Under the pieces are notes generated by a model that saw only the letters and a list, made by a program, of their open reading frames with translations, ran no database searches and was not told the origin of the DNA. Below are positions 1-64,000 of a stretch of 64,000 nucleotides of DNA, in pieces. Location: the NCBI GenBank assembly GCA_026388815.1, contig JAPLJA010000080.1, forward strand, positions 1,838 through 65,837. The letters run 5' to 3'. Position 1 is the first letter of the stretch; each line of letters begins with the position of its first letter. This stretch comes from Pseudomonadota bacterium (lineage in GTDB: Bacteria > Desulfobacterota > WTBG01 > JAPLJA01). The position numbers and the translations under genes are program-made.

Positions 1-461
1 CTTCCAATCAAGGGCCCCAGGATCATCCCCAGCCCCATGGCGACGGTGATAGAGCCAATCTCCAGCCCCTTCTTTTTGGAGGTGTCTATCTGCTGGGCGG
101 CAAGCGGCTGAGCCGCCACCCAGGAGGCAGCAGAGCCAATCCCCTGGAATGCCCTGGCCAGAGAAAAAGTAAGGATGGATTCTGAAAGGATCAAAACGAG
201 ACAGGCTGCTGCAAGGCTGAACATGCCGATGCCGATGACGAGATGGTTTTTGCCGATCCTGTCAACCACGAAGCCAAAGGGGATGATCGTGAGCAGGAAG
301 GCAACCGGATAGGCTGCAAAGGCGTAACTGATAACGGCATCTGATGCCCCGAAGAGCTTGGCAAAGAGAGGAATGCTCGGCGCTATGATACTGTATCCCA
401 CCATGTCGGTAAAAATCACCGCACAGCAGACAAAGAGGACGAAGAGTCTGTTCGTGCTCAT
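1..461 (-). CDS. MFS-type transporter, N-terminal part (gene continues past the left edge)
   Basis: Not in the ORF track. My minus-strand translation from ATG at 459-461 gives MSTNRLFVLFVCCAVIFTDMVGYSIIAPSIPLF...VVDRIGKNHLV... It has hydrophobic helices and a D-R-x-G-K loop like MFS motif A. Confidence 0.65.
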   Translation of the reverse strand, partial: MSTNRLFVLFVCCAVIFTDMVGYSIIAPSIPLFAKLFGASDAVISYAFAAYPVAFLLTIIPFGFVVDRIGKNHLVIGIGMFSLAAACLVLILSESILTFSLARAFQGIGSAASWVAAQPLAAQQIDTSKKKGLEIGSITVAMGLGMILGPLIG

Positions 462-757
462 CCGATCTGTTCCCAGAGTGTTATCTCCACCGGCTCAACC
501 AGCAGCTCGTTAGCCTTCTTCAAAAAGGCTTTCAGATAGGGCTTCTTCAGGTGTTCGTCCAGGTCGTGCTTGCTCGCCCAGCTTTCATGTACCATAAAGA
601 GAGCCTTATTATCACCGCCCTGGTGCAGGTTGTACATAACGCAGCCGGATTCTGAACGGGTCGGCGCTATGAGCGCCGCGAGCTCTTGCCTGACCATCTC
701 CTCTTTCCCTTCCTTTGCCCTGACCCGGGCAATGACCGTAACGCCCTTGTTTGCCAT
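458..757 (-). CDS. Antibiotic-biosynthesis-monooxygenase (ABM/Dabb) domain protein, about 99 aa
   Basis: Internal Met of ORF 458..1000. MANKGVTVIARVRAKEGKEEMVRQEL...HESWASKHDLDEHLKKPYLKAF matches the ABM ferredoxin-like fold pattern. The upstream 81 codons look non-coding. Confidence 0.65.
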   Translation of the reverse strand: MANKGVTVIARVRAKEGKEEMVRQELAALIAPTRSESGCVMYNLHQGGDNKALFMVHESWASKHDLDEHLKKPYLKAFLKKANELLVEPVEITLWEQIG

Positions 758-1174
758 CGTGCTTCTCCTTTTTTCGGGTTTCTCGCTCCCGGTTCTTTTA
801 TACCGGAGAAGGCAATCTGTCAACCGAAAGGGCAGCCAGTCTCTAAAAACAGGGTTCCTCGTTGCTCGGCAATCCGCCTGAGGCGGAACAATTCTAACTC
901 TCGCTTCACTGCAAATTCGAAACTCGCTTCCGCTCAAACAGCCGAGTTTGCGGCCGTTCCGCTCGACAAGAATTGTTACCGAAAAAATCTTCATTCGCAC
1001 TCCGAACCCTGGTTTATTGACTTTTTCAGAGATCTCGCAGCGTTTGCCTTGACACTCGCAGCGTTTGACATCGCAGCGTTTGCCCCTTGCCTTTTATCTG
1101 CGAAGGTATTATAGAGGATTTTAAGCGGGAAATCCCTTGGGAGAGAGCGAGCAACATAAATGAGAGGAGGATTT

Positions 1175-1624
1175 ATGATTACGAAGATTCTTGTGCCAAC
1201 AGATGGTTCAGAGACAGCCGGGAAGTCTGTTAAATATGCAATCGGGCTGGCGAAACAAATGGGCTCTACGATAACACTGCTTGCTGTAGTTGATGATCGT
1301 TTCTTTATGGCCCAGTCAATTCCCAATGAAGCAACCTCAACCCGCCTCATAGAGCCGGTTGGTGATTATCTGCGACAGGCTGCCGAGGCTTATCTTGAAA
1401 AAGCTTCAAAACAATGTGAGAAAGGTGGCATTCAGTCAAAAAAGGTTATCAGGCATGGTCATCCAGCAGAGGAAATCGTGAAAGAGGCGGAGAAGTCAAA
1501 AGCAGACCTCATTATCATGGGATCCCACGGCAGAACCGCTCTGCAGGCAGCATTGCTTGGCAGTGTTACCTTTGGCGTAATCCATAAAGACACGAAAATA
1601 CCTGTGCTCGTGGTGAGAAAGTAA
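1175..1624 (+). CDS. Universal stress protein (UspA family)
   Basis: MITKILVPTDGSETAGKSVKYAI...ADLIIMGSHGRTALQAALLGSVTFGVIHKDTKIPVLVV. GAGAGGAGG lies upstream of the ATG at 1175. Confidence 0.85.
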   Translation: MITKILVPTDGSETAGKSVKYAIGLAKQMGSTITLLAVVDDRFFMAQSIPNEATSTRLIEPVGDYLRQAAEAYLEKASKQCEKGGIQSKKVIRHGHPAEEIVKEAEKSKADLIIMGSHGRTALQAALLGSVTFGVIHKDTKIPVLVVRK

Positions 1625-1673
1625 GGGGGCATGCCCTTCGTTTGTGTATGAAGGGATTATGGAGGAACGCTAA

Positions 1674-1787
1674 GGGGAGATTAACCGCCGCGTTGAAGAG
1701 GCACGCTACCTACAGCAAAAGATGCAAAATGAGCCGAACAGAGTGATCCCATCCGTCCTCTCTAAAACCTTTCGAGGGGAGTTGTAA
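1674..1787 (+). pseudogene. 3' remnant of a type I restriction-modification specificity subunit (hsdS-like)
   Basis: My translation gives GEINRRVEEARYLQQKMQNEPNRVIPSVLSKTFRGEL*. The ending resembles the conserved HsdS C-terminus (..ILxKAFxGEL). There is no start codon, and a stop lies immediately upstream. Confidence 0.35.
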
Positions 1788-1797
1788 AAAAACAGAC

Positions 1798-2727
1798 ATG
1801 ATAGAACTGCCGACTGGAACTAACCCAGAAATCGAAGCTGAAAGGCTTGTATTGAATGGATGTTACGTTGCGTTTATTGGCGCTGGGATGTCCAATCCAC
1901 CTGGAAAGCAGTGGAGAGAAACCGTCCATGACATTGCGCGCCGATGTAACGTTAAAACCAACAATAAAACTTTATACGACTTAATCGATGAATGCCAAGA
2001 AGCTAATTCTATCGAATATGAGAGGGCATTTCGGGAGCTTGTCCCAAAGCACGTACCCACCTCCAGAACAGCCTTGAACTACCTTCTCCGACTTCCCTTT
2101 AAATCATACGTGACAACAAATTTCGACCCATGGTTACATAACCTGTCAACAAGTACTAACATAGAGCGGGTGCACGCATACCCCGATCTTCCTTTGCACA
2201 AAGGCTTATCAAAAGCAATTTACTATCTGCATGGCTATTATGATTCGGATGACAGCATGTGTGACCCAAAGAGACTTGTGTTTGGTACCAAGACTTTTGA
2301 GCAAGCATATGGCTATGAAAGCCTTTTGCCGGGCTTCTTGCTCAACCTCTTTACCTATGAACACATTTTATTCTTAGGCTTTAATCCATCAGAAAAAAAT
2401 ATTAGCGATCTTCTAAAAAAAGCTAACAGCATTCGGAAATCTTTCATTGACGTTAGAAATCTCAAAAAACCTAAACGGTACATCTTTTTCCCCTTATTCA
2501 ACGTATCTGATAAGGAAAAACAAGCTAAGTGGGATGCTGAAATCGAACAACTTACATCTCTGGAAATCATTCCGATTCTATACGAGGCTGAGGGCGAAGA
2601 TTACATCGGACTCGAAAAAATCCTTTATAATTGGGTGCAACATGGTGAACTCAAGAATAGACCCGCTCCCTTTAAGGCCGGTTTTGATTTATTTCAGCCT
2701 CAAGATAACATAGAGGACCAACAATGA
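1798..2727 (+). CDS. SIR2-like (SIR2_2 family) protein, predicted NAD+-consuming effector
   Basis: Ordered motifs FIGAGMS (Rossmann/NAD), VTTNFDPW (catalytic N/D), YYLHGYY (catalytic H) and LFLGFNPSE. The stop overlaps the next start (ATGA). Confidence 0.75.
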   Translation: MIELPTGTNPEIEAERLVLNGCYVAFIGAGMSNPPGKQWRETVHDIARRCNVKTNNKTLYDLIDECQEANSIEYERAFRELVPKHVPTSRTALNYLLRLPFKSYVTTNFDPWLHNLSTSTNIERVHAYPDLPLHKGLSKAIYYLHGYYDSDDSMCDPKRLVFGTKTFEQAYGYESLLPGFLLNLFTYEHILFLGFNPSEKNISDLLKKANSIRKSFIDVRNLKKPKRYIFFPLFNVSDKEKQAKWDAEIEQLTSLEIIPILYEAEGEDYIGLEKILYNWVQHGELKNRPAPFKAGFDLFQPQDNIEDQQ

Positions 2728-5675
2728 GTCAAATGAAATTTTTCGACCTAATAAATGAAATAGATTTGCTACTCTTGAGAAAGCCTACTGATGAAGATTG
2801 TTTGACACAACTTGTAAAACTCGTCACAGATGATGGGTTACGTCGATATTTCTTTGACCATTTGGAAAACCCAGAGTGGATTGGACCACTTAAATCAAAA
2901 GGTTTCTTCAGCAATCCGCCAAAACCAAATCGAGATGAGGATAGGGGTACAATTGGTTTTCCACCCTGGCCTGAATCTCGCTATCTCGCGAGAATGGCAT
3001 CACTTAGTCCCGAGACCGTGACAGAAGTTCTTCTTCAAATTCCTGATACTGATAATGTCAGTGTTCTTGAAGATCTGGTAGATGCTGCATTAAAAATGCC
3101 CCCAGATATCGTGGCCCGGTTAGTGGAAAAAGCTACAGAATGGGCTAGATCCCCATATCAACTTCTTCTACCACGAAAATTAGGTTCGCTTATCGCTCAC
3201 TTTGCAAAAGGTGGACAAGTTGCGGCATCGTTAGACCTCGCAGGTATACTTCTTGAAGTTTTGCCTGATCCCACACAGAAAGATAAATCTGAAACAGAAG
3301 GAGGCTATCGTCTCCCTCCACAGCCGAGAGCACGATTTGATATATGGGAATATCAAAAGATTCTCGAAAAGGATTTTCCCGAGCTTGTTAAATTGGCAGG
3401 ATTACCTGCATTTCAACTGCTCTGTGATCTTCTTGAAACAACTGTTCGTCTTTCACAAAGACGTACAGACAACAAGGGTCCAGAAGATTATTCTCATATC
3501 TGGCGCCCGGCCATTGAAGAGCATGAACAGAACCAACTCTATAGGCTTGAAGATATGTTGGTTTCTGGTGTCCGTGATACAGCCGTTTTTTTAGCAGAAA
3601 CTAAAAAGACCGAAGTTTCCGAACTCATTAAAATTCTTGAGGGTCGGCCTTGGAAGATTTTCTGGCGTATGGCCCTTCATATCATAAGGCTATTTTCAGA
3701 TGAAGTACCCAATATTGTTGCTTCCAAGCTTACTGATCAGGAATTATTTGACGATTACGTGATGCGCCATGAGTATGCACTTCTTTCAGATAAATGTTTT
3801 GGATCGCTTTCACCAGAGCAACAACAGGTTATTTTAAGTTGGATCAAAAAAGCACCTGATCTCCAGGATTTTATTGAATCCCGTGAACAGATGACTGGTA
3901 AGCGACCAACAGACGAAGATGCAGAAAAATACCGAAAGAGATGGCAACTCAGTCGTCTCTCTTGGTTCAAAAGGCATCTCTCTGGAGAATGGAAACAGTA
4001 CTATGATTCCTTGCTGTCAGAATTAGGAGAACCAGAACACCCCGATTTTTTAAGCTACAGTGGCGCAACATGGGTGGGTCCCGCCAGCCCTAAAAGCACG
4101 GAAGAACTTCAGAATATGTCAGTGACTGATATAGTCGTTTTTCTGCAAAACTGGCAACATTCTGGAGATACGAGGGCACCATCACCCGACGGGCTATCTC
4201 GGGAGTTATCAATCGTTGTAGCCCAAGAGCCCAGAAGGTTTTCAACAGAATCTCCGAGGTTTAGAGGACTCGATCCTACCTATGTACGTGGATTGATCAT
4301 AGGCTTTCGTGATGCCCTCAAGCAAAAGCGTACATTTGAGTGGCAACCTGTGTTTGATTTGTGCCAATGGGCGGTTAAACAGCCCTTAGATATTCAAGGT
4401 CAATCTAATAGAATGCAAGATTCTGACCCTGATTGGGGCTGGACACGCAGATCTATTGTCGATCTTCTTTCATCTGGGTTTGAGGAAGGTGAAGGATGTA
4501 TTCATTTTGATCACCGTGGGATAGTTTGGAGTATTTTAAAACCACTTACTGATGATCCTGACCCGACTCCCGAACATGAAGCGAGCTATGGAGGTTCCAA
4601 TATGGATCCAACTTCGCTTTCTATTAATACCACTCGGGGCGAGGCAATGCACACGGTCATACGATATGCCTTGTGGGTCAGCAGACACTTTGAAAAATTA
4701 CCAGATGGTAAAAAAAGGCTTTCCCGGGGATTCAATGAAATGCCAGAAGTAAGAACCATTTTAGAAAAACATCTCGATATATCACAAGACCCGTCACTTG
4801 CAATTCGTTCGGTTTATGGGCAATGGTTTCCCTGGATCGTTCTGCTTGATATGGATTGGGCGAGAAATCACACTAACCAAATTTTTCCTAGCACCGAATC
4901 TGAGAAAGCGTTTTGCGAGGCCGCATGGGATGCATATATCGTATTTTGTCCTCCGTATGACAACGTGTTTGGTATCCTCAGGAAGCAGTACATCGAAGCG
5001 ATTAAAAAGCTAAAAATAGACGCTGAAGAAAAGAGAGGATTGGCTGATCCTCAGGAGAGACTTGCTGAACATCTTATGGCATATTGCTGGCGTGGAATAA
5101 TCAATTTAAAAGACCCCATTCTCACGGAATTCTGGGAACGAGCATCTGACAAGGTAAGAGGGCATGCAATTGCGTATGTTGGAGAAAATCTTCATAGATG
5201 GAAAAAACCGGTGCCGCCTGAAATCTTAAAAAGGTTGCGGGTTCTCTGGGAAACCCGTGTTGCCATTGCAACATCTGCGCCCAACAACCATAAATCAGAA
5301 ATGGCAGCTTTTGGCTGGTGGTTTGCATCGAAGAAATTTGAGAATAAATGGGCCATTAATCAACTTATTGCTGCGCTTAGGCTTACAGGTAACATTGAAC
5401 CCGATCATCTTGTCGCAGAGTGTTTGGCCTCTATTTCTCAAGAGATGCCCAGGGAAACTCTGCAATGCTTTGAGTTAATGATTAAGGGTGACCAAGAGGG
5501 ATGGAGAATCTATGACTGGCGTGAACATTTGAGGATAGTCCTATCGAATACACTTCAAAGTTCCGATCCAGAAACTGTCTCCGCTGCTGAAGATTTCATC
5601 CATTATCTTGGTAGCAAAGGTTGCTTTGAATTCCGCGATCTCCTCCGGAGTAAAAGAGACTCTGATAATAAATGA
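2724..5675 (+). CDS. 983-aa Trp-rich, apparently all-alpha (ARM/HEAT-like) protein of unknown function
   Basis: Long uninterrupted ORF, 4-bp-coupled to the genes on both sides. I could not recognise a P-loop, nuclease, protease or HEPN motif. Confidence 0.8.
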   Translation: MSQMKFFDLINEIDLLLLRKPTDEDCLTQLVKLVTDDGLRRYFFDHLENPEWIGPLKSKGFFSNPPKPNRDEDRGTIGFPPWPESRYLARMASLSPETVTEVLLQIPDTDNVSVLEDLVDAALKMPPDIVARLVEKATEWARSPYQLLLPRKLGSLIAHFAKGGQVAASLDLAGILLEVLPDPTQKDKSETEGGYRLPPQPRARFDIWEYQKILEKDFPELVKLAGLPAFQLLCDLLETTVRLSQRRTDNKGPEDYSHIWRPAIEEHEQNQLYRLEDMLVSGVRDTAVFLAETKKTEVSELIKILEGRPWKIFWRMALHIIRLFSDEVPNIVASKLTDQELFDDYVMRHEYALLSDKCFGSLSPEQQQVILSWIKKAPDLQDFIESREQMTGKRPTDEDAEKYRKRWQLSRLSWFKRHLSGEWKQYYDSLLSELGEPEHPDFLSYSGATWVGPASPKSTEELQNMSVTDIVVFLQNWQHSGDTRAPSPDGLSRELSIVVAQEPRRFSTESPRFRGLDPTYVRGLIIGFRDALKQKRTFEWQPVFDLCQWAVKQPLDIQGQSNRMQDSDPDWGWTRRSIVDLLSSGFEEGEGCIHFDHRGIVWSILKPLTDDPDPTPEHEASYGGSNMDPTSLSINTTRGEAMHTVIRYALWVSRHFEKLPDGKKRLSRGFNEMPEVRTILEKHLDISQDPSLAIRSVYGQWFPWIVLLDMDWARNHTNQIFPSTESEKAFCEAAWDAYIVFCPPYDNVFGILRKQYIEAIKKLKIDAEEKRGLADPQERLAEHLMAYCWRGIINLKDPILTEFWERASDKVRGHAIAYVGENLHRWKKPVPPEILKRLRVLWETRVAIATSAPNNHKSEMAAFGWWFASKKFENKWAINQLIAALRLTGNIEPDHLVAECLASISQEMPRETLQCFELMIKGDQEGWRIYDWREHLRIVLSNTLQSSDPETVSAAEDFIHYLGSKGCFEFRDLLRSKRDSDNK

Positions 5676-6091
5676 AAAAATCTTCCCGTTACGATACCCC
5701 CACCCTCATTGAAGCCCAATTTGAACCTGGTTCCCGCGGCCGGGTACTGAAAAATTTGTTGGGTATTAAAAGCAAGGCAGAGATGGATCGGGTTGAGGCG
5801 GAAGCATTGAAAAGGACTGTGGATGCGTTCGTTCGGGCTTGTGAAAGATCATATCGGTTTACCGCCTCAGGCATCTGCAAAATACACAAGGTGTGGCTGG
5901 GGGGAATTTATGAGTGGGCCGGTAACTACAGAAAAATTAATCTCAGCAAAGGAAAGTTTACCCTTGCATCCGCTATGCAGATTCCTACCTTAATGGAGGA
6001 ATTTGAGAAAGGGCCGCTGTATAAACAGGGACCAGCATTGGGGGCGGGTTCATATTTCTCATATTTCTGTGTACCAGAATGGGCAGGATAG
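5672..6091 (+). pseudogene. Fic/DOC family protein, N-terminal fragment lacking the HxFx(D/E)GNGR motif
   Basis: CKIHKVWLGGIYEWAGNYRKINLSKGKF parallels the E. coli Fic segment IHRQLYQDIFDWAGQLREVDI. The ORF ends before the catalytic loop. Its ATGA overlaps the upstream stop. Confidence 0.55.
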
Positions 6092-6109
6092 TCAGGAAGA
6101 GGATGACGC

Positions 6110-7798
6110 ATGACCCGTGAGGAACTCCTCCAACTGATCACTGAAGTCCAGCGCCACCAGAGCGAGCTGGACGATATAGAAGTAAAATCAGCGCACGGCG
6201 GAACACCACAACGGCTGTATGAGTCCCTCTCTGCATTTGCCAACCGTCCAGGCGGCGGGGTAATGCTGTTTGGACTGGAGGAGGATCGGAATTTTGAAAT
6301 CGTTGGCGTCAGCAATGCACATGATCTACAAAAAATTATCAGTGATTTGGCATCATCTGAAATGGAGCCGCCTTTACGCCCTGACTTTACCGTCGAAGAC
6401 ATTGACGGAAACACGGTCGTAGCCGTTGAGATCTCTGAAATTCCTGCAGAGCAAAAACCGTGTTACTACAAACCGAAAGGTCTGCACAAGGGTTCCTACA
6501 TTCGGGTAGGAAACACGAACCGGCAGATGACGGATTATGAAATCTTTGGCTATGTGAGCGCCCGGACACAACCCACATTCGATGAAGAACCGGTGAAGGA
6601 TGTCACCCTTGAAGACCTGAATCGAGAGAAACTCGATGATTATTTAGTGCAGTTAAGACGAACCCGGCCCGATGCATCATATTTAAACCAGTCATTTGAA
6701 CAGGTGCTGTCACAACTGCGAATCACTCAAAAAGTTGAAGGAGTGCTCCGCCCGACACTGGCCGGCTTACTGGTGTTCGGTAACTACCCCCAGGCCTTCG
6801 AACCCCAACTGGTGATAACCTTCTTACAGTACTACGGCACAACTGAGACAGAAAAGACCCCGCGCGGTGAGCGGTTTTTAGACAACCGTAAATTTGAAGG
6901 AACGATTCCGGAAATGGTAGAAAATGCTGCCAGACATGTGCTGGCAAGTATCCGCAAAAGCAGTCTCATTGAAGGGTTATGGCGACGTGACATACCGGAA
7001 TATCCTGAGGAGGCTATACGCGAAGCAGTGGTAAACGCAGTAGCACACCGTGACTACAGCAGCTTTGTGCGCGGGAGTTACATCCAGATTCGTCTGTTTG
7101 CCGATCGGTTAGAAATCCAGAACCCAGGGGGTTTGTATGGAAACGTGACGGAAGAAACACTCGAAGAAGAGCAGTCCACCCGCAACCGTGTCTTGATGCG
7201 ACTTATGGAGGACTTGCACCTTGTTGAAAATCGCGGTAGCGGCATTCAAACAATGCTCTCAGCAATGCGCAAAGCCAACCTGGAGCCACCAAAATTTCAG
7301 GACAAAAGATCATCCTTCTGGGTAACGTTTTACAGCCATACATTGATGAGCCCGGATGCAATTACATGGCTGAACCAGTTTGCCGGCTTCCCACTCAATG
7401 ATACACAGCGACTTGCACTTGTATACCTTCGGCACAATAAAAATATGACAAATAGCGACTTCCAACGTTTGAATCACGTGGATTCAGTGACTGCCAATCG
7501 GGAGTTGCGGGGGCTTGTGCAATTGGGTTTAATTGAACAACACGGCACCAGGCGATGGGCATCTTATACCCTGAGGGTACCTGCTGAAGTGAAAATCCCT
7601 ACACCAGCACCACCTAAGACCGATGAAGAAAAGATTTTAGCCTACGTGCAAGAACATGGGTTCATCACTAATTCTGATTGTCGCAATTCGCTTCGTGTAG
7701 AAATTCAGCGTGCCTCTTATTTACTTAAGAAAATGGTCAGAAATAGTTTATTGGAGCGTGAAGGAAAGGGTCGTTGGGCGCGTTACCGTCTACCATAG
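6110..7798 (+). CDS. AlbA_2 (Schlafen-like) + HATPase_c_4 + C-terminal wHTH protein (COG2865-type)
   Basis: N-terminal ELDDIEVKSAHGG...LSAFANRPGGGVMLFGLEEDRNFEIVGV (AlbA_2). Central REAVVNAVAHRDYS...LEIQNPGGL (HATPase_c_4). Helix-turn-helix-like tail. Confidence 0.75.
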   Translation: MTREELLQLITEVQRHQSELDDIEVKSAHGGTPQRLYESLSAFANRPGGGVMLFGLEEDRNFEIVGVSNAHDLQKIISDLASSEMEPPLRPDFTVEDIDGNTVVAVEISEIPAEQKPCYYKPKGLHKGSYIRVGNTNRQMTDYEIFGYVSARTQPTFDEEPVKDVTLEDLNREKLDDYLVQLRRTRPDASYLNQSFEQVLSQLRITQKVEGVLRPTLAGLLVFGNYPQAFEPQLVITFLQYYGTTETEKTPRGERFLDNRKFEGTIPEMVENAARHVLASIRKSSLIEGLWRRDIPEYPEEAIREAVVNAVAHRDYSSFVRGSYIQIRLFADRLEIQNPGGLYGNVTEETLEEEQSTRNRVLMRLMEDLHLVENRGSGIQTMLSAMRKANLEPPKFQDKRSSFWVTFYSHTLMSPDAITWLNQFAGFPLNDTQRLALVYLRHNKNMTNSDFQRLNHVDSVTANRELRGLVQLGLIEQHGTRRWASYTLRVPAEVKIPTPAPPKTDEEKILAYVQEHGFITNSDCRNSLRVEIQRASYLLKKMVRNSLLEREGKGRWARYRLP

Positions 7799-7886
7799 CA
7801 GTCTATTAGCAGTCTATTAGCAATCAATTTATAATTCTTTCTAATAGAATTTGAAAAAAACAAATTCTTTTATAAAACAAAATGTT

Positions 7887-8492
7887 ATGAATACCTTTAT
7901 CGAAAAGGGTACCTCACTTTATCCCTCAAAACTTCAACATTTTTTGGGCAAACAAACCCCAAGAGTCATCTCAACGCTGGGCAATCTTGATATCCTTCAG
8001 CACAAACTGCTAGCGATTTTCTGTTCAGTGAAGTGTCCCGGTACCCTAATCATACAGACCTATGATTTTGCCCAGAGCTTGAAGGAAAAAGAGATAACAG
8101 TTATCGGGGGATTCCACTCCCCCATTGAACAGGAGTGTTTGAGAATTTTTCTGCGGGGGAACCAGCCTATCATTCTGTGTCCTGCCCGAAGCATCAATGG
8201 AATGAGGATAAGGGCAGAATACAAAAAGCCACTTGAGGAAGGCAGACTATTATTTCTATCACTGTTTACAGATAAGCAGCGCCGCGTCACGGCAGACACA
8301 GCCCTTTTACGGAATTACTTTGTTGCCGCCCTTGCCGATTCTGTGTTCATTGCCTACGCCGCACCCCATAGCAAAACTGAATGGTTCTGTCAGGAGATTG
8401 TCACATGGGGGAAATCACTTTATGCTTTTACAAATGAATGCAATGCTAATCTCATTAAATTGGGTGCACAATCACTTAATAGTCGTTTATGA
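7887..8492 (+). CDS. DprA/Smf-like (SLOG Rossmann) domain protein
   Basis: ISTLGNLDILQHKLLAIFCSVKCPG...ITVIGGFHSPIEQECLRIFL...ILCPARSI resembles the DprA Rossmann core. Start taken as ATG 7887 rather than the track's TTG 7851. Confidence 0.5.
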   Translation: MNTFIEKGTSLYPSKLQHFLGKQTPRVISTLGNLDILQHKLLAIFCSVKCPGTLIIQTYDFAQSLKEKEITVIGGFHSPIEQECLRIFLRGNQPIILCPARSINGMRIRAEYKKPLEEGRLLFLSLFTDKQRRVTADTALLRNYFVAALADSVFIAYAAPHSKTEWFCQEIVTWGKSLYAFTNECNANLIKLGAQSLNSRL

Positions 8493-8541
8493 AGACAAAC
8501 AGAAAGGCAAAATGACTTAATCACTGAAAGAGAGGTTAATT

Positions 8542-9267
8542 ATGGTCGCAAACGAGAACGAAATATTAAAATACTGCTACTGGCTGGATGATCAATCCCT
8601 GGCCATGCTCAAGAAGCAGATGGAAGGGAAGGGCGTTGAAATGGGCAGGGCTGAAAAGAATCCCTGTGAGGCCTTGAAGATTAATGTTGCCCATGCAGAG
8701 CCTCACACCTGGGATGTCATCTGCAAACACGATGCAGCACCCTGGTACCATGCCTCTGAACATGGAGGAAAAAATCTTGTAGCCTCGTCCTTTCCCTTGG
8801 AACAGGAATATGAACAGTTCCTTGAAACCACCATTGAACTTTCTCCATTTAAGCCTGAAAGGCTTCCTTCAGAGGAAGATCTGAAACAACTGGCATTAGA
8901 CGAGACATATCTTTCGAGGCAGCCGGAAGACTGGGGAAAATTCCCTGCAGAGATGGGAGAGGCTATTGTGGAGGGCTTAAGCAAAATGATTGGAAAGCCC
9001 TTTGGAAAGTTCGAGGACCTCCTGCGCACTTGGACTGCCGTCCATGCCAATTTTGTGAATCCACGCTACCGGGCGGGCCAGGAATGTATGGAAGCGCCCT
9101 ACTCTGTGGCTGACACGACCCGTATCAGCAGTTGCTGTGTGGAGATTTTTAATCTTGTTGATACAAAAGAAAAGGCTATGCTGGTGAGGCCCTGCATAGG
9201 TGCTGTCATTGTAAATGTCCTGAAGAGGGATCAGTATTATCTGGTTCGTGTAGTGAGCAAGAGGTAG
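8542..9267 (+). CDS. Hypothetical protein, 241 aa
   Basis: Clean ORF with AGAGAGG upstream of the ATG. No motif recognised. Confidence 0.55.
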   Translation: MVANENEILKYCYWLDDQSLAMLKKQMEGKGVEMGRAEKNPCEALKINVAHAEPHTWDVICKHDAAPWYHASEHGGKNLVASSFPLEQEYEQFLETTIELSPFKPERLPSEEDLKQLALDETYLSRQPEDWGKFPAEMGEAIVEGLSKMIGKPFGKFEDLLRTWTAVHANFVNPRYRAGQECMEAPYSVADTTRISSCCVEIFNLVDTKEKAMLVRPCIGAVIVNVLKRDQYYLVRVVSKR

Positions 9268-9291
9268 TGCCCGGTTCTTGCCGGCCCCTTT

Positions 9292-10461
9292 TTATTCCTG
9301 TTTATCCTCATGAATCAATTCGATAATGGTCACCTCCGGAGGAGAGAGAAGGCGAATCGGCGGCCCCCACGTTCCTGCACCCCTGTTCACATTAAGATAC
9401 GCATTATTCCCGAGATTTACAAAGCCAGAATCAACCGGGTAAATGTAGTGGGTGAAGATGTTAAAAGGGAAAAACTGCCCTTTGTGGGTGTGACCGGAAA
9501 GCTGGAGATCAAAAAGGTCGGTTGAGCCTTTCTCCACCCGCGGCTGGTGTTTGAGCAGGATCGTAAAGTGTTCCCGGGGAAGCCGTGAGAGGAGCCAGGG
9601 TTCTGAAACCTCTTTCATCAGGCCGAGGCGCTTTCCAGCCTGATCATCATCTACACCGGCGATGTTGATCGCCCCGGCAATGGTTATCCCTTCTCCTCTC
9701 AGGACAGAGAATCCGGCATCCTGGATAAATTGTAGTGCATGAGGAAGCCCCGCATAGAACTCATGATTCCCTGCTACCGCAAATTTTCCGTACCGGGGGC
9801 GGATTTCCCTGAAAAGCTCAGCACACCCTGCAAGGTGGTTGATCTGTTCGTCCACGAGGTCACCGGTTGACACCACGATATCTGGTTTTGCCTTTTTCAC
9901 TTCTTCCAGGATTCTTGTTAATCTGCTCTCCCTGATAATCAATCCAAGATGAAGATCTGAGATCTGGGCTATGGTGAGCTTTCTTGTCTCCCGGGGGATT
10001 TTCGAGGTCTTTATCGTTATTCTTTCTGCGCGAACAGACTTTGCTTCGAGGTAACCGTATGTTGCTGTGAAGAGAGAATAGAGGAGAGGCAGAAAGAACA
10101 GATACCGCGTCGAGGGGATGAGCTGAGAAAAATCCCGGCGCAGGATAAGGCCGGCTGCATATACGAGAAGGCGGTAGAGATCAATCAGGAGCGAGCAGGT
10201 GAAGAACAGGAGCACGAATCCCATCCACAGGTACCCGACAAAAGCCAACAGGCGCGCCGGAGATTCAAAACCATACCTTACAGCAAAGCGCGTCAGGACG
10301 GGCATGGAGATCATGATCGCCATGACGAGTGCCAGGGAAACGCCAGGCCAGACGCCAAAGGCAAAAGCAGCCCTTGCCTTCAGGAAGATGTAGTAATGTA
10401 CCCCGCCATAGAGCAGGAGGAAGATGGTCATAAAAAGAATCACAGCAGCCTCTCTGTTCAT
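9292..10461 (-). CDS. Membrane-anchored metallophosphoesterase
   Basis: N-terminal TM helices, then ISDLHLG, TGDLVD, GNHEF and GHTHKG calcineurin-like motifs. Confidence 0.85.
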   Translation of the reverse strand: MNREAAVILFMTIFLLLYGGVHYYIFLKARAAFAFGVWPGVSLALVMAIMISMPVLTRFAVRYGFESPARLLAFVGYLWMGFVLLFFTCSLLIDLYRLLVYAAGLILRRDFSQLIPSTRYLFFLPLLYSLFTATYGYLEAKSVRAERITIKTSKIPRETRKLTIAQISDLHLGLIIRESRLTRILEEVKKAKPDIVVSTGDLVDEQINHLAGCAELFREIRPRYGKFAVAGNHEFYAGLPHALQFIQDAGFSVLRGEGITIAGAINIAGVDDDQAGKRLGLMKEVSEPWLLSRLPREHFTILLKHQPRVEKGSTDLFDLQLSGHTHKGQFFPFNIFTHYIYPVDSGFVNLGNNAYLNVNRGAGTWGPPIRLLSPPEVTIIELIHEDKQE

Positions 10462-10548
10462 GGATAATAAAATGGGTAGTTAGCTAAGGAATGAAGAGAG
10501 ACCCGGCAATTGGTATGAAGGGCAGTGGTTAATAGTTTTTTCTGAGGT

Positions 10549-11478
10549 TTAACCATACTCTTCCATAATCTCTTTGAGCATCTCCCGGTTGAACTCCTGC
10601 TCCACCAGTGGGCCCCGGTTCAGGACGGAAAAGTGTTCGTCAAAGGAAGGCCGGTCATTTTTATAAATGAGACCAAGGGGAATCCTGTCACCCCACTCCT
10701 GCGCTGTTTTCATGGCCTCCTCCCATTTGGAGGGGTCATATTCCGGGGGTAGATCATAGCATCGCTTTTTATACCAGGCAAAGGTATTCACCTTGTTGAA
10801 AGAAACACAGGGTTGGAGGATGTCAATGAGTGAAAACCCCCGGTGGACAATAGCCTGCTGAATCAGGGCAGAAAGGTGATCAGCCATCCCGGCAAAGGAG
10901 CGGGCGACAAAGCCGGCGTGCATGGCTACAGCCACTGCTACGGGATTGAAAGGGGTTGAGGGGGAGCCCTCAGGCTGGGCTTTGGTGATGAATCCCTCGT
11001 CTGAGGTTGGGCTGGCCTGCCCCTTGGTGAGGCCGTAAATCTGGTTGTTGTGGACAAGGAGCGTTACATCGATGTTTCGGCGGATGGCTGCGAGAAAATG
11101 GTTTCCGCCCTCACCGTAGGCACACCCGTCGCCAGTCTCAACGATAACCGTTAATGCATGGTTGGCAAGCTTGGCGCCGGTTGCAACCGGCAGAGCCCTG
11201 CCATGGAGGCCGTCAAAGAGGTTCACGTTCAGGTAGTGGGGTGCCTTGGCAGCCTGGCCGATGCCGGAGACGAACAGGATCTCTCGGGGTTTTCGGCCGC
11301 TCGCTGCAAGCGCCTGCTGCAGGGCCGTTAAGATAGAGAAGTTTCCACAGCCAGGGCACCAGGCAGTTTCTATCAATCGGTTATCGTTCATCGTTATTCG
11401 GTAGCGCTGCTCGTAAAAGATTTCCGTTTCATCATAGCTCACGCAGAATTGATTCCGGGGTGTGGGGCAATCCATCAT
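10549..11478 (-). CDS. 2-oxoacid:ferredoxin oxidoreductase, beta (TPP-binding) subunit
   Basis: WCPGCGNFSIL, GDGCAYGEGGNH and related motifs. The start may instead be ATG 11391 (MNDNRL...); the 11478 start overlaps the alpha gene by 47 nt. Confidence 0.85.
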   Translation of the reverse strand: MMDCPTPRNQFCVSYDETEIFYEQRYRITMNDNRLIETAWCPGCGNFSILTALQQALAASGRKPREILFVSGIGQAAKAPHYLNVNLFDGLHGRALPVATGAKLANHALTVIVETGDGCAYGEGGNHFLAAIRRNIDVTLLVHNNQIYGLTKGQASPTSDEGFITKAQPEGSPSTPFNPVAVAVAMHAGFVARSFAGMADHLSALIQQAIVHRGFSLIDILQPCVSFNKVNTFAWYKKRCYDLPPEYDPSKWEEAMKTAQEWGDRIPLGLIYKNDRPSFDEHFSVLNRGPLVEQEFNREMLKEIMEEYG

Positions 11479-13111
11479 AACGGAGCACCCTCTTTTCGAT
11501 ATGAAATCCGGTTTCCCGGCGGATCAAGCCTGCAAACTGCCCGGTTGCATTTCCTTCCACACATACCACCTTCCCTGCCTCCTGAAGGGCCGGCAGAAAT
11601 AGTTCGGGCACCAGGGGCCAGACCTGGGGAAAAGAGAGCGTCTTTACTCGCTTCCCCTCTCTCCTCATGATGGAGGCCGCCTCAAGAACCGCACCCCTGA
11701 TCGATCCCCATGAGACAAGCAGGATTTCTGGTTTCTCGTCCCCACTGATTTCCGGAGGTATCACTTCGCTCTGCATCCCCCGGTATTTCCTGAGCCGTTT
11801 TTCCACCATCTCCTTGCGGACCGAGAGGTCCTCTGTCAGGTGTCCGTCTTCTGTGTGTTCATCGCTTCCCGCAACAACGAGACGTTCGGTCATTCCCGGG
11901 AGGAGACGGGGAGAGATACCGCTCTCTGTTATGGCATAGCGCTTATAGGGAAGCGAGACAGGAACTGGTTCTCTCCCCGGCTGGATTGGCGATATGTCCT
12001 CAAGATGAAAAGGGAACACGGCCCGGTACGAGTCGGCGAGAAACTGATCCGTAAGGAGGAACACCGGACTCTGGTATCGCTCTGCAAATGCATGCGCCCT
12101 GCGGGTGAGATGGAAACATTCTTCAACGGTTCCGGGGGCGAAGATCGCCCGGGGAAACTCGCCGTGACCGGCGTGGAGAACAAACAGCAGGTCAGCCTGC
12201 TCGGTGCGCGTGGGCAGGCCGGTTGCCGGAGCAGGGCGCTGAGCAACGACAATTACCATCGGGGTTTCGGTCATTCCTGCCAGGCTTACGCCTTCCACCA
12301 TCAAGGCAAACCCGCCGCCGGATGTAGCCACCATGCTCGGTGCTCCGGCAAAGGATGCCCCGATAGCCATGTTGATGGCGGCAATCTCGTCCTCAGCCTG
12401 CTCTACAACCACCCCCATCTTTTTTGCCCGGGCTGCCAGGCTGAGACCAATAGAGGTGGATGGCGTCATGGGATAGAAGGCGTAGAATTTGAGCCCTGCC
12501 GAGAGAGCGCCCAGGGCAATGGCATCATTGCCGTTCATCATCAGGAACCGGCGAGGACTGAGAATCGAGGGAAGGTGCCCGCGTGATAAATCCTTGCCGG
12601 CAGTCCATTGAAAGGCCGCTGTTATCGCCTGCTGGTTTTCCCCGGCAAGGTCGGCGTGTTTCCTGCCGAAGAAGTCATCCATGGTCTGACCGATAATCCC
12701 TTCGTTGAGACCGAGGAGGGCACCGGTGACGCCGAGCGCTACGATGTTTGCATATCGCTCCGGAGCCAGTTGCCTGAAGGGGACTTTCAGGCAGGCGTCG
12801 TCATCACAGGCAGAAGTCTCATCAGCGATGATAAATCCCTGAGGCAGCAACTTTTCCCTGTGAAGGACAACGGTTTCTGCATTGAGTGCTACGAGGAAGT
12901 CAATAGATTCCTGCGGTGCGAGGATTTCTTCAGTGCCCACCCGGATCGAGAACGTGTTGTGCCCGCCCCGGATCCTTGACTGATAGCTCTGGGTGACGAC
13001 GATGGAATAGCCACTCCTCACCAGGCTCCGGGCGAGTATCTCACCCACTGTTACCAGCCCCTGTCCCGCCTCTCCGCCGATGAGGATATTAAACGCACTA
13101 TTGCTGATCAC
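11432..13111 (-). CDS. 2-oxoacid:ferredoxin oxidoreductase, fused gamma-alpha subunit
   Basis: N-terminal ILIGGEAGQGLVTVGEILA (gamma domain), followed by MNGNDAIALGALSAGLKFYAFYPMTPST (alpha domain). Confidence 0.85.
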   Translation of the reverse strand: MISNSAFNILIGGEAGQGLVTVGEILARSLVRSGYSIVVTQSYQSRIRGGHNTFSIRVGTEEILAPQESIDFLVALNAETVVLHREKLLPQGFIIADETSACDDDACLKVPFRQLAPERYANIVALGVTGALLGLNEGIIGQTMDDFFGRKHADLAGENQQAITAAFQWTAGKDLSRGHLPSILSPRRFLMMNGNDAIALGALSAGLKFYAFYPMTPSTSIGLSLAARAKKMGVVVEQAEDEIAAINMAIGASFAGAPSMVATSGGGFALMVEGVSLAGMTETPMVIVVAQRPAPATGLPTRTEQADLLFVLHAGHGEFPRAIFAPGTVEECFHLTRRAHAFAERYQSPVFLLTDQFLADSYRAVFPFHLEDISPIQPGREPVPVSLPYKRYAITESGISPRLLPGMTERLVVAGSDEHTEDGHLTEDLSVRKEMVEKRLRKYRGMQSEVIPPEISGDEKPEILLVSWGSIRGAVLEAASIMRREGKRVKTLSFPQVWPLVPELFLPALQEAGKVVCVEGNATGQFAGLIRRETGFHIEKRVLRYDGLPHTPESILREL

Positions 13112-13151
13112 CGATTACCTGAAAATCTGCATAAAGCATGAGAACAAGGTT

Positions 13152-13176
13152 GTAGGGGCGGGGCATGCCCCGCCCT
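13152..13176. repeat. GTAG-REP hairpin (GTAGGGGCGGGGCATGCCCCGCCCT) downstream of dfx; possibly terminator-like
   Basis: GC-rich palindrome preceded by GTAG. It belongs to the same family as the elements at 31897 and 53791-53934. Confidence 0.5.
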
Positions 13177-13232
13177 CTTAGAATTGTCGAAAAAATGTTG
13201 TGAGCAGAGAAGAATCTTATTCAGAACTCTAC

Positions 13233-13613
13233 CTATACTTTCCACAGACCATGCAGATTGCAATACGCTCTTGGGCTAATGTTCGTTGCTGCAATATCAA
13301 AGGTCGCTTCAGGGACATCGCCTGGCTTTAAGAACTGGCGGTAGGCCTTCCCGTCGGCGATGATCTCGATCCATTCGATGTAGTGCTTCTCTTCCATGGG
13401 ATGGGCAACGCTGCCGACCTTTACCTTCACCCCCGCTGCAGTCTTTTCAATGACCGGGACATGCTTTTCCTTTGATGCATCAACCGTGTTCTCCACAAAA
13501 AGTTTCATGGGCTCTCCGCAGCACACCAGCTTTCCAGCCCCTGCATGGAGGACCTCAACGATATTTCCGCACACCTCACATTTGTAGATTTGCTGTCTTT
13601 CTGTCATGGGCAA
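13233..13613 (-). CDS. dfx: Desulfoferrodoxin (2Fe superoxide reductase)
   Basis: [24 protein letters not shown] (desulforedoxin-like centre I) plus [13 protein letters not shown]...CNLHGLW (centre II). Confidence 0.9.
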
Positions 13614-13663
13614 ACTCCTTTCTCTTTCTGTTTAATACCACCCCACCATTATGTATGGTCTGG

Positions 13664-15175
13664 TTATGGCCTTTTCTCTTTTTTTGTCCCCCGCAACTTA
13701 CATTCAAGCAGGTCAGACATCTCCTGGAGATTTTTGCTCAGATACCACCTGCCATTAGCGAAGGCACCGTAGTCAGCGCCGATCATCGCCGAGGCGAAGC
13801 GGGTGGAGTTGGCAAAAAAGAGCCACTGTTCTACCCACTTTTTTTCAATGGCCTCATTGAAAATACTGTCATTCTGAGCCAGCCCCCGGGCAACACCCTT
13901 TTCCCAGGCTGTACTCACGATCTTGGTGGCGCTCAGAGTCATCTCGTTTGTGGTCTTGATAGTGTTTTCAAAGCGATTAAACTGCTGCTCTACCCAGTCG
14001 GTGCTGTGGCAAGCGAGACAGGGCCGCTCCATGGTCTTCAGCCGCTTCTCTTGCTCCTTTGCATCGATCAGATACTCAGATGCCTGCTCGCCGGTGAGTT
14101 CGGTTGGCAAGGGCAGGCCGGCCTTGTTTTTTATGATCGTGGTATCGGGAGATACAGGGTGTGCATGGGCATAGATCAGGCCGAAGAGTCTCCAGGGCAG
14201 ACGGTCATTCATCGCGTGTGTCCGTTCTGAAACCACTGCACCGGCATGGGTTACCACCGAGCTTATGTGACACACTGCACAGGTTGGTGTTTTAAAGTCT
14301 TTTCCCAGAGTCCAGGGCACCGCCTTGAAATTCCATTCACCATTGAGGGCCGAATAAATGTTCCCGTGCTTGCTGACCATGTAGACATTATAAGCCGGCA
14401 CATCAGGGCCTTTATGGCATTCAGAACAGGTCTCCGGTTTTCGTGCCATCTCAATGGAGAAAGAATGCCGCGTGTGGCAGGGGGTGCAGGAACCCAGAGA
14501 GCTGTCCGGGTTGATCCTCCCCACTCCCTGGTTGGGCCAGCCGGACAGTACAGGGAAAGCCATCTCCCCCAGAGATGTTCCCCTCTTCTTCATGCCATTC
14601 ACCTTGATGGCAGTGCCGTGGCAGTACAGGCAGGAATCTGCATTCGTCTCGGCATCGGGGGTTTTGAGGGCCGTCTTCATGTTCTGAAAGGATTGTATGC
14701 CATTCACCGAATCAAGGAGCGAGTGATAGACCGGATTATTGTTCAGATTGCCATAGGCATGGGACATGAGGTTTCTGTCGTATTGATTGGTCTCAACCGG
14801 ATGACAGGCGGCACAGTCTTCTGGCGTTACAATAACGTGCACCCGATACCCGTTATGGTCAAACGTATCCTTGTGTTTTTCCGGGTTTGCCGTGTGGCAT
14901 TCTGCACAACCAACGGCTGTCTGAGCTGCACCCTTTGGTGCCTCGGTGATAGATACCCTCTTTTCTATGACAGGCTTTTGGAGCGCTTCCTCTACGGTGA
15001 CAGTAGCATGCCGGCTCTTAAACCAGTCCAGCACGATCCCAGGCGTGGCGGAATTGTGGCACCCCAGACACCCGCTGGAGACCGGGCTTACTTGAGGAAT
15101 GGCGAGTGCATTCCAGGGCCAGAAGAGACCGAGGCACAGACAGGTAACCGTCATCACCAATCCTTGTTTATTCAT
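13664..15175 (-). CDS. Secreted octahaem c-type cytochrome, hydroxylamine-oxidoreductase (HAO)-like
   Basis: Signal peptide plus eight CxxCH motifs: CLGCH, CAECH, CAACH, CLYCH, CTPCH, CSECH, CAVCH, CLACH. Confidence 0.8.
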   Translation of the reverse strand: MNKQGLVMTVTCLCLGLFWPWNALAIPQVSPVSSGCLGCHNSATPGIVLDWFKSRHATVTVEEALQKPVIEKRVSITEAPKGAAQTAVGCAECHTANPEKHKDTFDHNGYRVHVIVTPEDCAACHPVETNQYDRNLMSHAYGNLNNNPVYHSLLDSVNGIQSFQNMKTALKTPDAETNADSCLYCHGTAIKVNGMKKRGTSLGEMAFPVLSGWPNQGVGRINPDSSLGSCTPCHTRHSFSIEMARKPETCSECHKGPDVPAYNVYMVSKHGNIYSALNGEWNFKAVPWTLGKDFKTPTCAVCHISSVVTHAGAVVSERTHAMNDRLPWRLFGLIYAHAHPVSPDTTIIKNKAGLPLPTELTGEQASEYLIDAKEQEKRLKTMERPCLACHSTDWVEQQFNRFENTIKTTNEMTLSATKIVSTAWEKGVARGLAQNDSIFNEAIEKKWVEQWLFFANSTRFASAMIGADYGAFANGRWYLSKNLQEMSDLLECKLRGTKKEKRP

Positions 15176-15209
15176 CTCACGCCCCTTTCTTTGCCCCGCA
15201 GGACTTTTC

Positions 15210-16385
15210 TTAACTTCCTTTTATCTTCCGGGCAACCCTCTTTCCCAGTTCTTCGCAAGCGCTCAGGGCTTCGCGGTCCGGGACAAATTTAACCTGAAGC
15301 TCCTCTGCCATCTCCATGCCCGAAGCCTGCAACTCCGCCACCAGAGCCTTCACTGCCCCGCCACCCCAGCCGTAAGAGCCAAAGGCCGCGGATATCCTTC
15401 CCTTCGGACGAAGTCCTTTTATGTAGGTCGCAAACTCAGCGACCTTGGGGAAAAGGCCGTTGTTAATGGTAGGAGAGCCGAGTAAAAGCCCCCTGGTCTC
15501 AAGCACCTCTGTGACGATATCCGACTTGTCTGAGGTGCTCAGACGGTACATCCTGGCTGGTATCCCTTCCTCTGTTAAGCCCTGATAGATGGCTCTGGCC
15601 ATCTTTTCAGTGCTCCCCCACATGGTGTCATATACAATGAGCGCCTTTTTCTCCGCCTCTCCCTTTGCCCATTTTTCATAGGTTGCGGCGATGTCCGGGA
15701 TATGCTTTCTCCAGATGATGCCGTGACTCGGTCCAATGACATCAATCTCTATCCCCTTTAAGGCGTCGAGTGCCTTTAAGACCTGCGCCCCATAGGGCAT
15801 AACGATATTGGCATAGTACTTGGTTGCTTCAGGCAGGATACAATCGAAGCCCAGCTCGTCATCAAACCGCTCAGTGGAGGCGATGTGCTGACCAAAGGCG
15901 TCGTTGGGGAGGAGAACCTTGTCCTCCCTGACATAGGTTACCATCGAATCGGGCCAGTGGACCATCGGCGTTTCCACAAAGGTAAGTGACTTTCCTCCCA
16001 GATCGAGGACGTCCCCGGTCTTCAGAATGGAAAGGGCAAGATCTTTTCCGTAGTGAAGCCTGAGTTCTTCCTCTGCTCTTGGACTGCAAAATACCTTTAT
16101 GTGGGGGAGGGCCTGCTTGAGCAGAGGCAATGACCCGGAGTGATCCATTTCCACATGATTGACTATCAGATACTCTATCTTCGCCGGGTCGATGATCTCC
16201 CGGATCCTGGAGAGCATTTCCTCGAAAAAGGGCGCCTTGACCGTATCCACTAAGGCTACTTTTTCTCCCATAACCAAATAGGCATTATAGGTGGTGCCTC
16301 TCCTGGTGGTGTAGCCGTGGAAATCTCTGAGGTTCCAGTCTATGGCGCCAACCCAGTAAATCCCGTGTTTGAGTGCTACCTTCAT
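15210..16385 (-). CDS. Flavodiiron protein (rubredoxin:oxygen/NO oxidoreductase type)
   Basis: MBL-like diiron domain (VNHVEMDHSGSLP) plus a C-terminal flavodoxin domain (ALIVYDTMWGSTEKMA). Confidence 0.9.
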   Translation of the reverse strand: MKVALKHGIYWVGAIDWNLRDFHGYTTRRGTTYNAYLVMGEKVALVDTVKAPFFEEMLSRIREIIDPAKIEYLIVNHVEMDHSGSLPLLKQALPHIKVFCSPRAEEELRLHYGKDLALSILKTGDVLDLGGKSLTFVETPMVHWPDSMVTYVREDKVLLPNDAFGQHIASTERFDDELGFDCILPEATKYYANIVMPYGAQVLKALDALKGIEIDVIGPSHGIIWRKHIPDIAATYEKWAKGEAEKKALIVYDTMWGSTEKMARAIYQGLTEEGIPARMYRLSTSDKSDIVTEVLETRGLLLGSPTINNGLFPKVAEFATYIKGLRPKGRISAAFGSYGWGGGAVKALVAELQASGMEMAEELQVKFVPDREALSACEELGKRVARKIKGS

Positions 16386-16409
16386 ATTCTTCCCTTTCCT
16401 TCTCCGCGA

Positions 16410-17093
16410 TTATCCCTGTGCTTCGAACTGGTCTTTTCCTGCCCCACATACCGGGCAGACCCAGTCAGCAGGAAGTTTCTCAAAAGGGGTATTGGGAGCG
16501 ACCCCTGCTTCGGGATCCCCCTGAGACGGATCATATTCATAGCCACAGACTTTACAGGTGTATTTTTTCATTGCCCTCTCCTCCTTTTTTATTTCTACAT
16601 ACGTAGGTGCTGTTTTGGGGGTCGTTCCTCGTTTTGTCTGATGGTAGTAGGCATAGGTCATGGGCTCGCCTTCCCTCAAGACCTCAGCATCTGTAATTAC
16701 TGCCACAAAAATGGTGTGTGTTCCGACATCCACATCCTTGACGGTCTTCCCCTCTAAGTAACACAGGACATTCTCGGTAAGATAAGGGCAGCCGTTCCTG
16801 CCCACCCGGTAAGGAGTATCGGCGAATTTGTCTACATCCCTTCCGGACTTGAATCCAAACCCTCCAATGAGGTTTAACGGGGCATCCTGAGAAAGGATGG
16901 AAAGGGTAAACACCCCGCTGTCCTTAATAAACTCATGGGTGAGATTGTTCTTGTTAAGTGCCAGGGCAATTTGAGGAGGGTCTGAGGTTACCTGCATCAT
17001 GGCATTGGCTACCTGGCCGTTGAAACGCCCCCCTTTTTTGGAGCTTATAATGTAAACACCGTAGCTTATTTTGAAAAAACTTTTTGGGTCCAT
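16410..17093 (-). CDS. Flavin-reductase domain fused to C-terminal rubredoxin (high-molecular-weight rubredoxin type)
   Basis: N-terminal flavin reductase-like domain. The C-terminus [12 protein letters not shown]...[14 protein letters not shown] has two CxxC rubredoxin knuckles. Confidence 0.85.
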
Positions 17094-17144
17094 ATGGTTC
17101 TCCTCAGCGGGCTGATAAATGGCACGCCATTTAAGCTAAGCCCT

Positions 17145-17342
17145 TCAGGATGTTTTTTTGTTTTGCTTCGGGCTCTGGATCAGGCGAGGATCAATGTTGC
17201 CTGACTCCGGCCCGCCGCAGTCAGGGGTATAACAGGTGGCGTTAATGAAGGTGCACTTCTGCTTGCAGGATGGACAGGTGTTTGGCACCTCTTCGGCTGC
17301 AAAGACATAACCACAATTGTTGCAACTCCATTGGTTCTTCAT
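17145..17342 (-). CDS. Small Cys-rich zinc-ribbon / rubredoxin-like protein (65 aa)
   Basis: CNNCGY...CPSCKQKC...CYTPDCGG. It sits between the rbr and hrb-like genes on the same strand. Confidence 0.45.
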   Translation of the reverse strand: MKNQWSCNNCGYVFAAEEVPNTCPSCKQKCTFINATCYTPDCGGPESGNIDPRLIQSPKQNKKTS

Positions 17343-17379
17343 GGTTGCCTCCTTTCAGGGAATTTTTATTCTATAGTTC

Positions 17380-17952
17380 TTACCAATTCTCTGCCAGGAT
17401 TTCATAATAGTCCCGGGGATGATCGCACGCCGGGCATTTATCCGGCGCCTCTTTACCTTCGGAGACATATCCGCAGTTAAGACAACGCCACTTGACAACC
17501 TTATCCTTCTTGAATGCGGTCCCCGCCTCAACATTGGCAAGCAGGCCACGATACCTTCTCTCGTGCTGCTTTTCGGCGACGGAGATGGCATTGAATATCT
17601 TGGCAATATCGGTGAACCCTTCCTCCTGGGCAACTTTGGCAAAAGATGGGTACATCTCGTTCCATTCATAGTGTTCTCCCGCAGCAGCACCCTTAAGGTT
17701 TTCCGAGGTCGTGCCTATGAGACCGGCAGGAAAGGCTGCCCGAATCTCAACCTCACCACCTTTAAGCAGTTTAAATAGTCTTTTGGCATGCTCTTTCTCC
17801 TGATTGGCTGTTTCCTCAAAGATGAGAGCGATCTGCTGGAACCCATCCTTTCTTGCCTGGCTGGCAAAGAAGGTGTAACGATTCCGTGCCTGCGATTCTC
17901 CGGCAAAAGCCGTCAGAATGTTTATTTCAGTCCGTGACCCCTTTAATCCCAT
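17380..17952 (-). CDS. rbr: Rubrerythrin
   Basis: LKGSRTEINILTAFAGESQARNRY...EKEHAKRL (diiron four-helix bundle) plus C-terminal WRCLNCGY...CPACDHP rubredoxin-like site. Confidence 0.9.
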   Translation of the reverse strand: MGLKGSRTEINILTAFAGESQARNRYTFFASQARKDGFQQIALIFEETANQEKEHAKRLFKLLKGGEVEIRAAFPAGLIGTTSENLKGAAAGEHYEWNEMYPSFAKVAQEEGFTDIAKIFNAISVAEKQHERRYRGLLANVEAGTAFKKDKVVKWRCLNCGYVSEGKEAPDKCPACDHPRDYYEILAENW

Positions 17953-18406
17953 AAGAACCTCCTTTTTTCATTTTCTTCCGAGTGCCCGTTCTCTTGTCTT
18001 TGCACCGGGGGCAGACCCCGAGAAACTCCAGTCTGTGGCCGAGAATTTCGTACTCGCTCGTTTTGCACAGATCCTGTTCTATAGAAGTCAGGATGCTGCA
18101 CATTACATCGTCTACGCAGCCACAGGAAACACAGCGAATGTGGTAATGATTTTCTGCGTTTCCGTCAAAGCGTTTTTGGGCGCGGCCCAGTTCTAATTTT
18201 TGGATTAATCCTGACGCAGAGAGAATCTCCAGGTTGCGGTAAACCGTCCCCAGGCTTATCCGGGGCAGACGCCCCCTGGTCATTGCATAGACCTGGTCAG
18301 CGGTAGGATGGGTATGTACTTTTTTGAGTTCGTCGAGGATGACCTGTCGCTGACGGGTCATCCTGAATTTTTGGTGCAACGACAATGGCAAATCCTTAAT
18401 TAACAA
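17927..18406 (-). CDS. Fur-family regulator, PerR-like
   Basis: RMTRQRQVILDEL...HPTADQVY...GTVYRNLEIL...HYHIRCVSCG...CPRC. It heads the oxidative-stress operon. The track start is TTG; an alternative ATG lies at 18361. The 3' end overlaps rbr by 26 nt. Confidence 0.8.
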   Translation of the reverse strand: MLIKDLPLSLHQKFRMTRQRQVILDELKKVHTHPTADQVYAMTRGRLPRISLGTVYRNLEILSASGLIQKLELGRAQKRFDGNAENHYHIRCVSCGCVDDVMCSILTSIEQDLCKTSEYEILGHRLEFLGVCPRCKDKRTGTRKKMKKGGSYGIKGVTD

Positions 18407-18440
18407 TAGTAATTATTATTAATAACATATTGAGTTTGCT
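18407..18440. promoter_or_regulatory. AT-rich TAAT-repeat region upstream of the Fur/PerR-like gene; candidate Fur/PerR box
   Basis: TAACAATAGTAATTATTATTAATAACATATTGAG resembles the AT-rich TTATAATnATTATAA-type operators. The position fits autoregulation. Confidence 0.3.
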
Positions 18441-18444
18441 GTTG

Positions 18445-18865
18445 TCAAGCCTTCTCTTTCTCCCACCGCCACATGCGCATACCGCCTTCGAGATTTATTG
18501 CCTCGCCCAGTCCTAATTCTTTCAGAATGCGAGAGGCCTGATAACTTCTCAGGCTCTGACCGCAGTAGACCACCAAGGCCCCGGTAGTCTTTCCTTTTAA
18601 CTCCGAAGAGCGTTCACGAAGCTTATCAAGAGGAATGTGCAGGGCGCCGGGGATGTGTCCAGCCTGATACTCTGCATCAGTTCTCACATCAAGAAGGAGA
18701 AAAAGCTCCTCCCGGTCTATTCTCTGTTTCAGTTCATCAGCAGAGATGGCAGTATAGATTCCAGAGAACTTATTGAGGAGCACATTTGCTCCGGTAATCA
18801 GTGCATCCATGGCAGGAGAATAGGGCGGTGAGTAGGCTACATCCAGTTGCGAGAGATCCTCACAG
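18445..18865 (-). pseudogene. Rhodanese domain plus the detached C-terminal end of the CoA-disulfide reductase dimerisation domain
   Basis: The track ORF 18445..18810 is rhodanese (VVYCGQSLRS). The same frame is open upstream and reads ..TCEDLSQLDVAYSPPYSPAMDALITGAN.., the canonical CoADR C-terminal motif. Confidence 0.6.
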
Positions 18866-20077
18866 GTCCACGCCCGCCTCTCCCAGGATCTCGCCTCCCA
18901 GAATACGTCGGGTCATACGATCAGCGATCATTTTAAGGAGCAGAGGTTTTGCACCAGGATAATAGTGTGCCTTGTCAAAAGGGAGCACGATGGATCGCTC
19001 TACAGCAAAACCAGCTTTGATTGCCTCCTGTTCATTCAGTCCGGTTTTTGCTATGGTCAGATCAAAGACCTTGGTGATGATGCTGGGCAGAACCCCTCTA
19101 AAGGTGGCACTGCCGCCAGCTGCATTTTCTCCGGCGACCCTGCCTTGTTTGTTGGCAATTGAACCCAGGGGCACCCACACCGGTTTCCCTGTAAGGAGGC
19201 TCTTTGTTTCAGCACAATCGCCTGCAGCAAAGATGCTAGACATGCTTGTTTCCATCCGTTCATTGACCTGGATAGCGCCTGTTGGACCGAGGAGAATGTT
19301 TGCTGCCTTTGCCAATTCTATATTTGGCCTTACCCCGATGGAGAGAATCACGAGGTCAGCTTTCAGTTCCCTCTGTTCCGTTACCACCTTTTTAACGCCC
19401 TGTTTCTCGTCCCCTTCGAACCCTTTGACCCGTTCACCGAGGAATACCCCAACGCCTTTTTCTCTGAGATGTTTTTCCACGGAAAAGGCAATCTCAGGGC
19501 TGAACGGTGGAAGGACCTGGGGGAGCAGTTCGACCACGCTCACCTTGAGCCCTGCGCGGTGGAGGTTCTCAGCCATCTCCAGGCCGATGAGCCCTGCTCC
19601 CACAATCACAGCTTCTTTACACTTCTCTCCCCGTATGCATTGGCGGATTGTCTCTCCATCTTCCAGGGTTTTCACGGTAAAAATGCGAGGGAGATTAATA
19701 TTGGGAAGTGGGGGTATTACGGGAGTAACGCCGGTAGTCAGAATGAGATTGTCAAAGGATACGGTTTGCTCTTTTTCTGTCTGAAGGTTTTTAACCGTAA
19801 TGGTCCGATCTGAAGGATTGAGCCGGATGACCTTATGGCCGGTATGCACATCGATATTGTCCACGTTCTTAAAATACTGGGGGGATCGTACGACAAGATC
19901 CCGCCTTTCTTTTACTACCCCGGAGGTAAAATAGGGGAGACCGCAGGCACCATAGGAGACGTATGCCTTCTGTTCGAAGACCATGATCCGGCAGTCTGGA
20001 TTGAGCCTCCTGGCTCGGCTGGCTGCCTTCATGCCGGCGGCATTGCCGCCTACAATGACAAGAGTTAAGGGAGCCAT
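18860..20077 (-). pseudogene. CoA-disulfide reductase / NADH-oxidase family flavoprotein, truncated at ..GEAGVDL*
   Basis: VIVGGNAAGMKAA, redox Cys in SYGACGLPY, and a second Rossmann IVGAGLIGLEMAE. It ends about 15 residues into the dimerisation domain; the remainder continues in another frame. Confidence 0.7.
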
Positions 20078-20095
20078 AGCGTTGTCCTTTCTTCT

Positions 20096-21187
20096 TTAGG
20101 AGGATTGTTTTTTGCTGACAGGGAGTTTCAGCTTATTCCACTCTGTCATCCCGCCCTGCATGGAGTAAATCCGGGAAAAACCAGCCTGCTTGAGGATGGA
20201 TGCAGCAGTCTGGGAACGGAACCCCGCCTTGCACACGGTAATGACCTCTTGGTCTTGGTATGCTTCTAATTCTTGGAGGCGGGCAGGCAGTTGTCCGAGA
20301 GGAATCAACCTGCTTCCCTCAATGTGTCCCAGGGGTCCAGCATATTCATCAAGTTCCCGCACATCAACGATTAGGGAAGAGGCAGCCCTGTTTTTCACCT
20401 CTTGCGGGGTGAGCGTAGGGGCGACCTGGGCGTTGACACCACCCCCGGTCATGCCCCCGCCAACTTCACAGGAGGGAGCGTCCACCGGGATCCAGGCAGC
20501 CCGGGGATCCTGAGCGCAGCTATAGTTTGCCTTTATGACGTCCTTCATCCAGTCTGCCGGAGGCAGGGCAAGGGAGGAAAGCCAGCGAACATATTCCTCC
20601 CTTGAACGGAGCTTGAAGCGCTCGTTCTTCCCCTTCTCTTCTTTAAGGGTGGAATGGGTGTGGTTGTGATAGTCGTGGGCAGGATAGATGAGCAGACGGT
20701 CGTCGAGAGGATAGTATTTTTTAAACAGCGTGTCGTAGTGTTCTCCCGGATCACCACCTGGCAGGTCGGTGCGCCCTGCTCCTCCTTCTCCGATAAAGAG
20801 GGCATCCCCGGTGAACATCCGATCTGAACAGATGAGCGATATGCTGTCTTTGGTATGCCCTGGCGTAGAGAGCACTCTAAAGATCAGTTCGCCAATCTTG
20901 AGTTCATCACCTTCTTTGATCCGGATAGATGGGCAGCGGGCAGGTGCGTTGGGGTGCATCACATAGGGCACACCGGTTACATCCGTCAAGGCTGATCCGC
21001 CTGAAATGTGGTCTGCGTGGGTATGGGTATCAATGATATATTTCAGCGTGAGCCGTTCATTTTTTATTTTTTCAAGATACTCTTTTACCTGCTCCAGGAC
21101 AGGATCGATGAGAACAGCTTCCCTGGTCTTTTCTGACCCAACCAGGTATGTCCTGCAGGCGCTTGGATTGAGTTGTTCGAATATCAT
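20096..21187 (-). CDS. MBL-fold hydrolase (persulfide-dioxygenase-like) fused to a rhodanese domain
   Basis: IIDTHTHADHISGG metal site plus C-terminal VITVCKAGFRS rhodanese active-site loop. Confidence 0.8.
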   Translation of the reverse strand: MIFEQLNPSACRTYLVGSEKTREAVLIDPVLEQVKEYLEKIKNERLTLKYIIDTHTHADHISGGSALTDVTGVPYVMHPNAPARCPSIRIKEGDELKIGELIFRVLSTPGHTKDSISLICSDRMFTGDALFIGEGGAGRTDLPGGDPGEHYDTLFKKYYPLDDRLLIYPAHDYHNHTHSTLKEEKGKNERFKLRSREEYVRWLSSLALPPADWMKDVIKANYSCAQDPRAAWIPVDAPSCEVGGGMTGGGVNAQVAPTLTPQEVKNRAASSLIVDVRELDEYAGPLGHIEGSRLIPLGQLPARLQELEAYQDQEVITVCKAGFRSQTAASILKQAGFSRIYSMQGGMTEWNKLKLPVSKKQSS

Positions 21188-21232
21188 TTACCCTCCTTTA
21201 AGCAAAACAAGAGCCTGTTTTTCAACAGGATC

Positions 21233-21796
21233 TTAAGGATTGACCACAGAAATCGATGGATCATCTTTGGCTATCGAGGTTAAAGTTTTTTGATAGGCCC
21301 TGTACGCACTTTCGCCAAAGAGAACGAATCGCACCTTCTCTACGCTGGTAATCCCCTTCAAATGTTCAATACTCATGGCAAGGGCTATCTGAGCAGCATC
21401 AGCAATCGGATATCCATAGGCACCGGTGCTGATCGAGGGGAAGGAGATGCTTTTAATCCCCTTTTCCTTGGCAGCCCGGAGGGAGTTTTTATAGGCGCTG
21501 GCAAGCAGTCTGGCTTCGCCCGCATTTCCTCCCCTCCAGACCGGACCGACCGTGTGGATTACAAACCGAGCTTTGAGGTTGCCGCCGCCGGTGATTACCG
21601 CCTCTCCCGTGGGACAGCCGCCAATCTTTTTGCACTCCTCAAGGATTGCTGGCCCTCCTGCACGATGGATAGCGCCATCAACTCCGCCTCCCCCGAGAAG
21701 GGTTGAGTTTGCTGCATTCACAATAGCATCCACATCTTCCCGGGTGATATCACCATCGACAAGCTCCAGGGTGGATTTGTTAATTTTTGCCTTCAT
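21233..21796 (-). CDS. Macro-domain protein (O-acetyl-ADP-ribose deacetylase-like)
   Basis: GDITREDVDAIVNAANSTLLGGGGVDGAIHRAGG...SISFPSISTGAYGYP. Start taken at the internal ATG with AAGGAAG upstream. Confidence 0.85.
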   Translation of the reverse strand: MKAKINKSTLELVDGDITREDVDAIVNAANSTLLGGGGVDGAIHRAGGPAILEECKKIGGCPTGEAVITGGGNLKARFVIHTVGPVWRGGNAGEARLLASAYKNSLRAAKEKGIKSISFPSISTGAYGYPIADAAQIALAMSIEHLKGITSVEKVRFVLFGESAYRAYQKTLTSIAKDDPSISVVNP

Positions 21797-21927
21797 AGGC
21801 TTCCTTATCCCACCACCTTCTTGCTCATTATTAACGGTGACAACGGTTTTATAAATTTTTACCATACTATCCCCGCTTCTTCAAATGAAAAAATTTTGTC
21901 CTCTCGCCCCTTTCACCCGAAAAATAT

Positions 21928-21955
21928 TTGACAGATTTAGGCCTTGTCATATACA
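21928..21955 (+). promoter_or_regulatory. Putative sigma70-type promoter of the rfb operon
   Basis: TTGACA (21928-21933), 16-nt spacer, TATACA (21950-21955), about 35 nt upstream of the ATG at 21989. Confidence 0.4.
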
Positions 21956-21988
21956 ATTCTGATAAATTTTCTTCTTAAAGGAGCCGGA

Positions 21989-22720
21989 ATGAAAGGCATC
22001 GTCTTAGCAGGCGGCTTGGGGACCAGACTCTATCCTTTGACCAAAGTAACCAATAAACACCTGTTGCCGGTGTATGATAAACCGATGATTTATTATCCCA
22101 TCATTGCCCTGGTCAATGCAGGCATCAAGGATATCATGGTCGTTACGGGCGGTAACAACGCCGGTGATTTCTTGAAGTTACTGGGGAATGGCAAGGAGTT
22201 TGGCCTTCAGCACATTAACTACACCTATCAGGCAGGTGAGGGGGGCATTGCCGAAGCCCTGAACCTGGCAGCATTCTTTGCGGATAATGAAAAGATCTGT
22301 GTAATCTTAGGAGATAATATTATAGAGAAGAACATCGTCAATGCAGTGCAGGCATTTGAACAGCAGGAAAAAGGGGCAAAGATCATACTCAAAGAGGTTC
22401 TTGATCCTGACCGGTTTGGAGTGCCGGTTTTTGAAGATGGCAAGATTGTCAAAATCGAGGAAAAGCCCAAGCTGCCCAAATCTCCTTATGCAGTAATAGG
22501 AATTTATTTCTATGATGCAAAGATCTTCGATATCATCAAAACCCTCAGACCATCAGACAGGGGAGAAATGGAGATTTCTGACGTGAACAATGCCTACATT
22601 GACATGGGTGAAATGACCTATGAGGTCCTGGAAGGCTGGTGGAGCGATGCGGGGACGTTTGATTCCCTGGTCCACGCCACGAATCTGGTAGCCATGACCG
22701 GGGCAAATAACCTCTCATGA
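21989..22720 (+). CDS. Sugar-phosphate nucleotidyltransferase (short glucose-1-phosphate thymidylyltransferase type)
   Basis: MKGIVLAGGLGTRLYPLTKVTNKHLLPVYDKPMIYYPI. First gene of the dTDP-sugar block. Confidence 0.8.
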   Translation: MKGIVLAGGLGTRLYPLTKVTNKHLLPVYDKPMIYYPIIALVNAGIKDIMVVTGGNNAGDFLKLLGNGKEFGLQHINYTYQAGEGGIAEALNLAAFFADNEKICVILGDNIIEKNIVNAVQAFEQQEKGAKIILKEVLDPDRFGVPVFEDGKIVKIEEKPKLPKSPYAVIGIYFYDAKIFDIIKTLRPSDRGEMEISDVNNAYIDMGEMTYEVLEGWWSDAGTFDSLVHATNLVAMTGANNLS

Positions 22721-22729
22721 GGTGAAGAG

Positions 22730-23185
22730 ATGATTGACGGGGTAAAGACCAAACAGCTGAAGGTTATTCCTGATGAGCGGGGAAGATTGATGGAGATGCT
22801 CCGCTCAGATGATGAATTGTTTATAAAGTTTGGACAGGTGTACCTCACGACGGCCTATCCCGGCGTGGTCAAAGGCTGGCACTACCATAGAAAGCAGTAC
22901 GATAATATGGTGGTGGTGAAGGGGATGATGAAGATCGTCCTGTACGACAACCGCCAGGGTTCAAAGACGTACGGTGAAATCAATGAGTTTTTTGTCGGCG
23001 AACATAAGCCGATGCTTATCCACATCCCGCCTCTCATCCTTCACGGATTCAAGTGCATAAGCGAGCACGAGGCGATGGTTATCAACTGTCCTACCGAGGT
23101 TTATCACTATCATGACCCCGATGAGTTCCGGGTAGATCCTCATCAGAATGATATCCCTTATGACTGGACGAGGAGGGATGGGTAG
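22730..23185 (+). CDS. dTDP-4-dehydrorhamnose 3,5-epimerase-like cupin
   Basis: DERGRLMEM...VKGWHYH...IPPLILHGF cupin pattern, in rfb context. Confidence 0.7.
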   Translation: MIDGVKTKQLKVIPDERGRLMEMLRSDDELFIKFGQVYLTTAYPGVVKGWHYHRKQYDNMVVVKGMMKIVLYDNRQGSKTYGEINEFFVGEHKPMLIHIPPLILHGFKCISEHEAMVINCPTEVYHYHDPDEFRVDPHQNDIPYDWTRRDG

Positions 23186-23188
23186 AGG

Positions 23189-24196
23189 GTGAAAATCTTA
23201 GTCACCGGTGGAGCGGGTTTCATCGGTTCCAACTTCATCCGATACCTCCTCAATCACCATCCGGCCCATACGATTATTAATATTGACAAGCTTACCTATG
23301 CCGGGAACCTTGACAACCTGAAGGATGTTGAGGGCAACCACCGGTACTTCTTTGTTCGGGGAGACATTGCTGATAGTGAATGCGTGACTAAGATCATAGA
23401 TGATGGCGTTGATGCAATCGTCAACTTTGCCGCTGAGAGCCATGTAGACCGGAGCATCGAAGATGCCGGCATCTTTCTCAAGACCAATGTACTCGGCACG
23501 CAGGTACTCCTCGAAGCCGGGAGGAGAAAGGGGATAAAAAGATTCATTCAGGTCTCTACGGACGAGGTGTACGGGAGCCTCGGCCCTGAAGGATCATTTA
23601 CCGAAGACTCACCGCTCAAGCCCAACAGCCCTTATGCGGCAAGCAAAACGGCTGCCGACCTTCTGGTGAGGGCTTATTATAAGACCTTTGGATTTCCCGG
23701 TATCATCACCCGCTGCTCTAACAACTATGGTCCTTACCAGTTTCCCGAAAAACTCATCCCCCTCTTCATCACCAATGCCCTCGCTCAGGAACCCCTCCCG
23801 CTCTATGGTGACGGACTGAATATCCGGGACTGGATCCAGGTGGAAGATCACTGCCGGGCAATTGACCTGATCCTCCATCAGGGAGCAATCGGGGAGATTT
23901 ACAATATCGGGGGAGGAGCAGAGAAAACAAACCTGGAACTTACCCGCATCATCCTGAAGAAGCTCAACCGGCCTGAAACTCTGATCAGGTACGTGAAAGA
24001 CCGGCCGGGCCATGACCGGAGGTATGCAATAGATCCGGGCAAATTAAAGCGGGAGCTTGGCTGGAAACCTCTTTACACCTTTGAGCGGGGAATTGAAGAA
24101 ACTATCCGCTGGTATGGAGAAAATAGGTGGTGGTGGGAGAAGATCAAGAGCGGGGAATACCGGGAGTATTATCAGCGGATGTACGGGAAGCGCTGA
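23189..24196 (+). CDS. rfbB: dTDP-glucose 4,6-dehydratase
   Basis: [16 protein letters not shown]...STDEVYG...YAASKTAADLLV. GTG start. Confidence 0.9.
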   Translation: MKILVTGGAGFIGSNFIRYLLNHHPAHTIINIDKLTYAGNLDNLKDVEGNHRYFFVRGDIADSECVTKIIDDGVDAIVNFAAESHVDRSIEDAGIFLKTNVLGTQVLLEAGRRKGIKRFIQVSTDEVYGSLGPEGSFTEDSPLKPNSPYAASKTAADLLVRAYYKTFGFPGIITRCSNNYGPYQFPEKLIPLFITNALAQEPLPLYGDGLNIRDWIQVEDHCRAIDLILHQGAIGEIYNIGGGAEKTNLELTRIILKKLNRPETLIRYVKDRPGHDRRYAIDPGKLKRELGWKPLYTFERGIEETIRWYGENRWWWEKIKSGEYREYYQRMYGKR

Positions 24197-24210
24197 ATAG
24201 CTCCCAGCTA

Positions 24211-24373
24211 TTAATACGAACGCATTAAAAGCGTCATTGCGAGGAGTGAAACGACGAAGCAATCTCTTGTTTATGAGGTGAGATTGCCACGCTCCCGTTG
24301 GCCTGCCTGTGCGTGGCACGCAGACAGGTCGCTCGCAATGACAATGTAATAGCATTTAATGCGTTTGTATTAG
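24211..24373. repeat. MITE-like element, family A, copy 1 (terminal inverted repeats TTAATACGAACGCATTAAA / TTTAATGCGTTTGTATTAG)
   Basis: The interior (CATTGCGAGGAG..GACGAAGCAATC..GAGATTGCCACGC) matches the reverse complement of 28288-28433 almost base for base. It splits rfbB from rfbD. Confidence 0.65.
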
Positions 24374-24450
24374 CTTTCAGCAATCAGCAAGAGATAAAAA
24401 ATAAAAGAATTTATAGCTGATCGCTGTTAGCTGAACGCAGAGGGACTGGC

Positions 24451-25293
24451 TTGAAGATTTTAGTGGTTGGAGCTCAAGGAATGCTGGGCACGGACCTGAC
24501 CAGAGTCTTGGGCCTGACGAAAGAGGTTGTTGGAACTGACATTGGAGATTTCAATATAACAGAAAAAGAGGCGACGGTAGAGGCGGTATCAAGCATCAGA
24601 CCCGATCTCCTGGTCAACGCCGCAGCCTTTACTCAGGTTGATCAGTGTGAAAAGGAAGAGGAAAAGGCAGTTGCCGTGAATGGGGAAGGAGTAAGGAATC
24701 TCGCGCTTGCCTGCCTGAAAAACAAGGTAAAGATGGTGCAGATAAGTACTGACTATGTCTTCGACGGAGAAAAGAGAACACCATACCGGGAGGAAGACCT
24801 CCCTCATCCTCTCTCGGTTTATGGCCGCTCCAAGCTTTTTGGCGAGCGCCACCTTCAAGAACTCTTGGATCGATACCTTATTGTTAGGGCAGCTTGGCTC
24901 TATGGCGCGCATGGCCCAAATTTTGTGAAGACCATTATGCGATTGGCCCGGGAGAAGGAAGAACTGAAAGTGGTAGATGACCAGTGGGGGACACCCACCT
25001 ACACGCTTCATCTTGCCCGGGCTATCGATGCCCTCATCGAGACAGGGGAAGACGGGGTTTTCAACGTTACCAATCGCGGCTCTTGCAACTGGTATCAATT
25101 TGCCTGCGAAATCCTCAGGCTTAAGGGGATTACGATAAACGTTGTGCCTGCAACTACGGAAGAGATCGGGAGACCAGCCAGGAGGCCCTCTTTTTCTGTG
25201 CTGGATTGCAGCAAATTTGAGAACACAACCAATCTTATCCTTCCTCATTGGAAAGAAGCGGTAAAAGAGTTTATCGAGCACGAAGGGGTATGA
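24451..25293 (+). CDS. rfbD: dTDP-4-dehydrorhamnose reductase
   Basis: MKILVVGAQGMLGTDL...STDYVFDG...YGRSKLFGE. TTG start. Confidence 0.85.
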   Translation: MKILVVGAQGMLGTDLTRVLGLTKEVVGTDIGDFNITEKEATVEAVSSIRPDLLVNAAAFTQVDQCEKEEEKAVAVNGEGVRNLALACLKNKVKMVQISTDYVFDGEKRTPYREEDLPHPLSVYGRSKLFGERHLQELLDRYLIVRAAWLYGAHGPNFVKTIMRLAREKEELKVVDDQWGTPTYTLHLARAIDALIETGEDGVFNVTNRGSCNWYQFACEILRLKGITINVVPATTEEIGRPARRPSFSVLDCSKFENTTNLILPHWKEAVKEFIEHEGV

Positions 25294-25294
25294 G

Positions 25295-26617
25295 ATGAAA
25301 ATCTGCATGGTTGGAACAGGATATGTTGGACTCGTTACCGGAGCGTGTTTCGCTGAGAACGGCAATGAGGCTATCTGTGTTGATAACGACAAGCAAAAGG
25401 TAGCACAGATACTGAAAGGGAAACTTCCCATTTATGAGCCGGGCCTTGATGAGATGGTCAGGCGCAACCGGAGAGAAGGCAGGTTAAAGTTTACCGCCAG
25501 CCTCAAGGATGCAATTAAAGAATCCCTCATCATCTTTATCACCGTCGGCACTCCCCCTCATGAGGACGGCTCTGCCGACTTGACCCATGTGCTCGGCGTA
25601 GCCAGAGAAATAGGACAGGCAATGAACGGCTACCGGATCGTGGTTACCAAGAGCACCGTTCCTGTCGGTACGACGGAAAAGGTGAAGGAAATCATCAGCA
25701 ATGAGACAGACGAACCTTTTGATGTAGCCTCCAATCCGGAGTTTCTCAAGGAAGGAGCTGCGATTGACGATTTCATGAGGCCCGATCGGGTGGTGGTTGG
25801 GGTGGACAACCCTGCAGTGGGCGAACTGATGAAAGAGCTCTACGCACCCTTCGTCCGCACCGGGAAACCTATCCTGACCATGGATATCCGCAGCTCGGAA
25901 CTTACCAAATATGCTGCCAATGCCATGCTGGCAACCCGCATCTCCTTCATGAATGAGATGGCTAACCTCTGCGAAAAGCTGGGGGCGGACATTAACCTGG
26001 TGCGGCGAGGAATGGGGAGCGACCCGCGGATCGGCCCTTCTTTTCTCTTCCCCGGGGCAGGGTATGGCGGGTCCTGTTTCCCTAAGGATGTGAAGGCGAT
26101 CATCGAGACAGCTCAAGAAGCAGGATACGAGCTGAAGGTCCTCAAAGAGGTGGAATGGGTGAACCAGCGGCAGAAAGAAATACTGGCCGACAAGGTGATT
26201 GCACGCTTCGGCAAATCGCTCAGGGGAAAGACATTTGCCCTGTGGGGCCTGTCGTTCAAACCGAATACTGATGATATGAGAGAGGCCCCGTCAGTAATAA
26301 CCATCCAACGCCTCATGAAGCAGGGGGCCAGGATAAGGGCATATGATCCGGTAGCTATCCCTGAGGCCAGGAAGGTGTTCGGCGAAAAGGTGGTGTATGG
26401 GAAAAGGAGTTATGATATTGTAAAGGGGGCAGATGCCCTGATCATCGTAACTGAGTGGAATGAATTCCGGGAACCGGATTTTGAGAGGATAAAGAAGTTG
26501 CTCAAGACCCCGGTTGTTTTTGACGGGAGGAATATTTACAACCCTTCGAAGCTCAGGGAAATGGGATTCGAATACTACGGAATTGGTTATGGAGAGAACA
26601 GAGGGGGGAAAAGATGA
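25295..26617 (+). CDS. ugd: UDP-glucose 6-dehydrogenase
   Basis: [20 protein letters not shown]...GGSCFPKDV catalytic Cys motif. Confidence 0.9.
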
Positions 26618-27576
26618 GAACGCTGGTGACCGGGGGGGCAGGATTTCTGGGGAGCCACTTGTGTGAGAGGCTCATACAGGAGGGACATCATGTCATCTGC
26701 ATGGATAATCTCATCACCGGCGACCTCAATAATGTTGCCCACCTCTTCGGTCACGAGCGGTTCAGGTTCATCAAACACGATGTTACCGAATACATCTTTG
26801 TGGAGGGGAAACTGGATACTATCCTCCATTTTGCCTCGCCAGCCTCCCCTATAGATTATTTAGAACTGCCCATTCAGACGCTGAAGGTGGGCTCTCTGGG
26901 CACCCACAAGGCCTTAGGGCTGGCTAAGGAGAAGAAGGCCAGATTCCTTCTCGCCTCAACTTCAGAGGTCTATGGAGACCCTCTCGTTCACCCTCAGCCT
27001 GAAGAGTATTTTGGGAATGTGAGTCCCATCGGGCCACGGGGGGTGTATGACGAAGCAAAGAGGTTTGCTGAAGCGATGGTTATGGCCTATCGCCGTTACC
27101 ATGGAGTGGATACCCGCATTGCCAGGATCTTTAATACCTATGGCCCGCGGATGCGTTTACATGATGGAAGGGTAGTCCCTGGCTTTCTCGGTCAAGCCTT
27201 AAGGGGAGAGGATCTGACCGTATTCGGCGATGGATCTCAGACCCGGAGCTTCTGCTACGTATCTGACCTGATTGACGGGATTTACCGGCTCCTTCTCTCC
27301 CAGGAAACTGATCCGGTCAATATTGGCAACCCGGCTGAAATGACCGTATTAGAGTTCGCCCAAGTGATCATGCGGATTACCGGGAGCAAGAGCAGGATTG
27401 TCTATCGGTCACTTCCCCAGGACGATCCCAAGGTGAGACAGCCTGATATCAGCAAGGCAAAGCGGATATTGGGATGGGAACCAAAGGTGCCTTTAGAAGA
27501 AGGCATCAGAGAAACCATGAAATTTTTTAAGCAGCAATTAAATATCAATGATCGGGGAGTAGCGCAGCCTGGTTAG
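26614..27576 (+). CDS. UDP-glucuronate decarboxylase (UDP-xylose synthase)-type SDR
   Basis: [16 protein letters not shown]...STSEVYGDP...YDEAKRFAE. The last 24 nt overlap tRNA-Pro. Confidence 0.85.
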
Positions 27577-27630
27577 CGCGCTTGCTTCGGGAGCAAGAGG
27601 CCGGGAGTTCAAATCTCCTCTCCCCGACCA
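27553..27630 (+). tRNA. tRNA-Pro (anticodon CGG), CCA encoded
   Basis: Hand-folded cloverleaf: acceptor CGGGGAG/CTCCCCG, D-arm GCGC/GCGC, anticodon stem CTTGC/GCAAG with loop TTCGGGA, and T-arm GGGAG-TTCAAAT-CTCCT. Confidence 0.85.
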
Positions 27631-27662
27631 GATTTTTCCCTAAATCAATTTTTTACACGTAA

Positions 27663-27880
27663 GGGCGGGTTAAAAACCCACCCCTACATAAAACGTTTGG
27701 TCGTTCTTACGATAATTCTTTCTTTCCGGGCGAGGGAACCTCGCCCCTACATAAAACCTTGGGCCGCTCTGCGGTAGATTTTTCCCGAAGACGGGCCAAA
27801 CGTTTTATAGACCGAAGGCCCGCAGCAGGCGGGTAGGTTTTTTCTTTCTCAGGGCAGGCCCAGGGGGCCTGACCCCACCA
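27663..27880. repeat. Cluster of REP-type hairpins and 'CCCCTACATAAAAC / ACGTTTGGTCGTTCTTACGATA' repeat units
   Basis: GGGCGGGTTAAAAACCCACCCCTAC, GGGCGAGGGAACCTCGCCCCTAC and GGGCAGGCCCAGGGGGCCTGACCCC. The 22-mer ACGTTTGGTCGTTC(T/C)TACGATA recurs at about 34259 and 45753. Confidence 0.6.
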
Positions 27881-27888
27881 TACATTTC

Positions 27889-28230
27889 TTATCCTGTAGC
27901 AGCAATCTTTCTGGTTTCCCTCTTCAGCCTCTTAATTCTCTCCCTGAGCTTTTTCAGGAGGGCTTTATCTTTTGCCTCTAACGCCTTATCTTTTTCCGTT
28001 TTCAATGCCCGGAGTTCCTGCTTTATCTTTTTTATACCCCTTTTTTCCCCTTTCTTCTTTTTCTTTCCCCCTTTCATCACAGGGATTGGTTCGCCCCGGG
28101 CGTTGCAGATTGCCGCTATCAATTCTTCCTTCTTCATGGCGTGAGCACCCTGGATGTCAGAATACTCCATGGCGATTTCCCGCAGCTTGGTGGCAGTAAG
28201 CCTGGTTAAATCCTTTTGTTCTGTCGTCAT
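27889..28230 (-). CDS. Lys-rich protein with Rho-N/SAP-like N-terminal domain
   Basis: LTATKLREIAMEYSDIQGAHAMKKEELIAAI resembles the Rho termination factor N-terminal motif. The rest is a KKKKKGEKR-type basic coiled coil. Confidence 0.55.
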   Translation of the reverse strand: MTTEQKDLTRLTATKLREIAMEYSDIQGAHAMKKEELIAAICNARGEPIPVMKGGKKKKKGEKRGIKKIKQELRALKTEKDKALEAKDKALLKKLRERIKRLKRETRKIAATG

Positions 28231-28287
28231 CCCTTTCCTCCTTCAATTGTTATTCAATGAGAAACTCGAAACCCGCAACCCGAAACA

Positions 28288-28433
28288 AATACGAACGCAT
28301 TTAGTATCTTAACACCACTCGCTGTCTTTGCGAGCCCGAAGGGCGTGGCAATCTCGTATTTCATAAGATTGCTTCGTCGTCCGCCACGGCGGACTCCTCG
28401 CAATGACAGCTTGTTTAATGCGTTCGTATTAAT
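28288..28433. repeat. MITE-like element, family A, copy 2 (inverted relative to copy 1)
   Basis: Perfect 14-bp terminal inverted repeats AATACGAACGCATT / AATGCGTTCGTATT. It abuts the priA stop codon. Confidence 0.65.
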
Positions 28434-28436
28434 TTT

Positions 28437-30719
28437 TTACATCATCTGCAGAGGATCCACGTCCACGCTCCATCTGATCCGCTTGCCAGTCGGTTGTAAG
28501 GCTTTCTCCTGGAGTAGTCTGCCCACCAGAGCATGGAGCGGTTTGAGCTTCTTGCCCTTGAGGAGCATCTGGTAACGATACCTGCCCTTCAGTTTTGCCC
28601 ATGGAGCCGGGGCCGGACCGAGGACCTCCACCTCCTGCTGATACCCCTCTTTTTCCAAGACCTCCCGAACGATCGTGCCGAAATGAGAGGCATAGTTTCT
28701 GAGGGCTTCTTCCTCTCTCCCTTCCAGGCGAAAGGCGACAAGCCGGGAAAAGGGCGGATAGTTCAGTTCCTGGCGGAACAGCAGTTCCTGCCTGTAAAAG
28801 CCCAGATAGTCATGGCTGCAGGCAGAGGCGATGCTGTAATGCTCCGGGTTGAAGGTCTGAATAATTACTTCGCCTTTTTTGTCCCCTCGCCCTGCCCTGC
28901 CGGCAACCTGGGTCAAGACCTGGAAGGCCCGTTCACTTGCCCGAAAGTCAGGAAGGGAGAGAGCGGTGTCTGCCAGGATGATGCCAACCAGGGTAATTTG
29001 AGGGAGATCATATCCCTTGGTGATCATCTGGGTTCCGACCAGGATGTCCTGTTTTCCCAGGGCAAAATCGTTCAGGATGTGATGATACGATAACTTCCCC
29101 TTTGTCGTGTCCCGGTCCATCCTGGCCACCTTCGCCCCGGGGAAAATCCGCTTCACCTCTTTTTCCACCCTCTCAGTTCCCCAACCGAGACTTTTCAGCC
29201 TCAGGCTGTTACACTGTGGACAGGTATCAGGGAGAGCGACCTGATGATTGCAGTAATGGCAGAAAAGCCCCCCCTTCTTCAGGTGCTGTACCAGAGCAAC
29301 GCTGCAGTGGGGACAGGCAAAGAGATAACCGCATTCAGGGCAGAGTACAGATGTGGCAAACCCCCTTCGATTCAAGAAAAGCACCACCTGTTCACCCTTC
29401 TTTAGCCTCTCTTCTATCCCTTCTTTGATCTCTGATGAGAACGGATCATCCCTCTCTACGGTCTTTTTTCTCAGGTCTACCACCTTCACGTGCGGGAGAG
29501 GCCGCTTCTGGACACGCTCGGGCAGGCTCAGGCCGGTGAGTTTTCCCGTCTGAGCATTGTAATAGGATTCCAGCGAAGGGGTGGCTGATCCCAGGATCAC
29601 CACTGCGTTGAAGATTCTTCCCTTGACCAGGGCTAAATCCCTCGCATGGTACCGGATGCCCTCTTCCTGTTTGTAAGAAGGATCATGTTCCTCATCAACG
29701 ATAATGATACCAAGATCCTTGATGGGGACAAAGAGTGCGGAACGGGCTCCCAGGACGATCCGGGCCTCTCCTTCCCGTATCCTCCGCAACTCATCATGCC
29801 TTTCCCCCTCGCTCAACCTGCTGTGGATGAGGGCAATCTTCCTGCCGAAGCGTGCACGGAAACGCTCCAGGGCGAACGAGGTGAGAGAGATTTCCGGAAC
29901 TAAAACAATGGCGCCCTTGTGGAGCTGTAATACTTCTTCGATTCCCTTGAGATAGATCTCTGTTTTGCCGCTTCCGGTAACCCCATGGAGGAGGTAGGGA
30001 TGAAATCCCCCCTTTCTGATCCCCTCCCGAATTTTTTTCCATGCCCTGGTCTGATCCAGGGTAAGAGAAGGTGGAAGGTCAAAAGAGGGATCATGATACG
30101 GGAGGTGCTCTCGATACCGTTCGAGGTAATAACTGCTGATGAGGCCTTTTTTCGTAAGACCCTTCAGGGCGCTCTCAATATCTTTACCCTGTTTTTTCAG
30201 AGCCCTGCAGGCAATGGCACCTTTTTCTTTGAGCAGGTTAAGGATCTCTGCCTGACGGGGCGCCCTCGTGAGAGTCTTTTCGTCAAACATGGCAAGACCT
30301 GCCCCATCAATCCTTATATACCGTTCCTTTTTAATGCGGGGCAATGAGCGTTGAGGGCCGTGCTCCTTTCTCCCTTGCCCTTCAAAGAGGGCAAGCCGTA
30401 AGGCGTTGCCAGGTTTAGCAAAATAATAGGTTGATATGAACTGCAGAAATTTAAGATCCTCCAGAGAGAAAAGGGGAGCTTCATCAACGATCTCGATGAT
30501 CTCTTTTAATCCCTCAACCGGACTTTCCGTGAGGAGATTTAAGACATAGCCGGTAACCCTGCGGTTGCCTATCGGGACTAAAACTCTCTTCCCTAAAGTT
30601 GCTTTCTGCTGGAGGGCTGGAGGAATTTGATAATGGAGGGTCTTGGGAAGAGGAAGATCAACCGCTACCTCTGCAATCCTTTTGTCTTGAGGAGTTTCAA
30701 AACAACTTCTCCCCTTCAA
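28437..30719 (-). CDS. priA: Primosomal protein N' (replication restart helicase)
   Basis: LLHGVTGSGKTEIY Walker A, DEEHD, and a Cys-rich zinc insert CPECGYLFACPHCS...CHYCNH...CPQCNS. Confidence 0.9.
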   Translation of the reverse strand: MKGRSCFETPQDKRIAEVAVDLPLPKTLHYQIPPALQQKATLGKRVLVPIGNRRVTGYVLNLLTESPVEGLKEIIEIVDEAPLFSLEDLKFLQFISTYYFAKPGNALRLALFEGQGRKEHGPQRSLPRIKKERYIRIDGAGLAMFDEKTLTRAPRQAEILNLLKEKGAIACRALKKQGKDIESALKGLTKKGLISSYYLERYREHLPYHDPSFDLPPSLTLDQTRAWKKIREGIRKGGFHPYLLHGVTGSGKTEIYLKGIEEVLQLHKGAIVLVPEISLTSFALERFRARFGRKIALIHSRLSEGERHDELRRIREGEARIVLGARSALFVPIKDLGIIIVDEEHDPSYKQEEGIRYHARDLALVKGRIFNAVVILGSATPSLESYYNAQTGKLTGLSLPERVQKRPLPHVKVVDLRKKTVERDDPFSSEIKEGIEERLKKGEQVVLFLNRRGFATSVLCPECGYLFACPHCSVALVQHLKKGGLFCHYCNHQVALPDTCPQCNSLRLKSLGWGTERVEKEVKRIFPGAKVARMDRDTTKGKLSYHHILNDFALGKQDILVGTQMITKGYDLPQITLVGIILADTALSLPDFRASERAFQVLTQVAGRAGRGDKKGEVIIQTFNPEHYSIASACSHDYLGFYRQELLFRQELNYPPFSRLVAFRLEGREEEALRNYASHFGTIVREVLEKEGYQQEVEVLGPAPAPWAKLKGRYRYQMLLKGKKLKPLHALVGRLLQEKALQPTGKRIRWSVDVDPLQMM

Positions 30720-31573
30720 CTGATCTCCTTCAAAAGCCTCCTCAGTCGGGGAGCCAGATCGGGATCTTTTAGGGCATACATAATGTTGGCCTGGAGAAAA
30801 CCAAATTTATCACCCGCATCATAGCGGTATCCCGGAAATTCAAAGGCGTATACCGGTGCCCGCTTGGCCAACTCTACGAGCCCGTCGGTGATCTGAATCT
30901 CTCCCCCCCGTCCCGGAGGAAGTTTTTCCAGGATAGGAAAGATCTCAGGAGGGAGGATATAGCGCCCGATGATGGCCAGATTGGAAGGGGCAGTTCCAGG
31001 AGGAGGTTTTTCCACCATGTTCTTAATCCGATACACCCGCTCTCCCACTTCCTTTGCATCAATTATCCCATAAAGGTGGGTATTTTCTTTCGCGACCTTC
31101 GTTACTGCAATCATCGCCCCCTGATGCTTTTCAAAGAGGTCTATCATTTGTTTGGTACAGGGGATTTCCTGGTCAATGAGGTCATCTGGAAGCAGCACTG
31201 CAAAGGGTTCATTACCAATCACTGGTCTGCCGCAGAGGATGGCGTGTCCCAGCCCCCGTGGTGCTTTTTGCCTCACGGAGATGATGTTGGCCATATGAGA
31301 AATCTTCCTTACCGTTTCCAGAACATCCTTTTTCCCCTGTTTGTCCAAGAGATCTTCCAATTCATAGGAGGTATCAAAATGATCTTTAATCGCACTCTTG
31401 CCTCTGCCGGTGATCAGGATGATGTCCCGGATGCCGGAGGCTACGATCTCTTCTACGATGTACTGGATGCTTGGCTTGTCCACGATGGGGAAGAGTTCTT
31501 TGGGGATCGCCTTGGAGGCAGGAAGGAACCTGGTTCCGAGTCCGGCAGCAGGTATGAGGGCTTTTGTTACCAT
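30716..31573 (-). CDS. galU: UTP--glucose-1-phosphate uridylyltransferase
   Basis: MVTKALIPAAGLGTRFLPASKAIPKELFPIVDKPSIQYIVEE. Start at the internal ATG with AAAGGAG upstream. Confidence 0.9.
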   Translation of the reverse strand: MVTKALIPAAGLGTRFLPASKAIPKELFPIVDKPSIQYIVEEIVASGIRDIILITGRGKSAIKDHFDTSYELEDLLDKQGKKDVLETVRKISHMANIISVRQKAPRGLGHAILCGRPVIGNEPFAVLLPDDLIDQEIPCTKQMIDLFEKHQGAMIAVTKVAKENTHLYGIIDAKEVGERVYRIKNMVEKPPPGTAPSNLAIIGRYILPPEIFPILEKLPPGRGGEIQITDGLVELAKRAPVYAFEFPGYRYDAGDKFGFLQANIMYALKDPDLAPRLRRLLKEIS

Positions 31574-31672
31574 GCGTAAGTCTCCTTTCACAAATTGCCA
31601 AAATCAAAATAACAAAAGGGCCCTTTTTGTTCAATACTAATTATTTGATTTGGCAAACCCGTTGATGGTTCA

Positions 31673-31900
31673 TTGCCAACAATTATCTGTTCGTTTAAAT
31701 CTGCCGTAACAAAAAATATAAATCAAATTCGCAATACCCCTGGTTTTCCGGTTTGGCAACGCAATTATTACGAACACATCATCCGCAGCGAAAAAGAATT
31801 GCAACAGATCAGGGAATACAGTATAAACAAACCAACCCAATGGGTGTTAGATGAAGAAAATCCGGAACGGGTAGAGGCAACGGTATCGGATATTGCGTAG
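31673..31900 (+). pseudogene. C-terminal remnant of a REP-associated tyrosine transposase (RayT / IS200-like)
   Basis: IICSFKSAVTKNINQIRNTPGFPVWQRNYYEHIIRSEKELQQIREYSINKPTQW matches the C-terminal third of RayT-type proteins. The N-terminal HUH and catalytic part is absent. Confidence 0.65.
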
Positions 31901-31920
31901 GGGCAGGGCTTGCCCTGCCC
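31897..31920. repeat. GTAG-REP hairpin (GTAGGGGCAGGGCTTGCCCTGCCC)
   Basis: GC-rich palindrome with a 5' GTAG, directly abutting the RayT remnant. Confidence 0.55.
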
Positions 31921-32025
31921 AGGATTAATGCGAAAACAATGAACGATGATCAGGGCGCAGCAAGCAGCGCCCATACCGGGGAATGGCAAGGCAATTCAAA
32001 AACATCACATAATAGGGGGTGGAAG

Positions 32026-33417
32026 ATGAAAAAGATTCTCTGTTTGACCGTGACTTTGATGGTTCTTATGACAGGCCTTGCCCACGCCGGCACCGTCAAT
32101 CTGCCTCGAACAGGCCAGACGAAATGCTATGACACATCCGGTAATAAGATTACCTGTGCAGGCACAGGCCAGGACGGAGACATTCAGGCTGGGGTGGCTT
32201 GGCCAGAGCCGAGGTTTACAGATAATGGCGATGGAAGAATGACAGATAACCTGACAGGACTTATGTGGACAAAAGATGCTAACTTGCCTGGAGGCACAAA
32301 GATATGGCAAGAGACTCTCGATTACTGTAACAATTTAACTTTAGGTGGGTACTCAGACTGGCGTCTCCCTAACATAAATGAACTGGAAAGCCTGGTCAAT
32401 GGCGCCGAATCCAATACCACCACCTGGCTGAATACCCAGGGCTTCACCAATGTGCAGGCCGACGGCTACTGGTCCTCTACGAGCTGCGCCGGCCTCCCGG
32501 ACCTCGCGTGGGTCGTCCATATGTGGTATGGCCTCGTGGTCACCAATGTGTGTTATTCCGGCGTGTGCTACGGCAGTAAGTCCGACGACTACTACGTTTG
32601 GCCGGTGCGTAGCGGACAGGTTGGGTCATTGGAGAATTCGGTAATTTCACTTCCCCAGACCGGCCAGACAAAGTGTTTTGGCACATATGGCAATGAGATT
32701 CCCTGTTCAGGCACAGGACAGGATGGTGAAATCCAGGCCGGAGTTGGCTGGCCCAACCCGAGGTTTACCGACCATGGAGATACCGTAACTGACAATCTAA
32801 CAGGGCTCATGTGGACAAAGAATGCCGGTCTGCCCGGTGTCCAAGAAACATGGCAACAGGCACTCAACTATGTGAAAGGAATGAATTCAGGCACCTATCA
32901 AAGCTATGGCTATACCGACTGGCGCCTGCCTAACCGGAAAGAACTGCACAGCTTAACTGACTACTCACAGCATGGTCCAGCACTGCCCTCATATCACCCT
33001 TTCCCCAATGCCAACAGAGACTGGTCTTCTACTACCTTCGCCTACGACCCGGGCTACGCGTGGATCGTCGATATGTGGGATGGCATCGTGTGCGATAGCA
33101 CTAAGTCCGTCAGCTTCTACTACGTTTGGCCTGTTCGTGGTGGACAGTCTGGGCCATTAGATCATTGGGTCATTTCCGGCGCCATCATGCATAGGGGGTC
33201 TGGCTTGCAGAATGTTACTATGACCTTAAGTGGGGATGCCTCAATGACCACATCAACAAGGGCAGATGGTACCTACTCCTTTACGGATCTCTCCAATGGC
33301 ACCTATGTCATAACCCCCAGCAAGAGTGGCTATAAGTTCTGGCCCAAAAGCAGATCTATTACAATAAACGATTCAGACGTGTCCGAACAAAACTTTAGGG
33401 GGATAAAAATGCGGTAA
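32026..33417 (+). CDS. Secreted protein with two DUF1566 (Lcl C-terminal-like) domains and a CarboxypepD_reg-like beta-sandwich
   Basis: Signal peptide MKKILCLTVTLMVLMTGLAHA. The block LPxTGQTKC..GTGQDG.IQAGV.WP.PRFTD...DNLTGLMWTK...DWRLPN..EL.SL...YWSSTS...YVWPVR.GQ occurs twice. Tail GTYSFTDLSNGTYVITPSKSGYKF. Confidence 0.8.
   Translation: MKKILCLTVTLMVLMTGLAHAGTVNLPRTGQTKCYDTSGNKITCAGTGQDGDIQAGVAWPEPRFTDNGDGRMTDNLTGLMWTKDANLPGGTKIWQETLDYCNNLTLGGYSDWRLPNINELESLVNGAESNTTTWLNTQGFTNVQADGYWSSTSCAGLPDLAWVVHMWYGLVVTNVCYSGVCYGSKSDDYYVWPVRSGQVGSLENSVISLPQTGQTKCFGTYGNEIPCSGTGQDGEIQAGVGWPNPRFTDHGDTVTDNLTGLMWTKNAGLPGVQETWQQALNYVKGMNSGTYQSYGYTDWRLPNRKELHSLTDYSQHGPALPSYHPFPNANRDWSSTTFAYDPGYAWIVDMWDGIVCDSTKSVSFYYVWPVRGGQSGPLDHWVISGAIMHRGSGLQNVTMTLSGDASMTTSTRADGTYSFTDLSNGTYVITPSKSGYKFWPKSRSITINDSDVSEQNFRGIKMR
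32448..32616 (+). other. DGR variable-region-like segment VR3 (remote, with a 24-nt insertion relative to the TR)
   Basis: Aligns to the TR coding strand, with most differences at TR adenines (AACAAT->GACGGC, AGCAACGCCAACAAC->AGCTGCGCCGGCCTC). There are also several non-A changes and a diverged 3' end. Confidence 0.55.
33007..33144 (+). other. DGR variable-region-like segment VR4 (remote)
   Basis: TGGTCTTCTAC..GCGTGGATCGTCGATATGTGGGATGGCATCGTG..TACGTTTGGCCTGTTCG aligns to the TR. Differences are mainly at TR adenines. The 3' end GTTCGTGGTGGA differs from the TR's GTTCGCGCGGGA. Confidence 0.55.
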
Positions 33418-33502
33418 TTCTGAGGTCCCCGTTATTTATGTTCAACGAACTGCCCTGATGATAAGATTCCGAGAGGCAGAGAAGGTTTTCTTCTCTGCCT
33501 TT

Positions 33503-33796
33503 TTACTTGAATTTCTTCAAATATTTTTCGCTATCCTTCTTATGAGTGATGGCCAGAATTACAATCTCTTTCCCAGCGATTCTGTAGTAAACCCTGAAAT
33601 CCCCGCTGCGCAACCGATAGAGAGGGGGAATGAAGCCGGTAAGTTTCTTTATTCGGGTCTTGCCCAAAGGGAAGGGTGACTGCTCTAAATAGGTCTTAAT
33701 ATCTCGAGCGAGCTGAAGGCTTTCATCAACTTCAAAGCGTTCTATCTCATGCTGGGCAGCAGGGGTGAAAATAATCTTAAATCTTTTTTCTCCCAC
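33503..33796 (-). CDS. RelE/ParE-family type II toxin
   Basis: ..LYRLRSGDFRVYYRIAGKEIVILAITHKKDSEK.. is the typical RelE/ParE C-terminal pattern. It overlaps the upstream antitoxin by 20 nt. Confidence 0.75.
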   Translation of the reverse strand: MGEKRFKIIFTPAAQHEIERFEVDESLQLARDIKTYLEQSPFPLGKTRIKKLTGFIPPLYRLRSGDFRVYYRIAGKEIVILAITHKKDSEKYLKKFK

Positions 33797-34052
33797 GGCG
33801 CTTTTCCAGTTTCCTGATCATATCATCGACATTGATACCACCACCGGCCTTATATTCCGCAAATGCCTCCGCGATTCTGGTCTTGAATGCGGGGTCATTC
33901 TCCATGAGGTAATCCGCAAGATCGTCCTCTGTGATATGGTGGAGTATTGCCGTGGGCTTGCCGTAGGCGGTTATGATGATATCCTCCTTTTCAGAATCTT
34001 TAAGGATATCCATGGTACTGTGTTTCAGTTCCTTGACACCTGCAAAGCGCAT
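33777..34052 (-). CDS. Type II antitoxin (Phd/YefM-like)
   Basis: MRFAGVKELKHSTMDILKDSEKEDIIITAYGKPTAIL.. Small size and position upstream of the toxin. Confidence 0.6.
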   Translation of the reverse strand: MRFAGVKELKHSTMDILKDSEKEDIIITAYGKPTAILHHITEDDLADYLMENDPAFKTRIAEAFAEYKAGGGINVDDMIRKLEKRRGRKKI

Positions 34053-34159
34053 CTGAGCCCCCTTAAAAGTTATACTATAGTGTAACTTTTGGGAGAGGAG
34101 CCGTCAAGGAAGAAATTTAAACGCCCATGTACAGTTACACTAAGACGTTGACCAACTAA

Positions 34160-34372
34160 CAGGCTGCTGAAAAACACCCATCTGCGTCGTTCCCCTCGTC
34201 CTTCGTCGCCTGCGCGCTGAAGCGCTTCGTCGCGCAAGCGTCGTTGCAGAGGTACAAAAAACGTTTGGTCGTTCTTACGATAGAATTTACCGCAGGAGCG
34301 GCCCAAGGTTTTATACTCCTCAGAATCTCGGGTGCCTTGTCCGCCACAGGCGGAGACATTTTTGATCAGCCT
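34160..34372. repeat. MITE-like element, family B, copy with a nested REP-unit insertion
   Basis: Starts CAGGCTGCTGAAAAACACCCATCTGCGTCG (compare 58424) and ends GACATTTTTGATCAGCCT. The interior carries AAACGTTTGGTCGTTCTTACGATA. Confidence 0.5.
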
Positions 34373-34463
34373 TACAAACAGTTGTTTTTTCAGCAAACTG
34401 CTAAACTTTTATGGAATTGTTCAGCCATAGGGGCTATGGTATAGTGGAAAACCAGAGGGTGAA

Positions 34464-35405
34464 ATGAAAAATTCCTTGAAGATCGTCTTCATGGGTACGT
34501 CGGCATTTGCTGTTCCATCGCTGAAGGCACTGATCGAGAGCGGTGAGCAAGTTGTGTGTGTGGTTACCCAGCCGGACAGGCCCAAAGGGAGAGGCAGAGA
34601 GATTCAACAGTCACCGGTAAAAGAGGTTGCGCTTGCTCGTCATCTTCCGCTCTTACAGCCGCAGTCTGTAAAGGATGCAGAGAGCATCGCATATCTCAGA
34701 AATTTTTCACCTGACCTCTTCGTGGTGGTTGCCTTCGGCCAGATCCTCTCCAGGCAGGTCTTGGATATTCCGCCCCATGGTGCAATCAATGTCCATGCCT
34801 CCCTCCTTCCCAGATACCGCGGCGCAGCGCCCATCAACTGGGCACTGATCAACGGAGAGGAGATGACAGGCGTTACTACCATGCTGCTCGATGAAGGCAT
34901 GGACACAGGACCGATCCTCTTTCAGAGACCGTTAGACATTGAGGCGGAGGAAAATGCCTCTTCTTTGCATGATAGACTTTCTGCTCTCGGTGCTGAACTC
35001 CTCATGGAGACAATAGACCGGCTGAAAAAAGAAGGGTTAAAACCCATTCCACAGGATAATACAAAGGCAAGCTATGCACCGCGATTGAAGAAAGAGGATG
35101 GCCTGATTGACTGGAAAAAAAGTGCTCAGGAGATACGCAATCTCATTCGAGGGTTGATCCCCTGGCCCTCTGCCTATACCCGCCTCGAAGGAAAAGCCTT
35201 GAAGATATTTGATTCTATGGTAATAGAGGAGGGGGTTAACGGAGAGGCAGGTGAGATCTCCGGGGTGAGCAAAGAAGGAATCGGGGTGATAACAGGCAAA
35301 GGGAGCCTGCTCATCCGCGATGTACAGCTCCAGGACAGAAAGAGGATGAAGGTTCCTGAGTTTATTCAGGGCTATCGGGTACAGACAGGAACTGTTTTAC
35401 AATGA
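34464..35405 (+). CDS. fmt: Methionyl-tRNA formyltransferase
   Basis: IVFMGTSAFAVPSLKAL...VVTQPDRPKGRGRE...INVHASLLPRYRGAAPI. Confidence 0.9.
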   Translation: MKNSLKIVFMGTSAFAVPSLKALIESGEQVVCVVTQPDRPKGRGREIQQSPVKEVALARHLPLLQPQSVKDAESIAYLRNFSPDLFVVVAFGQILSRQVLDIPPHGAINVHASLLPRYRGAAPINWALINGEEMTGVTTMLLDEGMDTGPILFQRPLDIEAEENASSLHDRLSALGAELLMETIDRLKKEGLKPIPQDNTKASYAPRLKKEDGLIDWKKSAQEIRNLIRGLIPWPSAYTRLEGKALKIFDSMVIEEGVNGEAGEISGVSKEGIGVITGKGSLLIRDVQLQDRKRMKVPEFIQGYRVQTGTVLQ

Positions 35406-35413
35406 GGTGAATC

Positions 35414-36073
35414 ATGAAGAGAATTGCGCCGTCTATTCTATCTGCGGATTTCAGCAAGCTGGGTGAAGAGGTGCGGGAAGTAGAGGCCTGCGGAGCTGAT
35501 CTCATCCACTGTGATGTGATGGATGGCCACTTCGTGCCTAACATCACCATAGGCCCGATGGTAATAAAGGCTTTAAGCAAGGTGACAAAACTTCCCCTTG
35601 ATGTCCACCTGATGATAGAAAAACCTGAGCGGTATATAAAAGAGTTCATCGAGGCAGGGAGCAATATGCTCACCATCCACGTTGAGGCAACCACCCATCT
35701 CCAGAGACACATTCAGCATATAAAAGAACGGGGGGTGAAAGCCGGTGTCTCCCTCAATCCCTCGACCCCTCTCGAGGCGCTGAACTATATCCTGGGCGAG
35801 GCAGATTTTGTTCTGATCATGACCGTAAACCCCGGATTCGGGGGACAGAAGTTCCTGAGATCCATGCTCCCCAAGATCAAACAGTTGAGGAAGATGATTA
35901 ACGAGAAAGGCCTGTCAGCAGAAATTGAGGTAGACGGCGGGATCGGGGTGGAGAATATCAAAGATGCTTCTCAGGCAGGCGCTGATATTTTCGTAGCAGG
36001 CAATGCGATTTTCGGGAGCGGTGATTACCGAAAGACGATAAAGGAGATGAGGAAAAAGATCGAAGATAGTTAA
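35414..36073 (+). CDS. rpe: Ribulose-phosphate 3-epimerase
   Basis: IAPSILSADFSKLGEEV...HCDVMDGHFVPNIT...MTVNPGFGGQKF. Confidence 0.9.
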   Translation: MKRIAPSILSADFSKLGEEVREVEACGADLIHCDVMDGHFVPNITIGPMVIKALSKVTKLPLDVHLMIEKPERYIKEFIEAGSNMLTIHVEATTHLQRHIQHIKERGVKAGVSLNPSTPLEALNYILGEADFVLIMTVNPGFGGQKFLRSMLPKIKQLRKMINEKGLSAEIEVDGGIGVENIKDASQAGADIFVAGNAIFGSGDYRKTIKEMRKKIEDS

Positions 36074-36153
36074 GAATACAGGAGCCAGAATCCAGAATTC
36101 AGAAGATCCGCCTCTGGCGGACTGACTCCTGTCTCCTGACTTCTGAATTCCTG
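36074..36153. repeat. Hairpin repeat family E ('GAATTCAGAAG...CTTCTGAATTC'), copy 1
   Basis: GAATACAGGAGCCAGAATCCAGAATTCAGAAG-ATCCGCCTCTGGCGGAC-..CTCCTGACTTCTGAATTCCTG. Lies between convergent rpe and mltG. Confidence 0.6.
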
Positions 36154-36163
36154 CTTAACTTAA

Positions 36164-37228
36164 CTATTTACTCTCCACCGTTTTAACACTTGACCCTTCG
36201 ACCCCGCCACCCACATTATTCGTTCCTGCCATCTTCAGCCGTTTCTGGTACTTCCCTACGGCCCGGTTGTGTTCCTGTAACGTAGTGGAGAAGCAGTGTG
36301 TTCCATCGTTGCGGGAGACAAAGTAGAGATAGCTCACCTGAGCAGGATACAAGACTGCCACAAGAGCTTCATTTCCTGGATTGGCAATGGGCGCAGGTGG
36401 AAGGCCTATAAAGCGGTAGGTATTGAAAAGCGTGTCCGAGTTCAAATGTTCTCTCGTCAAGTCACCATTGAAGTTGGTAAGGCCATAGATCACGGTTGGG
36501 TCACACTGCAACCTCATTTTTTTCTTCAGACGATTTTTAAAGACTGCGGCGATGAGCGGTTTCTCCCAGGATACCCCTGTTTCCTTTTCTACCATGGAGG
36601 CTAAGATTATTACCTCCTCTCTGGTAAACCCCAGCTCCTGCGCCCTCTTTTCATATTCTTCTCTATAGACCTGTTTGAAACGTTCAATCATAGCCTTCAG
36701 GATCTCCTCTGCACCTGCGCTCTTTCGAAACCGGTAGGTGTCAGGGAACAGGTATCCTTCAACGCTGGTGCCTTTAATCCCTGCGAACGAGAGAAAGGAA
36801 TTATCCCTTGCTTTATCCAGCAACATTTTTTCTTTAACCAGGCCTGCTTCTTGAACGAGTTTTGCTATCTGGAAGAGATTGTATCCTTCCGGTATCGTGA
36901 AGGTGTGAAACAGTTCATCTCCCTTAGCCAGTTTTGATAAAATCTCGTCAGGAAACATGGAATTTTTGAAGAGGTACTCTCCTGCCCGCATTTGTTTCGC
37001 CTTTCCCTGCACAATTGCCAGGAGAGAAAAACTCACCCGGTCCCGTATCACTCCCTCTCTCGTCAGGAGGTCAACAATCCCTAAGAAACCAGTACCCTTG
37101 GGAATATCCAGAACCTTTTCCGGCACTTGGAGGGGAGACGGCAGGGTTAACGTGAGCGCAGCAGAAATGGCGAAGAGGGTCAGGAATAGAATGAGTAAAG
37201 AAAGGAGTGCGCAAATGCTCTGTTTCAT
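36164..37228 (-). CDS. mltG: Endolytic murein transglycosylase MltG (YceG-like)
   Basis: N-terminal TM helix. IPEG.., ..ILASMVEKE.. and ..CDPTVIYG.. match the YceG pattern. Confidence 0.85.
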   Translation of the reverse strand: MKQSICALLSLLILFLTLFAISAALTLTLPSPLQVPEKVLDIPKGTGFLGIVDLLTREGVIRDRVSFSLLAIVQGKAKQMRAGEYLFKNSMFPDEILSKLAKGDELFHTFTIPEGYNLFQIAKLVQEAGLVKEKMLLDKARDNSFLSFAGIKGTSVEGYLFPDTYRFRKSAGAEEILKAMIERFKQVYREEYEKRAQELGFTREEVIILASMVEKETGVSWEKPLIAAVFKNRLKKKMRLQCDPTVIYGLTNFNGDLTREHLNSDTLFNTYRFIGLPPAPIANPGNEALVAVLYPAQVSYLYFVSRNDGTHCFSTTLQEHNRAVGKYQKRLKMAGTNNVGGGVEGSSVKTVESK

Positions 37229-37647
37229 TTCCTTTCCCTGCTCCTCCAGTCCAGATATCCCTGGAGGATGAGCACGGCAGCGACCTTGTCTATAACCTTC
37301 TTTCTCTTTTTCCGTGAAAGGTCAGCTTCAATCAGGGAGCGGGTGGCAGCGACTGTTGTGAAGCGTTCATCCCAGGTAGTTATGGGGATAGCAAACGTTT
37401 TTTTGCAGAGATCGACGAACGATAGAACCTCCTGGGCAGCAGCACCGATTTCTCCATATTGATCCCGGGGCAGGCCAACGACGAGTTCCTCAGCCTGGTA
37501 CGTGTTAATCAGACGAGCAAGATAATCGAGGTCTCTGCCGATATCCTGCCTCTCCAGGGTTTCCAGCCCCTGGGCAGTCCATCCCAGTTCATCGCTGATG
37601 GCGATCCCAATCCTCTTTTCCCCAAGATCAAGCCCCAGGATTCTCAT
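37225..37647 (-). CDS. ruvX: Holliday-junction-resolvase-like nuclease RuvX (YqgF)
   Basis: MRILGLDLGEKRIGIAISD...WDERFTT. Confidence 0.85.
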   Translation of the reverse strand: MRILGLDLGEKRIGIAISDELGWTAQGLETLERQDIGRDLDYLARLINTYQAEELVVGLPRDQYGEIGAAAQEVLSFVDLCKKTFAIPITTWDERFTTVAATRSLIEADLSRKKRKKVIDKVAAVLILQGYLDWRSRERK

Positions 37648-37728
37648 GAGAAACTCTCTAAAATGGATAGACCCAGTTGCGATTTCTTATCGAACTGGGC
37701 CTACCGTTTTTCTTTGATATGCTAATCG

Positions 37729-38658
37729 TTATATAAGGGCTTTTTCCCTCGTAGCAGGATCATACCCCAGGAACTCGTCGTAGATATCCGTCCTCCGGTC
37801 GGTGTGGGGGTTATTCAGCTCAGACCAGTGCCGGTACCTGGCCGCCACTACATTAATCTCAGCCGCTACCACTTCTGCCTTATCAGGACTTGCCGGCCCT
37901 GCTACGAAGTTGCCGCCAGGATCAATGATACAACTGTTTCCAATGAACTGGCACTCTCTCTCCATCCCGGTCCTGTCACAGCAGACGGTAAAACAGGCAT
38001 TCATCAGGGAAAGTGCCTGCGCTGTGTAAGCGGCTGTGGGTTTTTTCAGAGTCTGCAGCTCTCCTACCACCACCCAGTTAGTACAGTCACAGATGATGTC
38101 AGCACCCTGTGCTACATAGATCCTGGTTACCTCGGGGAACCAGCCGTCGTAACAGATCCGGCAACCGATCTTCCCGAAGGGGAGGCTAAATACCGGGTAG
38201 CCGAGATTTCCTGGTTCAAACCAGAGCTTCTCCTCATTCCAGAGGTGGGTCTTCCGATAGGTCCCGACATGCCCTTCCGGGCCAACTACCACCACACTGT
38301 TATAGAGGTGCGGCCCTTCTCTTTCGGTGATACCGGCACAGATATAGGCATTGTTGGCCTTGGCAGCCTTGATCCATTCCCGGGTAGTTGGACCGTCCGG
38401 TACCGGTTCAGAAAGGGCAAAGGCTTCTGCCCGGGAGTTAAAGATATAACCGGTGTTGCAGAGTTCAGGGAGCACCATCAGTTTGGCTTTCTCCTTGCCG
38501 GCCTTGGCAATCAGGCGGAGCGTCTCTTTCACGTTCCTGTCTTTGTTTCCGATATGGGGTTCCATCTGAAGGGCAGCGACCTTAACGAGGCTTTCCTTCC
38601 CTTTGTCTCTTTTCCCCGGGTAGGACGGTACTGGTATGTTCTGAAAACGACTTGGCAT
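37729..38658 (-). CDS. Carbon-nitrogen hydrolase (nitrilase superfamily)
   Basis: VKVAALQMEP.., ..VLPELCNTGY (catalytic E) and ..GCRICYDGWFPE (catalytic C). Confidence 0.8.
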   Translation of the reverse strand: MPSRFQNIPVPSYPGKRDKGKESLVKVAALQMEPHIGNKDRNVKETLRLIAKAGKEKAKLMVLPELCNTGYIFNSRAEAFALSEPVPDGPTTREWIKAAKANNAYICAGITEREGPHLYNSVVVVGPEGHVGTYRKTHLWNEEKLWFEPGNLGYPVFSLPFGKIGCRICYDGWFPEVTRIYVAQGADIICDCTNWVVVGELQTLKKPTAAYTAQALSLMNACFTVCCDRTGMERECQFIGNSCIIDPGGNFVAGPASPDKAEVVAAEINVVAARYRHWSELNNPHTDRRTDIYDEFLGYDPATREKALI

Positions 38659-38687
38659 CTCCTTCTCCTCCCTTAAATGTTATTAAT

Positions 38688-38760
38688 AGAATTCAGGAGT
38701 CAGAAGCCAGGAGTCAGAATATTTCTTCTTCTGAATTCTGGCTTCTGTATTCTGGATTCC
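38688..38760. repeat. Hairpin repeat family E, copy 2
   Basis: AGAATTCAGGAGTCAGAAGCCAGGAGTCAGAATATTTCTTCTTCTGAATTCTGGCTTCTGTATTCTGGATTCC. Confidence 0.65.
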
Positions 38761-38813
38761 AACTGACTATTCACCAACAACTATTCACTGAATATTCCCT
38801 TGACCCCTGTTTT

Positions 38814-39794
38814 TTACGCCTTTCCGCAAACCTCCTTGATTGCCTTGAGGATATCCGCTTCCTGAGGAACGTAGGCCTGCTCCAGCGCAGGGGTAAAAGG
38901 CACATGGGCATAAGGAGCAGCTACCCTTACCACAGGAGCGTCAAGGTAATCGAAGGCTTCTTCCATGACTGACGTGGCAATCTCTGCCCCGACCCCGAAC
39001 TTCTTGACGGCTTCGTGGGCAATCACGAGTCTGCCAGTTTTCTTTACTGACTCCACAATGGCAGGAAGGTCTAAGGGGCTTACCGTGAGCGGATCAATCA
39101 CCTCTACGCTGATCCCTTCCTGTTCAAGCTTGTTGGCAACGTTTAATGCCTTGAGTGACATCTGCTGAATGGCTACTACGGTAACGTCCTTCCCTTCCTT
39201 CCTCACCACTGCCTTACCGAGGGGGACAATATAATCCTCTTCAGGCAAATCCCCTTTCATGCGGAGCAGGCCTTTGTGGATACCGAAGACAACCGGATTG
39301 TCATCCCGGATCGATGCCTTGAGCAGGCCTTTGGTCTCGTAAGGGGTAGTAGGCAATACAACCTTGATGCCCGGAATGTGGCAGCACCAGGCCTCCAGAC
39401 TGGAGGAGTGCTGGGGACCCGCGTTCAATCCGGCGCCGGTTAAGGTGGTGATAACCATCGGGATCTTTACCTTCCCGGCGAACATCCACCTGGTTTTGCC
39501 TGCCTGGTTGTAGAGGCCGTCCATGATCAGGCCGAAGAAATCCATGAACATAATATCAACGATCGGTCTCAGGCCGGTAATGGCAGCTCCTACTGCCATC
39601 GAAACCATGCTGGTTTCGCTGATTGGGGTATCCCGCAGTCTCCACTCACCGAATTCGTCGTATAATCCGCGCGTTAAAACGAAAGGTCCGCCGGGACGTC
39701 CTACGTCCTCTCCCATGACCACAACACTCTCGTCTCTCTGCAATTCCTCTCGTAGGGCTTCGTTGATCGCCCTGGCATTGTTGATCTGCTTCAT
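38814..39794 (-). CDS. 2-oxoacid (pyruvate/acetoin-type) dehydrogenase E1 component, beta subunit
   Basis: VVVMGEDVGRPGG.F..T.GL...FG..R..DTPISE pattern plus the C-terminal transketolase-C domain. Confidence 0.85.
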   Translation of the reverse strand: MKQINNARAINEALREELQRDESVVVMGEDVGRPGGPFVLTRGLYDEFGEWRLRDTPISETSMVSMAVGAAITGLRPIVDIMFMDFFGLIMDGLYNQAGKTRWMFAGKVKIPMVITTLTGAGLNAGPQHSSSLEAWCCHIPGIKVVLPTTPYETKGLLKASIRDDNPVVFGIHKGLLRMKGDLPEEDYIVPLGKAVVRKEGKDVTVVAIQQMSLKALNVANKLEQEGISVEVIDPLTVSPLDLPAIVESVKKTGRLVIAHEAVKKFGVGAEIATSVMEEAFDYLDAPVVRVAAPYAHVPFTPALEQAYVPQEADILKAIKEVCGKA

Positions 39795-39816
39795 ATCTGC
39801 TATTCCTCCCTTCTCT

Positions 39817-40776
39817 TTAAGCGTATAGGTCTTCCAAGATGACTTCAGGTCCGGGCGATGGACTCTCCTCGGAAAACTTCACTGCCGCGTCCACCATAGC
39901 CTGAGCCTCTTGAGTGATCTGTTCCAGATCAGCGTCTTTTGCATAACCGAGCTTTTTCAATTTTTCTCCGTACACCTTTATCGGTTCTTTCTTCATCCAC
40001 TCTTCCAGCTCGCCTTCTTTACGGTATTTCGCCGGATCGCCTTCGTAGTGTCCGTGCCAGCGGAAGGTCTTGCACTCGATAAAGGTCGGACCTTCACCCT
40101 TGCGCGCCCTTTTGACTGCCTCGTCCACTGCCTGATACACTGCCTCAGGGTCGTTCCCATCGACGATTGCACTCGGGATATTATACCCCTTGGCACGATC
40201 CGCCACGTTCTCAAATGGCATGTGTACGGAGGCATGGGTCATCTCCGCATAGAGATTGTTCTCGCAGCAATAGATGACAGGCAGTTTCCAGATAGCTGCC
40301 ATGTTGAGAGACTCATGGAAAACGCCGTTCCCCGTAGAACCCTCGCCGTGGAAGACCACAACCACCTGGTCGGTCTTTCTCACCTTGATCGAATAGGCCG
40401 CACCGGTCCCGATGGGCAAGCCTGCGCCTACAATGGCATTTGCGCCCAGCATCCCGTGCTCCATATCTGAGAGATGCATGGAGCCGCTTTTTCCTTTACA
40501 CAGACCGGTTGTTTTGCCATAGAGCTCTGCCATCATGGGCTTCATATTAACTCCCTTGGCGAGACAATGCCCGTGTCCACGATGGTTGGTCATGATGTAG
40601 TCATCCTTTCTCAGGGGACCACAGGCACCAGCAGCTACTGCCTCTTGCCCGAGAGATAAATGGACAAAGCCGGGCAGACACCCTGCAGCAAATTTGGTAC
40701 TCACCATCTCTTCAAAGGCACGAATTTGAACCATCACCCGATACAGATTGATACACTGCTCCTTCGTAAACTTCAT
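39817..40776 (-). CDS. 2-oxoacid dehydrogenase E1 component, alpha (TPP-binding) subunit
   Basis: ..HRGHGHCLAKG.., ..GANAIVGAGLPIGTGAA.. and ..FHGEGSTGNGVFHESLNMA.. Start at ATG 40776 (GGAGG upstream); an alternative ATG at 40794 overlaps the upstream stop. Confidence 0.85.
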   Translation of the reverse strand: MKFTKEQCINLYRVMVQIRAFEEMVSTKFAAGCLPGFVHLSLGQEAVAAGACGPLRKDDYIMTNHRGHGHCLAKGVNMKPMMAELYGKTTGLCKGKSGSMHLSDMEHGMLGANAIVGAGLPIGTGAAYSIKVRKTDQVVVVFHGEGSTGNGVFHESLNMAAIWKLPVIYCCENNLYAEMTHASVHMPFENVADRAKGYNIPSAIVDGNDPEAVYQAVDEAVKRARKGEGPTFIECKTFRWHGHYEGDPAKYRKEGELEEWMKKEPIKVYGEKLKKLGYAKDADLEQITQEAQAMVDAAVKFSEESPSPGPEVILEDLYA

Positions 40777-40790
40777 CTTTCTACCTCCAC

Positions 40791-42380
40791 TCATCCTTTC
40801 TTCCTTTTCTCTTCCTCTTCCTTCTTGAGCAAGTTCTTCTGGATTTTCCCGATGGATGTCTTGGGAAAACTGTCCCGGAACTCCACAAAGCTCGGCACTT
40901 TAAACTTGGCCACCCGTTCGGCACAGAAGTCTATAATTTCCTTTTCCGCAGCCTTTACCCCCGGTTTCAGGATAACGAAGGCCTTGATCGCTTCATCAAG
41001 GACAGGGTCAGGCACGCCGATCACCGCACACTCCTGCACTTTTGGGTGGAGGCTGATCACATACTCCACTTCAATTGCGGCAACGTTCTCCCCTCCCCGC
41101 TTGATCATATCCTTCTTGCGGTCCATAAAGTGGATATACCCGTCTTCATCCATGTAGCCGTTATCACCGGTATATAGCCACCCATCTCTGATGGTCTGAG
41201 CAGTTGCCTCAGGATTTTTGTAATACCCCTTCATGAGGGTTCGACCGGGTACACCCTTCACCACGATCTCACCAACAGTCCCTTGTGGGACATCGTTTCC
41301 ATTTTCGTCAACTATCTTAACCTCGTTGCCCATGCGGGACATCCCGATACAATTCCTCTTGAGCTCGCCGTCAATGGGGTTCATCGTAGTTGCGCCCAGT
41401 GTTTCGGTCAGACCCCAGAGGTCGCAGAGCTTCACCTTGAAACGGGTTTCGAACTCTATCCACTTTTCTTCGGGAATCGCGATGGCATAGCACATGATTC
41501 TCAGATCGTTCTTCCCATCCAGCTCATGCCTGGGTTGATTCATGATCATGGTAGCGGTTGCCGCAACGAGACTCCCGATGGTGACCCGGTGACGTCTCAC
41601 CTGCTCCATGTACCGTGAAGCGCTGAACTGTTCGGTCATGATCAGCGTCCCGCCCGCAGTGAGTGTGGGCATGGTAGTTATAAACTGGCCATTCACGTGA
41701 AAGAGGGGTAAGACCAGCATGTTCCGGTCTTTGTCGGTAATCTTCCACCACTGAGCACCGAAGAGCCCGGCAAAGATGGCATTGGCATGGGTAAGCTGAA
41801 CCGCCTTGGGCCGGGCAGTTGTGCCAGAGGTGAAGAGCATCATGAGATCGTCTTCGGAATCGATCTTAACCTCAGGCACCTCGGTTGCCGCCTCCTTGGT
41901 CAGGTCTGACATAATCAGCGTATTCGGAAAGAGCTGAGCATTGGGATACGCGGGTGAAGTGCGGCAGAGCAGGATATTTTTTACCGTCGGGCACTTGCTT
42001 AAAAGACTGTTGAACATCTGTACATAGATTGGTTCCGTAATAATGACGGTGCTCTCGGAGAAGTTTAAGAAGTACTCCATTTCGAATGCAGCACAGAGAA
42101 CGTTCGTCGGAATCATCACCGCCCCGATCTTGGCAATGGCAAACCAGGAGAAGAGATATTCAGGAGAATTCAAGAGGTGGACAGTAACCTTATCCCCTTT
42201 TTTCACTCCTAAGCCCAGGAGCACATTGGCATAACGATTCACCTGGTCATTGAACTCCCGATAGGTATAGGTCCTTACGTTCCCGAGCCGGTCCTCGAAG
42301 ACGATAAAATCCTTACCCGCATATTTTTTAGATACAAATTCCACAAGCCAGCGTACGGTTCTGTTCCCTATTGCATCCAT
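40791..42380 (-). CDS. AMP-forming acyl-CoA synthetase/ligase
   Basis: LMMLFTSGTTARPKAV (AMP-binding motif), ..YTGDNGYMDEDGYIHFMDRKKDMIKRGGENV.. and ..PKTSIGKIQK. Confidence 0.85.
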   Translation of the reverse strand: MDAIGNRTVRWLVEFVSKKYAGKDFIVFEDRLGNVRTYTYREFNDQVNRYANVLLGLGVKKGDKVTVHLLNSPEYLFSWFAIAKIGAVMIPTNVLCAAFEMEYFLNFSESTVIITEPIYVQMFNSLLSKCPTVKNILLCRTSPAYPNAQLFPNTLIMSDLTKEAATEVPEVKIDSEDDLMMLFTSGTTARPKAVQLTHANAIFAGLFGAQWWKITDKDRNMLVLPLFHVNGQFITTMPTLTAGGTLIMTEQFSASRYMEQVRRHRVTIGSLVAATATMIMNQPRHELDGKNDLRIMCYAIAIPEEKWIEFETRFKVKLCDLWGLTETLGATTMNPIDGELKRNCIGMSRMGNEVKIVDENGNDVPQGTVGEIVVKGVPGRTLMKGYYKNPEATAQTIRDGWLYTGDNGYMDEDGYIHFMDRKKDMIKRGGENVAAIEVEYVISLHPKVQECAVIGVPDPVLDEAIKAFVILKPGVKAAEKEIIDFCAERVAKFKVPSFVEFRDSFPKTSIGKIQKNLLKKEEEEKRKKG

Positions 42381-42474
42381 TGCATCTTCCTCCCCCTGTT
42401 ATAAAAACCGAAGTATTGCAAATATCTATTTAATCGATTTTTGTCAAGACTTTTTATAATCTAAGTAATTTTGT

Positions 42475-42547
42475 AGAATTCAGGAGTCAGGAGACAGAAT
42501 CCAGAATATTTCTTCTTCTGAATTCTGACTTCTGTATTCTGGATTCG
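42475..42547. repeat. Hairpin repeat family E, copy 3
   Basis: AGAATTCAGGAGTCAGGAGACAGAATCCAGAATATTTCTTCTTCTGAATTCTGACTTCTGTATTCTGGATTC. Confidence 0.65.
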
Positions 42548-42580
42548 CTTTAATTCATCTTTGCCTTTCGAATCTTTTTC

Positions 42581-43690
42581 TCAGAAGATGATTTTAAGTT
42601 TCTCCTCTGAAAAAAGCCTGTCCTCAGGTTTGAGGTCATTCAGGTCAGCAATTTCCCTCCACCGTTTTGGGTCTCCCAGGATTTTTTCAGCCACTGACTT
42701 AACGGTATCGCCTTCCTGTGCAGTGTAGATCTTTATATGCTGGAGTTGCTCTTTTGGACCGTATGCTATCCCATCTATATGGGTCAGGTATTCATCAGCA
42801 AAGATCCCCTCCTTCTGATACCTTGACCTCCCCTCTGGATGCTCGGCGATGTCATCTTTTGCCTTGTCCATGGCGAGGGTGACTTTTGCCCGGGCCGCAG
42901 TCCTCCCCATCCTGTCAAAGATATCCGGATGAGTCATGTTATACTGCTGATAGCCAAGGGGTGTCTGACCCTTCTTGGAGAGCCTTGCCTGGAAAACGGT
43001 CATCTGCAGGGGATCATATCCAGCCTTGAACATATAATCCACGCCCTGGGCATCTGCCAAGAACTCCTTTTCCCTCCCATACCCCAGCATGATAGAGTTA
43101 AAGAGCATGTTTGTGGCCTGCATCATCTCCCGGCCGGTGGGACCGGCAGCAATACTGCCCAGGGTAAGAAGCTGGAGCGCCAATCCTTCAGAGATGAGAT
43201 TGGCGCTGTCTCTGCCTACCACATGGCCGATTTCATGTCCCAGCACCCCTGCCAGCTCCGATTCGCTATCCAAAAGGGCGAGCAATCCCCTGGTGATGTA
43301 GATATATCCGCCGGGAACGGCAAAGGCATTCTCAATCGGCGAGTCAAGGATCTTGAAATGGTACTGGATATTCCGCCGGGCACAGACCTGGACCAGTTTT
43401 TGACCGATCTCATTCACATAGGCCTGGAGCCCCGGATCATTATAGTAGCCAAGTTCCTTGACGATCTCAGGGTCAACCTTCCTTCCGATACTCAGTTCTT
43501 TGTCTTCACTGATGACCATAAAGTCCTGCTTCAAGGTGACAGGGTTGACCGCTGTGACCGCTGAGCAGCCAGAGAGGAACAGCAGGAGCACGATTGTGAA
43601 AATAAAGAATTCAGGAGTCAGGAGACAGAATTCAGTAGATTTTTTATGCTGACTTCTGACTTCTGAATTCTGGATTCTTTTGCCTCTCAC
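42581..43690 (-). CDS. M48-family zinc metalloprotease lipoprotein with C-terminal LysM domain
   Basis: HEIGHVV zinc site, lipobox LLFLSGC, and C-terminal YTAQEGDTVKSVAEKILGD..W..IADLN (LysM). The GTG start overlaps the hemW stop (GTGA). Codons about 5-28 are formed by repeat family E copy 4. Confidence 0.75.
   Translation of the reverse strand: MRGKRIQNSEVRSQHKKSTEFCLLTPEFFIFTIVLLLFLSGCSAVTAVNPVTLKQDFMVISEDKELSIGRKVDPEIVKELGYYNDPGLQAYVNEIGQKLVQVCARRNIQYHFKILDSPIENAFAVPGGYIYITRGLLALLDSESELAGVLGHEIGHVVGRDSANLISEGLALQLLTLGSIAAGPTGREMMQATNMLFNSIMLGYGREKEFLADAQGVDYMFKAGYDPLQMTVFQARLSKKGQTPLGYQQYNMTHPDIFDRMGRTAARAKVTLAMDKAKDDIAEHPEGRSRYQKEGIFADEYLTHIDGIAYGPKEQLQHIKIYTAQEGDTVKSVAEKILGDPKRWREIADLNDLKPEDRLFSEEKLKIIF
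43607..43677. repeat. Hairpin repeat family E, copy 4 (inside the 5' end of the M48 ORF)
   Basis: AGAATTCAGGAGTCAGGAGACAGAATTCAGTAGATTTTTTATGCTGACTTCTGACTTCTGAATTCTGGATTC. Confidence 0.65.
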
Positions 43691-44799
43691 GTCATCAACC
43701 TCACAAACACCTCATTGGAGAGGAGAAGACCCCGGGGTGTGAGTGTAACGCGCCCCATTTCTTCTCGTACAAGGCCCTCTAAAGAAGGGAAATGTGTATC
43801 GAGCGGTAATCCAAATCTCTCTTCAAACCTCTTCACGTCTATCCCTTCGCTCTGTCTTAATCCAAGAAAGATCGCTTCCTCTATCGCTTCTTCTTTTTTC
43901 AGCGATTCCTCAAACTCTGTCTTTTCAGCGCGTTCCATGTAGAGCAAGGGGTCGCTGATGTTCGCCTGCCTCAGGCCCCAGCCCTTCCGCAGGAAAGAAT
44001 GGGCACCCGCGCCAATGCCGAGATACTCTTTCCCTTCCCAGTATCTCTGGTTGTGACGGGAACGATAACCAGGACGGGCATAGTTTGAAATCTCGTAGTG
44101 CTCATAGCCGGCTTCGGTAAGTTTTTTCCGGGTTGTCTCCAGCATCTCTGTCTGGATTTCCTCCGGAGGTAAGGCAAGTTCTCCCCGCTCCATGCTCTGG
44201 TAGAACGGCGTGCCCTGCTCCACGTGAAGCTGATAGGCAGAGATGTGTTCGGGATTAAGGGCTATGACCTTATCCAGATCATCTTCCCAGTTGGCAAGGG
44301 TTTGAAAGGGGATTCCGGAGATCAGGTCAATCCCGACATTCTCAAAACCCGTCTCTCTTCCCTTCTCAAAGGCTGAGACTGCTTCTTTCGCAGAATGAAT
44401 CCTTCCCAGGGTCTTGAGACAATCATCCCTAAAAGATTGAATGCCCAGGCTCAGGCGGTTTATGCCGAGGGAATGAAGGGCAGAAAGTTTTTCATGGTTG
44501 ACGCTACAGGGATTGGCTTCAATGGTGATCTCAGCTTCTTTAGCTACCGTAAAGTTCCTGATAGTTTCATTGAGGATGGCACCAATGGTTTGAGGAGAAA
44601 AGAGGGAAGGAGTTCCCCCTCCCAGATAGACGGTTTCAATCGTATGTTCCCTGAATTCTTCAGACCGGTCTCTGATTTCATCTAAGAGAGCTTTAACGTA
44701 TTTCTCCTCAGGAAATGGCTTTACTGCAAGAGAGTTAAAATCACAGTAAGGACATTTACGGAGACAGAAGGGTATATGAATATAAATTCCAAGATCCAT
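43687..44799 (-). CDS. hemW: Radical SAM haem chaperone HemW (coproporphyrinogen-III-oxidase-like)
   Basis: LGIYIHIPFCLRKCPYCDFNS and ..YLGGGTPS. Confidence 0.85.
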   Translation of the reverse strand: MDLGIYIHIPFCLRKCPYCDFNSLAVKPFPEEKYVKALLDEIRDRSEEFREHTIETVYLGGGTPSLFSPQTIGAILNETIRNFTVAKEAEITIEANPCSVNHEKLSALHSLGINRLSLGIQSFRDDCLKTLGRIHSAKEAVSAFEKGRETGFENVGIDLISGIPFQTLANWEDDLDKVIALNPEHISAYQLHVEQGTPFYQSMERGELALPPEEIQTEMLETTRKKLTEAGYEHYEISNYARPGYRSRHNQRYWEGKEYLGIGAGAHSFLRKGWGLRQANISDPLLYMERAEKTEFEESLKKEEAIEEAIFLGLRQSEGIDVKRFEERFGLPLDTHFPSLEGLVREEMGRVTLTPRGLLLSNEVFVRLMT

Positions 44800-44907
44800 G
44801 AAGGTTAGCGCTCGTCATAGGAGGAGGAAGAAAATGAATATTCATTCATTATGTTATTCTTTTAACATATCAGGGGGGTTTTAGCAAGGCGCATAAAGAG
44901 TTGCTCT

Positions 44908-44936
44908 TTGACACTCAATGACCAATATGGTAAATT
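44908..44936 (+). promoter_or_regulatory. Putative sigma70-type promoter of the DUF104-PIN toxin-antitoxin operon
   Basis: TTGACA (44908-44913), 17-nt spacer, TAAATT (44931-44936), about 55 nt upstream of the ATG at 44990. Confidence 0.4.
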
Positions 44937-44989
44937 TAGATTAGTTCAAAGCCTTAAAAATGTATGAATCGAAAGGAGGTGACAAGGGG

Positions 44990-45229
44990 ATGTCTAAAGT
45001 GATCGATGCTGTCTTTGAGAATGGGGTCTTTAGACCTGTGAAGAAGATACGCCTTAAGGAAAGAAAAAAAGTTCAGATACAGATACTTTCTGATGATGAC
45101 TGGCAGAAAAGGTTTGAGAGAGCACTCAAATCTATCCGCAGCAAAACCGCCGGCTTCCCGCCAGAAGAAATCGAGGCAGATATAAGAGAAGCAATAAAAG
45201 AGGTTCGCGAAAGGAAGCGTGCACGTTAA
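44990..45229 (+). CDS. DUF104-type antitoxin
   Basis: MSKVIDAVFENGVFRPV.. is the signature N-terminus of the DUF104/AF2212-like antitoxin family. AAAGGAGG lies upstream. Confidence 0.6.
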   Translation: MSKVIDAVFENGVFRPVKKIRLKERKKVQIQILSDDDWQKRFERALKSIRSKTAGFPPEEIEADIREAIKEVRERKRAR

Positions 45230-45662
45230 GGTTGTTATTGATACCAATATCTGGATTTCTGCTTTGGTTTCTCCGGGTGGCTTGGCTGCCGAACTTGTCG
45301 AGCAATGGAGGAAAGGCAGCTTCACGCTTATCGCCTGTGAACAACAAATTACCGAATTGTGTGACGTTCTATCCCGGTCAAAGTTTTCATACAAATATCA
45401 CATAAGCAATAAACAGGTGGAAGATATAGTTGCCCCGATCATTGAAAAAGCAGAGCGTGTAACCATAAGAGGGAACATCACATGTTGTCGGGATTTGGAC
45501 GATAATATGCTTATTGAAGCCGCCGTCCGTGGAAAAGCCAAATATCTGATCACCGGAGATAAGGATATCAGAGATGATAAAGAAGTTTCGTCTTTTTTAG
45601 CACGGAATGGCGTAATTGTTATTTCCGTCGCCAAGTTCTTAGACCTCATACGCAAGGCCTAA
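45219..45662 (+). CDS. PIN-domain toxin
   Basis: VVIDTNIWISAL.. (first catalytic Asp) and ..DLDDNMLIEAAVRGKAKYLITGDKD. GTG start overlaps the antitoxin by 11 nt. Confidence 0.7.
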   Translation: MHVKVVIDTNIWISALVSPGGLAAELVEQWRKGSFTLIACEQQITELCDVLSRSKFSYKYHISNKQVEDIVAPIIEKAERVTIRGNITCCRDLDDNMLIEAAVRGKAKYLITGDKDIRDDKEVSSFLARNGVIVISVAKFLDLIRKA

Positions 45663-45704
45663 TCTGAAATCTCCAAATAACAATTTTTAGATATTGAAAA
45701 CAAA

Positions 45705-45775
45705 AAAGGGGCGAAGCGCCGCCTCGCCCCTACATAAAACCGCAGTAAAACGTTTGGTCGTTCCTACGATAGGTT
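45705..45775. repeat. REP hairpin plus 'CCCCTACATAAAAC..ACGTTTGGTCGTTCCTACGATA' unit
   Basis: GGGGCGAAGCGCCGCCTCGCCCCTACATAAAACCGCAGTAAAACGTTTGGTCGTTCCTACGATAGG. Same words as at 27663-27717 and 34259. Confidence 0.6.
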
Positions 45776-45868
45776 TTTCTTTCCGCACTCCGCACTTTTT
45801 TCCTTACCGCTCACTGTTCCATACCCATCACTCTCATCTTTTTGCCCGTTACTCTTAATTCTTCATTT

Positions 45869-45955
45869 TTAATTCTTAATTGTTTCTTTCGGCACCAGAC
45901 TTACCGGCCCGTGCATGGTGCTGTTGTCGTAGATGTCGATGTCCTCACGGAAAAT
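45869..45955 (-). pseudogene. Orphan 3'-terminal fragment of a paralogue of the 1351-aa DGR target gene
   Basis: My translation gives ..IFREDIDIYDNSTMHGPVSLVPKETIKN*. Compare the large protein's C-terminus YKLEDIDLNGTSTLHGPVSAAPRV. Confidence 0.5.
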
Positions 45956-45972
45956 AGAACCCCATGAACGAT

Positions 45973-46383
45973 TCAACTCTCGATTAAGAATCCCTCTCTC
46001 GCAAGATATTCTTTTGGCTTTATTATTTCGATTCCTTCGTATATATGCAAATTTAGTAAATGTCTGTCTCCTGAAATAATGTAGTCTGCCTTACCGTCGA
46101 TAGCGCACTCAAGAAAAATATTATCGGTTGGATCTACCGTAATTAACGAAATCTTGCTCTTGGTTTCTAACAGCTCAGCACAGTTTCTTAAGTTTGTTAC
46201 AAATGGGATGACCTCTTGAGGTGAGAGTCCAAATTTTGAATAACCCAATACGCGCATAAACTCTCTTTCCATTTCTTTGCTGAGAAGCATAGTCAGCTTC
46301 CCATCACGTATCAGATTATAAACCCTTCGTGGATAGCCATCCCGGAAAAATGCAGCAATCGTAACATTCGTATCCAGGACAAT
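45973..46383 (-). CDS. PIN-domain toxin; the conserved N-terminus has no canonical start codon
   Basis: The track ORF starts at Met 46290, but the same frame is open upstream and encodes KRIVLDTNVTIAAFF.. (the PIN catalytic Asp box). Only ATT, ATC or CTG are available as starts. C-terminal ..DNIFLECAIDGKADYIISGDRHLL. Confidence 0.55.
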   Translation of the reverse strand: MVLDTNVTIAAFFRDGYPRRVYNLIRDGKLTMLLSKEMEREFMRVLGYSKFGLSPQEVIPFVTNLRNCAELLETKSKISLITVDPTDNIFLECAIDGKADYIISGDRHLLNLHIYEGIEIIKPKEYLAREGFLIES

Positions 46384-46388
46384 CCTTT

Positions 46389-46622
46389 TTAATGAATACC
46401 CCGTGATTCATGGATTATCTTTTCAATATCCTCCTCAGTCAGTTTATTGAACCCTTTTCCCTCTGCAAGGGATTCTGCATAGCTGTATATCTCCGATTCT
46501 TCGACTGGTATCAACATCACATCAAAAACCTTTCCGACTTCTTTTGCCGCATCATCTGGCAATGAAAGATGCCCATCTGGCAAAACCCGACCTATGAATC
46601 TGCGTGTTATTGTTGTTTTCAT
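46389..46622 (-). CDS. Putative antitoxin (small, AbrB/SpoVT-like N-terminus)
   Basis: 77 aa, immediately upstream of the PIN gene. GRVLPDGHLSLPDDAAKEVGKVFDVMLIP resembles a swapped-hairpin DNA-binding fold. Confidence 0.4.
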   Translation of the reverse strand: MKTTITRRFIGRVLPDGHLSLPDDAAKEVGKVFDVMLIPVEESEIYSYAESLAEGKGFNKLTEEDIEKIIHESRGIH

Positions 46623-46775
46623 GGGAAATCACCCCTTCCTTTCAGTGCTGTATTTTTCTACCCCAAAATATCTATTCTTTCTATAACTGAAAATGGTCGG
46701 TCTCCTGTTATACCTGCCTTGTTCCTTGTCTTCTGTTTTTAGCTAAAACCTCTTTGCTTTTTACTCTTCACCCAT

Positions 46776-46908
46776 CATTCCACATTCCACATTCCAAAAT
46801 CCGCATTCTCCTAACCCCCAATCCCTAATCCCTAATCCCGAGCCTTTTCGGCATCGCACTCACCAGCCCGCATATTCGTGAATGGTGAATGGTAAATCGT
46901 CAATGGTC
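46776..46908. repeat. Three short heptamer tandem arrays: (CATTCCA)x3, (AATCCCT)x2.8, (GTGAATG-like)x4
   Basis: Arrays at 46776-46796, 46820-46839 and 46878-46908. The first and last are imperfect reverse complements of each other. They lie directly 3' of the large target gene. Confidence 0.6.
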
Positions 46909-46909
46909 A

Positions 46910-49900
46910 TTACCTCAAACTGTGAAATACACGTGGAGCAGCTGATACCGGGCCATGTAATGTTGAAGTACCATTGAGGTCGATGTCTTCAAGTTTGTAG
47001 TAATAGGTCTTACGGTTCTGAACATTCTCATCAACAAACTGATATGTCGCTCCCTGCGTGGCAGATCCCTGGGCTGGAATCAATGAGGAATTGATCTTTA
47101 CGTATTCACCATTTTCTGATTCAGCGCGGTAGAGGTTAAAACCTGCATTGTCGATTTCAGAGGCGGTAGTCCATTTGAGAATGATTGCTCGGTCAGAGGG
47201 GGTGGTGGTGAAGGAGGAAAGGGTGATTAACGTCGGTTCACACGCATCACCTATCCCATCGCCATCTGAATCCTGTTGACCGGGGTTAGAAATGTTGGGG
47301 CAGTTGTCAACTATATCTGCTATCCCATCGCCATCGGAATCCATTAAGGCAATAAAATCCATACCGGTTACATCTGCATCAATAACATCAATTGTCTGGC
47401 TCAGCGGATCAAAGGCATAACCGGAAAGGGATGGTGTAATGGTGTATGAACCGTTGAACACTCCGGGGAAAATGTAATTCCCGGCAGAATCGGTTGTGGT
47501 GGTCATTGAGAAGGTACCGGATAGAGCCAGGGTAATACCTTCCAGTACATCCCCCGTTACCGTGCCAGATAGTGAGTAGGTAGGAACAGAATCAGGATCA
47601 AGAGGGTCAGAGCCTCTCTGAATCTCAATATAATCGCTGTAACTGTCTTCGTCGGTATCGTTCAGTAATGGGCTCGTCCCTCGAATATACTCTTCACCGT
47701 CGTTGAGACCATCACTATCTGTATCCGGGTTGCTCAAGTCAGTCCCTAAAGATGTTTCCTGGACATCAGTGAGCCCGTCATGATCACGGTCGTCGTTGGT
47801 TGCAAAGTTAGAGAGGAAGCTTTCTGTCCCGTCTGACATCACTGCTGAAACAGCATATACCCTGGTTGTAACTGATGAATTTTCTACCCAAGGGTGGTTG
47901 GTATAAAAGGAACTGACGGTTGAGGTTCCCAGTTGGGAGGGGTATGGCTCATCTATTTGTTTTGAGTAGATTATGTATCCTGTTGCCTCAGGATATGCGC
48001 TTGCATCCCAGGTGAGCTTTGTTATTAGGCCGCCTGAATCCAGGGGATCTGCCTGAAGTCCAGTGGGGGGAGAGGGTACATTTACCGTAATCCTGTCATC
48101 CGATGTTGAGTCTACGGTGAAAGAAATGTTGGTAGTAGTAGCGTGGTTAAAGCCCCAGTATTCCCTGTTCACAGCCTTTTCTGAGTCAGAATAGCTCAAG
48201 GCCAAGCGATAATCTTCTTGATAGGCGTCTTTAAGATAGAGGGTGTACAGACCATCAGCCGTATTTTTGATGCTTATTGTTCCACCGTCCTTATCTATTG
48301 AGATTATACTATCGGGGATTTCATCTTCCCGTATATCAGTTGCTGGATTAATGCCACTTTTTCTACCGAGAGGATCTATGAGGTAGGGCTGGACCCGTCC
48401 TCGCACCGAGATTGTCATCCTAGGCGTGTCAGGAGCACCGCCAGACAAGAGATAATTACTCGAACCTGTCATAAGCGGAGAAGATGCTGGTGTTTTACCT
48501 GTAATAAACTCTACAATCTCATTACTGTATGTAGTGATTAATTCGCTGTGCTTACCCTCCTTCTCATCAACAGAGTCCATCCCTGAGATGATGGCGCTGT
48601 TTTTAAGGACAGTCCCATCACCTTCCCCTGTTTTTGTTGGATCACCTTTTGGTACGCCATCCTTATATAGGTTATTTGGCTTCCCAACATCAATTACCTC
48701 AATAGTATTTTTATTTATCCCTGCAAATATTTTAACTTCCTTGACTGAGAGGGCAAGATTCCTATTCAATGTAATGAGACTCTTATTGTAACTTTCAAGG
48801 TCACCAATGCTTAATAATGGCGTGCATTCTGAACCGAGCGGAGAGAAAAAGCATTGCCTTAAAAACGGATAGGTTGGCAAAAGCTCTCTTACCGATTTTA
48901 CGTGTTCATGCACGAAATCTCTTATCAGAATATTATTTGGTTTTATAACTACGGCGGGGGTGCTCTGGGCATGTGTTTCAAAGTTTGAAAACGCCCTTTT
49001 ATTCATTTCCTTATAGATATTCTCCAAAACATTCGTATATAAATTAATGAAAAAATCACTCAATCCATCATTCAAGTTGTCAGCCAGTTTTGGGTCCCCG
49101 CCTTCCCAGATGTAGTAGGCATTGGCAGCCCCCTGGTTTGGTGTGCCCACCATGGCAAACCTGTCAATGTCTTTCTGGTAGTCACTGCTCTGAATGTAGG
49201 ATCTCACCACAAGCCCGCCCATGCTGTGGGCAATGATGTGTACCTTGTCAGTACCAGCGATATCTTGGGCTCTGTCAATCCATCGCTTGAGGTAATTTTT
49301 AGCACAATCGTCTATTTCTAATCTCCAGTCATAGGGCACAGGGAAAATGTTGCACCCAACCTCATAATTGGGGTCTACGGATTTAATCTTTTCCGCCAGC
49401 AGTTTCCAGCCTGGCTTGCTGTCAGGTTGGCCGGAGTTATAGTCAAACAATCCGTTAAATACTTTATCTCCAGATTTTCTCCATCTTATGTCATACCATG
49501 GAGGTGAATCGGCAGGCAGAGTGGGATAGTTTTGGTCTGCTGTGGTGGAACCCATAATACCCGGTACAAGCAATATAGGGGTTAAGCCTGTAGGATTACA
49601 TGCGCTTCCCAGTATAACCAAATCCTGGCCGACACACTGATTGCTTGGGAGACATAGTGGAAATGTTTCGCTTACTCTGCTCTCTTTTACTGCCCAGAGA
49701 GAATAGTATCCGGATGAAACAGGTGGAAACTGGTAGTTGCCATTGCTGTTTGTGGTTGTCGAAAGTTGATTGGTCCCCCCATCATCCAACCATACGGTGG
49801 CACCTTCTATTCTATTTCCGCTGCCATCTCTCACGGTTCCGCCCAGAGAGGAAAGATTTGAAATTCCTCCTGTTATGCTAAAGGAGTTACTCTCCCCTGA

Positions 49901-50965
49901 TTTACCACCACCATTTGTTCTGATGTTTATACTGTTTCCGGGACTATCGAGCTTTACAGAAAGCGTAGCAGTGCCATTAGTAAAGTAAGCTTTCATCGGG
50001 CTTACCATACCGATTGTGGCACTCAAAATAGCTTCCCCGTTAAATTGTGTTGCTGTATCGCCATTCCTATCCTTTGCATTAATGGTGATCACAAAGGGTA
50101 CGTTAACAGTCTGGGGGGATGTGATGGAAGAAAAAGAAAAATGATCAAGCAAACCATAGGCCGTAAAATCCTGCCCAGTTACATTGCTTCCTGAGATGTT
50201 TACAATTCTTGATGGAGGATTAAAGGTATATCCCGTTAGACTGGGCGTTATAGTGTATGTGCCGTCGGCAAGGTCAGTGAAAGAGTACGTTCCATCAGAG
50301 ACCGTTGTAGTGGTTTTTGAGACCGTTCCAGACAAGGTCACAGTGACACCGGCCAGGCCGGAGCCGTTGTAGGTAACGCTGCCGGAAATAACCAAATTAC
50401 CAAATGACCCAGACTGTCCCGCGCGAACAGGCCAGACGTAGTAGTAGTAGCCGGACTTATTGCTGTTGTGCACGTAGCCAAAACACATACTGACGATCCA
50501 CGCGTAGCCCGGGTTGCTGGCGTAGCTCGTAGAAGACCAGTAATAGCCGGCCTGCACATTGGTAAAGGGATGCCCGGCGGGTAAGGCTGGCGAGTATTGT
50601 GAAAAGTCAGTCAGGCTGTGTATTTCCTTCAGGTTGGGAAGACGCCAGTCATGATAGCCGTAATTGGGATAGGTTCCGGCATTCATCCCTGCCACATAAT
50701 TCAGCGCTTGCTGCCAGTTCATGTATCCATTAGGAAGATTTGCATTCTTTGTCCACATCAGGCCGGTGAGATTATCGGTTGCCGTGCCATTTCCATGATC
50801 GGCAAACCGTGGCACAGGCCAGGCAACACCTCTTTCCAGGTCGCCGTCATCGCCGCTGTAATAACTCGCTTTCTGCCCTGTTTCCCATATCGGCGCCGGT
50901 TGGCAAAATGCCGCGCTCGCCAAAGCCGTAACCAAAATCACAACAAAACATATTATCTTTTTCAT
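46910..50965 (-). CDS. 1351-aa secreted multidomain protein (DGR target 2): N-terminal DUF1566 domain carrying VR2, beta-sandwich/Ig-like domains, alpha/beta-hydrolase (lipase-like), thrombospondin-type-3-like Ca-binding repeats, FN3-like C-terminus
   Basis: Start at internal MKKIICFVVILVTALASAAF (ATG 50965, GGAGGG upstream, 2 nt after the RT stop). GxSxG nucleophile elbow in HIIAHSMGGLVV (Ser codon 49223-49225). DTDSDGLNDGEE and DSDGDGIADIVDNCPNISNPGQQDSDGDGIGDAC repeats. Confidence 0.85.
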   Translation of the reverse strand: MKKIICFVVILVTALASAAFCQPAPIWETGQKASYYSGDDGDLERGVAWPVPRFADHGNGTATDNLTGLMWTKNANLPNGYMNWQQALNYVAGMNAGTYPNYGYHDWRLPNLKEIHSLTDFSQYSPALPAGHPFTNVQAGYYWSSTSYASNPGYAWIVSMCFGYVHNSNKSGYYYYVWPVRAGQSGSFGNLVISGSVTYNGSGLAGVTVTLSGTVSKTTTTVSDGTYSFTDLADGTYTITPSLTGYTFNPPSRIVNISGSNVTGQDFTAYGLLDHFSFSSITSPQTVNVPFVITINAKDRNGDTATQFNGEAILSATIGMVSPMKAYFTNGTATLSVKLDSPGNSINIRTNGGGKSGESNSFSITGGISNLSSLGGTVRDGSGNRIEGATVWLDDGGTNQLSTTTNSNGNYQFPPVSSGYYSLWAVKESRVSETFPLCLPSNQCVGQDLVILGSACNPTGLTPILLVPGIMGSTTADQNYPTLPADSPPWYDIRWRKSGDKVFNGLFDYNSGQPDSKPGWKLLAEKIKSVDPNYEVGCNIFPVPYDWRLEIDDCAKNYLKRWIDRAQDIAGTDKVHIIAHSMGGLVVRSYIQSSDYQKDIDRFAMVGTPNQGAANAYYIWEGGDPKLADNLNDGLSDFFINLYTNVLENIYKEMNKRAFSNFETHAQSTPAVVIKPNNILIRDFVHEHVKSVRELLPTYPFLRQCFFSPLGSECTPLLSIGDLESYNKSLITLNRNLALSVKEVKIFAGINKNTIEVIDVGKPNNLYKDGVPKGDPTKTGEGDGTVLKNSAIISGMDSVDEKEGKHSELITTYSNEIVEFITGKTPASSPLMTGSSNYLLSGGAPDTPRMTISVRGRVQPYLIDPLGRKSGINPATDIREDEIPDSIISIDKDGGTISIKNTADGLYTLYLKDAYQEDYRLALSYSDSEKAVNREYWGFNHATTTNISFTVDSTSDDRITVNVPSPPTGLQADPLDSGGLITKLTWDASAYPEATGYIIYSKQIDEPYPSQLGTSTVSSFYTNHPWVENSSVTTRVYAVSAVMSDGTESFLSNFATNDDRDHDGLTDVQETSLGTDLSNPDTDSDGLNDGEEYIRGTSPLLNDTDEDSYSDYIEIQRGSDPLDPDSVPTYSLSGTVTGDVLEGITLALSGTFSMTTTTDSAGNYIFPGVFNGSYTITPSLSGYAFDPLSQTIDVIDADVTGMDFIALMDSDGDGIADIVDNCPNISNPGQQDSDGDGIGDACEPTLITLSSFTTTPSDRAIILKWTTASEIDNAGFNLYRAESENGEYVKINSSLIPAQGSATQGATYQFVDENVQNRKTYYYKLEDIDLNGTSTLHGPVSAAPRVFHSLR
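50417..50562 (-). other. DGR variable region VR2
   Basis: Hand alignment to the TR over 146 nt gives 19 differences at TR adenines and 1 non-adenine difference. The 3' end GTTCGCGCGGGA is identical to the TR. Confidence 0.85.
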
Positions 50966-50967
50966 CG

Positions 50968-52602
50968 TTAGCCCTCCTGGGGTATCAGTTTCGCTACCGG
51001 CAGGCGTTCCTTTATCCTGCCCAGGTATCTTCCTGTCTCCTTGATGATTACAACCGGTAGACCTTTTCTCAGCAGTCTTCCCGCATACTCCTTTTCGAGC
51101 CTTACCGGAAAACCGTATGTGACCGGTCTCGTTCTCGCGGTAATGCTCCGAAGTCCGAGGATGTTTTGCACCTCCGCTTTTATTTCGGAGTAGCATTCAA
51201 AAAAACACCCCACCTGGAAGAACATGAACATGCCCTTGAACATGTTTGCATAATGTAAATACTGGCTTTTTACAGAAGAAAAGAGGTGTGTTGGTTTTAT
51301 GGCATAATTGCGGGGAATCACTTTATCGTTGTCAAAATGGAAATATTCTCTTAAAAATGAATATCTTTGTATGATGGTCTGTTTAAGCCGGTATGCATCC
51401 GCCCACTTGAGATGGCCGAAATACGAGGCGATGACAGAACGGAGCCGGTTGATAAGTTCGTAGTCATACCTGATAATGCGTAACCCGTCATGCTCCGAGA
51501 TCAACCGCTGTTGAAACCATTCTAATTTTTCCCTCAGGTTATTCACCACCCTCCTCCGTACCAGCAGGTAATCTTCCCGGATGATATAGCCTAAAAAATC
51601 TATGCCGTTTGACACCGGCAGGATTCTTCCGTGCTTTTCGTTGAGTGATAGGTTGAGCTGGCGTGACACAAACCCGCTGATTTTTTCCTTTGCTTCTGTT
51701 AGAAATTCCGGTGATTCATGGAGGATGACAAAATCGTCACAGTACCGTACATAGTACCGGCATTTCAAGGTATGCTTTACAAACTGATCAAGTGCGTTGA
51801 GATAGACGTTGGCGAAGAACTGACTGGTGAGGTTGCCGATAGGCAGACCTCTGTTCTCCGGCGCGCTGAACAAGCTCTTCTGAACGGGAATCCGTTCACG
51901 CAAGTGCTTCTTTCCTTTGATGATGCAATGATCCGTGGGACGATGGAATATGATGGTGTGGGCAAACGAGCGCATCTGTTCATCCCCTACCTTCTTTTCA
52001 ACGATCCGATAAAGGATCTCTTTGTCAATTGACATGAAAAAATTCTTAATATCCAGATGCATGAAATAGAGCCTTTTTCTGCCGTTCCGGCTGCCTTGCC
52101 GTATGAAGCCGCGCAAACGTTCCACTGCCTTGTGTAACCCTTTATCCTTCCGGCATGCATAGGAGTCGTAGATAAAAACAGGTTCAAAGATGGATTCCAG
52201 TCTTTCGACCAGGATGTGGTGAACGACCCTGTCCCTGAAATCGGCGGCTATAATCTCTCTCATCTTCGGTCGTTCAACCATGAAGCAGACAGAACGGGTG
52301 GGCTGATAGGTTCCCTGTTGGAGCTCTTCTGAAAGGTTTAAGAGATTCTCTTCGGCGTTTATCTCAAATTTCAGGCAATTGATGGTGTTCCGTTTATGTT
52401 TCCTGCATGTGAGATAATTCCGGTACAGATTTTCAAAAGAGAAGAGGGGAGGCAGCCACTCTCCCGCGCGAACAGGCCAGACGTAGTTGTTGTTGTTGGA
52501 CTTATTGTTGTTGTTCACGTTGCCATTCCACATATTGACGATCCACGCGTTGTCCGGGTTGTTGGCGTTGCTCGTAGAAGACCAGTAATTGTTGGCCTGC
52601 AC
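50968..52602 (-). CDS. DGR reverse transcriptase with C-terminal MutS-domain-I-like extension (the ORF as drawn includes the TR at its 5' end)
   Basis: LPIGNLTSQFFANVYL (DGR-specific I/LGxxxSQ), RYCDDFVIL (YxDD), N-terminal LFSFENLYRNYLTCRKHKRN. The last ~100 aa, ..FFQVGCFFECY..GLR...R......GFP......Y...LL.KG..V, resemble MutS domain I. Confidence 0.9.
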   Translation of the reverse strand: MQANNYWSSTSNANNPDNAWIVNMWNGNVNNNNKSNNNNYVWPVRAGEWLPPLFSFENLYRNYLTCRKHKRNTINCLKFEINAEENLLNLSEELQQGTYQPTRSVCFMVERPKMREIIAADFRDRVVHHILVERLESIFEPVFIYDSYACRKDKGLHKAVERLRGFIRQGSRNGRKRLYFMHLDIKNFFMSIDKEILYRIVEKKVGDEQMRSFAHTIIFHRPTDHCIIKGKKHLRERIPVQKSLFSAPENRGLPIGNLTSQFFANVYLNALDQFVKHTLKCRYYVRYCDDFVILHESPEFLTEAKEKISGFVSRQLNLSLNEKHGRILPVSNGIDFLGYIIREDYLLVRRRVVNNLREKLEWFQQRLISEHDGLRIIRYDYELINRLRSVIASYFGHLKWADAYRLKQTIIQRYSFLREYFHFDNDKVIPRNYAIKPTHLFSSVKSQYLHYANMFKGMFMFFQVGCFFECYSEIKAEVQNILGLRSITARTRPVTYGFPVRLEKEYAGRLLRKGLPVVIIKETGRYLGRIKERLPVAKLIPQEG

Positions 52603-52607
52603 ATTTG
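52462..52607 (-). other. DGR template region (TR)
   Basis: The coding strand encodes NVQANNYWSSTSNANNPDNAWIVNMWNGNVNNNNKSNNNNYVWPVRAG with 17 AAY (Asn) codons. It is about 86% identical to VR1 and VR2, with mismatches confined to its adenines. Confidence 0.9.
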
Positions 52608-52755
52608 CCCACCCACTTTGAGTTCTTCACCAGGCAATTCCTTGAAGGATATGCCTGATTGCCAGCTAATGCCCGCCTTCGGCGGGCGGGATGGGCGCAC
52701 AGTGGTTTGTCTCTGCACACCTGCCAGTCTCGATATGATAAAGGCAGTTCTGGCA

Positions 52756-53148
52756 TCATCCACCCTCCTGGTTGTTTCTTATCCAGCCTTCGTTCTGTCT
52801 GCTCATGGAGATTGTTTCTTCGATGGCATGTTGAAAGGAATCAAAGTTTTTAAATGCCTTCACCTCCTTGCATATCCTGAGGGTAACCTTGAGATCTTCT
52901 ATGGTATCCCTGAGTATGGCCAGGGTTGTCTGTTTATCCCGTTCAGAGTTTGCCCTGATAACAAGCCTGACCACCTCACGGGACAGACTCCTCACGTCTG
53001 TTCCCAGTGTATATTTATGATACCGTGAGAATCCTCTCACAATATTTTCAAGGTAGATGGTTAAATCCATAGCCTTCTTGTAGAGGGGAAGATGTTCGTA
53101 CTGTGCCATAAAATCATAAAAAATATTTTCAAATAACCGAATAATCAA
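52756..53148 (-). CDS. avd: DGR accessory variability determinant (Avd, four-helix-bundle family)
   Basis: HLPLYKKAMDLTIYLENIVRGFSRYHKYTLGTDVR...VIRAN... has the Avd-like pattern, and the gene sits between target 1 and the TR. The track start is TTG; an alternative ATG lies at 53109. Confidence 0.75.
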   Translation of the reverse strand: MIIRLFENIFYDFMAQYEHLPLYKKAMDLTIYLENIVRGFSRYHKYTLGTDVRSLSREVVRLVIRANSERDKQTTLAILRDTIEDLKVTLRICKEVKAFKNFDSFQHAIEETISMSRQNEGWIRNNQEGG

Positions 53149-53157
53149 ATAACCTAA

Positions 53158-53730
53158 TCACTGTCCCGCGCGAACAGGCCAGACGTAGTAGCTGCCGTAG
53201 GACTTATAGTTGTAGCCCACGCGGCCATTCCACATACCGACGATCCACGCGTCGTCCGGGTAGAAGGCGTAGCTCGTAGAAGACCAGTAATTGTCGGCCT
53301 GCACATTGGTAAAACCCTGAGAGCTAAGCCAGGTGGCTGAATTAGCTTCTTCTCTATTGATGAGGCTTTCCAGCTCATTCACACTGGGTAAGCGCCAGTC
53401 GGTGTAGCCGCACAGGTTTAGATTGTTACAGTCATCAACGGCCTGATACCAGGTCCTGATGCCATTTGGAAGATTGGCATTCTTAGCCCACATCAGGCCG
53501 GTAAGGGTATCGGTGACGCAGTCACCATTTACCTGAAACCTTGGGCTCGGCGGGGCTACACCAGCCTGAATGGCGCCGTCCTGCCCGGTGCCCGGACAGG
53601 GGATTTGATTTCCGGCTGTGTCATAGCATTTCTTCTGGCCGGTTTTTGGAAGGTTGACGGTGCCGGCAAGGGCAAGACCGGATACGAAGAACAGTAATAT
53701 TACGGTTAAAGAAAGGATTCGGTTTTTCAT
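53158..53730 (-). CDS. DGR target 1: secreted single-domain DUF1566 protein with C-terminal VR1
   Basis: Signal peptide MKNRILSLTVILLFFVSGLALA, then LPKTGQKKCYD..GTGQDGAIQAGV...DTLTGLMWAK..DWRLPSVNELESL...YWSSTSYAFYPDDAWIVGMWNGRVGYNYKSYGSYYVWPVRAGQ*. Confidence 0.85.
   Translation of the reverse strand: MKNRILSLTVILLFFVSGLALAGTVNLPKTGQKKCYDTAGNQIPCPGTGQDGAIQAGVAPPSPRFQVNGDCVTDTLTGLMWAKNANLPNGIRTWYQAVDDCNNLNLCGYTDWRLPSVNELESLINREEANSATWLSSQGFTNVQADNYWSSTSYAFYPDDAWIVGMWNGRVGYNYKSYGSYYVWPVRAGQ
53164..53309 (-). other. DGR variable region VR1
   Basis: Hand alignment to the TR over 146 nt gives 20 differences, every one at a TR adenine (T on the printed strand). Confidence 0.9.
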
Positions 53731-53790
53731 TTTACCCCCATTTTTATCACCCAAAGAAATTATCCGCCTCCGGCGGACCAAACGTTTTGT

Positions 53791-53977
53791 GTAGGGGCAA
53801 CCCCCTGTGGTTGCCCTTTGTTAAAATTCCCACAACAGGGCAGACACGCGGGTCTGCCCCTACGGGCGTATTGCCATACGCCTCGTCAATCAATATTCAT
53901 CCCCGGTAGGGGCGAGCCGCCGGTTCGCCCCTACGTCATGCATATCAACCAGAATAGGGTAACCATGCTGGTTACCC
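53791..53977. repeat. Array of five GC-rich REP-type hairpins, several flanked by GTAG/CTAC
   Basis: GTAGGGGCAACCCCCTGTGGTTGCCC; GGGCAGACACGCGGGTCTGCCCCTAC; GGCGTATTGCCATACGCC; GTAGGGGCGAGCCGCCGGTTCGCCCCTAC; GGGTAACCATGCTGGTTACCC. Confidence 0.65.
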
Positions 53978-54022
53978 CACCAGAAAAGAATTATTAAATT
54001 GTAATAAGGAATAATTATTGCG

Positions 54023-54070
<48 letters not shown>

Positions 54071-54349
54071 TTTAAGAGGCTTACTGATTATTTCAGGAAT
54101 GGTAAGAATACTGCTGGCCAAAACTGATCTCCTCTCGTGAAGATAGCTAACGAATTTTTACCTGGCCAAGCTGATACTTATCCTTAGATGCAGAGACAAT
54201 TATTAACGAATAATATATAATGTCAAGAAAATTCTTTTAAAAGCATGGCAAATTCAAGAGGATATGACCAGCCTGTTTTTTTGCAGGAGACGCTGTCCGT
54301 AAGTCAAAGTTCCCTTTACTTACATACCATTTTGCATTACCCTTTTTAC

Positions 54350-56857
54350 ATGGAAGGCATTAATCTCTCCACTGTGGAGCACCCCAGCAGGTATCTTGGA
54401 GGGGAACTCAACTCGGTTAAAAAGGATTTGTCAAAGGTGAAGCTGAAGGTTGCCCTTGCCTTCCCGGATACCTACGAGGTGGGGATGTCCCACATCGGCC
54501 TCCAGATTCTCTACCACCTCCTGAACCAGCGGGAAGACATCGCCGCAGAGAGGGTCTACGCACCCTGGCTGGACATGGAGCAGCAAATGAGGGAAAGGGA
54601 GCTACTGTTATGTTCCCTTGAATCTTCGATTCCCTTGAGAGAGTTCGATATCGTCGGCTTTTCCCTCCAGTACGAGCTCTCCTACACCAACGTGGTGAAC
54701 ATGCTCGACCTGGCGAAGATCCCATTTTACGCCCGCGAGAGGGATGAGCGCTATCCGCTCATCATCGCAGGTGGCATCTGCTGTTTTAATCCAGAACCAA
54801 TTGCCGACCTCTTTGATGCCATGGTCATCGGCGACGGGGAAGAAGTAATATTGGAAATTTGCGATTGCTATCTCAGGTGGAAGAAAACAAAAGGAAAAAA
54901 GAAAGATCTCTTAGATGAGCTCTCGAGGATTGAAGGAGTGTACGTTCCATCCGCTTTTCAGCCTCTCTACAACCCTGACCATACGATGAAAGAAATAGTG
55001 GCTCTGGACGGACATCCTCAGCAGATCAAGAAGAGACTGATTGCCAACCTGGATCAGGCCCCCTATATCACGAGCCCCATTGTCCCCTTTATGCGGATCA
55101 TCCATGACCGGATCAATGTGGAGATAGCGAGAGGGTGCACCCGGGGATGCAGGTTCTGCCTTGCGGGCATGGTCTGCCGTCCGGGCAGGGAGAGGAGCCT
55201 GAAGACGATCAATGATCTGGTGGACCAATCGTTAAAGGCAACAGGATATGAGGAGATCTCCCTCACTTCCTTGAGCAGCGGTGATTACAGCAATATTGAG
55301 GTCCTGGTAAAAGGGCTCATGGAGAGGCTGAACGAGGAAAGGGTTGCTTTATCACTCCCGTCACTCCGGGTTGAAACCCTCACCGCCGACCTCATAGAAG
55401 AGATCAGGAAAGTAAGGAAGACCGGCTTTACCATTGCACCGGAGGCAGGGACTCAGCGCCTGCGGGATGTAATTAATAAGGGGATTACTGAGGAGCAGAT
55501 TTTTTCTACCATTGAGGCAGTATTCAAGGGCGGCTGGAGAGGGATCAAGCTCTATTTCATGGTGGGACTGCCTACCGAAACAGAGGAGGACAGGCTGGGG
55601 ATCCTCGAACTGTGCAGGAGGATTAAGGGGGTAGCAAAAAAGATCTCTCCTGCCCTGGGGATCAATGTAAACATCTCGTCGTTTGTTCCCAAACCCCATA
55701 CTCCTTTTCAATGGGAGGTTCAGCTCTCACTTCAGGATATGAGAACAATAACCCATTTTCTCTCGAAAGAGTTGAGGAGGATGGGACTGAATCCCAAATG
55801 GCAGGAGCCGGAGATGAGCCTGCTTGAAGGGGTGTTTGCCCGGGGCGACCGTAAGCTCTCAAAGGTAGTCATTGATGCCTGGAAGATGGGATGCCGCTTT
55901 GATGGATGGAAAGAGGCTTTTCGTTTCGACCTCTGGCAGAGGGCATTTGAGGAAAACGGGATTGATGTGCATTTTTATACCAGCAGGCATCGCTCTCTAA
56001 AAGAAGTTCTGCCCTGGAGCCATATTGATCCTCTGGTTGAGAGAGAATTTCTGGAGAAGGAAAGAGAAAAGGCTTTTACCGCTGTACTCACTCCGGATTG
56101 CAGGACTGGTGAATGCGGGGGATGCGGGGCCTGTACTGACAGGGCGCCTGGGAAAATGTCAAATGTCATCCGCCGAGGCGGACAAATGACAAAGTTCGGA
56201 GTATGCCCGGAATTACATGCATCGAAAAGGCCTTCACCCTTGAAAGAAAAGAGGTTCCGTTGCCGGTTCTTTAAACTGAACGAGGCCCGTCTCTTCAGTC
56301 ACCTGGAGATGATAATGGTTTTCTCCCGGGCAATCAGGAGGGAGGGAATACCCATAAAATATTCTGAAGGGTTTCATCCCCTGCCCCGGATAATCTCCGG
56401 TCCTGCTTTGCCTGTTGGCATGGAGAGCATCTGCGAGGGCATAGATTTCGTCGTATCAGGAGACATGAGCCCGTCCACCTTTCTCAAGAAAATGAACAGG
56501 GAACTGCCCTCTGGCCTAAAATTCCTGGAGGCCGAAGAAGTTCCATTGAAATTCTCGCCAGTATCTGATACAATACATAATGTTAACTATTTAATTTCCC
56601 TTGCCTCTTCTGACTCCTCTTCTGTGCGCTTGCTGGAGCAGCTCAAAGGCGCTCCTGAATTGAAGGGGAAGGGTGTTGGGGAGGGTGAAAAGCCGTTATC
56701 CGCTCTCGAGATTGGGGTTCTGGATAGCACATTTCTCTCGGTAAGAATGGAGGAAAAGATGGGGTTATCAAAGGCTCTTCAGGGATTTTTTCACATCGAC
56801 CCGAACGGACTGAGAGGGATGAGGGTCCTCAAGACTCAGTTCATAAAAGGGAATTAG
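54350..56857 (+). CDS. Fused B12-binding-like radical SAM protein plus DUF2344-type domain (the family usually found next to RNase E/G)
   Basis: VEHPSRYLGGELNSVKKD.. N-terminus, RGCTRGCRFCLAG (CxxxCxxC), and a C-terminal ..FSHLEMIMVFSRAIRREGIPIKYSEGFHPLPRI.. domain. Start at the internal ATG 54350. Confidence 0.8.
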   Translation: MEGINLSTVEHPSRYLGGELNSVKKDLSKVKLKVALAFPDTYEVGMSHIGLQILYHLLNQREDIAAERVYAPWLDMEQQMRERELLLCSLESSIPLREFDIVGFSLQYELSYTNVVNMLDLAKIPFYARERDERYPLIIAGGICCFNPEPIADLFDAMVIGDGEEVILEICDCYLRWKKTKGKKKDLLDELSRIEGVYVPSAFQPLYNPDHTMKEIVALDGHPQQIKKRLIANLDQAPYITSPIVPFMRIIHDRINVEIARGCTRGCRFCLAGMVCRPGRERSLKTINDLVDQSLKATGYEEISLTSLSSGDYSNIEVLVKGLMERLNEERVALSLPSLRVETLTADLIEEIRKVRKTGFTIAPEAGTQRLRDVINKGITEEQIFSTIEAVFKGGWRGIKLYFMVGLPTETEEDRLGILELCRRIKGVAKKISPALGINVNISSFVPKPHTPFQWEVQLSLQDMRTITHFLSKELRRMGLNPKWQEPEMSLLEGVFARGDRKLSKVVIDAWKMGCRFDGWKEAFRFDLWQRAFEENGIDVHFYTSRHRSLKEVLPWSHIDPLVEREFLEKEREKAFTAVLTPDCRTGECGGCGACTDRAPGKMSNVIRRGGQMTKFGVCPELHASKRPSPLKEKRFRCRFFKLNEARLFSHLEMIMVFSRAIRREGIPIKYSEGFHPLPRIISGPALPVGMESICEGIDFVVSGDMSPSTFLKKMNRELPSGLKFLEAEEVPLKFSPVSDTIHNVNYLISLASSDSSSVRLLEQLKGAPELKGKGVGEGEKPLSALEIGVLDSTFLSVRMEEKMGLSKALQGFFHIDPNGLRGMRVLKTQFIKGN

Positions 56858-56863
56858 CAGATC

Positions 56864-58393
56864 ATGCCTTCGGAATTAATTATCAATGTGACGTATCAGG
56901 AGACCCGGGTTGCACTCATGGAGAACGGGGTGCTGGCTGAGATCTACATCGAGCGACACTCTGACCGGGGCATCGCCGGAAATATCTATAAAGGGAAAGT
57001 GGTACGGGTCCTTCCGGGGATGCAAGCTGCCTTCGTTGATGTCGGGCTTGACCGCTCTGCCTTCCTCCATGTAGCTGATATATATGATGAATTTGAAGAA
57101 TTAGAATCTCTGATGAACGGGGAGGCTGATCTGGGAGGGATTCCTTTTGGGGGAAAAGGGGAACAGGTCGGAAACCAGAATTGCGTCCCCCAGATCGAAG
57201 ATCTGCTCCATGAAGGACAGGAGATCCTGGTGCAGGTGTCCAAGGAGCCGATCGGGTCGAAAGGTGCCCGGATAACCTCGCACATATCGCTCCCGGGCCG
57301 CCATCTGGTGCTGATGCCCACCGTAGACCATGTTGGGGTTTCCCGGCGAATCGAAAACGAGTCTGAAAGAAAGAGGCTGAAGGATCTGGTGGAACGGATG
57401 AAACCGAACGGCATGGGCTTTATTGTCCGGACCGCAAGCGAAGGGAAGAGCGAAGAGGAGCTTCGCATGGATCTCGAGTTCCTCCTGAAGCTCTGGACCA
57501 CCATTCAGAAGAAGAAGGCAACAGCCCCGGTTCCCGGCCTCATCCACAATGAATTGACCATGAGTTTGCGGGCAATTCGTGACCTCTACACGAGAGAGGT
57601 GGAACGGGTAGTCATAGACTCCCGGGAGGAGTTTGAGAATATCCATGAGTTCATTGAAACCTTTATTCCGCAGCTCCGCCACTTCATCGTCCTCTATGAC
57701 CGGGAGGAGCCGATATTTGATGCCTACGGGATTGAGGAGGAGATTAACCGCGCCCTGGGGAAGAGGGTGTGGCTCAAGTCAGGCGGGTATATTGTGATTG
57801 AGGAAAATGAAGCCCTGGTGGCTGTCGATGTCAATACCGGCAGATACGTCGGGAAGAGAAACTACGAAGAGACCATCATCCGCACCAACCTCGAGGCAGC
57901 CAAAGAGATAGCGTACCAGCTCCGCTTACGGAATGTCGGTGGAATCATCATCATCGACTTCATTGATATGGAGAAGGAGTGGGCGAGGGAACGGCTGATC
58001 CAGGCATTGCAAGAGGCTTTGAAAAAAGACAGGACAAAGACAAACATCTTACTGATGTCAGAGCTGGGCCTGATCGAGATGACCCGGAAGCGGACGCGGG
58101 AGAGCCTGGCTGGAACCCTGTGCGAACCCTGTCCGTACTGTGAAGGCAGGGGGTTCATCAAATCCAAGGCTACCATGTGTTACGAGGTCTTCCAGGAGAT
58201 AAAGAGAGAGGCATTGAACAATGCCAGCGGGAAGATCATCGCCCACGTTCATCCTGATATTGCCGAACTCCTCTATGATGAAGAGAGGGAAGGGATCGAG
58301 GAGCTGGAACTGAAACTGAAGAAGAAAGTGGTGGTGAGAGCCATGCCTGCATTCCATCACGAAGAGTATGAGGTGAGCGTGGCAGAGAGGTGA
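56864..58393 (+). CDS. rng: Ribonuclease G (Rne/Rng family)
   Basis: S1 domain GNIYKGKVVRVLPGMQAAFVDVGLDRSAFLH, plus ..VAVDVNTG.. and ..GGIIIIDFIDM.. catalytic motifs. Confidence 0.85.
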   Translation: MPSELIINVTYQETRVALMENGVLAEIYIERHSDRGIAGNIYKGKVVRVLPGMQAAFVDVGLDRSAFLHVADIYDEFEELESLMNGEADLGGIPFGGKGEQVGNQNCVPQIEDLLHEGQEILVQVSKEPIGSKGARITSHISLPGRHLVLMPTVDHVGVSRRIENESERKRLKDLVERMKPNGMGFIVRTASEGKSEEELRMDLEFLLKLWTTIQKKKATAPVPGLIHNELTMSLRAIRDLYTREVERVVIDSREEFENIHEFIETFIPQLRHFIVLYDREEPIFDAYGIEEEINRALGKRVWLKSGGYIVIEENEALVAVDVNTGRYVGKRNYEETIIRTNLEAAKEIAYQLRLRNVGGIIIIDFIDMEKEWARERLIQALQEALKKDRTKTNILLMSELGLIEMTRKRTRESLAGTLCEPCPYCEGRGFIKSKATMCYEVFQEIKREALNNASGKIIAHVHPDIAELLYDEEREGIEELELKLKKKVVVRAMPAFHHEEYEVSVAER

Positions 58394-58423
58394 TAAGGTG
58401 AGGAAGTGGGGATTAACCATTAC

Positions 58424-58548
58424 CAGGCTGTTGAAAAACGCCCATCTACTGCGTTACACTCATCCTTCGTCATTGCAGCGTACTGCTATGTACGCCTCAT
58501 TCCTCAGGACTTCGTAAGCCTTGTATCTTGACATTTTTCCACAACCTG
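58424..58548. repeat. MITE-like element, family B (TIRs CAGGCTGTTGAAAAA / TTTTTCCACAACCTG)
   Basis: 125-bp element between convergent genes. The first ~30 nt are nearly identical to 34160-34190. Confidence 0.55.
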
Positions 58549-58657
58549 AAGCAGAGTCTGTTTTTCACCAGGCTCTTACAGTGTGTCTCATGATTGTCCT
58601 CTTTATCTGGTTGCGCAACCCCCCCAGGTTTTGCTGGAATATGATAAACAGCACCAC

Positions 58658-60433
58658 CTATCCAATGAGCAAATCCTTGATAATATTGAAATATTTTATC
58701 CTTTTTGCTCCCACGGGCCATTTGATCTCACCCTTTTCGCAGAGGGTTGAAACGCCATCTTTTTCCACGGTAATTTTGAGCCTCAGAAGCTGTTCTTCTC
58801 TGTCTTCTCCCTGAAATGTATTTATGATCCGATCGATCTCCTTAAGCAGGTGCAAGGCCGCCTGTATCCTTGATTCCATCCTGTGAAACACCTCCTCAGA
58901 GATAACCCCATGAGCCCGTTTGACCCGGTTGAGCCGGAGCGCAGCCTGATAGGTGCTGTCCACGATCTCTTCCCTGGTCATCCATTCTGTTTCATAACCC
59001 AGGGTGTATTTCCAGCTCGGGGCTAATAATGCCTGAGAGTAATCTTTTAGGCTGCGATACAAGATCCGGTAGCCGAGAAGACGGGCATTCTCATAGGCGA
59101 TGCTGCCAGGGTCGATAAAAGGAGCAAGGGGTGAGATAAAGGGAGAAAGCCTCGCATCAAAAGACCCGAGCAGGTAGTCACAGTACCCAACATTCTCCAT
59201 AACTGACTGATAGGTCTGCCTGGGCATACCAATCATAAAAAAGAGATCAAACTTCTTACAGCCGCTCTCCAGGGCTATCCGGATACATTCCTCCATCTCC
59301 TGGTTGGTGTAGAATTTTCCGGAAGCCTCCCGTACCTCCGGATCATGTGACTCGGGGGAGAATTCAAAGTTGAGGCTGGGTATGGACCTGGCAGCCTCAC
59401 GCAAATAGTCAGAGGAAGCAGGCTCAAAGAGCTCCAGGACGATCTGGTTCTCAGGCTTGAGATCCCTGATGCCCTTGAAGATCTGGTGCGCATACCCTTC
59501 ACCCCCCTGTCGTAAGTCGCCGACAACAAAGATGGGGGCATCAGTATAACGGTTGATCTTCTCGATGTCTTTCACGATCAGACGAGGATCTCTGAAAGCA
59601 GGTCTCTCCCGTCCACAATAAAGCCGCAGGGCCTGCCTCGAGCCCCCGCAGATCACGCAACTCTGGGTACAGCCCCGGCAGGTCATCACCGCGGTAATTG
59701 GATATTCCCACCAGTCGTGGATAGCGGTAAACCCTTGCACATCAAGGAATCTGAGTGCTGACCTGAAGAGCCCCAGATAGTCATTGGAGGCTTCATTCAG
59801 GTCCTGGGATACGATGGTTAACGGGTTTATTCTCACCCCCCCCCTTCCCCGGTACGTGAGGTTGGGGATGTTTGAAAGGGGTATCCTCCCCTCGAAAGAG
59901 AGGAAGAGCTGGTAGAGGGACTCTTCTGCTGAATCCCCCCGGATGACGAAATCAACCTGGGGATAGCGCACCAACTCCTCATGAAAATATGATGCAGAAT
60001 AACCACCGAAGATTACAGGTATTTCCGGATGGAGCTCTTTACAGATGCGTGCCACCTCCAGACTTCCCTGGACATGGGGCAGCCAGTGAAGGTCTATCCC
60101 GAAGGCTTTCGGTTTAAGCTTCCGTACGCGTTCCTCCACATTAAATGCTTTATCTTTAAGCATGAGGTATGCCAGGTTGACGATCCGCACGGAATACCCT
60201 CTTTTTCGCAGGTATTCAGAGATGGATGAAAACCCTACCGGATACATTTCAAAGATCGGGGTGGAAGGGATAACATCGCTGATCGGGCCAGGCATAAGAG
60301 CCCGTTTGCGGAAATCATAGACGCTGGGAGCATGCAGAAGAACAAGGTCTGCCTGCAACAAAGACACCCGGGAAATCCTCCTTTTGTGGTTACCGTGACC
60401 TGCAATCCTATCTGGTTGACTCTTTACTGTCAA
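58658..60433 (-). CDS. B12-binding-domain radical SAM protein
   Basis: N-terminal Rossmann-like B12-binding-type domain (..FGIDLHWLPH..VIFGGYSASY..) plus the CTQSCVIC cluster motif. Confidence 0.75.
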   Translation of the reverse strand: MTVKSQPDRIAGHGNHKRRISRVSLLQADLVLLHAPSVYDFRKRALMPGPISDVIPSTPIFEMYPVGFSSISEYLRKRGYSVRIVNLAYLMLKDKAFNVEERVRKLKPKAFGIDLHWLPHVQGSLEVARICKELHPEIPVIFGGYSASYFHEELVRYPQVDFVIRGDSAEESLYQLFLSFEGRIPLSNIPNLTYRGRGGVRINPLTIVSQDLNEASNDYLGLFRSALRFLDVQGFTAIHDWWEYPITAVMTCRGCTQSCVICGGSRQALRLYCGRERPAFRDPRLIVKDIEKINRYTDAPIFVVGDLRQGGEGYAHQIFKGIRDLKPENQIVLELFEPASSDYLREAARSIPSLNFEFSPESHDPEVREASGKFYTNQEMEECIRIALESGCKKFDLFFMIGMPRQTYQSVMENVGYCDYLLGSFDARLSPFISPLAPFIDPGSIAYENARLLGYRILYRSLKDYSQALLAPSWKYTLGYETEWMTREEIVDSTYQAALRLNRVKRAHGVISEEVFHRMESRIQAALHLLKEIDRIINTFQGEDREEQLLRLKITVEKDGVSTLCEKGEIKWPVGAKRIKYFNIIKDLLIG

Positions 60434-60576
60434 TAAATTTGGGACGGTCAGGCTCCTCTGCCTGCCCTGAGACAGATTCCGGTATCAACGCTACAAATGG
60501 GCAACCACAAAGGGTTACCCCTGTGCCAGCTTCGTTTCTTCTTGACATCCCTGTGGTTTATTGAATAAATAGAGTC

Positions 60577-61044
60577 ATGATGAAGAGACCTTATGCTATC
60601 ATTTTTATCTTGCTCCTTTTTCTTGTATCAGCCTGTGCCGCAGGAAGAGAAAATACGGCCCCTGCGCCCAATCGAGCGTTCCTGGAGAGAGGATACGATG
60701 AGGTGTGGAATTCACTCAATGCCATGCTCTCCGGTGATCTTGAATATCCCATTGAAAAGGCGGAGAAAGGGACTATCGAAACAAAGTGGATATCCATCAT
60801 CAACAGCGAAGGTACCGTGCGGTGGAAATTGATCGCAAACGTAAAGAAGAAAAAAGACGGTACCGAGGTAGAGGTGACCAAAAAAGTCCAGGTGTTAGAA
60901 AAGACTTCTGCTTCTTCCAAGAAGAAGCGGGCAGAGAAAGAACCAGAGCCGGGGATGAATTTAGGCGGCTGGAGGACGGGACAGTCAGATATGGTAGATG
61001 AGGGGCAGATTCTTTCCAGCCTGAAGAAGAAAATGGGACTTTAG
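60577..61044 (+). CDS. Small lipoprotein, unknown function
   Basis: MMKRPYAIIFILLLFLVSAC lipobox. TTGACA-17-ATAAAT lies upstream at about 60543-60571. Confidence 0.55.
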   Translation: MMKRPYAIIFILLLFLVSACAAGRENTAPAPNRAFLERGYDEVWNSLNAMLSGDLEYPIEKAEKGTIETKWISIINSEGTVRWKLIANVKKKKDGTEVEVTKKVQVLEKTSASSKKKRAEKEPEPGMNLGGWRTGQSDMVDEGQILSSLKKKMGL

Positions 61045-61048
61045 CTCA

Positions 61049-61693
61049 TTGGAGAAGCTGCACCAGGAGTTCCTCGCCCGGGAGGCGGAACGACTGGGTG
61101 TTGTGCTCAGACCGGTTCAGCTTGAGCAGTTTTCCAAGTACTTACAGGAACTTAAGGCCTGGAATAAGAAAGTCAACCTCACCTCACTTCGGGATGATCT
61201 TGATATCCTGATCAAACATTTCCTTGATTCCCTCCTGCCCGTGAGCTATATCCCCCGCCACTCATCTCTCCTCGACATCGGGTCCGGGGCGGGATTCCCC
61301 GGGATCCCGCTAAAAATTGCTGAGCCAACCCTGTTCGTTACCCTCCTGGACTCGACCCGCAAAAAGGTGTTCTTTGAGCGGCACCTCATCAGAACGTTAG
61401 GCCTGGACGGGATTGAGGCTCTGCACGGCCGGGCAGAAGACCTGGGGAAGAAGGAGGCTCCCCCGGTTTTCGATGTGATTATCTCCCGGGCGCTCTACAG
61501 CATCGAGAAATTTCAGCAGGTAAGCGAAGGGTGTATCAGGAGAGGGGGGAGATTGATTATTTTAACAACGCCGCACCCGGGAGATGGGCAGAAGGAACAG
61601 GTGAGAGAAGGCTTCAGATGGAAAGAGTGTACAGACAGTATACTTCCCTTAGACCGGGGGAGAAGGAGGATCATCCTCCTGGAAAAGATCTGA
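61049..61693 (+). CDS. rsmG: 16S rRNA (guanine527-N7)-methyltransferase
   Basis: ..WNKKVNLTS.., ..LLDIGSGAGFPGIPLKI.. and ..SRA.. TTG start. Confidence 0.85.
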   Translation: MEKLHQEFLAREAERLGVVLRPVQLEQFSKYLQELKAWNKKVNLTSLRDDLDILIKHFLDSLLPVSYIPRHSSLLDIGSGAGFPGIPLKIAEPTLFVTLLDSTRKKVFFERHLIRTLGLDGIEALHGRAEDLGKKEAPPVFDVIISRALYSIEKFQQVSEGCIRRGGRLIILTTPHPGDGQKEQVREGFRWKECTDSILPLDRGRRRIILLEKI

Positions 61694-61695
61694 AT

Positions 61696-61711
61696 TGTTT
61701 CACGTGAAACA
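61696..61711. promoter_or_regulatory. parS centromere site (perfect 16-bp palindrome TGTTTCACGTGAAACA)
   Basis: Matches the ParB-binding parS consensus tGTTnCACGTGAAACa. Located between rsmG and parA. Confidence 0.85.
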
Positions 61712-61736
61712 TTTTATGATTTTATGAAAATTATTA

Positions 61737-61766
61737 TTGCCGATCTTTTTTCTTCTACGGTATAAT
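61737..61766 (+). promoter_or_regulatory. Putative promoter of parAB
   Basis: TTGCCG, 18-nt spacer, TATAAT (61761-61766), about 45 nt upstream of the parA ATG. Confidence 0.4.
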
Positions 61767-61812
61767 GAATGATGAAACAGGGCCCTGCAAAAACGAGAAA
61801 GGGTAGAGCCTC

Positions 61813-62453
61813 ATGAGGGCTAAGAGTATCTGCATCGCAAATCAAAAAGGAGGAGTGGGCAAGACCACAACGGCGGTGAATCTCGCTGCATCGCTCTCCA
61901 CGCTGAACAAAAAGACGCTCCTCATCGATATTGACCCTCAGGGGAATGCGGGCAGCGGAGTGCCAGCCGGGAGTACCGGCTGCGGGAGGGGCTGAAAAAG
62001 ATTGAGGAGGGGTATGATTATATCATTATCGACTGCCCCCCTTCCCTCGGCCTTCTCACCATTAATTCCTTAACGGCTGCCGATACTGTGCTCATCCCCA
62101 TCCAGTGCGAATACTATGCCCTGGAAGGGTTAAGCCAGCTCCTCGCTACCATCAGACTGGTGAAGAAGAATCTCAACCCGGACCTCAGGATTGAAGGGAT
62201 CCTCCTCACCATGTTTGACCGGAGGAACAATCTTTCTCACCAGGTGGCAGCCGACATCAAGAATAATTTAGCGGGCAAGGTGAATGTCTACGGGGTGATC
62301 ATACCGAGAAGCGTTCGCCTGGCTGAATGTCCGAGCTTTGGCAAGCCCATCTTGCTCTACGACGAAAACTCTCCAGGTGCCAGATGTTATCTGGAACTTG
62401 CCCATATCATCAACAAAGGGGACGGCTTCAATGAAAAGGACAGTGTTAGGTAG
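61813..62453 (+). pseudogene. parA: Chromosome-partitioning ATPase ParA/Soj with an internal deletion and frameshift
   Basis: Frame 1 reads ..[21 protein letters not shown]...[13 protein letters not shown], then nonsense and a stop at 61995. Another frame reads [27 protein letters not shown]... to 62453. About 50 residues expected between the two pieces are absent. Confidence 0.8.
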
Positions 62454-63291
62454 GGGGCTGGAAGCGCTCATCCCGAATAAGGGGGGAAAAGGAGAATCAG
62501 AGGGAGCCCAGGTTCTCACGGTGCCGGTTGACGAGATCCACCCTAACCCGTTTCAACCCCGGACTATCTTTGACCGTGAAAAGATTGAGGAACTGGTCTC
62601 CTCGATCAAGGAGAAAGGGATTATCCAGCCCCTGCTGGTCCGGAAAAAAGGGGAGAGCTACGAACTGGTTGCCGGGGAGCGACGGTGGAGGGCAGCCCAG
62701 CAGGCGGGCCTTGCAGAAGTTCCCGTGATTATTCGTGAAATCTCAGACACGGAGAGCCTTGAGTTCTCGCTGATTGAGAACATTCAGAGGGAAGACTTAA
62801 ACCCGCTCGAGGAGGCAGAGGCATACAAAAAGCTGATTGAAAAGTTTGACCATACTCAGGAAGAGCTGGCTGTACGGCTGGGGAAGAATCGCTCGACCAT
62901 CGCCAACTCTCTGCGGCTCTTGCGGTTGCCGGAAGTTATTAAGCACTCCCTGCAGAATAATCTGATAAGCATGGGCCATGCCCGGGCCATCTTGAGCCTG
63001 GAAGGGCATGGTAAGCAGACAGAGGTGCATACCCTGATCCTGAAAAAAGGCTTCTCGGTGAGACAGACCGAGAACCTCATCCAGAAGATTAAGCAGACCG
63101 GGAAGGTATCCCCCAGGAGGACTCCCCGGAAAGAGAGCATCTTTTATGCTGATGTGGAAAATGACCTCACGCGGCAGCTTGCCACCCGCGTAAAGGTTAT
63201 GAAGAGGGGGAAGGGCGGGAAGATTGTAATCGAATATTATTCCCTCGAGGAGTTAGAGAGAATCATAGAAAGGATTAAAGGAGGACGGTAG
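62431..63291 (+). CDS. parB: Chromosome-partitioning protein ParB/Spo0J
   Basis: [15 protein letters not shown]...IHPNPFQPR...IQPLLVR...[12 protein letters not shown]...HARA. Confidence 0.9.
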
Positions 63292-63295
63292 AAGC

Positions 63296-64000
63296 GTGGA
63301 AAAGCCAGCACAGGTTAACGACTACGGTGCGGATAAGATAAAGGTTCTGGATGGTTTTGCCGCCGTAAGAAAGCGCCCGGCCATGTACATCGGCTCTACC
63401 AGCAGCAGCGGGCTGCACCACCTGGTCTATGAAGTGGTGGACAACAGCATTGACGAGGCGCTCGCCGGATTCTGCAACCGGGTGGATGTAACGATTCATA
63501 TTGATAATTCTGTCACCGTGGTGGACAACGGCCGCGGGATTCCCGTGGATATGCATCAGGTGGAGAAAAGGCCGGCAGCGGAGGTGGTGATGACCACCCT
63601 CCATTCTGGCGGAAAATTTGACAACCAGACCTATCGGGTGGCAGCAGGCCTCCACGGTGTAGGTGTTTCGGTGGTCAATGCGCTGTCAGAGCACCTCGAG
63701 ATGGAGATCTACCGGGATGGGAAGGTGTACCGTCAGATTTACGCCCGGGGGAAGCCGACTACGCAACTCGAGGTCATGGGCAAGACCACCCGGAGAGGCA
63801 CAAAAATTACCTTCAAGGCAGACCAGGAAATCTTTGAAACACTGGATTTTAGTTTTGACATCCTCTCCCAGCGGTTAAGGGAGCTCGCCTTTCTCAATAA
63901 GGGGGTAACCATTACCATCGAGGATGAGAGGAACGATAAACGGCATGAGTTTAATTATCAGGGGGGCATCAGCTCTTTTGTAGAATATCTGAATAAGAAC
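63296..64000 (+). CDS. gyrB: DNA gyrase subunit B, N-terminal part (continues past the right edge)
   Basis: Not in the track. My translation from GTG 63296 gives ..[49 protein letters not shown]...[11 protein letters not shown]...[13 protein letters not shown]. Confidence 0.9.

Follow-up and report, generated by a model that had tools for sequence, protein, structure and literature searches.

A chromosomal diversity-generating retroelement with two lectin-like targets, a structured RNA upstream of its template repeat and a reverse transcriptase carrying a MutS-like domain

The minus strand of the window, a 64,000-nucleotide stretch of contig JAPLJA010000080.1 (assembly GCA_026388815.1), carries a chromosomal diversity-generating retroelement (DGR), which can be called complete with high confidence. 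The element is arranged as an operon in the order target gene 1 with the variable repeat VR1, avd, a structured RNA, the template repeat (TR), the reverse transcriptase (RT) gene and target gene 2 with VR2. It is a well-known DGR type in a variant architecture. Should the readings of the RNA and of the MutS domain given below be wrong, it would still be a typical and well-preserved DGR, one among the very many known. [quoted passage not shown] DGRs are being engineered in E. coli for directed evolution.

Layout of the element, its proteins and their relatives

The complete DGR of the original prediction (target-avd-TR-RT) is borne out, as a DGR-type RT, Avd, the TR, two VRs and the 3' boundary are all present, and two VR-bearing genes make the element multi-target as proposed. 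The interval first assigned to it, 50968-53730, is incomplete, with VR2 and target gene 2 (50965..46910) falling outside. The core of the element had been recognized correctly; overlooked were the MutS domain I, the location of the TR inside the RT frame, the N-terminal position of VR2 and the RNA upstream of the TR. The features of the cassette are listed below.

54199-54226, minus strand: promoter-like site, TTGACA-16-AATAAT, upstream of the operon (a consensus match only)
53158-53733, minus strand: target gene 1, 191 aa, with a signal peptide, an Lcl_C/DUF1566 lectin-like domain and VR1 at the C-terminus (ORF and Pfam)
53164-53307, minus strand: VR1, 144 nt, 19 mismatches to the TR, all at TR adenines
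52756-53109, minus strand: avd, 117 aa from the ATG at 53109 (the mechanical ORF begins at TTG 53148); Pfam bAvd PF22296, 41.7 bits (cut-off 40 bits)
52598-52710, minus strand: structured RNA between avd and the TR; MFE -51.7 kcal/mol, z -3.2
52462-52605, minus strand: TR, 144 nt, 47 A, 18 AAY codons, in frame within the RT ORF
50968-52602, minus strand: RT gene, called as 544 aa from GTG 52602 (predicted start); Pfam RVT_1, E 2.5e-19
50971-51321, minus strand: C-terminal MutS domain I of the RT, motif FQVGcFfEC; Pfam MutS_I, 25.8 bits (cut-off 20.6 bits)
46910-50965, minus strand: target gene 2, encoding a 1351-aa secreted multi-domain protein (ORF and Pfam)
50417-50560, minus strand: VR2, 144 nt, within target 2 at about residues 136-183, 18 adenine mismatches and one G>T

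Sites resembling the promoter are no more frequent in the region than in shuffled sequence.

The RT ORF contains RGLPIGNLTSQFFANVYL and YVRYCDDFVIL, and both of the DGR hallmarks named in the original prediction, LPIGNLTSQ and YCDD, are found in it. The best solved relative of the window RT is bRT of the Bordetella DGR (8ub7; 156.6 bits, E 1.2e-44), which scores far above the group II intron RT LtrA (63.6 bits) and retron-type RTs (35.6 bits), and the identity to the BPP-1 RT is 31.7% by tblastn. No protein identical to the window RT is on record; its best match among GTDB representatives, at 68%, belongs to a Thermodesulfovibrionales MAG, and this hints at a Nitrospirota-like bacterium. No stop codon interrupts the RT frame across the TR, which runs directly into the RT coding sequence with no spacer. 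Neither ATG nor GTG nor TTG occurs between the end of the TR and the conserved LFSFENLY, and, as far as the sequence goes, the RT start must therefore lie in or before the TR unless a non-canonical codon is used. The Avd-like protein predicted upstream is recognized by the Pfam profile, and its orthologues are 117 aa long in the related loci L001, L002 and L006 and 119 aa in L004 and L005.

Both targets contain an Lcl_C domain (PF07603, formerly DUF1566; E 9e-32 and 7e-32), and each VR spans the last third of the domain. In target 1 the Lcl_C match (E 8.9e-32) covers residues 72-188, in agreement with the earlier placement of VR1 at the C-terminus of a secreted DUF1566 protein. Target 2, whose ATG is found 2 nt after the RT stop codon, consists of an N-terminal Lcl_C domain with VR2, CarboxypepD_reg repeats, an LCAT/PGAP1-like alpha/beta hydrolase and TSP3 repeats. 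By family, the VRs are placed in a presumed lectin-like fold of the ligand-binding DUF1566 class. Two secreted lectin-like proteins, a short one and the N-terminal part of a 1351-aa protein that also has a lipase-like domain, would be diversified together, which suggests that an uncultured anaerobe varies its recognition of ligands or cells.

None of the ORFs of the cassette is disrupted, and the RT retains its conserved motifs. The cassette recurs, with mismatches at adenines only, in L001, L002, L004, L006 and in more than 15 others. The RT has 7462 relatives, and members of this DGR clade occur in Nitrospirota, Thermodesulfobacteriota, Omnitrophota, Leptospiraceae, Xanthomonadales, candidate-phyla bacteria and others.

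Template and variable repeats

By its sequence, the TR is the unvarying master for the final 48 codons of a DUF1566/Lcl_C lectin-like domain. The length common to both VRs is 144 nt, not 146 nt as first given, and the 17 AAY codons counted originally become 18 unless the first, non-varying AAT is omitted. In the computed alignment, 19 of the 19 VR1 mismatches (P about 6e-10, given 47 A in 144) and 18 of the 19 VR2 mismatches (P about 2e-8) fall on TR adenines, so that the expected bias is confirmed. The claim that every VR1 difference is at an adenine stands, and the count of 20 is reached only if the boundary G/C position 145 is included. Of the 19 adenine differences claimed for VR2, 18 are found at adenines and one is a G>T, and VR2 is not purely adenine-specific. 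The final 24 nt (..TACGTCTGGCCTGTTCGCGCGGGA) are identical across the TR, VR1 and VR2, and beyond them the TR continues with GAGTGG and the VRs with CAGTGA and CAGTCT, as the original prediction had described for this GC-rich end. The switch from G in the TR to C in the VRs constitutes an IMH/IMH*-type boundary by sequence, and it recurs in L001, L002 and L004.

The element resembles the prototype, the DGR of Bordetella phage BPP-1 (mtd-avd-TR-Sp-brt), in its order target(VR)-avd-TR-RT, in its adenine-specific TR/VR differences and the presence of Avd, and in a GC-rich 3' end that is common to TR and VR and is followed by a TR/VR-specific boundary. BPP-1 differs in having a single C-terminal VR, in a phage tail fibre, whereas two targets are found here on a cellular chromosome, one of them with an N-terminal VR. 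By analogy with BPP-1, the RNA spanning the TR would be copied into cDNA by an RT-Avd complex with random incorporation opposite adenines. The cDNA would then replace VR1 or VR2, guided by the shared GC-rich 3' end, and up to 18 Asn codons would be varied in the ligand-binding face of the two secreted proteins. Target recognition in Bordetella uses a hairpin or cruciform downstream of the VR. Such a hairpin is not universal among DGRs, and just 3' of the VRs of this element only a weak one without significance, spanning the VR end, was predicted (-5 and -13 kcal/mol; z 0.17 and 0.14), which counts against the reading.

Relatives of the RT are labelled 'retron-type reverse transcriptase' by gene annotators, and one might suppose that the repeats are merely ordinary paralogous lectin domains next to an unlinked retron or group II intron RT. 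This reading, to which next to no probability was given, is refuted by the adenine specificity of the TR/VR mismatches (P below 1e-7) and by the RT scores, 156.6 bits for DGR bRT against 35.6-63.6 for retron-type and intron RTs. It is also at odds with the presence of Avd in the cassette and with the lack of an intron RNA and of any Rfam retron or intron match.

The activity of the element, called apparent in the original prediction, is supported by the comparison of assemblies. L001 is 91% identical to the window element and its TR is identical at 143 of 144 positions. Between the two, VR1 differs at 21 of 46 adenine sites versus 2 of 98 other sites, and VR2 at 17 of 46 versus 2 of 98. The flanking gene DNA has diverged by 9-13% (87-91% identity), whereas the non-adenine VR positions are 98% identical, which would require repeated homogenization by the TR after the split. 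In L002 and L004, non-adenine changes in the TR recur in their VRs. As judged from these sequences, the VRs have been held identical to the TR at non-adenine positions while their adenine positions changed after the split from L001, and this, together with the conserved TR, argues for ongoing retrohoming.

An alternative is that the DGR died recently, its genes still looking intact and the adenine-specific VR differences being a fossil of past activity. The evidence for activity comes from the comparison of assemblies, VR2 has one non-adenine mismatch, and a paralogue at 31939..33417 holds clearly drifted VR-like segments (17 non-adenine mismatches), which indicates that loss of templating does occur in this genome. 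Against these points stand the intact ORFs and RT motifs, the excess of identity at non-adenine VR positions over the flanks in the comparison with L001 and the conservation of the TR itself, and a dead element is considered quite improbable.

Extra TR-like matches at 32449 and 33001 on the plus strand were considered as remote VR3 and VR4. With 17 and 27 mismatches outside adenines, a 3' end that has diverged and an insertion, they were rejected as current targets. A scan of metagenomes for the TR pattern with A replaced by N gave 0 matches. An 18-mer from the shared 3' end hit 117 metagenome loci, none of which resembled the TR beyond the 18-mer, and these were dismissed as chance matches.

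The structured RNA upstream of the TR

The RNA between avd and the TR is composed of the following elements, together with a complementary strand at the other end of the TR.

52707-52701, minus strand: S1 (AACCACU), followed by the junction GUGC
52696-52689, minus strand: 5' strand of helix P1
52688-52671, minus strand: P2 hairpin
52657-52631, minus strand: P3 hairpin
52629-52619, minus strand: small P4
52614-52607, minus strand: 3' strand of helix P1, ending 1 nt before the TR
52454-52460, minus strand: S1' (AGUGGCU), complementary to S1 (about 245 nt further upstream)

S1' begins 2 nt past the last base shared by the TR and the VRs. Helix P1 is 99.4% paired, with 7 of its 8 pairs changed on both sides, and S1:S1' is 93.6% paired in alignment A2, with 5 of 7 pairs changed on both sides; slid controls are 36-46% paired. 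In alignment A4, 95.8% of cells are paired and both-side changes occur in 24 of 24 pairs. These pairing percentages are inflated, as complementarity was among the criteria by which the register of S1' was set in A2, and A4 was fitted to the model. In loci that were not part of the seed set, the S1 complement likewise sits at this position of the TR 3' boundary. The covariance model R1 scores 112.3 bits at the locus and finds 39 copies among 86 sources. A plausible alternative helix would join CUGUGC, located between S1 and P1, to GUGCAG of the TR 5' end; it is highly invariant and strongly constrained by coding.

The upstream RNA has no Rfam match in the window or in six related loci, and it may equal one of the RT motifs from Weinberg et al. 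2017 that did not enter Rfam. A counterpart in position is the RT-15 RNA (RF03018; Weinberg et al. 2017, PMC5737381), which is likewise a structured RNA directly upstream of a DGR TR (L081 5691-5882 with the TR at 5880-5991; also L072). The RT-15 5' end is complementary to the sequence just past the TR, as in S1:S1', a likeness seen by eye in two loci only. RT-15 gave no match to the window at E up to 1 and R1 did not report L081 or L072, so that, judged by sequence and structure profile, the upstream RNA represents a different family. RT-15 has no published function.

In BPP-1, a 144-nt spacer RNA (RF03022, L087 2328-2460) between the TR and brt supplies the primer and the stop strand, whereas in the window element the RT coding sequence follows the TR without a gap, the structured RNA being 5' of the TR. 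A Bordetella-type spacer RNA downstream of the TR was rejected on the Rfam search, in which RF03022 had no match at E up to 1 in 46000-55000, and on the lack of a consensus structure, as RNAalifold predicted none that is conserved in the 135 nt after the TR. In the positive control, RF03022 was found in BPP-1 between the TR and brt at 104.7 bits. Conversely, R1 has no match in BPP-1. The two systems have in common duplexes flanking the template at both ends, which are predicted in the element described here. The succession of S1, 4 nt, a P1 strand, the P2 hairpin and a conserved A corresponds to the Bordetella primer strand, stop-duplex strand, stem-loop and adenosines, the positions of which were read on L087 against Handa et al. 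(bioRxiv 10.1101/2023.10.23.563531). The base equivalent to the priming A56 of Bordetella is U or G here.

Based on this correspondence, we tentatively propose for this DGR clade, at not far short of an even chance, a circularly permuted DGR RNA, in which the S1 primer, the P1 stop and the stem-loop are encoded 5' of the TR. The RNA 5' of the TR would supply both template-flanking duplexes: P1, abutting the TR 5' end, would be the stop, and S1:S1' would clamp the TR 3' flank and position the primer and the start site. Since the Bordetella-like order of elements is encoded on the other side of the TR, the arrangement would amount to a circular permutation.

The upstream RNA might instead be a protein-binding platform, a processing site that fixes where the DGR RNA begins or a control element of RT translation, with cDNA synthesis primed otherwise, for example from a nicked template or from a position within the RT coding region. 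The structure rests on covariation and its function is inferred. S1' overlaps the N-terminal coding sequence of the RT and a GGAG-like stretch, and S1:S1' could therefore equally gate translation. The putative priming base is not the A found in Bordetella, and RT-15, in the same position in Burkholderiales DGRs, is without assigned function. Against a role other than priming, both helices end exactly at the TR boundaries, the order of elements copies the solved Bordetella arrangement, and the spacer and the conserved structure downstream of the TR that could have provided a primer are absent. Such a role is possible and somewhat on the unlikely side. If the permuted primer and stop module is true, the same two template-flanking duplexes with opposite connectivity would reveal the essential features of DGR RNAs, and the element would represent a second, compact RNA design that is free of a spacer, with the TR abutting the RT.

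The MutS domain I of the RT

The RT ends in a MutS domain I (residues 428-544). Its motif FQVGcFfEC, which contains Phe-X-Glu, aligns on FQVGdFyEC of Taq MutS, and the MutS-domain profile matches Taq MutS at E 9e-14 and E. coli MutS at 2e-7. G465 and E469 never vary among 23 relatives, and the sequences shown have F or Y at position 467. The AF2 model of the domain has a pLDDT of 86, and the best 50 Foldseek matches listed (to E 3.9e-3) are all MutS/MSH mismatch-repair structures, with TMq mostly 0.65-0.71 and four lower. Sequence and predicted fold thus identify a MutS-like (MSL) accessory module, for which mismatch binding is putative. The Bordetella bRT has 328 aa and no extra domain, unlike the window RT, and the C-terminal extension is covered by none of the phage records searched.

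The fused domain may bind the mismatch-rich cDNA:VR heteroduplex, and once bound it could shield the heteroduplex from host mismatch repair or bias its resolution, a role to which we give somewhat less than an even chance. An RT with a built-in MutS domain would provide a test of how a heteroduplex with about 20 mismatches escapes mismatch repair. Retrohoming of a Bacteroides DGR is lowered 5-10 fold by host mutS (bioRxiv 10.1101/2024.11.15.621889). For the Bordetella DGR, mutS was reported to be dispensable (Wu et al. 2018, PMC5758913), and this counts against a role of the MutS domain.

The closest parallels in target and accessory genes are the Legionella pneumophila DGR (LdtA) and the DGRs with CLec2/DUF1566 'category d' targets, which share with the window element a VR in a DUF1566-type lectin-like domain of a secreted or surface protein and the combination of Avd with a MutS-like mismatch-recognition module. 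The 'category d' targets with an MSL accessory gene were described by Wu et al. 2018 (PMC5758913). In Legionella and Bacteroides, Msl is a separate small protein of 112-283 aa, whereas here it is the C-terminal domain of the RT; a fusion of RT and MSL, with weak similarity, was noted in three RTs only (Wu et al., PMC5758913). LdtA has its VR at the C-terminus, whereas the VR of target 2 lies near the N-terminus of the 1351-aa protein. Among 372 DGRs, Wu et al. (PMC5758913) recorded one internal VR in a CLec2 domain and three N-terminal VRs.

Organisation and probable activity of the cassette

Every part of the DGR lies on the minus strand, in the 5' to 3' order target gene 1, avd, non-coding stretch, template repeat (TR), reverse transcriptase (RT) and target gene 2. 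The two variable repeats were located by computed repeat comparison with the TR.

53733..53158, minus: target gene 1, 191 aa, signal peptide and Lcl_C/DUF1566 domain (E 9e-32)
53307..53164, minus: VR1, in target gene 1
53109..52756, minus: avd
150 nt, minus: non-coding stretch from avd to the TR
52605..52462, minus: TR, 144 nt
52602 (frame open from here) to stop at 50968, minus: RT ORF
50965..46910, minus: target gene 2, 1351 aa, starting 2 nt past the RT stop
50560..50417, minus: VR2, in target gene 2

The original prediction of a multi-target element with two VRs is right, but its coordinates, 50968-53730, omit VR2 and its gene. The Avd-like protein placed upstream matches Pfam bAvd at 41.7 bits (cut-off 40), and both RT hallmarks, LPIGNLTSQ and YCDD, were found. 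The RT could have been nearer to group II intron or retron RTs, but among solved structures it matches bRT of the Bordetella phage best (8ub7, E 1.2e-44, 156.6 bits), against 63.6 bits for the group II intron LtrA and 35.6 bits for retron-type RTs. Its nearest named relatives, among the matches listed, are from MAGs of Thermodesulfovibrionales, Nitrospirae and Candidatus Magnetobacterium.

All 19 mismatches of VR1 (not 20) fall at TR adenines, as do 18 of the 19 in VR2 (not 19), the other being G>T. With 47 adenines in 144 nt, the chance probability of this bias is ~6e-10 for VR1 and ~2e-8 for VR2, contrary to the possibility that the mismatches are unbiased. The TR itself stands, at 144 rather than 146 nt, and the 17 AAY codons ascribed to it are off by one or two. 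The predicted identical 3' end and boundary were recovered: the last 24 nt are the same in TR, VR1 and VR2, and the next base is G in the TR and C in both VRs.

Relatives gathered by exact-protein look-up and genome scan hold the same cassette, and in more than 20 of them a scripted comparison found adenine-only TR/VR mismatches. At two related loci, L002 and L004, non-adenine changes of the TR are mirrored in the local VRs, the 3' end included. One relative, L001, is 91% identical overall and 143/144 in the TR. Between it and the window, 21/46 of the adenine sites in VR1 have changed and 2/98 of the rest; for VR2 the figures are 17/46 and 2/98, and the target DNA flanking the VRs is 9-13% diverged. 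This is indirect evidence that both VRs have been repeatedly overwritten from the TR, with adenine randomisation, since the two lineages split. The element is a complete two-target DGR, as predicted, and the TR/VR co-change and the L001 comparison make it very probably active.

DGRs are a known class, of which tens of thousands have been described, and the core of this one is ordinary; the new readings below are those that we infer. Its variant features are real and are common to a large, little-described clade: the fusion of the RT to a MutS-I domain, a TR in the RT frame, a giant target protein whose VR is N-terminal, and the RNA upstream of the TR. They open to test the organisation of priming and termination, and the escape of the heteroduplex from mismatch repair.

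VR2 lies near the N-terminus of target 2 (~residues 136-183 of 1351) and is followed by CarboxypepD_reg repeats, an LCAT/PGAP1-like hydrolase and TSP3 repeats (Pfam). In the related loci L004, L006, L009, L018, L023, L033 and L044, too, the RT is directly followed by a large target whose VR is N-terminal. Among 372 DGRs, internal VRs in CLec2 (only n=1) and N-terminal VRs (only n=3) were rarely recorded (Wu et al. 2018, PMC5758913). The target 2 orthologues of L001 (2643-3749) and the window (50965..49800) have a common lectin head and linker (..QSGSFGNLVIS), past which L001 has a different domain series that leads directly to a lipase-like domain, a switch suggestive of domain shuffling right after the VR module. 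On inspection by eye, nearby ORFs resemble housekeeping genes.

The RNA between avd and the TR

The non-coding stretch contains a structured RNA.

52710..52598, minus: structured RNA, between avd and the TR
S1: AACCACU, then junction GUGC
P1 5' strand: GCCCAUCC, after junction GUGC
P2: hairpin after the P1 5' strand
P3: hairpin with an internal loop
P4: small
P1 3' strand: GGGUGGGC, ending 1 nt short of the TR
52460..52454, minus: S1', AGUGGCU, complementing S1 and starting 2 nt past the last base shared by TR and VRs

Across 21 aligned loci, pairing reaches 99.4% in P1, with both-side changes in 7/8 pairs, and 93.6% in S1:S1', with such changes in 5/7 pairs, percentages inflated by a partly complementarity-based choice of the S1' register; slid controls are 36-46% paired. 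The covariation score is 0.642 versus 0.204 in shuffles, none of 500 reaching it. With a covariance model from nine seed sequences, a search of 86 sources gave 39 copies, mostly non-seed and from several phyla, and copies also adjoin RTs without a MutS domain. In the alignment fitted to the model all 24 modelled pairs co-vary. At the new loci an S1 complement of 6-8 bp again lies at the TR 3' boundary (GCATCATG/CATGATGC, TGCTACG/CGTAGCA and TCTCATG/CATGAGA). In the 135 nt after the TR no consensus structure was found. Covariation across these aligned sequences shows the fold of the RNA.

The RNA is absent from Rfam. The Rfam model RF03022 (Phage_DGR) matches the spacer (Sp) between TR and brt of phage BPP-1 at 104.7 bits, and has no match in the window (E up to 1) or in six related loci (E up to 0.1); conversely, the covariance model of the window RNA has none in BPP-1. 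The BPP-1 elements were placed by reading its sequence against Handa et al. (bioRxiv 10.1101/2023.10.23.563531). There, Sp53-56 pair with TR118-121, and priming is from A56; two nucleotides on, Sp59-70 form the stop duplex with the avd segment immediately before the TR, and a UUCG mini-hairpin and then GAA follow the stop strand. The window has the same local order. S1, which pairs with the flank 3' of the TR, is separated by 4 nt from the P1 strand, which pairs with the segment before the TR; next come the P2 hairpin, with a UUCG cap in L004 and a UGCG cap in the related locus L011, and a conserved A. The BPP-1 strand, however, lies 3' of the TR and that of the window 5' of it, so the window RNA would be a circular permutation of the BPP-1 arrangement. 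By this analogy it may act as a primer and stop module. The same place is taken in Burkholderiales DGRs by RT-15 (RF03018), directly before the TR (region 5691-5991 of L081 and 5696-5985 of L072). Its 5' end, GCATCGT/GGCATCG, complements by eye the post-TR ACGATG/CGATGCC, with the same logic of bracketing the template. RT-15 was reported by its discoverers without an assigned function (Weinberg et al. 2017, PMC5737381).

The RT frame and its MutS domain

TR and RT adjoin without a spacer. The RT frame runs open across the TR, as in many relatives, and the window has no ATG, GTG or TTG from the TR end up to the conserved RT N-terminus LFSFENLY. In some relatives the RT is annotated as starting at the ATG within the TR stretch that encodes NMWNG; another candidate start, a CTG after GGGAG, is present in the window and is not conserved.

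The RT is ~165 aa longer than bRT, and its residues 445-523 exceed the Pfam MutS_I threshold (25.8 bits vs 20.6). FQVGcFfEC in the RT aligns to FQVGdFyEC of Taq MutS, which holds the Phe-X-Glu mismatch-recognition motif. A profile from 20 relatives matches Taq MutS (E 9e-14), E. coli MutS (2e-7) and MSH6 (3e-5), and G465 and E469 are invariant across 23 relatives. For an AlphaFold model of the domain (pLDDT 86), the matches listed are MutS/MSH mismatch-repair structures alone, mostly at TMq ~0.7. Both PF00078 and PF01624 are annotated in most of the best 120 of 7462 relatives; none of the phage records searched spans the RT C-terminal extension. Weak MutS_I similarity in this extension was reported for three DGR RTs only, and a separate MSL accessory gene for 16 DGRs, Legionella among them (Wu et al. 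2018, PMC5758913); the latter stands alone, whereas the window domain is fused to the RT. Because deletion of host mutS raises retrohoming 5-10 fold in Bacteroides (bioRxiv 10.1101/2024.11.15.621889), the RT-tethered domain could plausibly shield the mismatched heteroduplex.

Other repeats of the window

In a secreted 492-aa paralogue (31939..33417, plus strand), two Lcl_C/DUF1566 domains stand in tandem. At the end of each is a VR-like segment (32449-32620 and 33001-33148) with many non-adenine mismatches to the TR. The first segment ends CTACGTTTGGCCGGTGCGTAGCGGA|C, which is the TR 3' end of the related locus L003 (..GGA|G). Both segments appear to be past targets, or else to belong to a second, L003-type TR outside the window.

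The upstream leader and the target 1 start are separated by a terminator-like hairpin (53762..53778, minus; GTCCGCCGGAGGCGGAT and then a weak T tract). Between the operon and a divergent radical-SAM gene is a perfect (CAGA)12 microsatellite (54023..54070), flanked on both strands by promoter-like sites, the one on the minus strand (54226..54199) with an 11/12 match. The microsatellite could be a length-variable switch. REP-like GC-rich hairpins, GTAGGGGC...GCCCCTAC, are dispersed at 53790..53935, 13152, 20415, 27743, 31897 and 45726 (half-sites: 9 observed vs 1.4 expected), three of them immediately preceding target 1 (z -7.2) and another immediately preceding the paralogue. They are often adjoined by the 13-mer AAAACGTTTGGTC (5 copies vs 0.02 expected). 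A second intergenic family, AGAATTCAGGAGTCAG...CTGAATTCTGG, is partly palindromic and has 3-4 copies (36065, 38680-38759, 42467-42546 and 43598-43677).

Follow-up and report, generated by a model that had tools for sequence, protein, structure and literature searches.

What does a domain resembling the mismatch-binding part of MutS do at the C-terminus of a DGR reverse transcriptase (RT)? The question is raised by a gene in the window analysed here (the whole stretch of 64,000 nucleotides), for which an earlier note had claimed a MutS-domain-I-like module with a retained Phe-x-Glu mismatch motif at positions 50968-51290. The replacement of the VR by mutagenised cDNA is the main open question of DGR biology, the retrohoming mechanism being described in recent papers as unknown, and recent work has found that host MutS restricts retrohoming (bioRxiv 10.1101/2024.11.15.621889).

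The fusion itself is not new. It was first reported in 2018 by Wu, Gingery, Abebe et al. (NAR 46:11, PMC5758913), who described three DGR RTs with MutS_I C-terminal extensions together with 16 DGRs carrying stand-alone MSL (MutS-like) accessory genes, and according to whom approximately 20% of the RTs of DGRs bear a C-terminal extension for which no role is known. No later functional test of either the MutS_I tail or MSL was found in the literature searched, which agrees with the earlier note, according to which MutS-like add-ons had been noted as a DGR feature with no assigned function.

The DGR element and its reverse transcriptase

The element is a complete chromosomal DGR and probably an active one, judging from its repeats, its accessory gene and its RT core. 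Its components follow each other on the minus strand in the order target gene 1, bAvd, TR, RT-MutS_I and target gene 2, with no ORF between them. The TR (52458-52611, minus strand; repeat family D1, from the alignment with both VRs) is adenine-rich, with 49 A in 154 nt and many AAC codons, and adenine-directed differences of the kind expected of a DGR separate it from both VRs: 20 A-to-N differences are seen with VR1 and 19 with VR2, next to 5 non-A differences from each VR, all of which lie at the repeat edges. With VR2 as the reference copy, both VR1 and the TR show 84% identity to it. VR1 (53160-53313) forms the C-terminus of target gene 1 (53158..53781, minus strand), which encodes a small secreted Lcl_C (DUF1566-type) protein (Pfam Lcl_C, 1.1e-31), and VR2 (50413-50566) lies within the N-terminal Lcl_C domain (Pfam, residues 60-181) of target gene 2 (46910..50965, minus strand), a 1351-aa surface protein in which Lcl_C is followed by CarboxypepD_reg, SdrD_B and LCAT/abhydrolase domains, so that the VRs fall inside the Lcl_C domains of both targets, in keeping with the C-type-lectin-like VR domain that marks DGR targets. 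The accessory variability determinant bAvd (52756..53148, minus strand) scores just above the cut-off for Pfam PF22296 (41.7 bits against 40). The ATG of target gene 2 (50965) is located 2 nt past the RT stop, with GGAGGG within the last RT codons; a 1428-aa ORF that starts at 51196 in another frame and overlaps the RT tail was rejected as an over-extension of this gene, the start at 50965 having both a Shine-Dalgarno sequence and a signal peptide.

The RT ORF (52602..50968, minus strand, stop codon included) is a single uninterrupted frame of 544 codons, with candidate starts at GTG 52602, ATG 52533 and GTG 52518, all within the TR. Its reverse transcriptase proper (fingers, palm and thumb; 51340..52461, minus strand) is delimited by RVT_1 (Pfam, ORF residues 113-341), the AF2 model and a PDB match. 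DGR RTs are defined as a clade by an [I/L]GxxxSQ and a YxDD signature, and both are found here, as IGNLTSQ at residues 255-261 (51820-51840) and YCDD at residues 287-290 (51733-51744). The closest solved structure to the RT core is bRT of Bordetella phage BPP-1 (8ub7_A; E = 2.7e-23, TMt 0.88, 32% identity), which shares with the window RT an Avd partner and an adenine-rich TR but is phage-borne rather than chromosomal and, at 328 aa, ends after the thumb without a MutS_I module. In the full-length AF2 model of the window RT (pLDDT 90.2, pTM 0.79), the thumb is followed by a linker (51274..51339, minus strand) with a pLDDT of 74-83, which is poorly conserved, having the lowest conservation in the alignment as well as indels, and beyond which the frame continues into the MutS_I module; being fused in frame to the RT, this module is not a separate MSL gene.

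The C-terminal domain and its mismatch-contact motif

On the combined evidence of profile searches and predicted fold, the C-terminal module (50980..51273, minus strand; ORF residues ~444-541; pI ~9.9) is almost certainly a true MutS domain I. Pfam MutS_I (PF01624) matches residues 445-523 of the RT ORF with 25.8 bits, and the tail alone with 29.3 bits (E = 1.1e-6), against a curated cut-off of 20.6, and a profile built from 34 tails of the family recovers the PDB sequences of Taq MutS (2.7e-11), E. coli MutS (7e-6) and MSH6 (1.4e-4). When the AF2 model of the tail (pLDDT 92.2) was compared with the PDB by Foldseek, the top 50 matches were all MutS, MSH6 or MSH3, with E down to 4e-6, an identity to MutS of 18-28% and a TMq of 0.72-0.80 for the mismatch-binding chains. 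The predicted fold would thus be that of MutS/MSH6 domain I (Taq 1ewq, E. coli 1e3m), with which the tail also has in common the Gly-x-Phe-x-Glu hairpin, the G-[FI]-P loop and the terminal beta-strands. The module proposed in the earlier note has therefore held up in the profile search, the structure search and the check for a frameshift, and the range given for it was accurate, the domain proper being now set slightly inside it. In contrast to canonical MutS, the RT ORF contains none of domains II-V (connector, lever, clamp, ATPase and HTH) and is not a full-length MutS/MSH protein; the NCBIfam MutS equivalogs match the tail over model positions 5-87, which correspond to the N-terminal domain only, with 22-28 bits against cut-offs of 480-642. 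Since the ORF stops ~3 residues after domain I, the parts for MutS-type dimerisation, ATP hydrolysis and MutL licensing are missing.

The mismatch-contact motif is present as G-C-F-F-E (51196..51210, minus strand; ORF residues 465-469), in which Phe467 is encoded at 51202-51204 and Glu469 at 51196-51198, and HMMER aligns it column for column onto G37-D-F39-Y-E41 of Taq MutS. The motif is found in MutS and MSH6 but not in MSH2 and MSH3; in MutS, Phe36 is inserted from the minor-groove side and stacks on the mispaired base, to which Glu38 forms a hydrogen bond, the F36A change abolishes specific binding, and Gln in place of Glu is reported to cause a loss of mismatch discrimination (PMC3848065). 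Among 119 aligned homologues of the window RT, the Gly is invariant (119/119), the stacking position is aromatic in 95% (83 Phe and 30 Tyr) and the Glu is retained in 94% (112, with Gln in the other 7, or 6%), the ~5% that have neither Phe nor Tyr comprising 5 His and 1 Arg. The motif also recurs in nearly all of the best 150 representatives at 50% identity from an exhaustive profile search. This pattern, in a tail family whose mean pairwise identity is 42% (thumb 50%, fingers/palm 62%) and which is basic (pI 10.1 +/- 0.5), indicates at the sequence level that the Gly-x-Phe-x-Glu residues are kept under selection.

Distribution and relation to stand-alone MSL proteins

A tail in the same ORF as the RT is found in 117 of the 120 aligned sequences, which come from independent assemblies, and over 115 independent protein clusters (49-90% identity), as well as approximately 45 species genomes, have the fusion as a single ORF, the hosts including Nitrospirota, Desulfobacterota, Gammaproteobacteria, Planctomycetota and others. 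A full-RT search and an exhaustive profile search superseded a tail-only query of a word-indexed protein database that had given 2 matches. No fusion was detected by tblastn against 50,697 phage genomes, and in a pattern scan of IMG/VR the matches listed contained giant-virus MutS homologues only and no copy of the fusion. In related loci, homologues of avd are located upstream of fused RTs, and avd is present wherever the fused RT is full-length and enough upstream sequence is available; the anticorrelation with Avd that the earlier note had proposed to check for is thus not borne out, and the RT-MutS_I clade is large, cellular and, at such loci, always paired with Avd. The RTs of Wu et al. 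(PMC5758913) resemble it in having a MutS_I-matching region after the thumb of a DGR RT in an avd-containing cassette, but they were three related examples of “weak sequence identity” with no further analysis there, as opposed to the breadth of the clade found here, its conserved Phe-x-Glu and the support at the level of the predicted fold.

The stand-alone MSL proteins (Legionella; the Bacteroides Bfr, Bth and Bun DGRs) likewise consist of MutS domain I only and belong to avd-containing DGRs, but they are encoded by a separate gene of 105-283 aa and have a neutral pI of 7.2 (PMC5758913), compared with the fused, basic tail of pI ~10. The MSL sequences compared here represent one subfamily (P0271-P0323). 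In nearly every member of this subfamily, the motif reads G-x-F-M-Q, with Gln for the Glu that the tail keeps. The subfamily adjoins a short RT without a tail (L103-L105). The profile of this one subfamily gives the window RT 17.7 bits (E = 1e-3) and Thermus MutS 42-44 bits, the canonical MutS set behind these cross-profile scores having been fetched with a tail-derived peptide pattern and hence being biased, and the tail profile gives the same MSL subfamily ~30 bits. Because of this bias, and because ~100 columns are too few for a tree, these scores carry no phylogenetic conclusion on tail, MSL and MutS. By its motif, the fusion clade appears to be distinct from the one MSL subfamily sampled; at one genome locus (L041), a stand-alone MSL and a fused tail occur together. 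A further candidate for a stand-alone MSL, the 124-aa P0002, was rejected as an RT remnant, as its frame extends upstream into an RT thumb and it adjoins a transposase, and most of the short profile-search matches that have enough N-terminal sequence also bear an RT thumb upstream.

Possible roles of the tethered domain

The reading favoured here, tentatively and at somewhat less than an even chance, is that the tethered domain engages the mismatched heteroduplex of cDNA and target and blunts the action of host MutS on it. The earlier note had put forward, as a plausible role, that the module recognises the cDNA:VR heteroduplex or shields it from host mismatch repair. In this mechanism, the RT would copy the TR RNA into a cDNA randomised at adenines (~20 changes in roughly 140 nt here), the pairing of which with the VR would create a mismatch-filled heteroduplex that host MutS would normally recognise and reverse. 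The tail, because it is part of the RT, would arrive in cis with the cDNA and could contact the mismatched or kinked duplex via Phe467 and Glu469; having no connector, clamp or ATPase domains, it would be unable to license MutL-dependent repair, and the net effect would be that the heteroduplex is occluded or stabilised and the mutagenised strand fixed rather than repaired or rejected. Such a role is consistent with the domain I identity from profile, sequence and fold, with the retention of the tail, its invariant Gly and its conserved aromatic residue and Glu, with its basic character, which points to nucleic-acid binding, with its occurrence as domain I alone and with the context of an active DGR, namely the adenine-directed TR/VR differences, bAvd and an RT core matching bRT. 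It also fits what is known of the host side, as DGR retrohoming in Bacteroides rises 5-10 fold, in all-or-nothing fashion, once host mutS is deleted (bioRxiv 10.1101/2024.11.15.621889), DGRs have been made to work in E. coli by suppressing MMR on purpose, and MSL genes recur in DGRs (PMC5758913).

Several observations speak against the same reading. Each RT brings one tethered domain to ~20 mismatches, and since a single mismatch suffices to trigger repair by MutS, a simple 1:1 shield is stoichiometrically weak. To our knowledge, domain I of MutS needs the clamp domains of the dimer in order to bind DNA, so that on its own it may bind weakly. The majority of DGR RTs, bRT among them, function without a MutS_I domain, and the residues of the motif are replaced in a minority of homologues (His or Arg at the stacking position, Gln for Glu). 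In addition, one E. coli reporter was unaffected by the deletion of mutS, and mutS was not required for retrohoming of the Bordetella phage according to a report cited in PMC5758913.

The other explanations for the tail differ mainly in what they make of the motif. That it is a generic nucleic-acid-binding or RNP-assembly extension of MutS domain I descent, whose conserved residues matter for the fold or for binding of a non-specific kind, would agree with its high pI, with the frequency of C-terminal extensions among DGR RTs, with the Tyr, His or Arg that stands for Phe in 30% of the homologues and with the Gln of the MSL subfamily, a change reported to abolish mismatch discrimination in MutS; the explanation is nevertheless considered unlikely, as residues that only contact the mispair are among the best conserved of the tail and the predicted fold is kept. 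A role in cDNA synthesis is distinctly unlikely. Here the tail would follow the emerging RNA:cDNA hybrid along its minor groove and stabilise A:N mispairs, aiding extension past misincorporations or template retention, for which its position directly after the thumb on a short linker, the confident full-length model, its basic character and a conserved Phe-x-Glu whose Phe in MutS enters from the minor-groove side could all be adduced. Against this, bRT performs adenine-specific mutagenesis with no such domain, the stand-alone MSL proteins are not tethered to a polymerase, and MutS domain I is not known to read RNA:DNA hybrids.

Still less probable is a docking module that takes the RT-cDNA complex to replisome or repair proteins and favours annealing at replication forks. 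It might act, for example, via the Q-Y helix, the Q400 and Y401 of which are conserved in 97-98% of the homologues and which presumably overlaps an N-terminal beta-clamp-binding site of E. coli MutS; according to PMC12875486, the efficiency of DGRs in E. coli varies with the direction of replication. The QY motif is, however, part of the structure in every MutS domain I, and docking leaves the conservation of Phe-x-Glu unexplained. Hardly any weight is given to an assembly frameshift joining two ORFs or to a decaying, functionless relic, although decayed copies do exist, as split RTs (L012, L027, L036 and L042), as C-terminal fragments without avd (L015, L023, L025, L030 and L033) and as the P0002 remnant beside its transposase. 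For the window locus, this explanation is refuted: the tail is part of one continuous ORF, which recurs with its key residues in independent clusters and genomes, and its fold is predicted with confidence, so that a separate ORF for the tail was rejected.

An extension of the heteroduplex reading, more doubtful than that reading itself, is that MutS domain I may have been recruited by DGRs more than once, as a basic, RT-fused Phe-x-Glu form and as a neutral, stand-alone MSL with Glu changed to Gln, in which case heteroduplex handling would be a built-in and separable step of retrohoming for a large lineage of cellular DGRs, and the fused domain a decoy or clamp acting in cis, by which a strand with ~15% mismatches escapes both MutS repair and anti-recombination. 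If true, this would make the integration step directly accessible to genetics and biochemistry.

As a discovery this is of limited value, both the fusion and the idea of an involvement of MMR having been published already; what is added here is that the fusion clade is large, cellular, paired with Avd and apparently distinct from the sampled MSL subfamily. A putative mismatch-binding domain that is tethered to the RT, with its base-contacting residues conserved across the clade, amounts to an experiment of nature that points to the heteroduplex step, for which Phe467 and Glu469 are clean targets for point mutation. Should the tail turn out to neutralise MMR locally, it might also serve to improve the engineered editors based on DGRs and retrons, which now rely on global suppression of MMR.

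A MutS domain at the end of the reverse transcriptase

The reverse transcriptase (RT) of the DGR, a targeted-hypermutation element, is encoded on the minus strand by a continuous ORF of 544 codons as listed (52602-50968). Its Pfam matches are RVT_1 over residues 113-341 and MutS_I (PF01624) over residues 445-523; MutS_I, with a curated cut-off of 20.6 bits, scores 25.8. Searched by themselves, the last 117 residues reach 29.3 bits for MutS_I (E = 1.1e-6, Pfam), and two NCBIfam MutS equivalog models are matched only at their own positions 5-87, which correspond to the N-terminal mismatch-binding domain. In a phmmer search of all PDB sequences, the tail (50980-51273, minus strand) matches Taq MutS at E = 1e-5, with FQVGCFFECY aligned over FQVGDFYECF of Taq MutS such that Phe467 pairs with Taq Phe39 and Glu469 with Taq Glu41, and a profile of 34 tails finds Taq MutS at 2.7e-11, E. 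coli MutS at ~7e-6, and MSH6 at 1.4e-4 among PDB sequences.

The AlphaFold2 model of the tail (pLDDT 92.2) runs in the order helix, beta-hairpin, helix, strand, helix, long hairpin, and all 50 of its 50 best Foldseek PDB matches are MutS, MSH6 or MSH3, with query-normalised TM of 0.72-0.80 to mismatch-binding chains and E down to 4e-6. The profile, sequence, and fold matches therefore bear out the earlier note, in which a likeness of the tail to MutS domain I, with its Phe-x-Glu motif, had been proposed and aligned from the sequence alone; the similarity is far beyond chance.

The cassette around the fused RT

The cassette is ordered on the minus strand as target 1, bAvd (accessory variability determinant), the template repeat (TR), the RT-MutS_I fusion, and target 2. 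A 154-nt repeat occurs in three copies in the window, the middle of which (52458-52611) is adenine-rich, shows 19 and 20 A-to-N changes versus the other two, and otherwise differs only at the repeat edges; given that pattern, the trio represents one TR and two variable repeats (VRs). Target 1 (minus), a small protein of the Lcl_C/DUF1566 type, has VR1 at the C-terminal end. Target 2 (46913-50965, minus), a multidomain surface protein of 1351 aa, holds VR2 in an Lcl_C domain at the N-terminal end (residues 60-181), beyond which come carboxypeptidase-regulatory-like/SdrD_B repeats and a lipase-like LCAT/alpha-beta-hydrolase domain. N-terminal VRs are reported to be uncommon (Wu et al. 2018, PMC5758913). 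A listed 1428-aa ORF from 51196 was rejected as an over-extension of target 2. Immediately downstream of target 2, a PIN_3-domain ORF (45976-46290) and a small ORF upstream of it (46392-46622, no Pfam match) resemble a toxin-antitoxin pair. Nearby genes have housekeeping roles (RNase G, HemN-like and other radical-SAM enzymes, acyl-CoA ligase), and the context of the element is chromosomal, not phage.

The RT core has the IGNLTSQ and YCDD motifs, and in the confident full-length model (pLDDT 90.2, pTM 0.79) its nearest match is 8ub7, the DGR RT of a Bordetella phage (E = 2.7e-23, TMt 0.88, 32% identity), which ends after the thumb at 328 residues, whereas the window RT carries the MutS_I module beyond it. 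The RT frame is open through the TR, and the conserved N-terminal LFSFENLY is preceded in frame by only three start codons (GTG 52602, ATG 52533, GTG 52518). As each of these falls within the TR, translation must begin there; homologous RTs are likewise called from the equivalent “MWNG” ATG, which accounts for their spurious Lcl_C (PF07603) match. At the other end, just 2 nt separate the RT stop codon (TAA, 50970-50968) from the ATG of target 2 at 50965, with GGAGGG in the last RT codons (window 50963-50985), and translational coupling of the two genes is suggested.

Spread and conservation of the fusion

A search with the RT returned ~8000 relatives. Of the best 120, which share 49-100% identity and originate in many separate assemblies, nearly all align over 97-100% of the RT, and this span takes in the tail; most of these have a precomputed PF01624 match, and the module lies in the same polypeptide in 117 of the 120 aligned sequences. 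A pattern scan with one genome per species gave 116 confirmed relatives, of which 80 were kept; ~45 of these have module and RT in the same ORF, the others being genuine MutS genes. A frameshift or assembly artefact is thus dismissed by the single ORF in the window, the 117 aligned relatives, and the ~45 species genomes. Among the taxa with the fusion are Nitrospirota (Ca. Magnetobacterium, Thermodesulfovibrionales), Desulfobacterota, Burkholderiales, Brocadiaceae (Planctomycetota), Hyphomicrobiales, Acidobacteriota, and several Gammaproteobacteria (Thiohalocapsa, Competibacteraceae, Methylococcales, Thiothrix); it was not found in 50,697 phage genomes, nor in IMG/VR among the matches listed. 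The earlier note had also wondered whether the tail anticorrelates with Avd, and this is not the case, as avd lies just upstream of the RT in every one of the ~30 loci where the fused RT is full-length and the contig extends far enough upstream, the loci without it being contig-truncated or decayed RT fragments.

An exhaustive HMMER search with the tail yielded 4385 proteins at E <= 1e-3, of which 182 reach E <= 1e-10, and among the top 150 representatives at 50% identity nearly every one has G-x-F-x-E. The glycine of this motif is present in all of 119 homologues; at the stacking position 83 have Phe, 30 Tyr, 5 His, and 1 Arg, and at the acidic position 112 have Glu and 7 Gln. Q400, Y401, the G-F-P loop, and R486 each show at least 96% conservation in the aligned tails, which are basic (pI 10.1 +/- 0.5). 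In the 120-sequence alignment, mean pairwise identity is 62% for fingers/palm, 50% for the thumb, and 42% for the MutS_I module, and the linker before the module is poorly conserved. What is shown is a MutS module consisting of domain I alone, its mismatch-contact motif intact; it is joined covalently to a DGR RT, itself apparently functional, and is under purifying selection.

One Desulfobacteraceae genome carries, on a 5.7-Mb contig (CAXXNM010000003.1), at least four avd plus RT-MutS_I cassettes at three distant sites (L024, L029, L032), with two of the copies sharing a single 12-kb locus. Decayed fused RTs occur in many genomes (loci L012, L015, L023, L025, L027, L030, L033, L036, L042, and L062, and L001 at 5839-6372), either as split ORFs or as C-terminal fragments comprising thumb and tail without avd, and one fragment adjoins an IS transposase; short database “MutS_I-only” proteins are therefore often RT remnants and not genes for MSL, the stand-alone MutS-like DGR accessory protein. 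Among a further set of proteins (P0212, P0242, P0255, P0264, P0211), very long ones (1329-2410 aa) have two or three internal tail-profile matches, and a 401-aa protein has seven partial matches; they may be giant-virus or eukaryotic MutS relatives or repeats.

Stand-alone relatives and possible roles

About 20% of DGR RTs carry C-terminal extensions, three with MutS_I have already been published, and the MSL family (112-283 aa, pI 7.2) was reported in 16 of 372 DGRs, always with avd and never with HRDC (Wu et al. 2018, PMC5758913). The MSL subfamily (P0271-P0323, ~105-115 aa) reached here through L041, a locus of Deltaproteobacteria bacterium TL4, has G-x-F-M-Q, with Gln for Glu in nearly every member; in E. 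coli MutS, the Glu38-to-Gln change reportedly leaves the protein unable to tell mismatched from matched DNA (PMC3848065). The fused tail thus keeps the discriminating Glu, whereas the sampled MSL subfamily does not. In L103-L105, the neighbours of MSL (5001-5345) are bAvd, an RT of 348 aa that has no tail, and targets with FGE-sulfatase/caspase domains. The L041 cassette has both an MSL (3791-4159, G-V-F-M-Q) and an RT with the fused tail (4753-6303), separated by avd; such a pair of distinct domain-I modules recalls the asymmetric MutS dimer. The MSL profile scores the window RT at 17.7 bits, the tail profile scores MSL at ~30 bits, and both score Thermus MutS at 42-44 bits, which hints at separate captures of tail and MSL; since the MutS set was drawn with a tail-derived pattern, separate capture is not concluded.

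In the model favored here, to which we give slightly less than an even chance, the fused tail would act on the mismatched cDNA:VR duplex; because the ATPase and connector domains are absent, it could not signal repair, and it would then compete with host MutS or stabilize homeologous pairing. The main weakness of this model is stoichiometry and affinity, with one isolated domain facing ~20 mismatches; to bind DNA, domain I of MutS normally depends on the clamp domains of a dimer. Alternatively, the tail may act on the RNA:cDNA hybrid during synthesis, have a generic binding or assembly role, or recruit replisome or repair factors.

The heteroduplex model can be set beside work on mismatch repair (MMR) in other DGRs. 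Bacteroides DGRs encode Msl, and deletion of host mutS raises retrohoming there 5-10 fold, an all-or-nothing effect that leaves the mutation pattern as it was (bioRxiv 10.1101/2024.11.15.621889). In E. coli DGR rebuilds, mutS was deleted or dominant-negative MutL expressed, and one E. coli group gives MutS-like homologues as its reason for suppressing MMR. No paper testing MSL or the fused tail was found in the literature searched. The fused tail therefore belongs to a published kind, and the functional idea, recognition of the heteroduplex or its protection from host MMR, is the working guess of the field; the reading of the tail in the earlier note, as a MutS-domain-I-like module that retains Phe-x-Glu, is supported by the profile, structure and frameshift checks. 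The feature is real, is probably functional, and is already in the literature. New here are, among other points, the fusion as a large clade rather than three cases, the fold-level support, and the conservation of the two base-contacting residues; if true, a fused domain serving as the element's own device for its mismatched intermediate would raise the interest of the finding.
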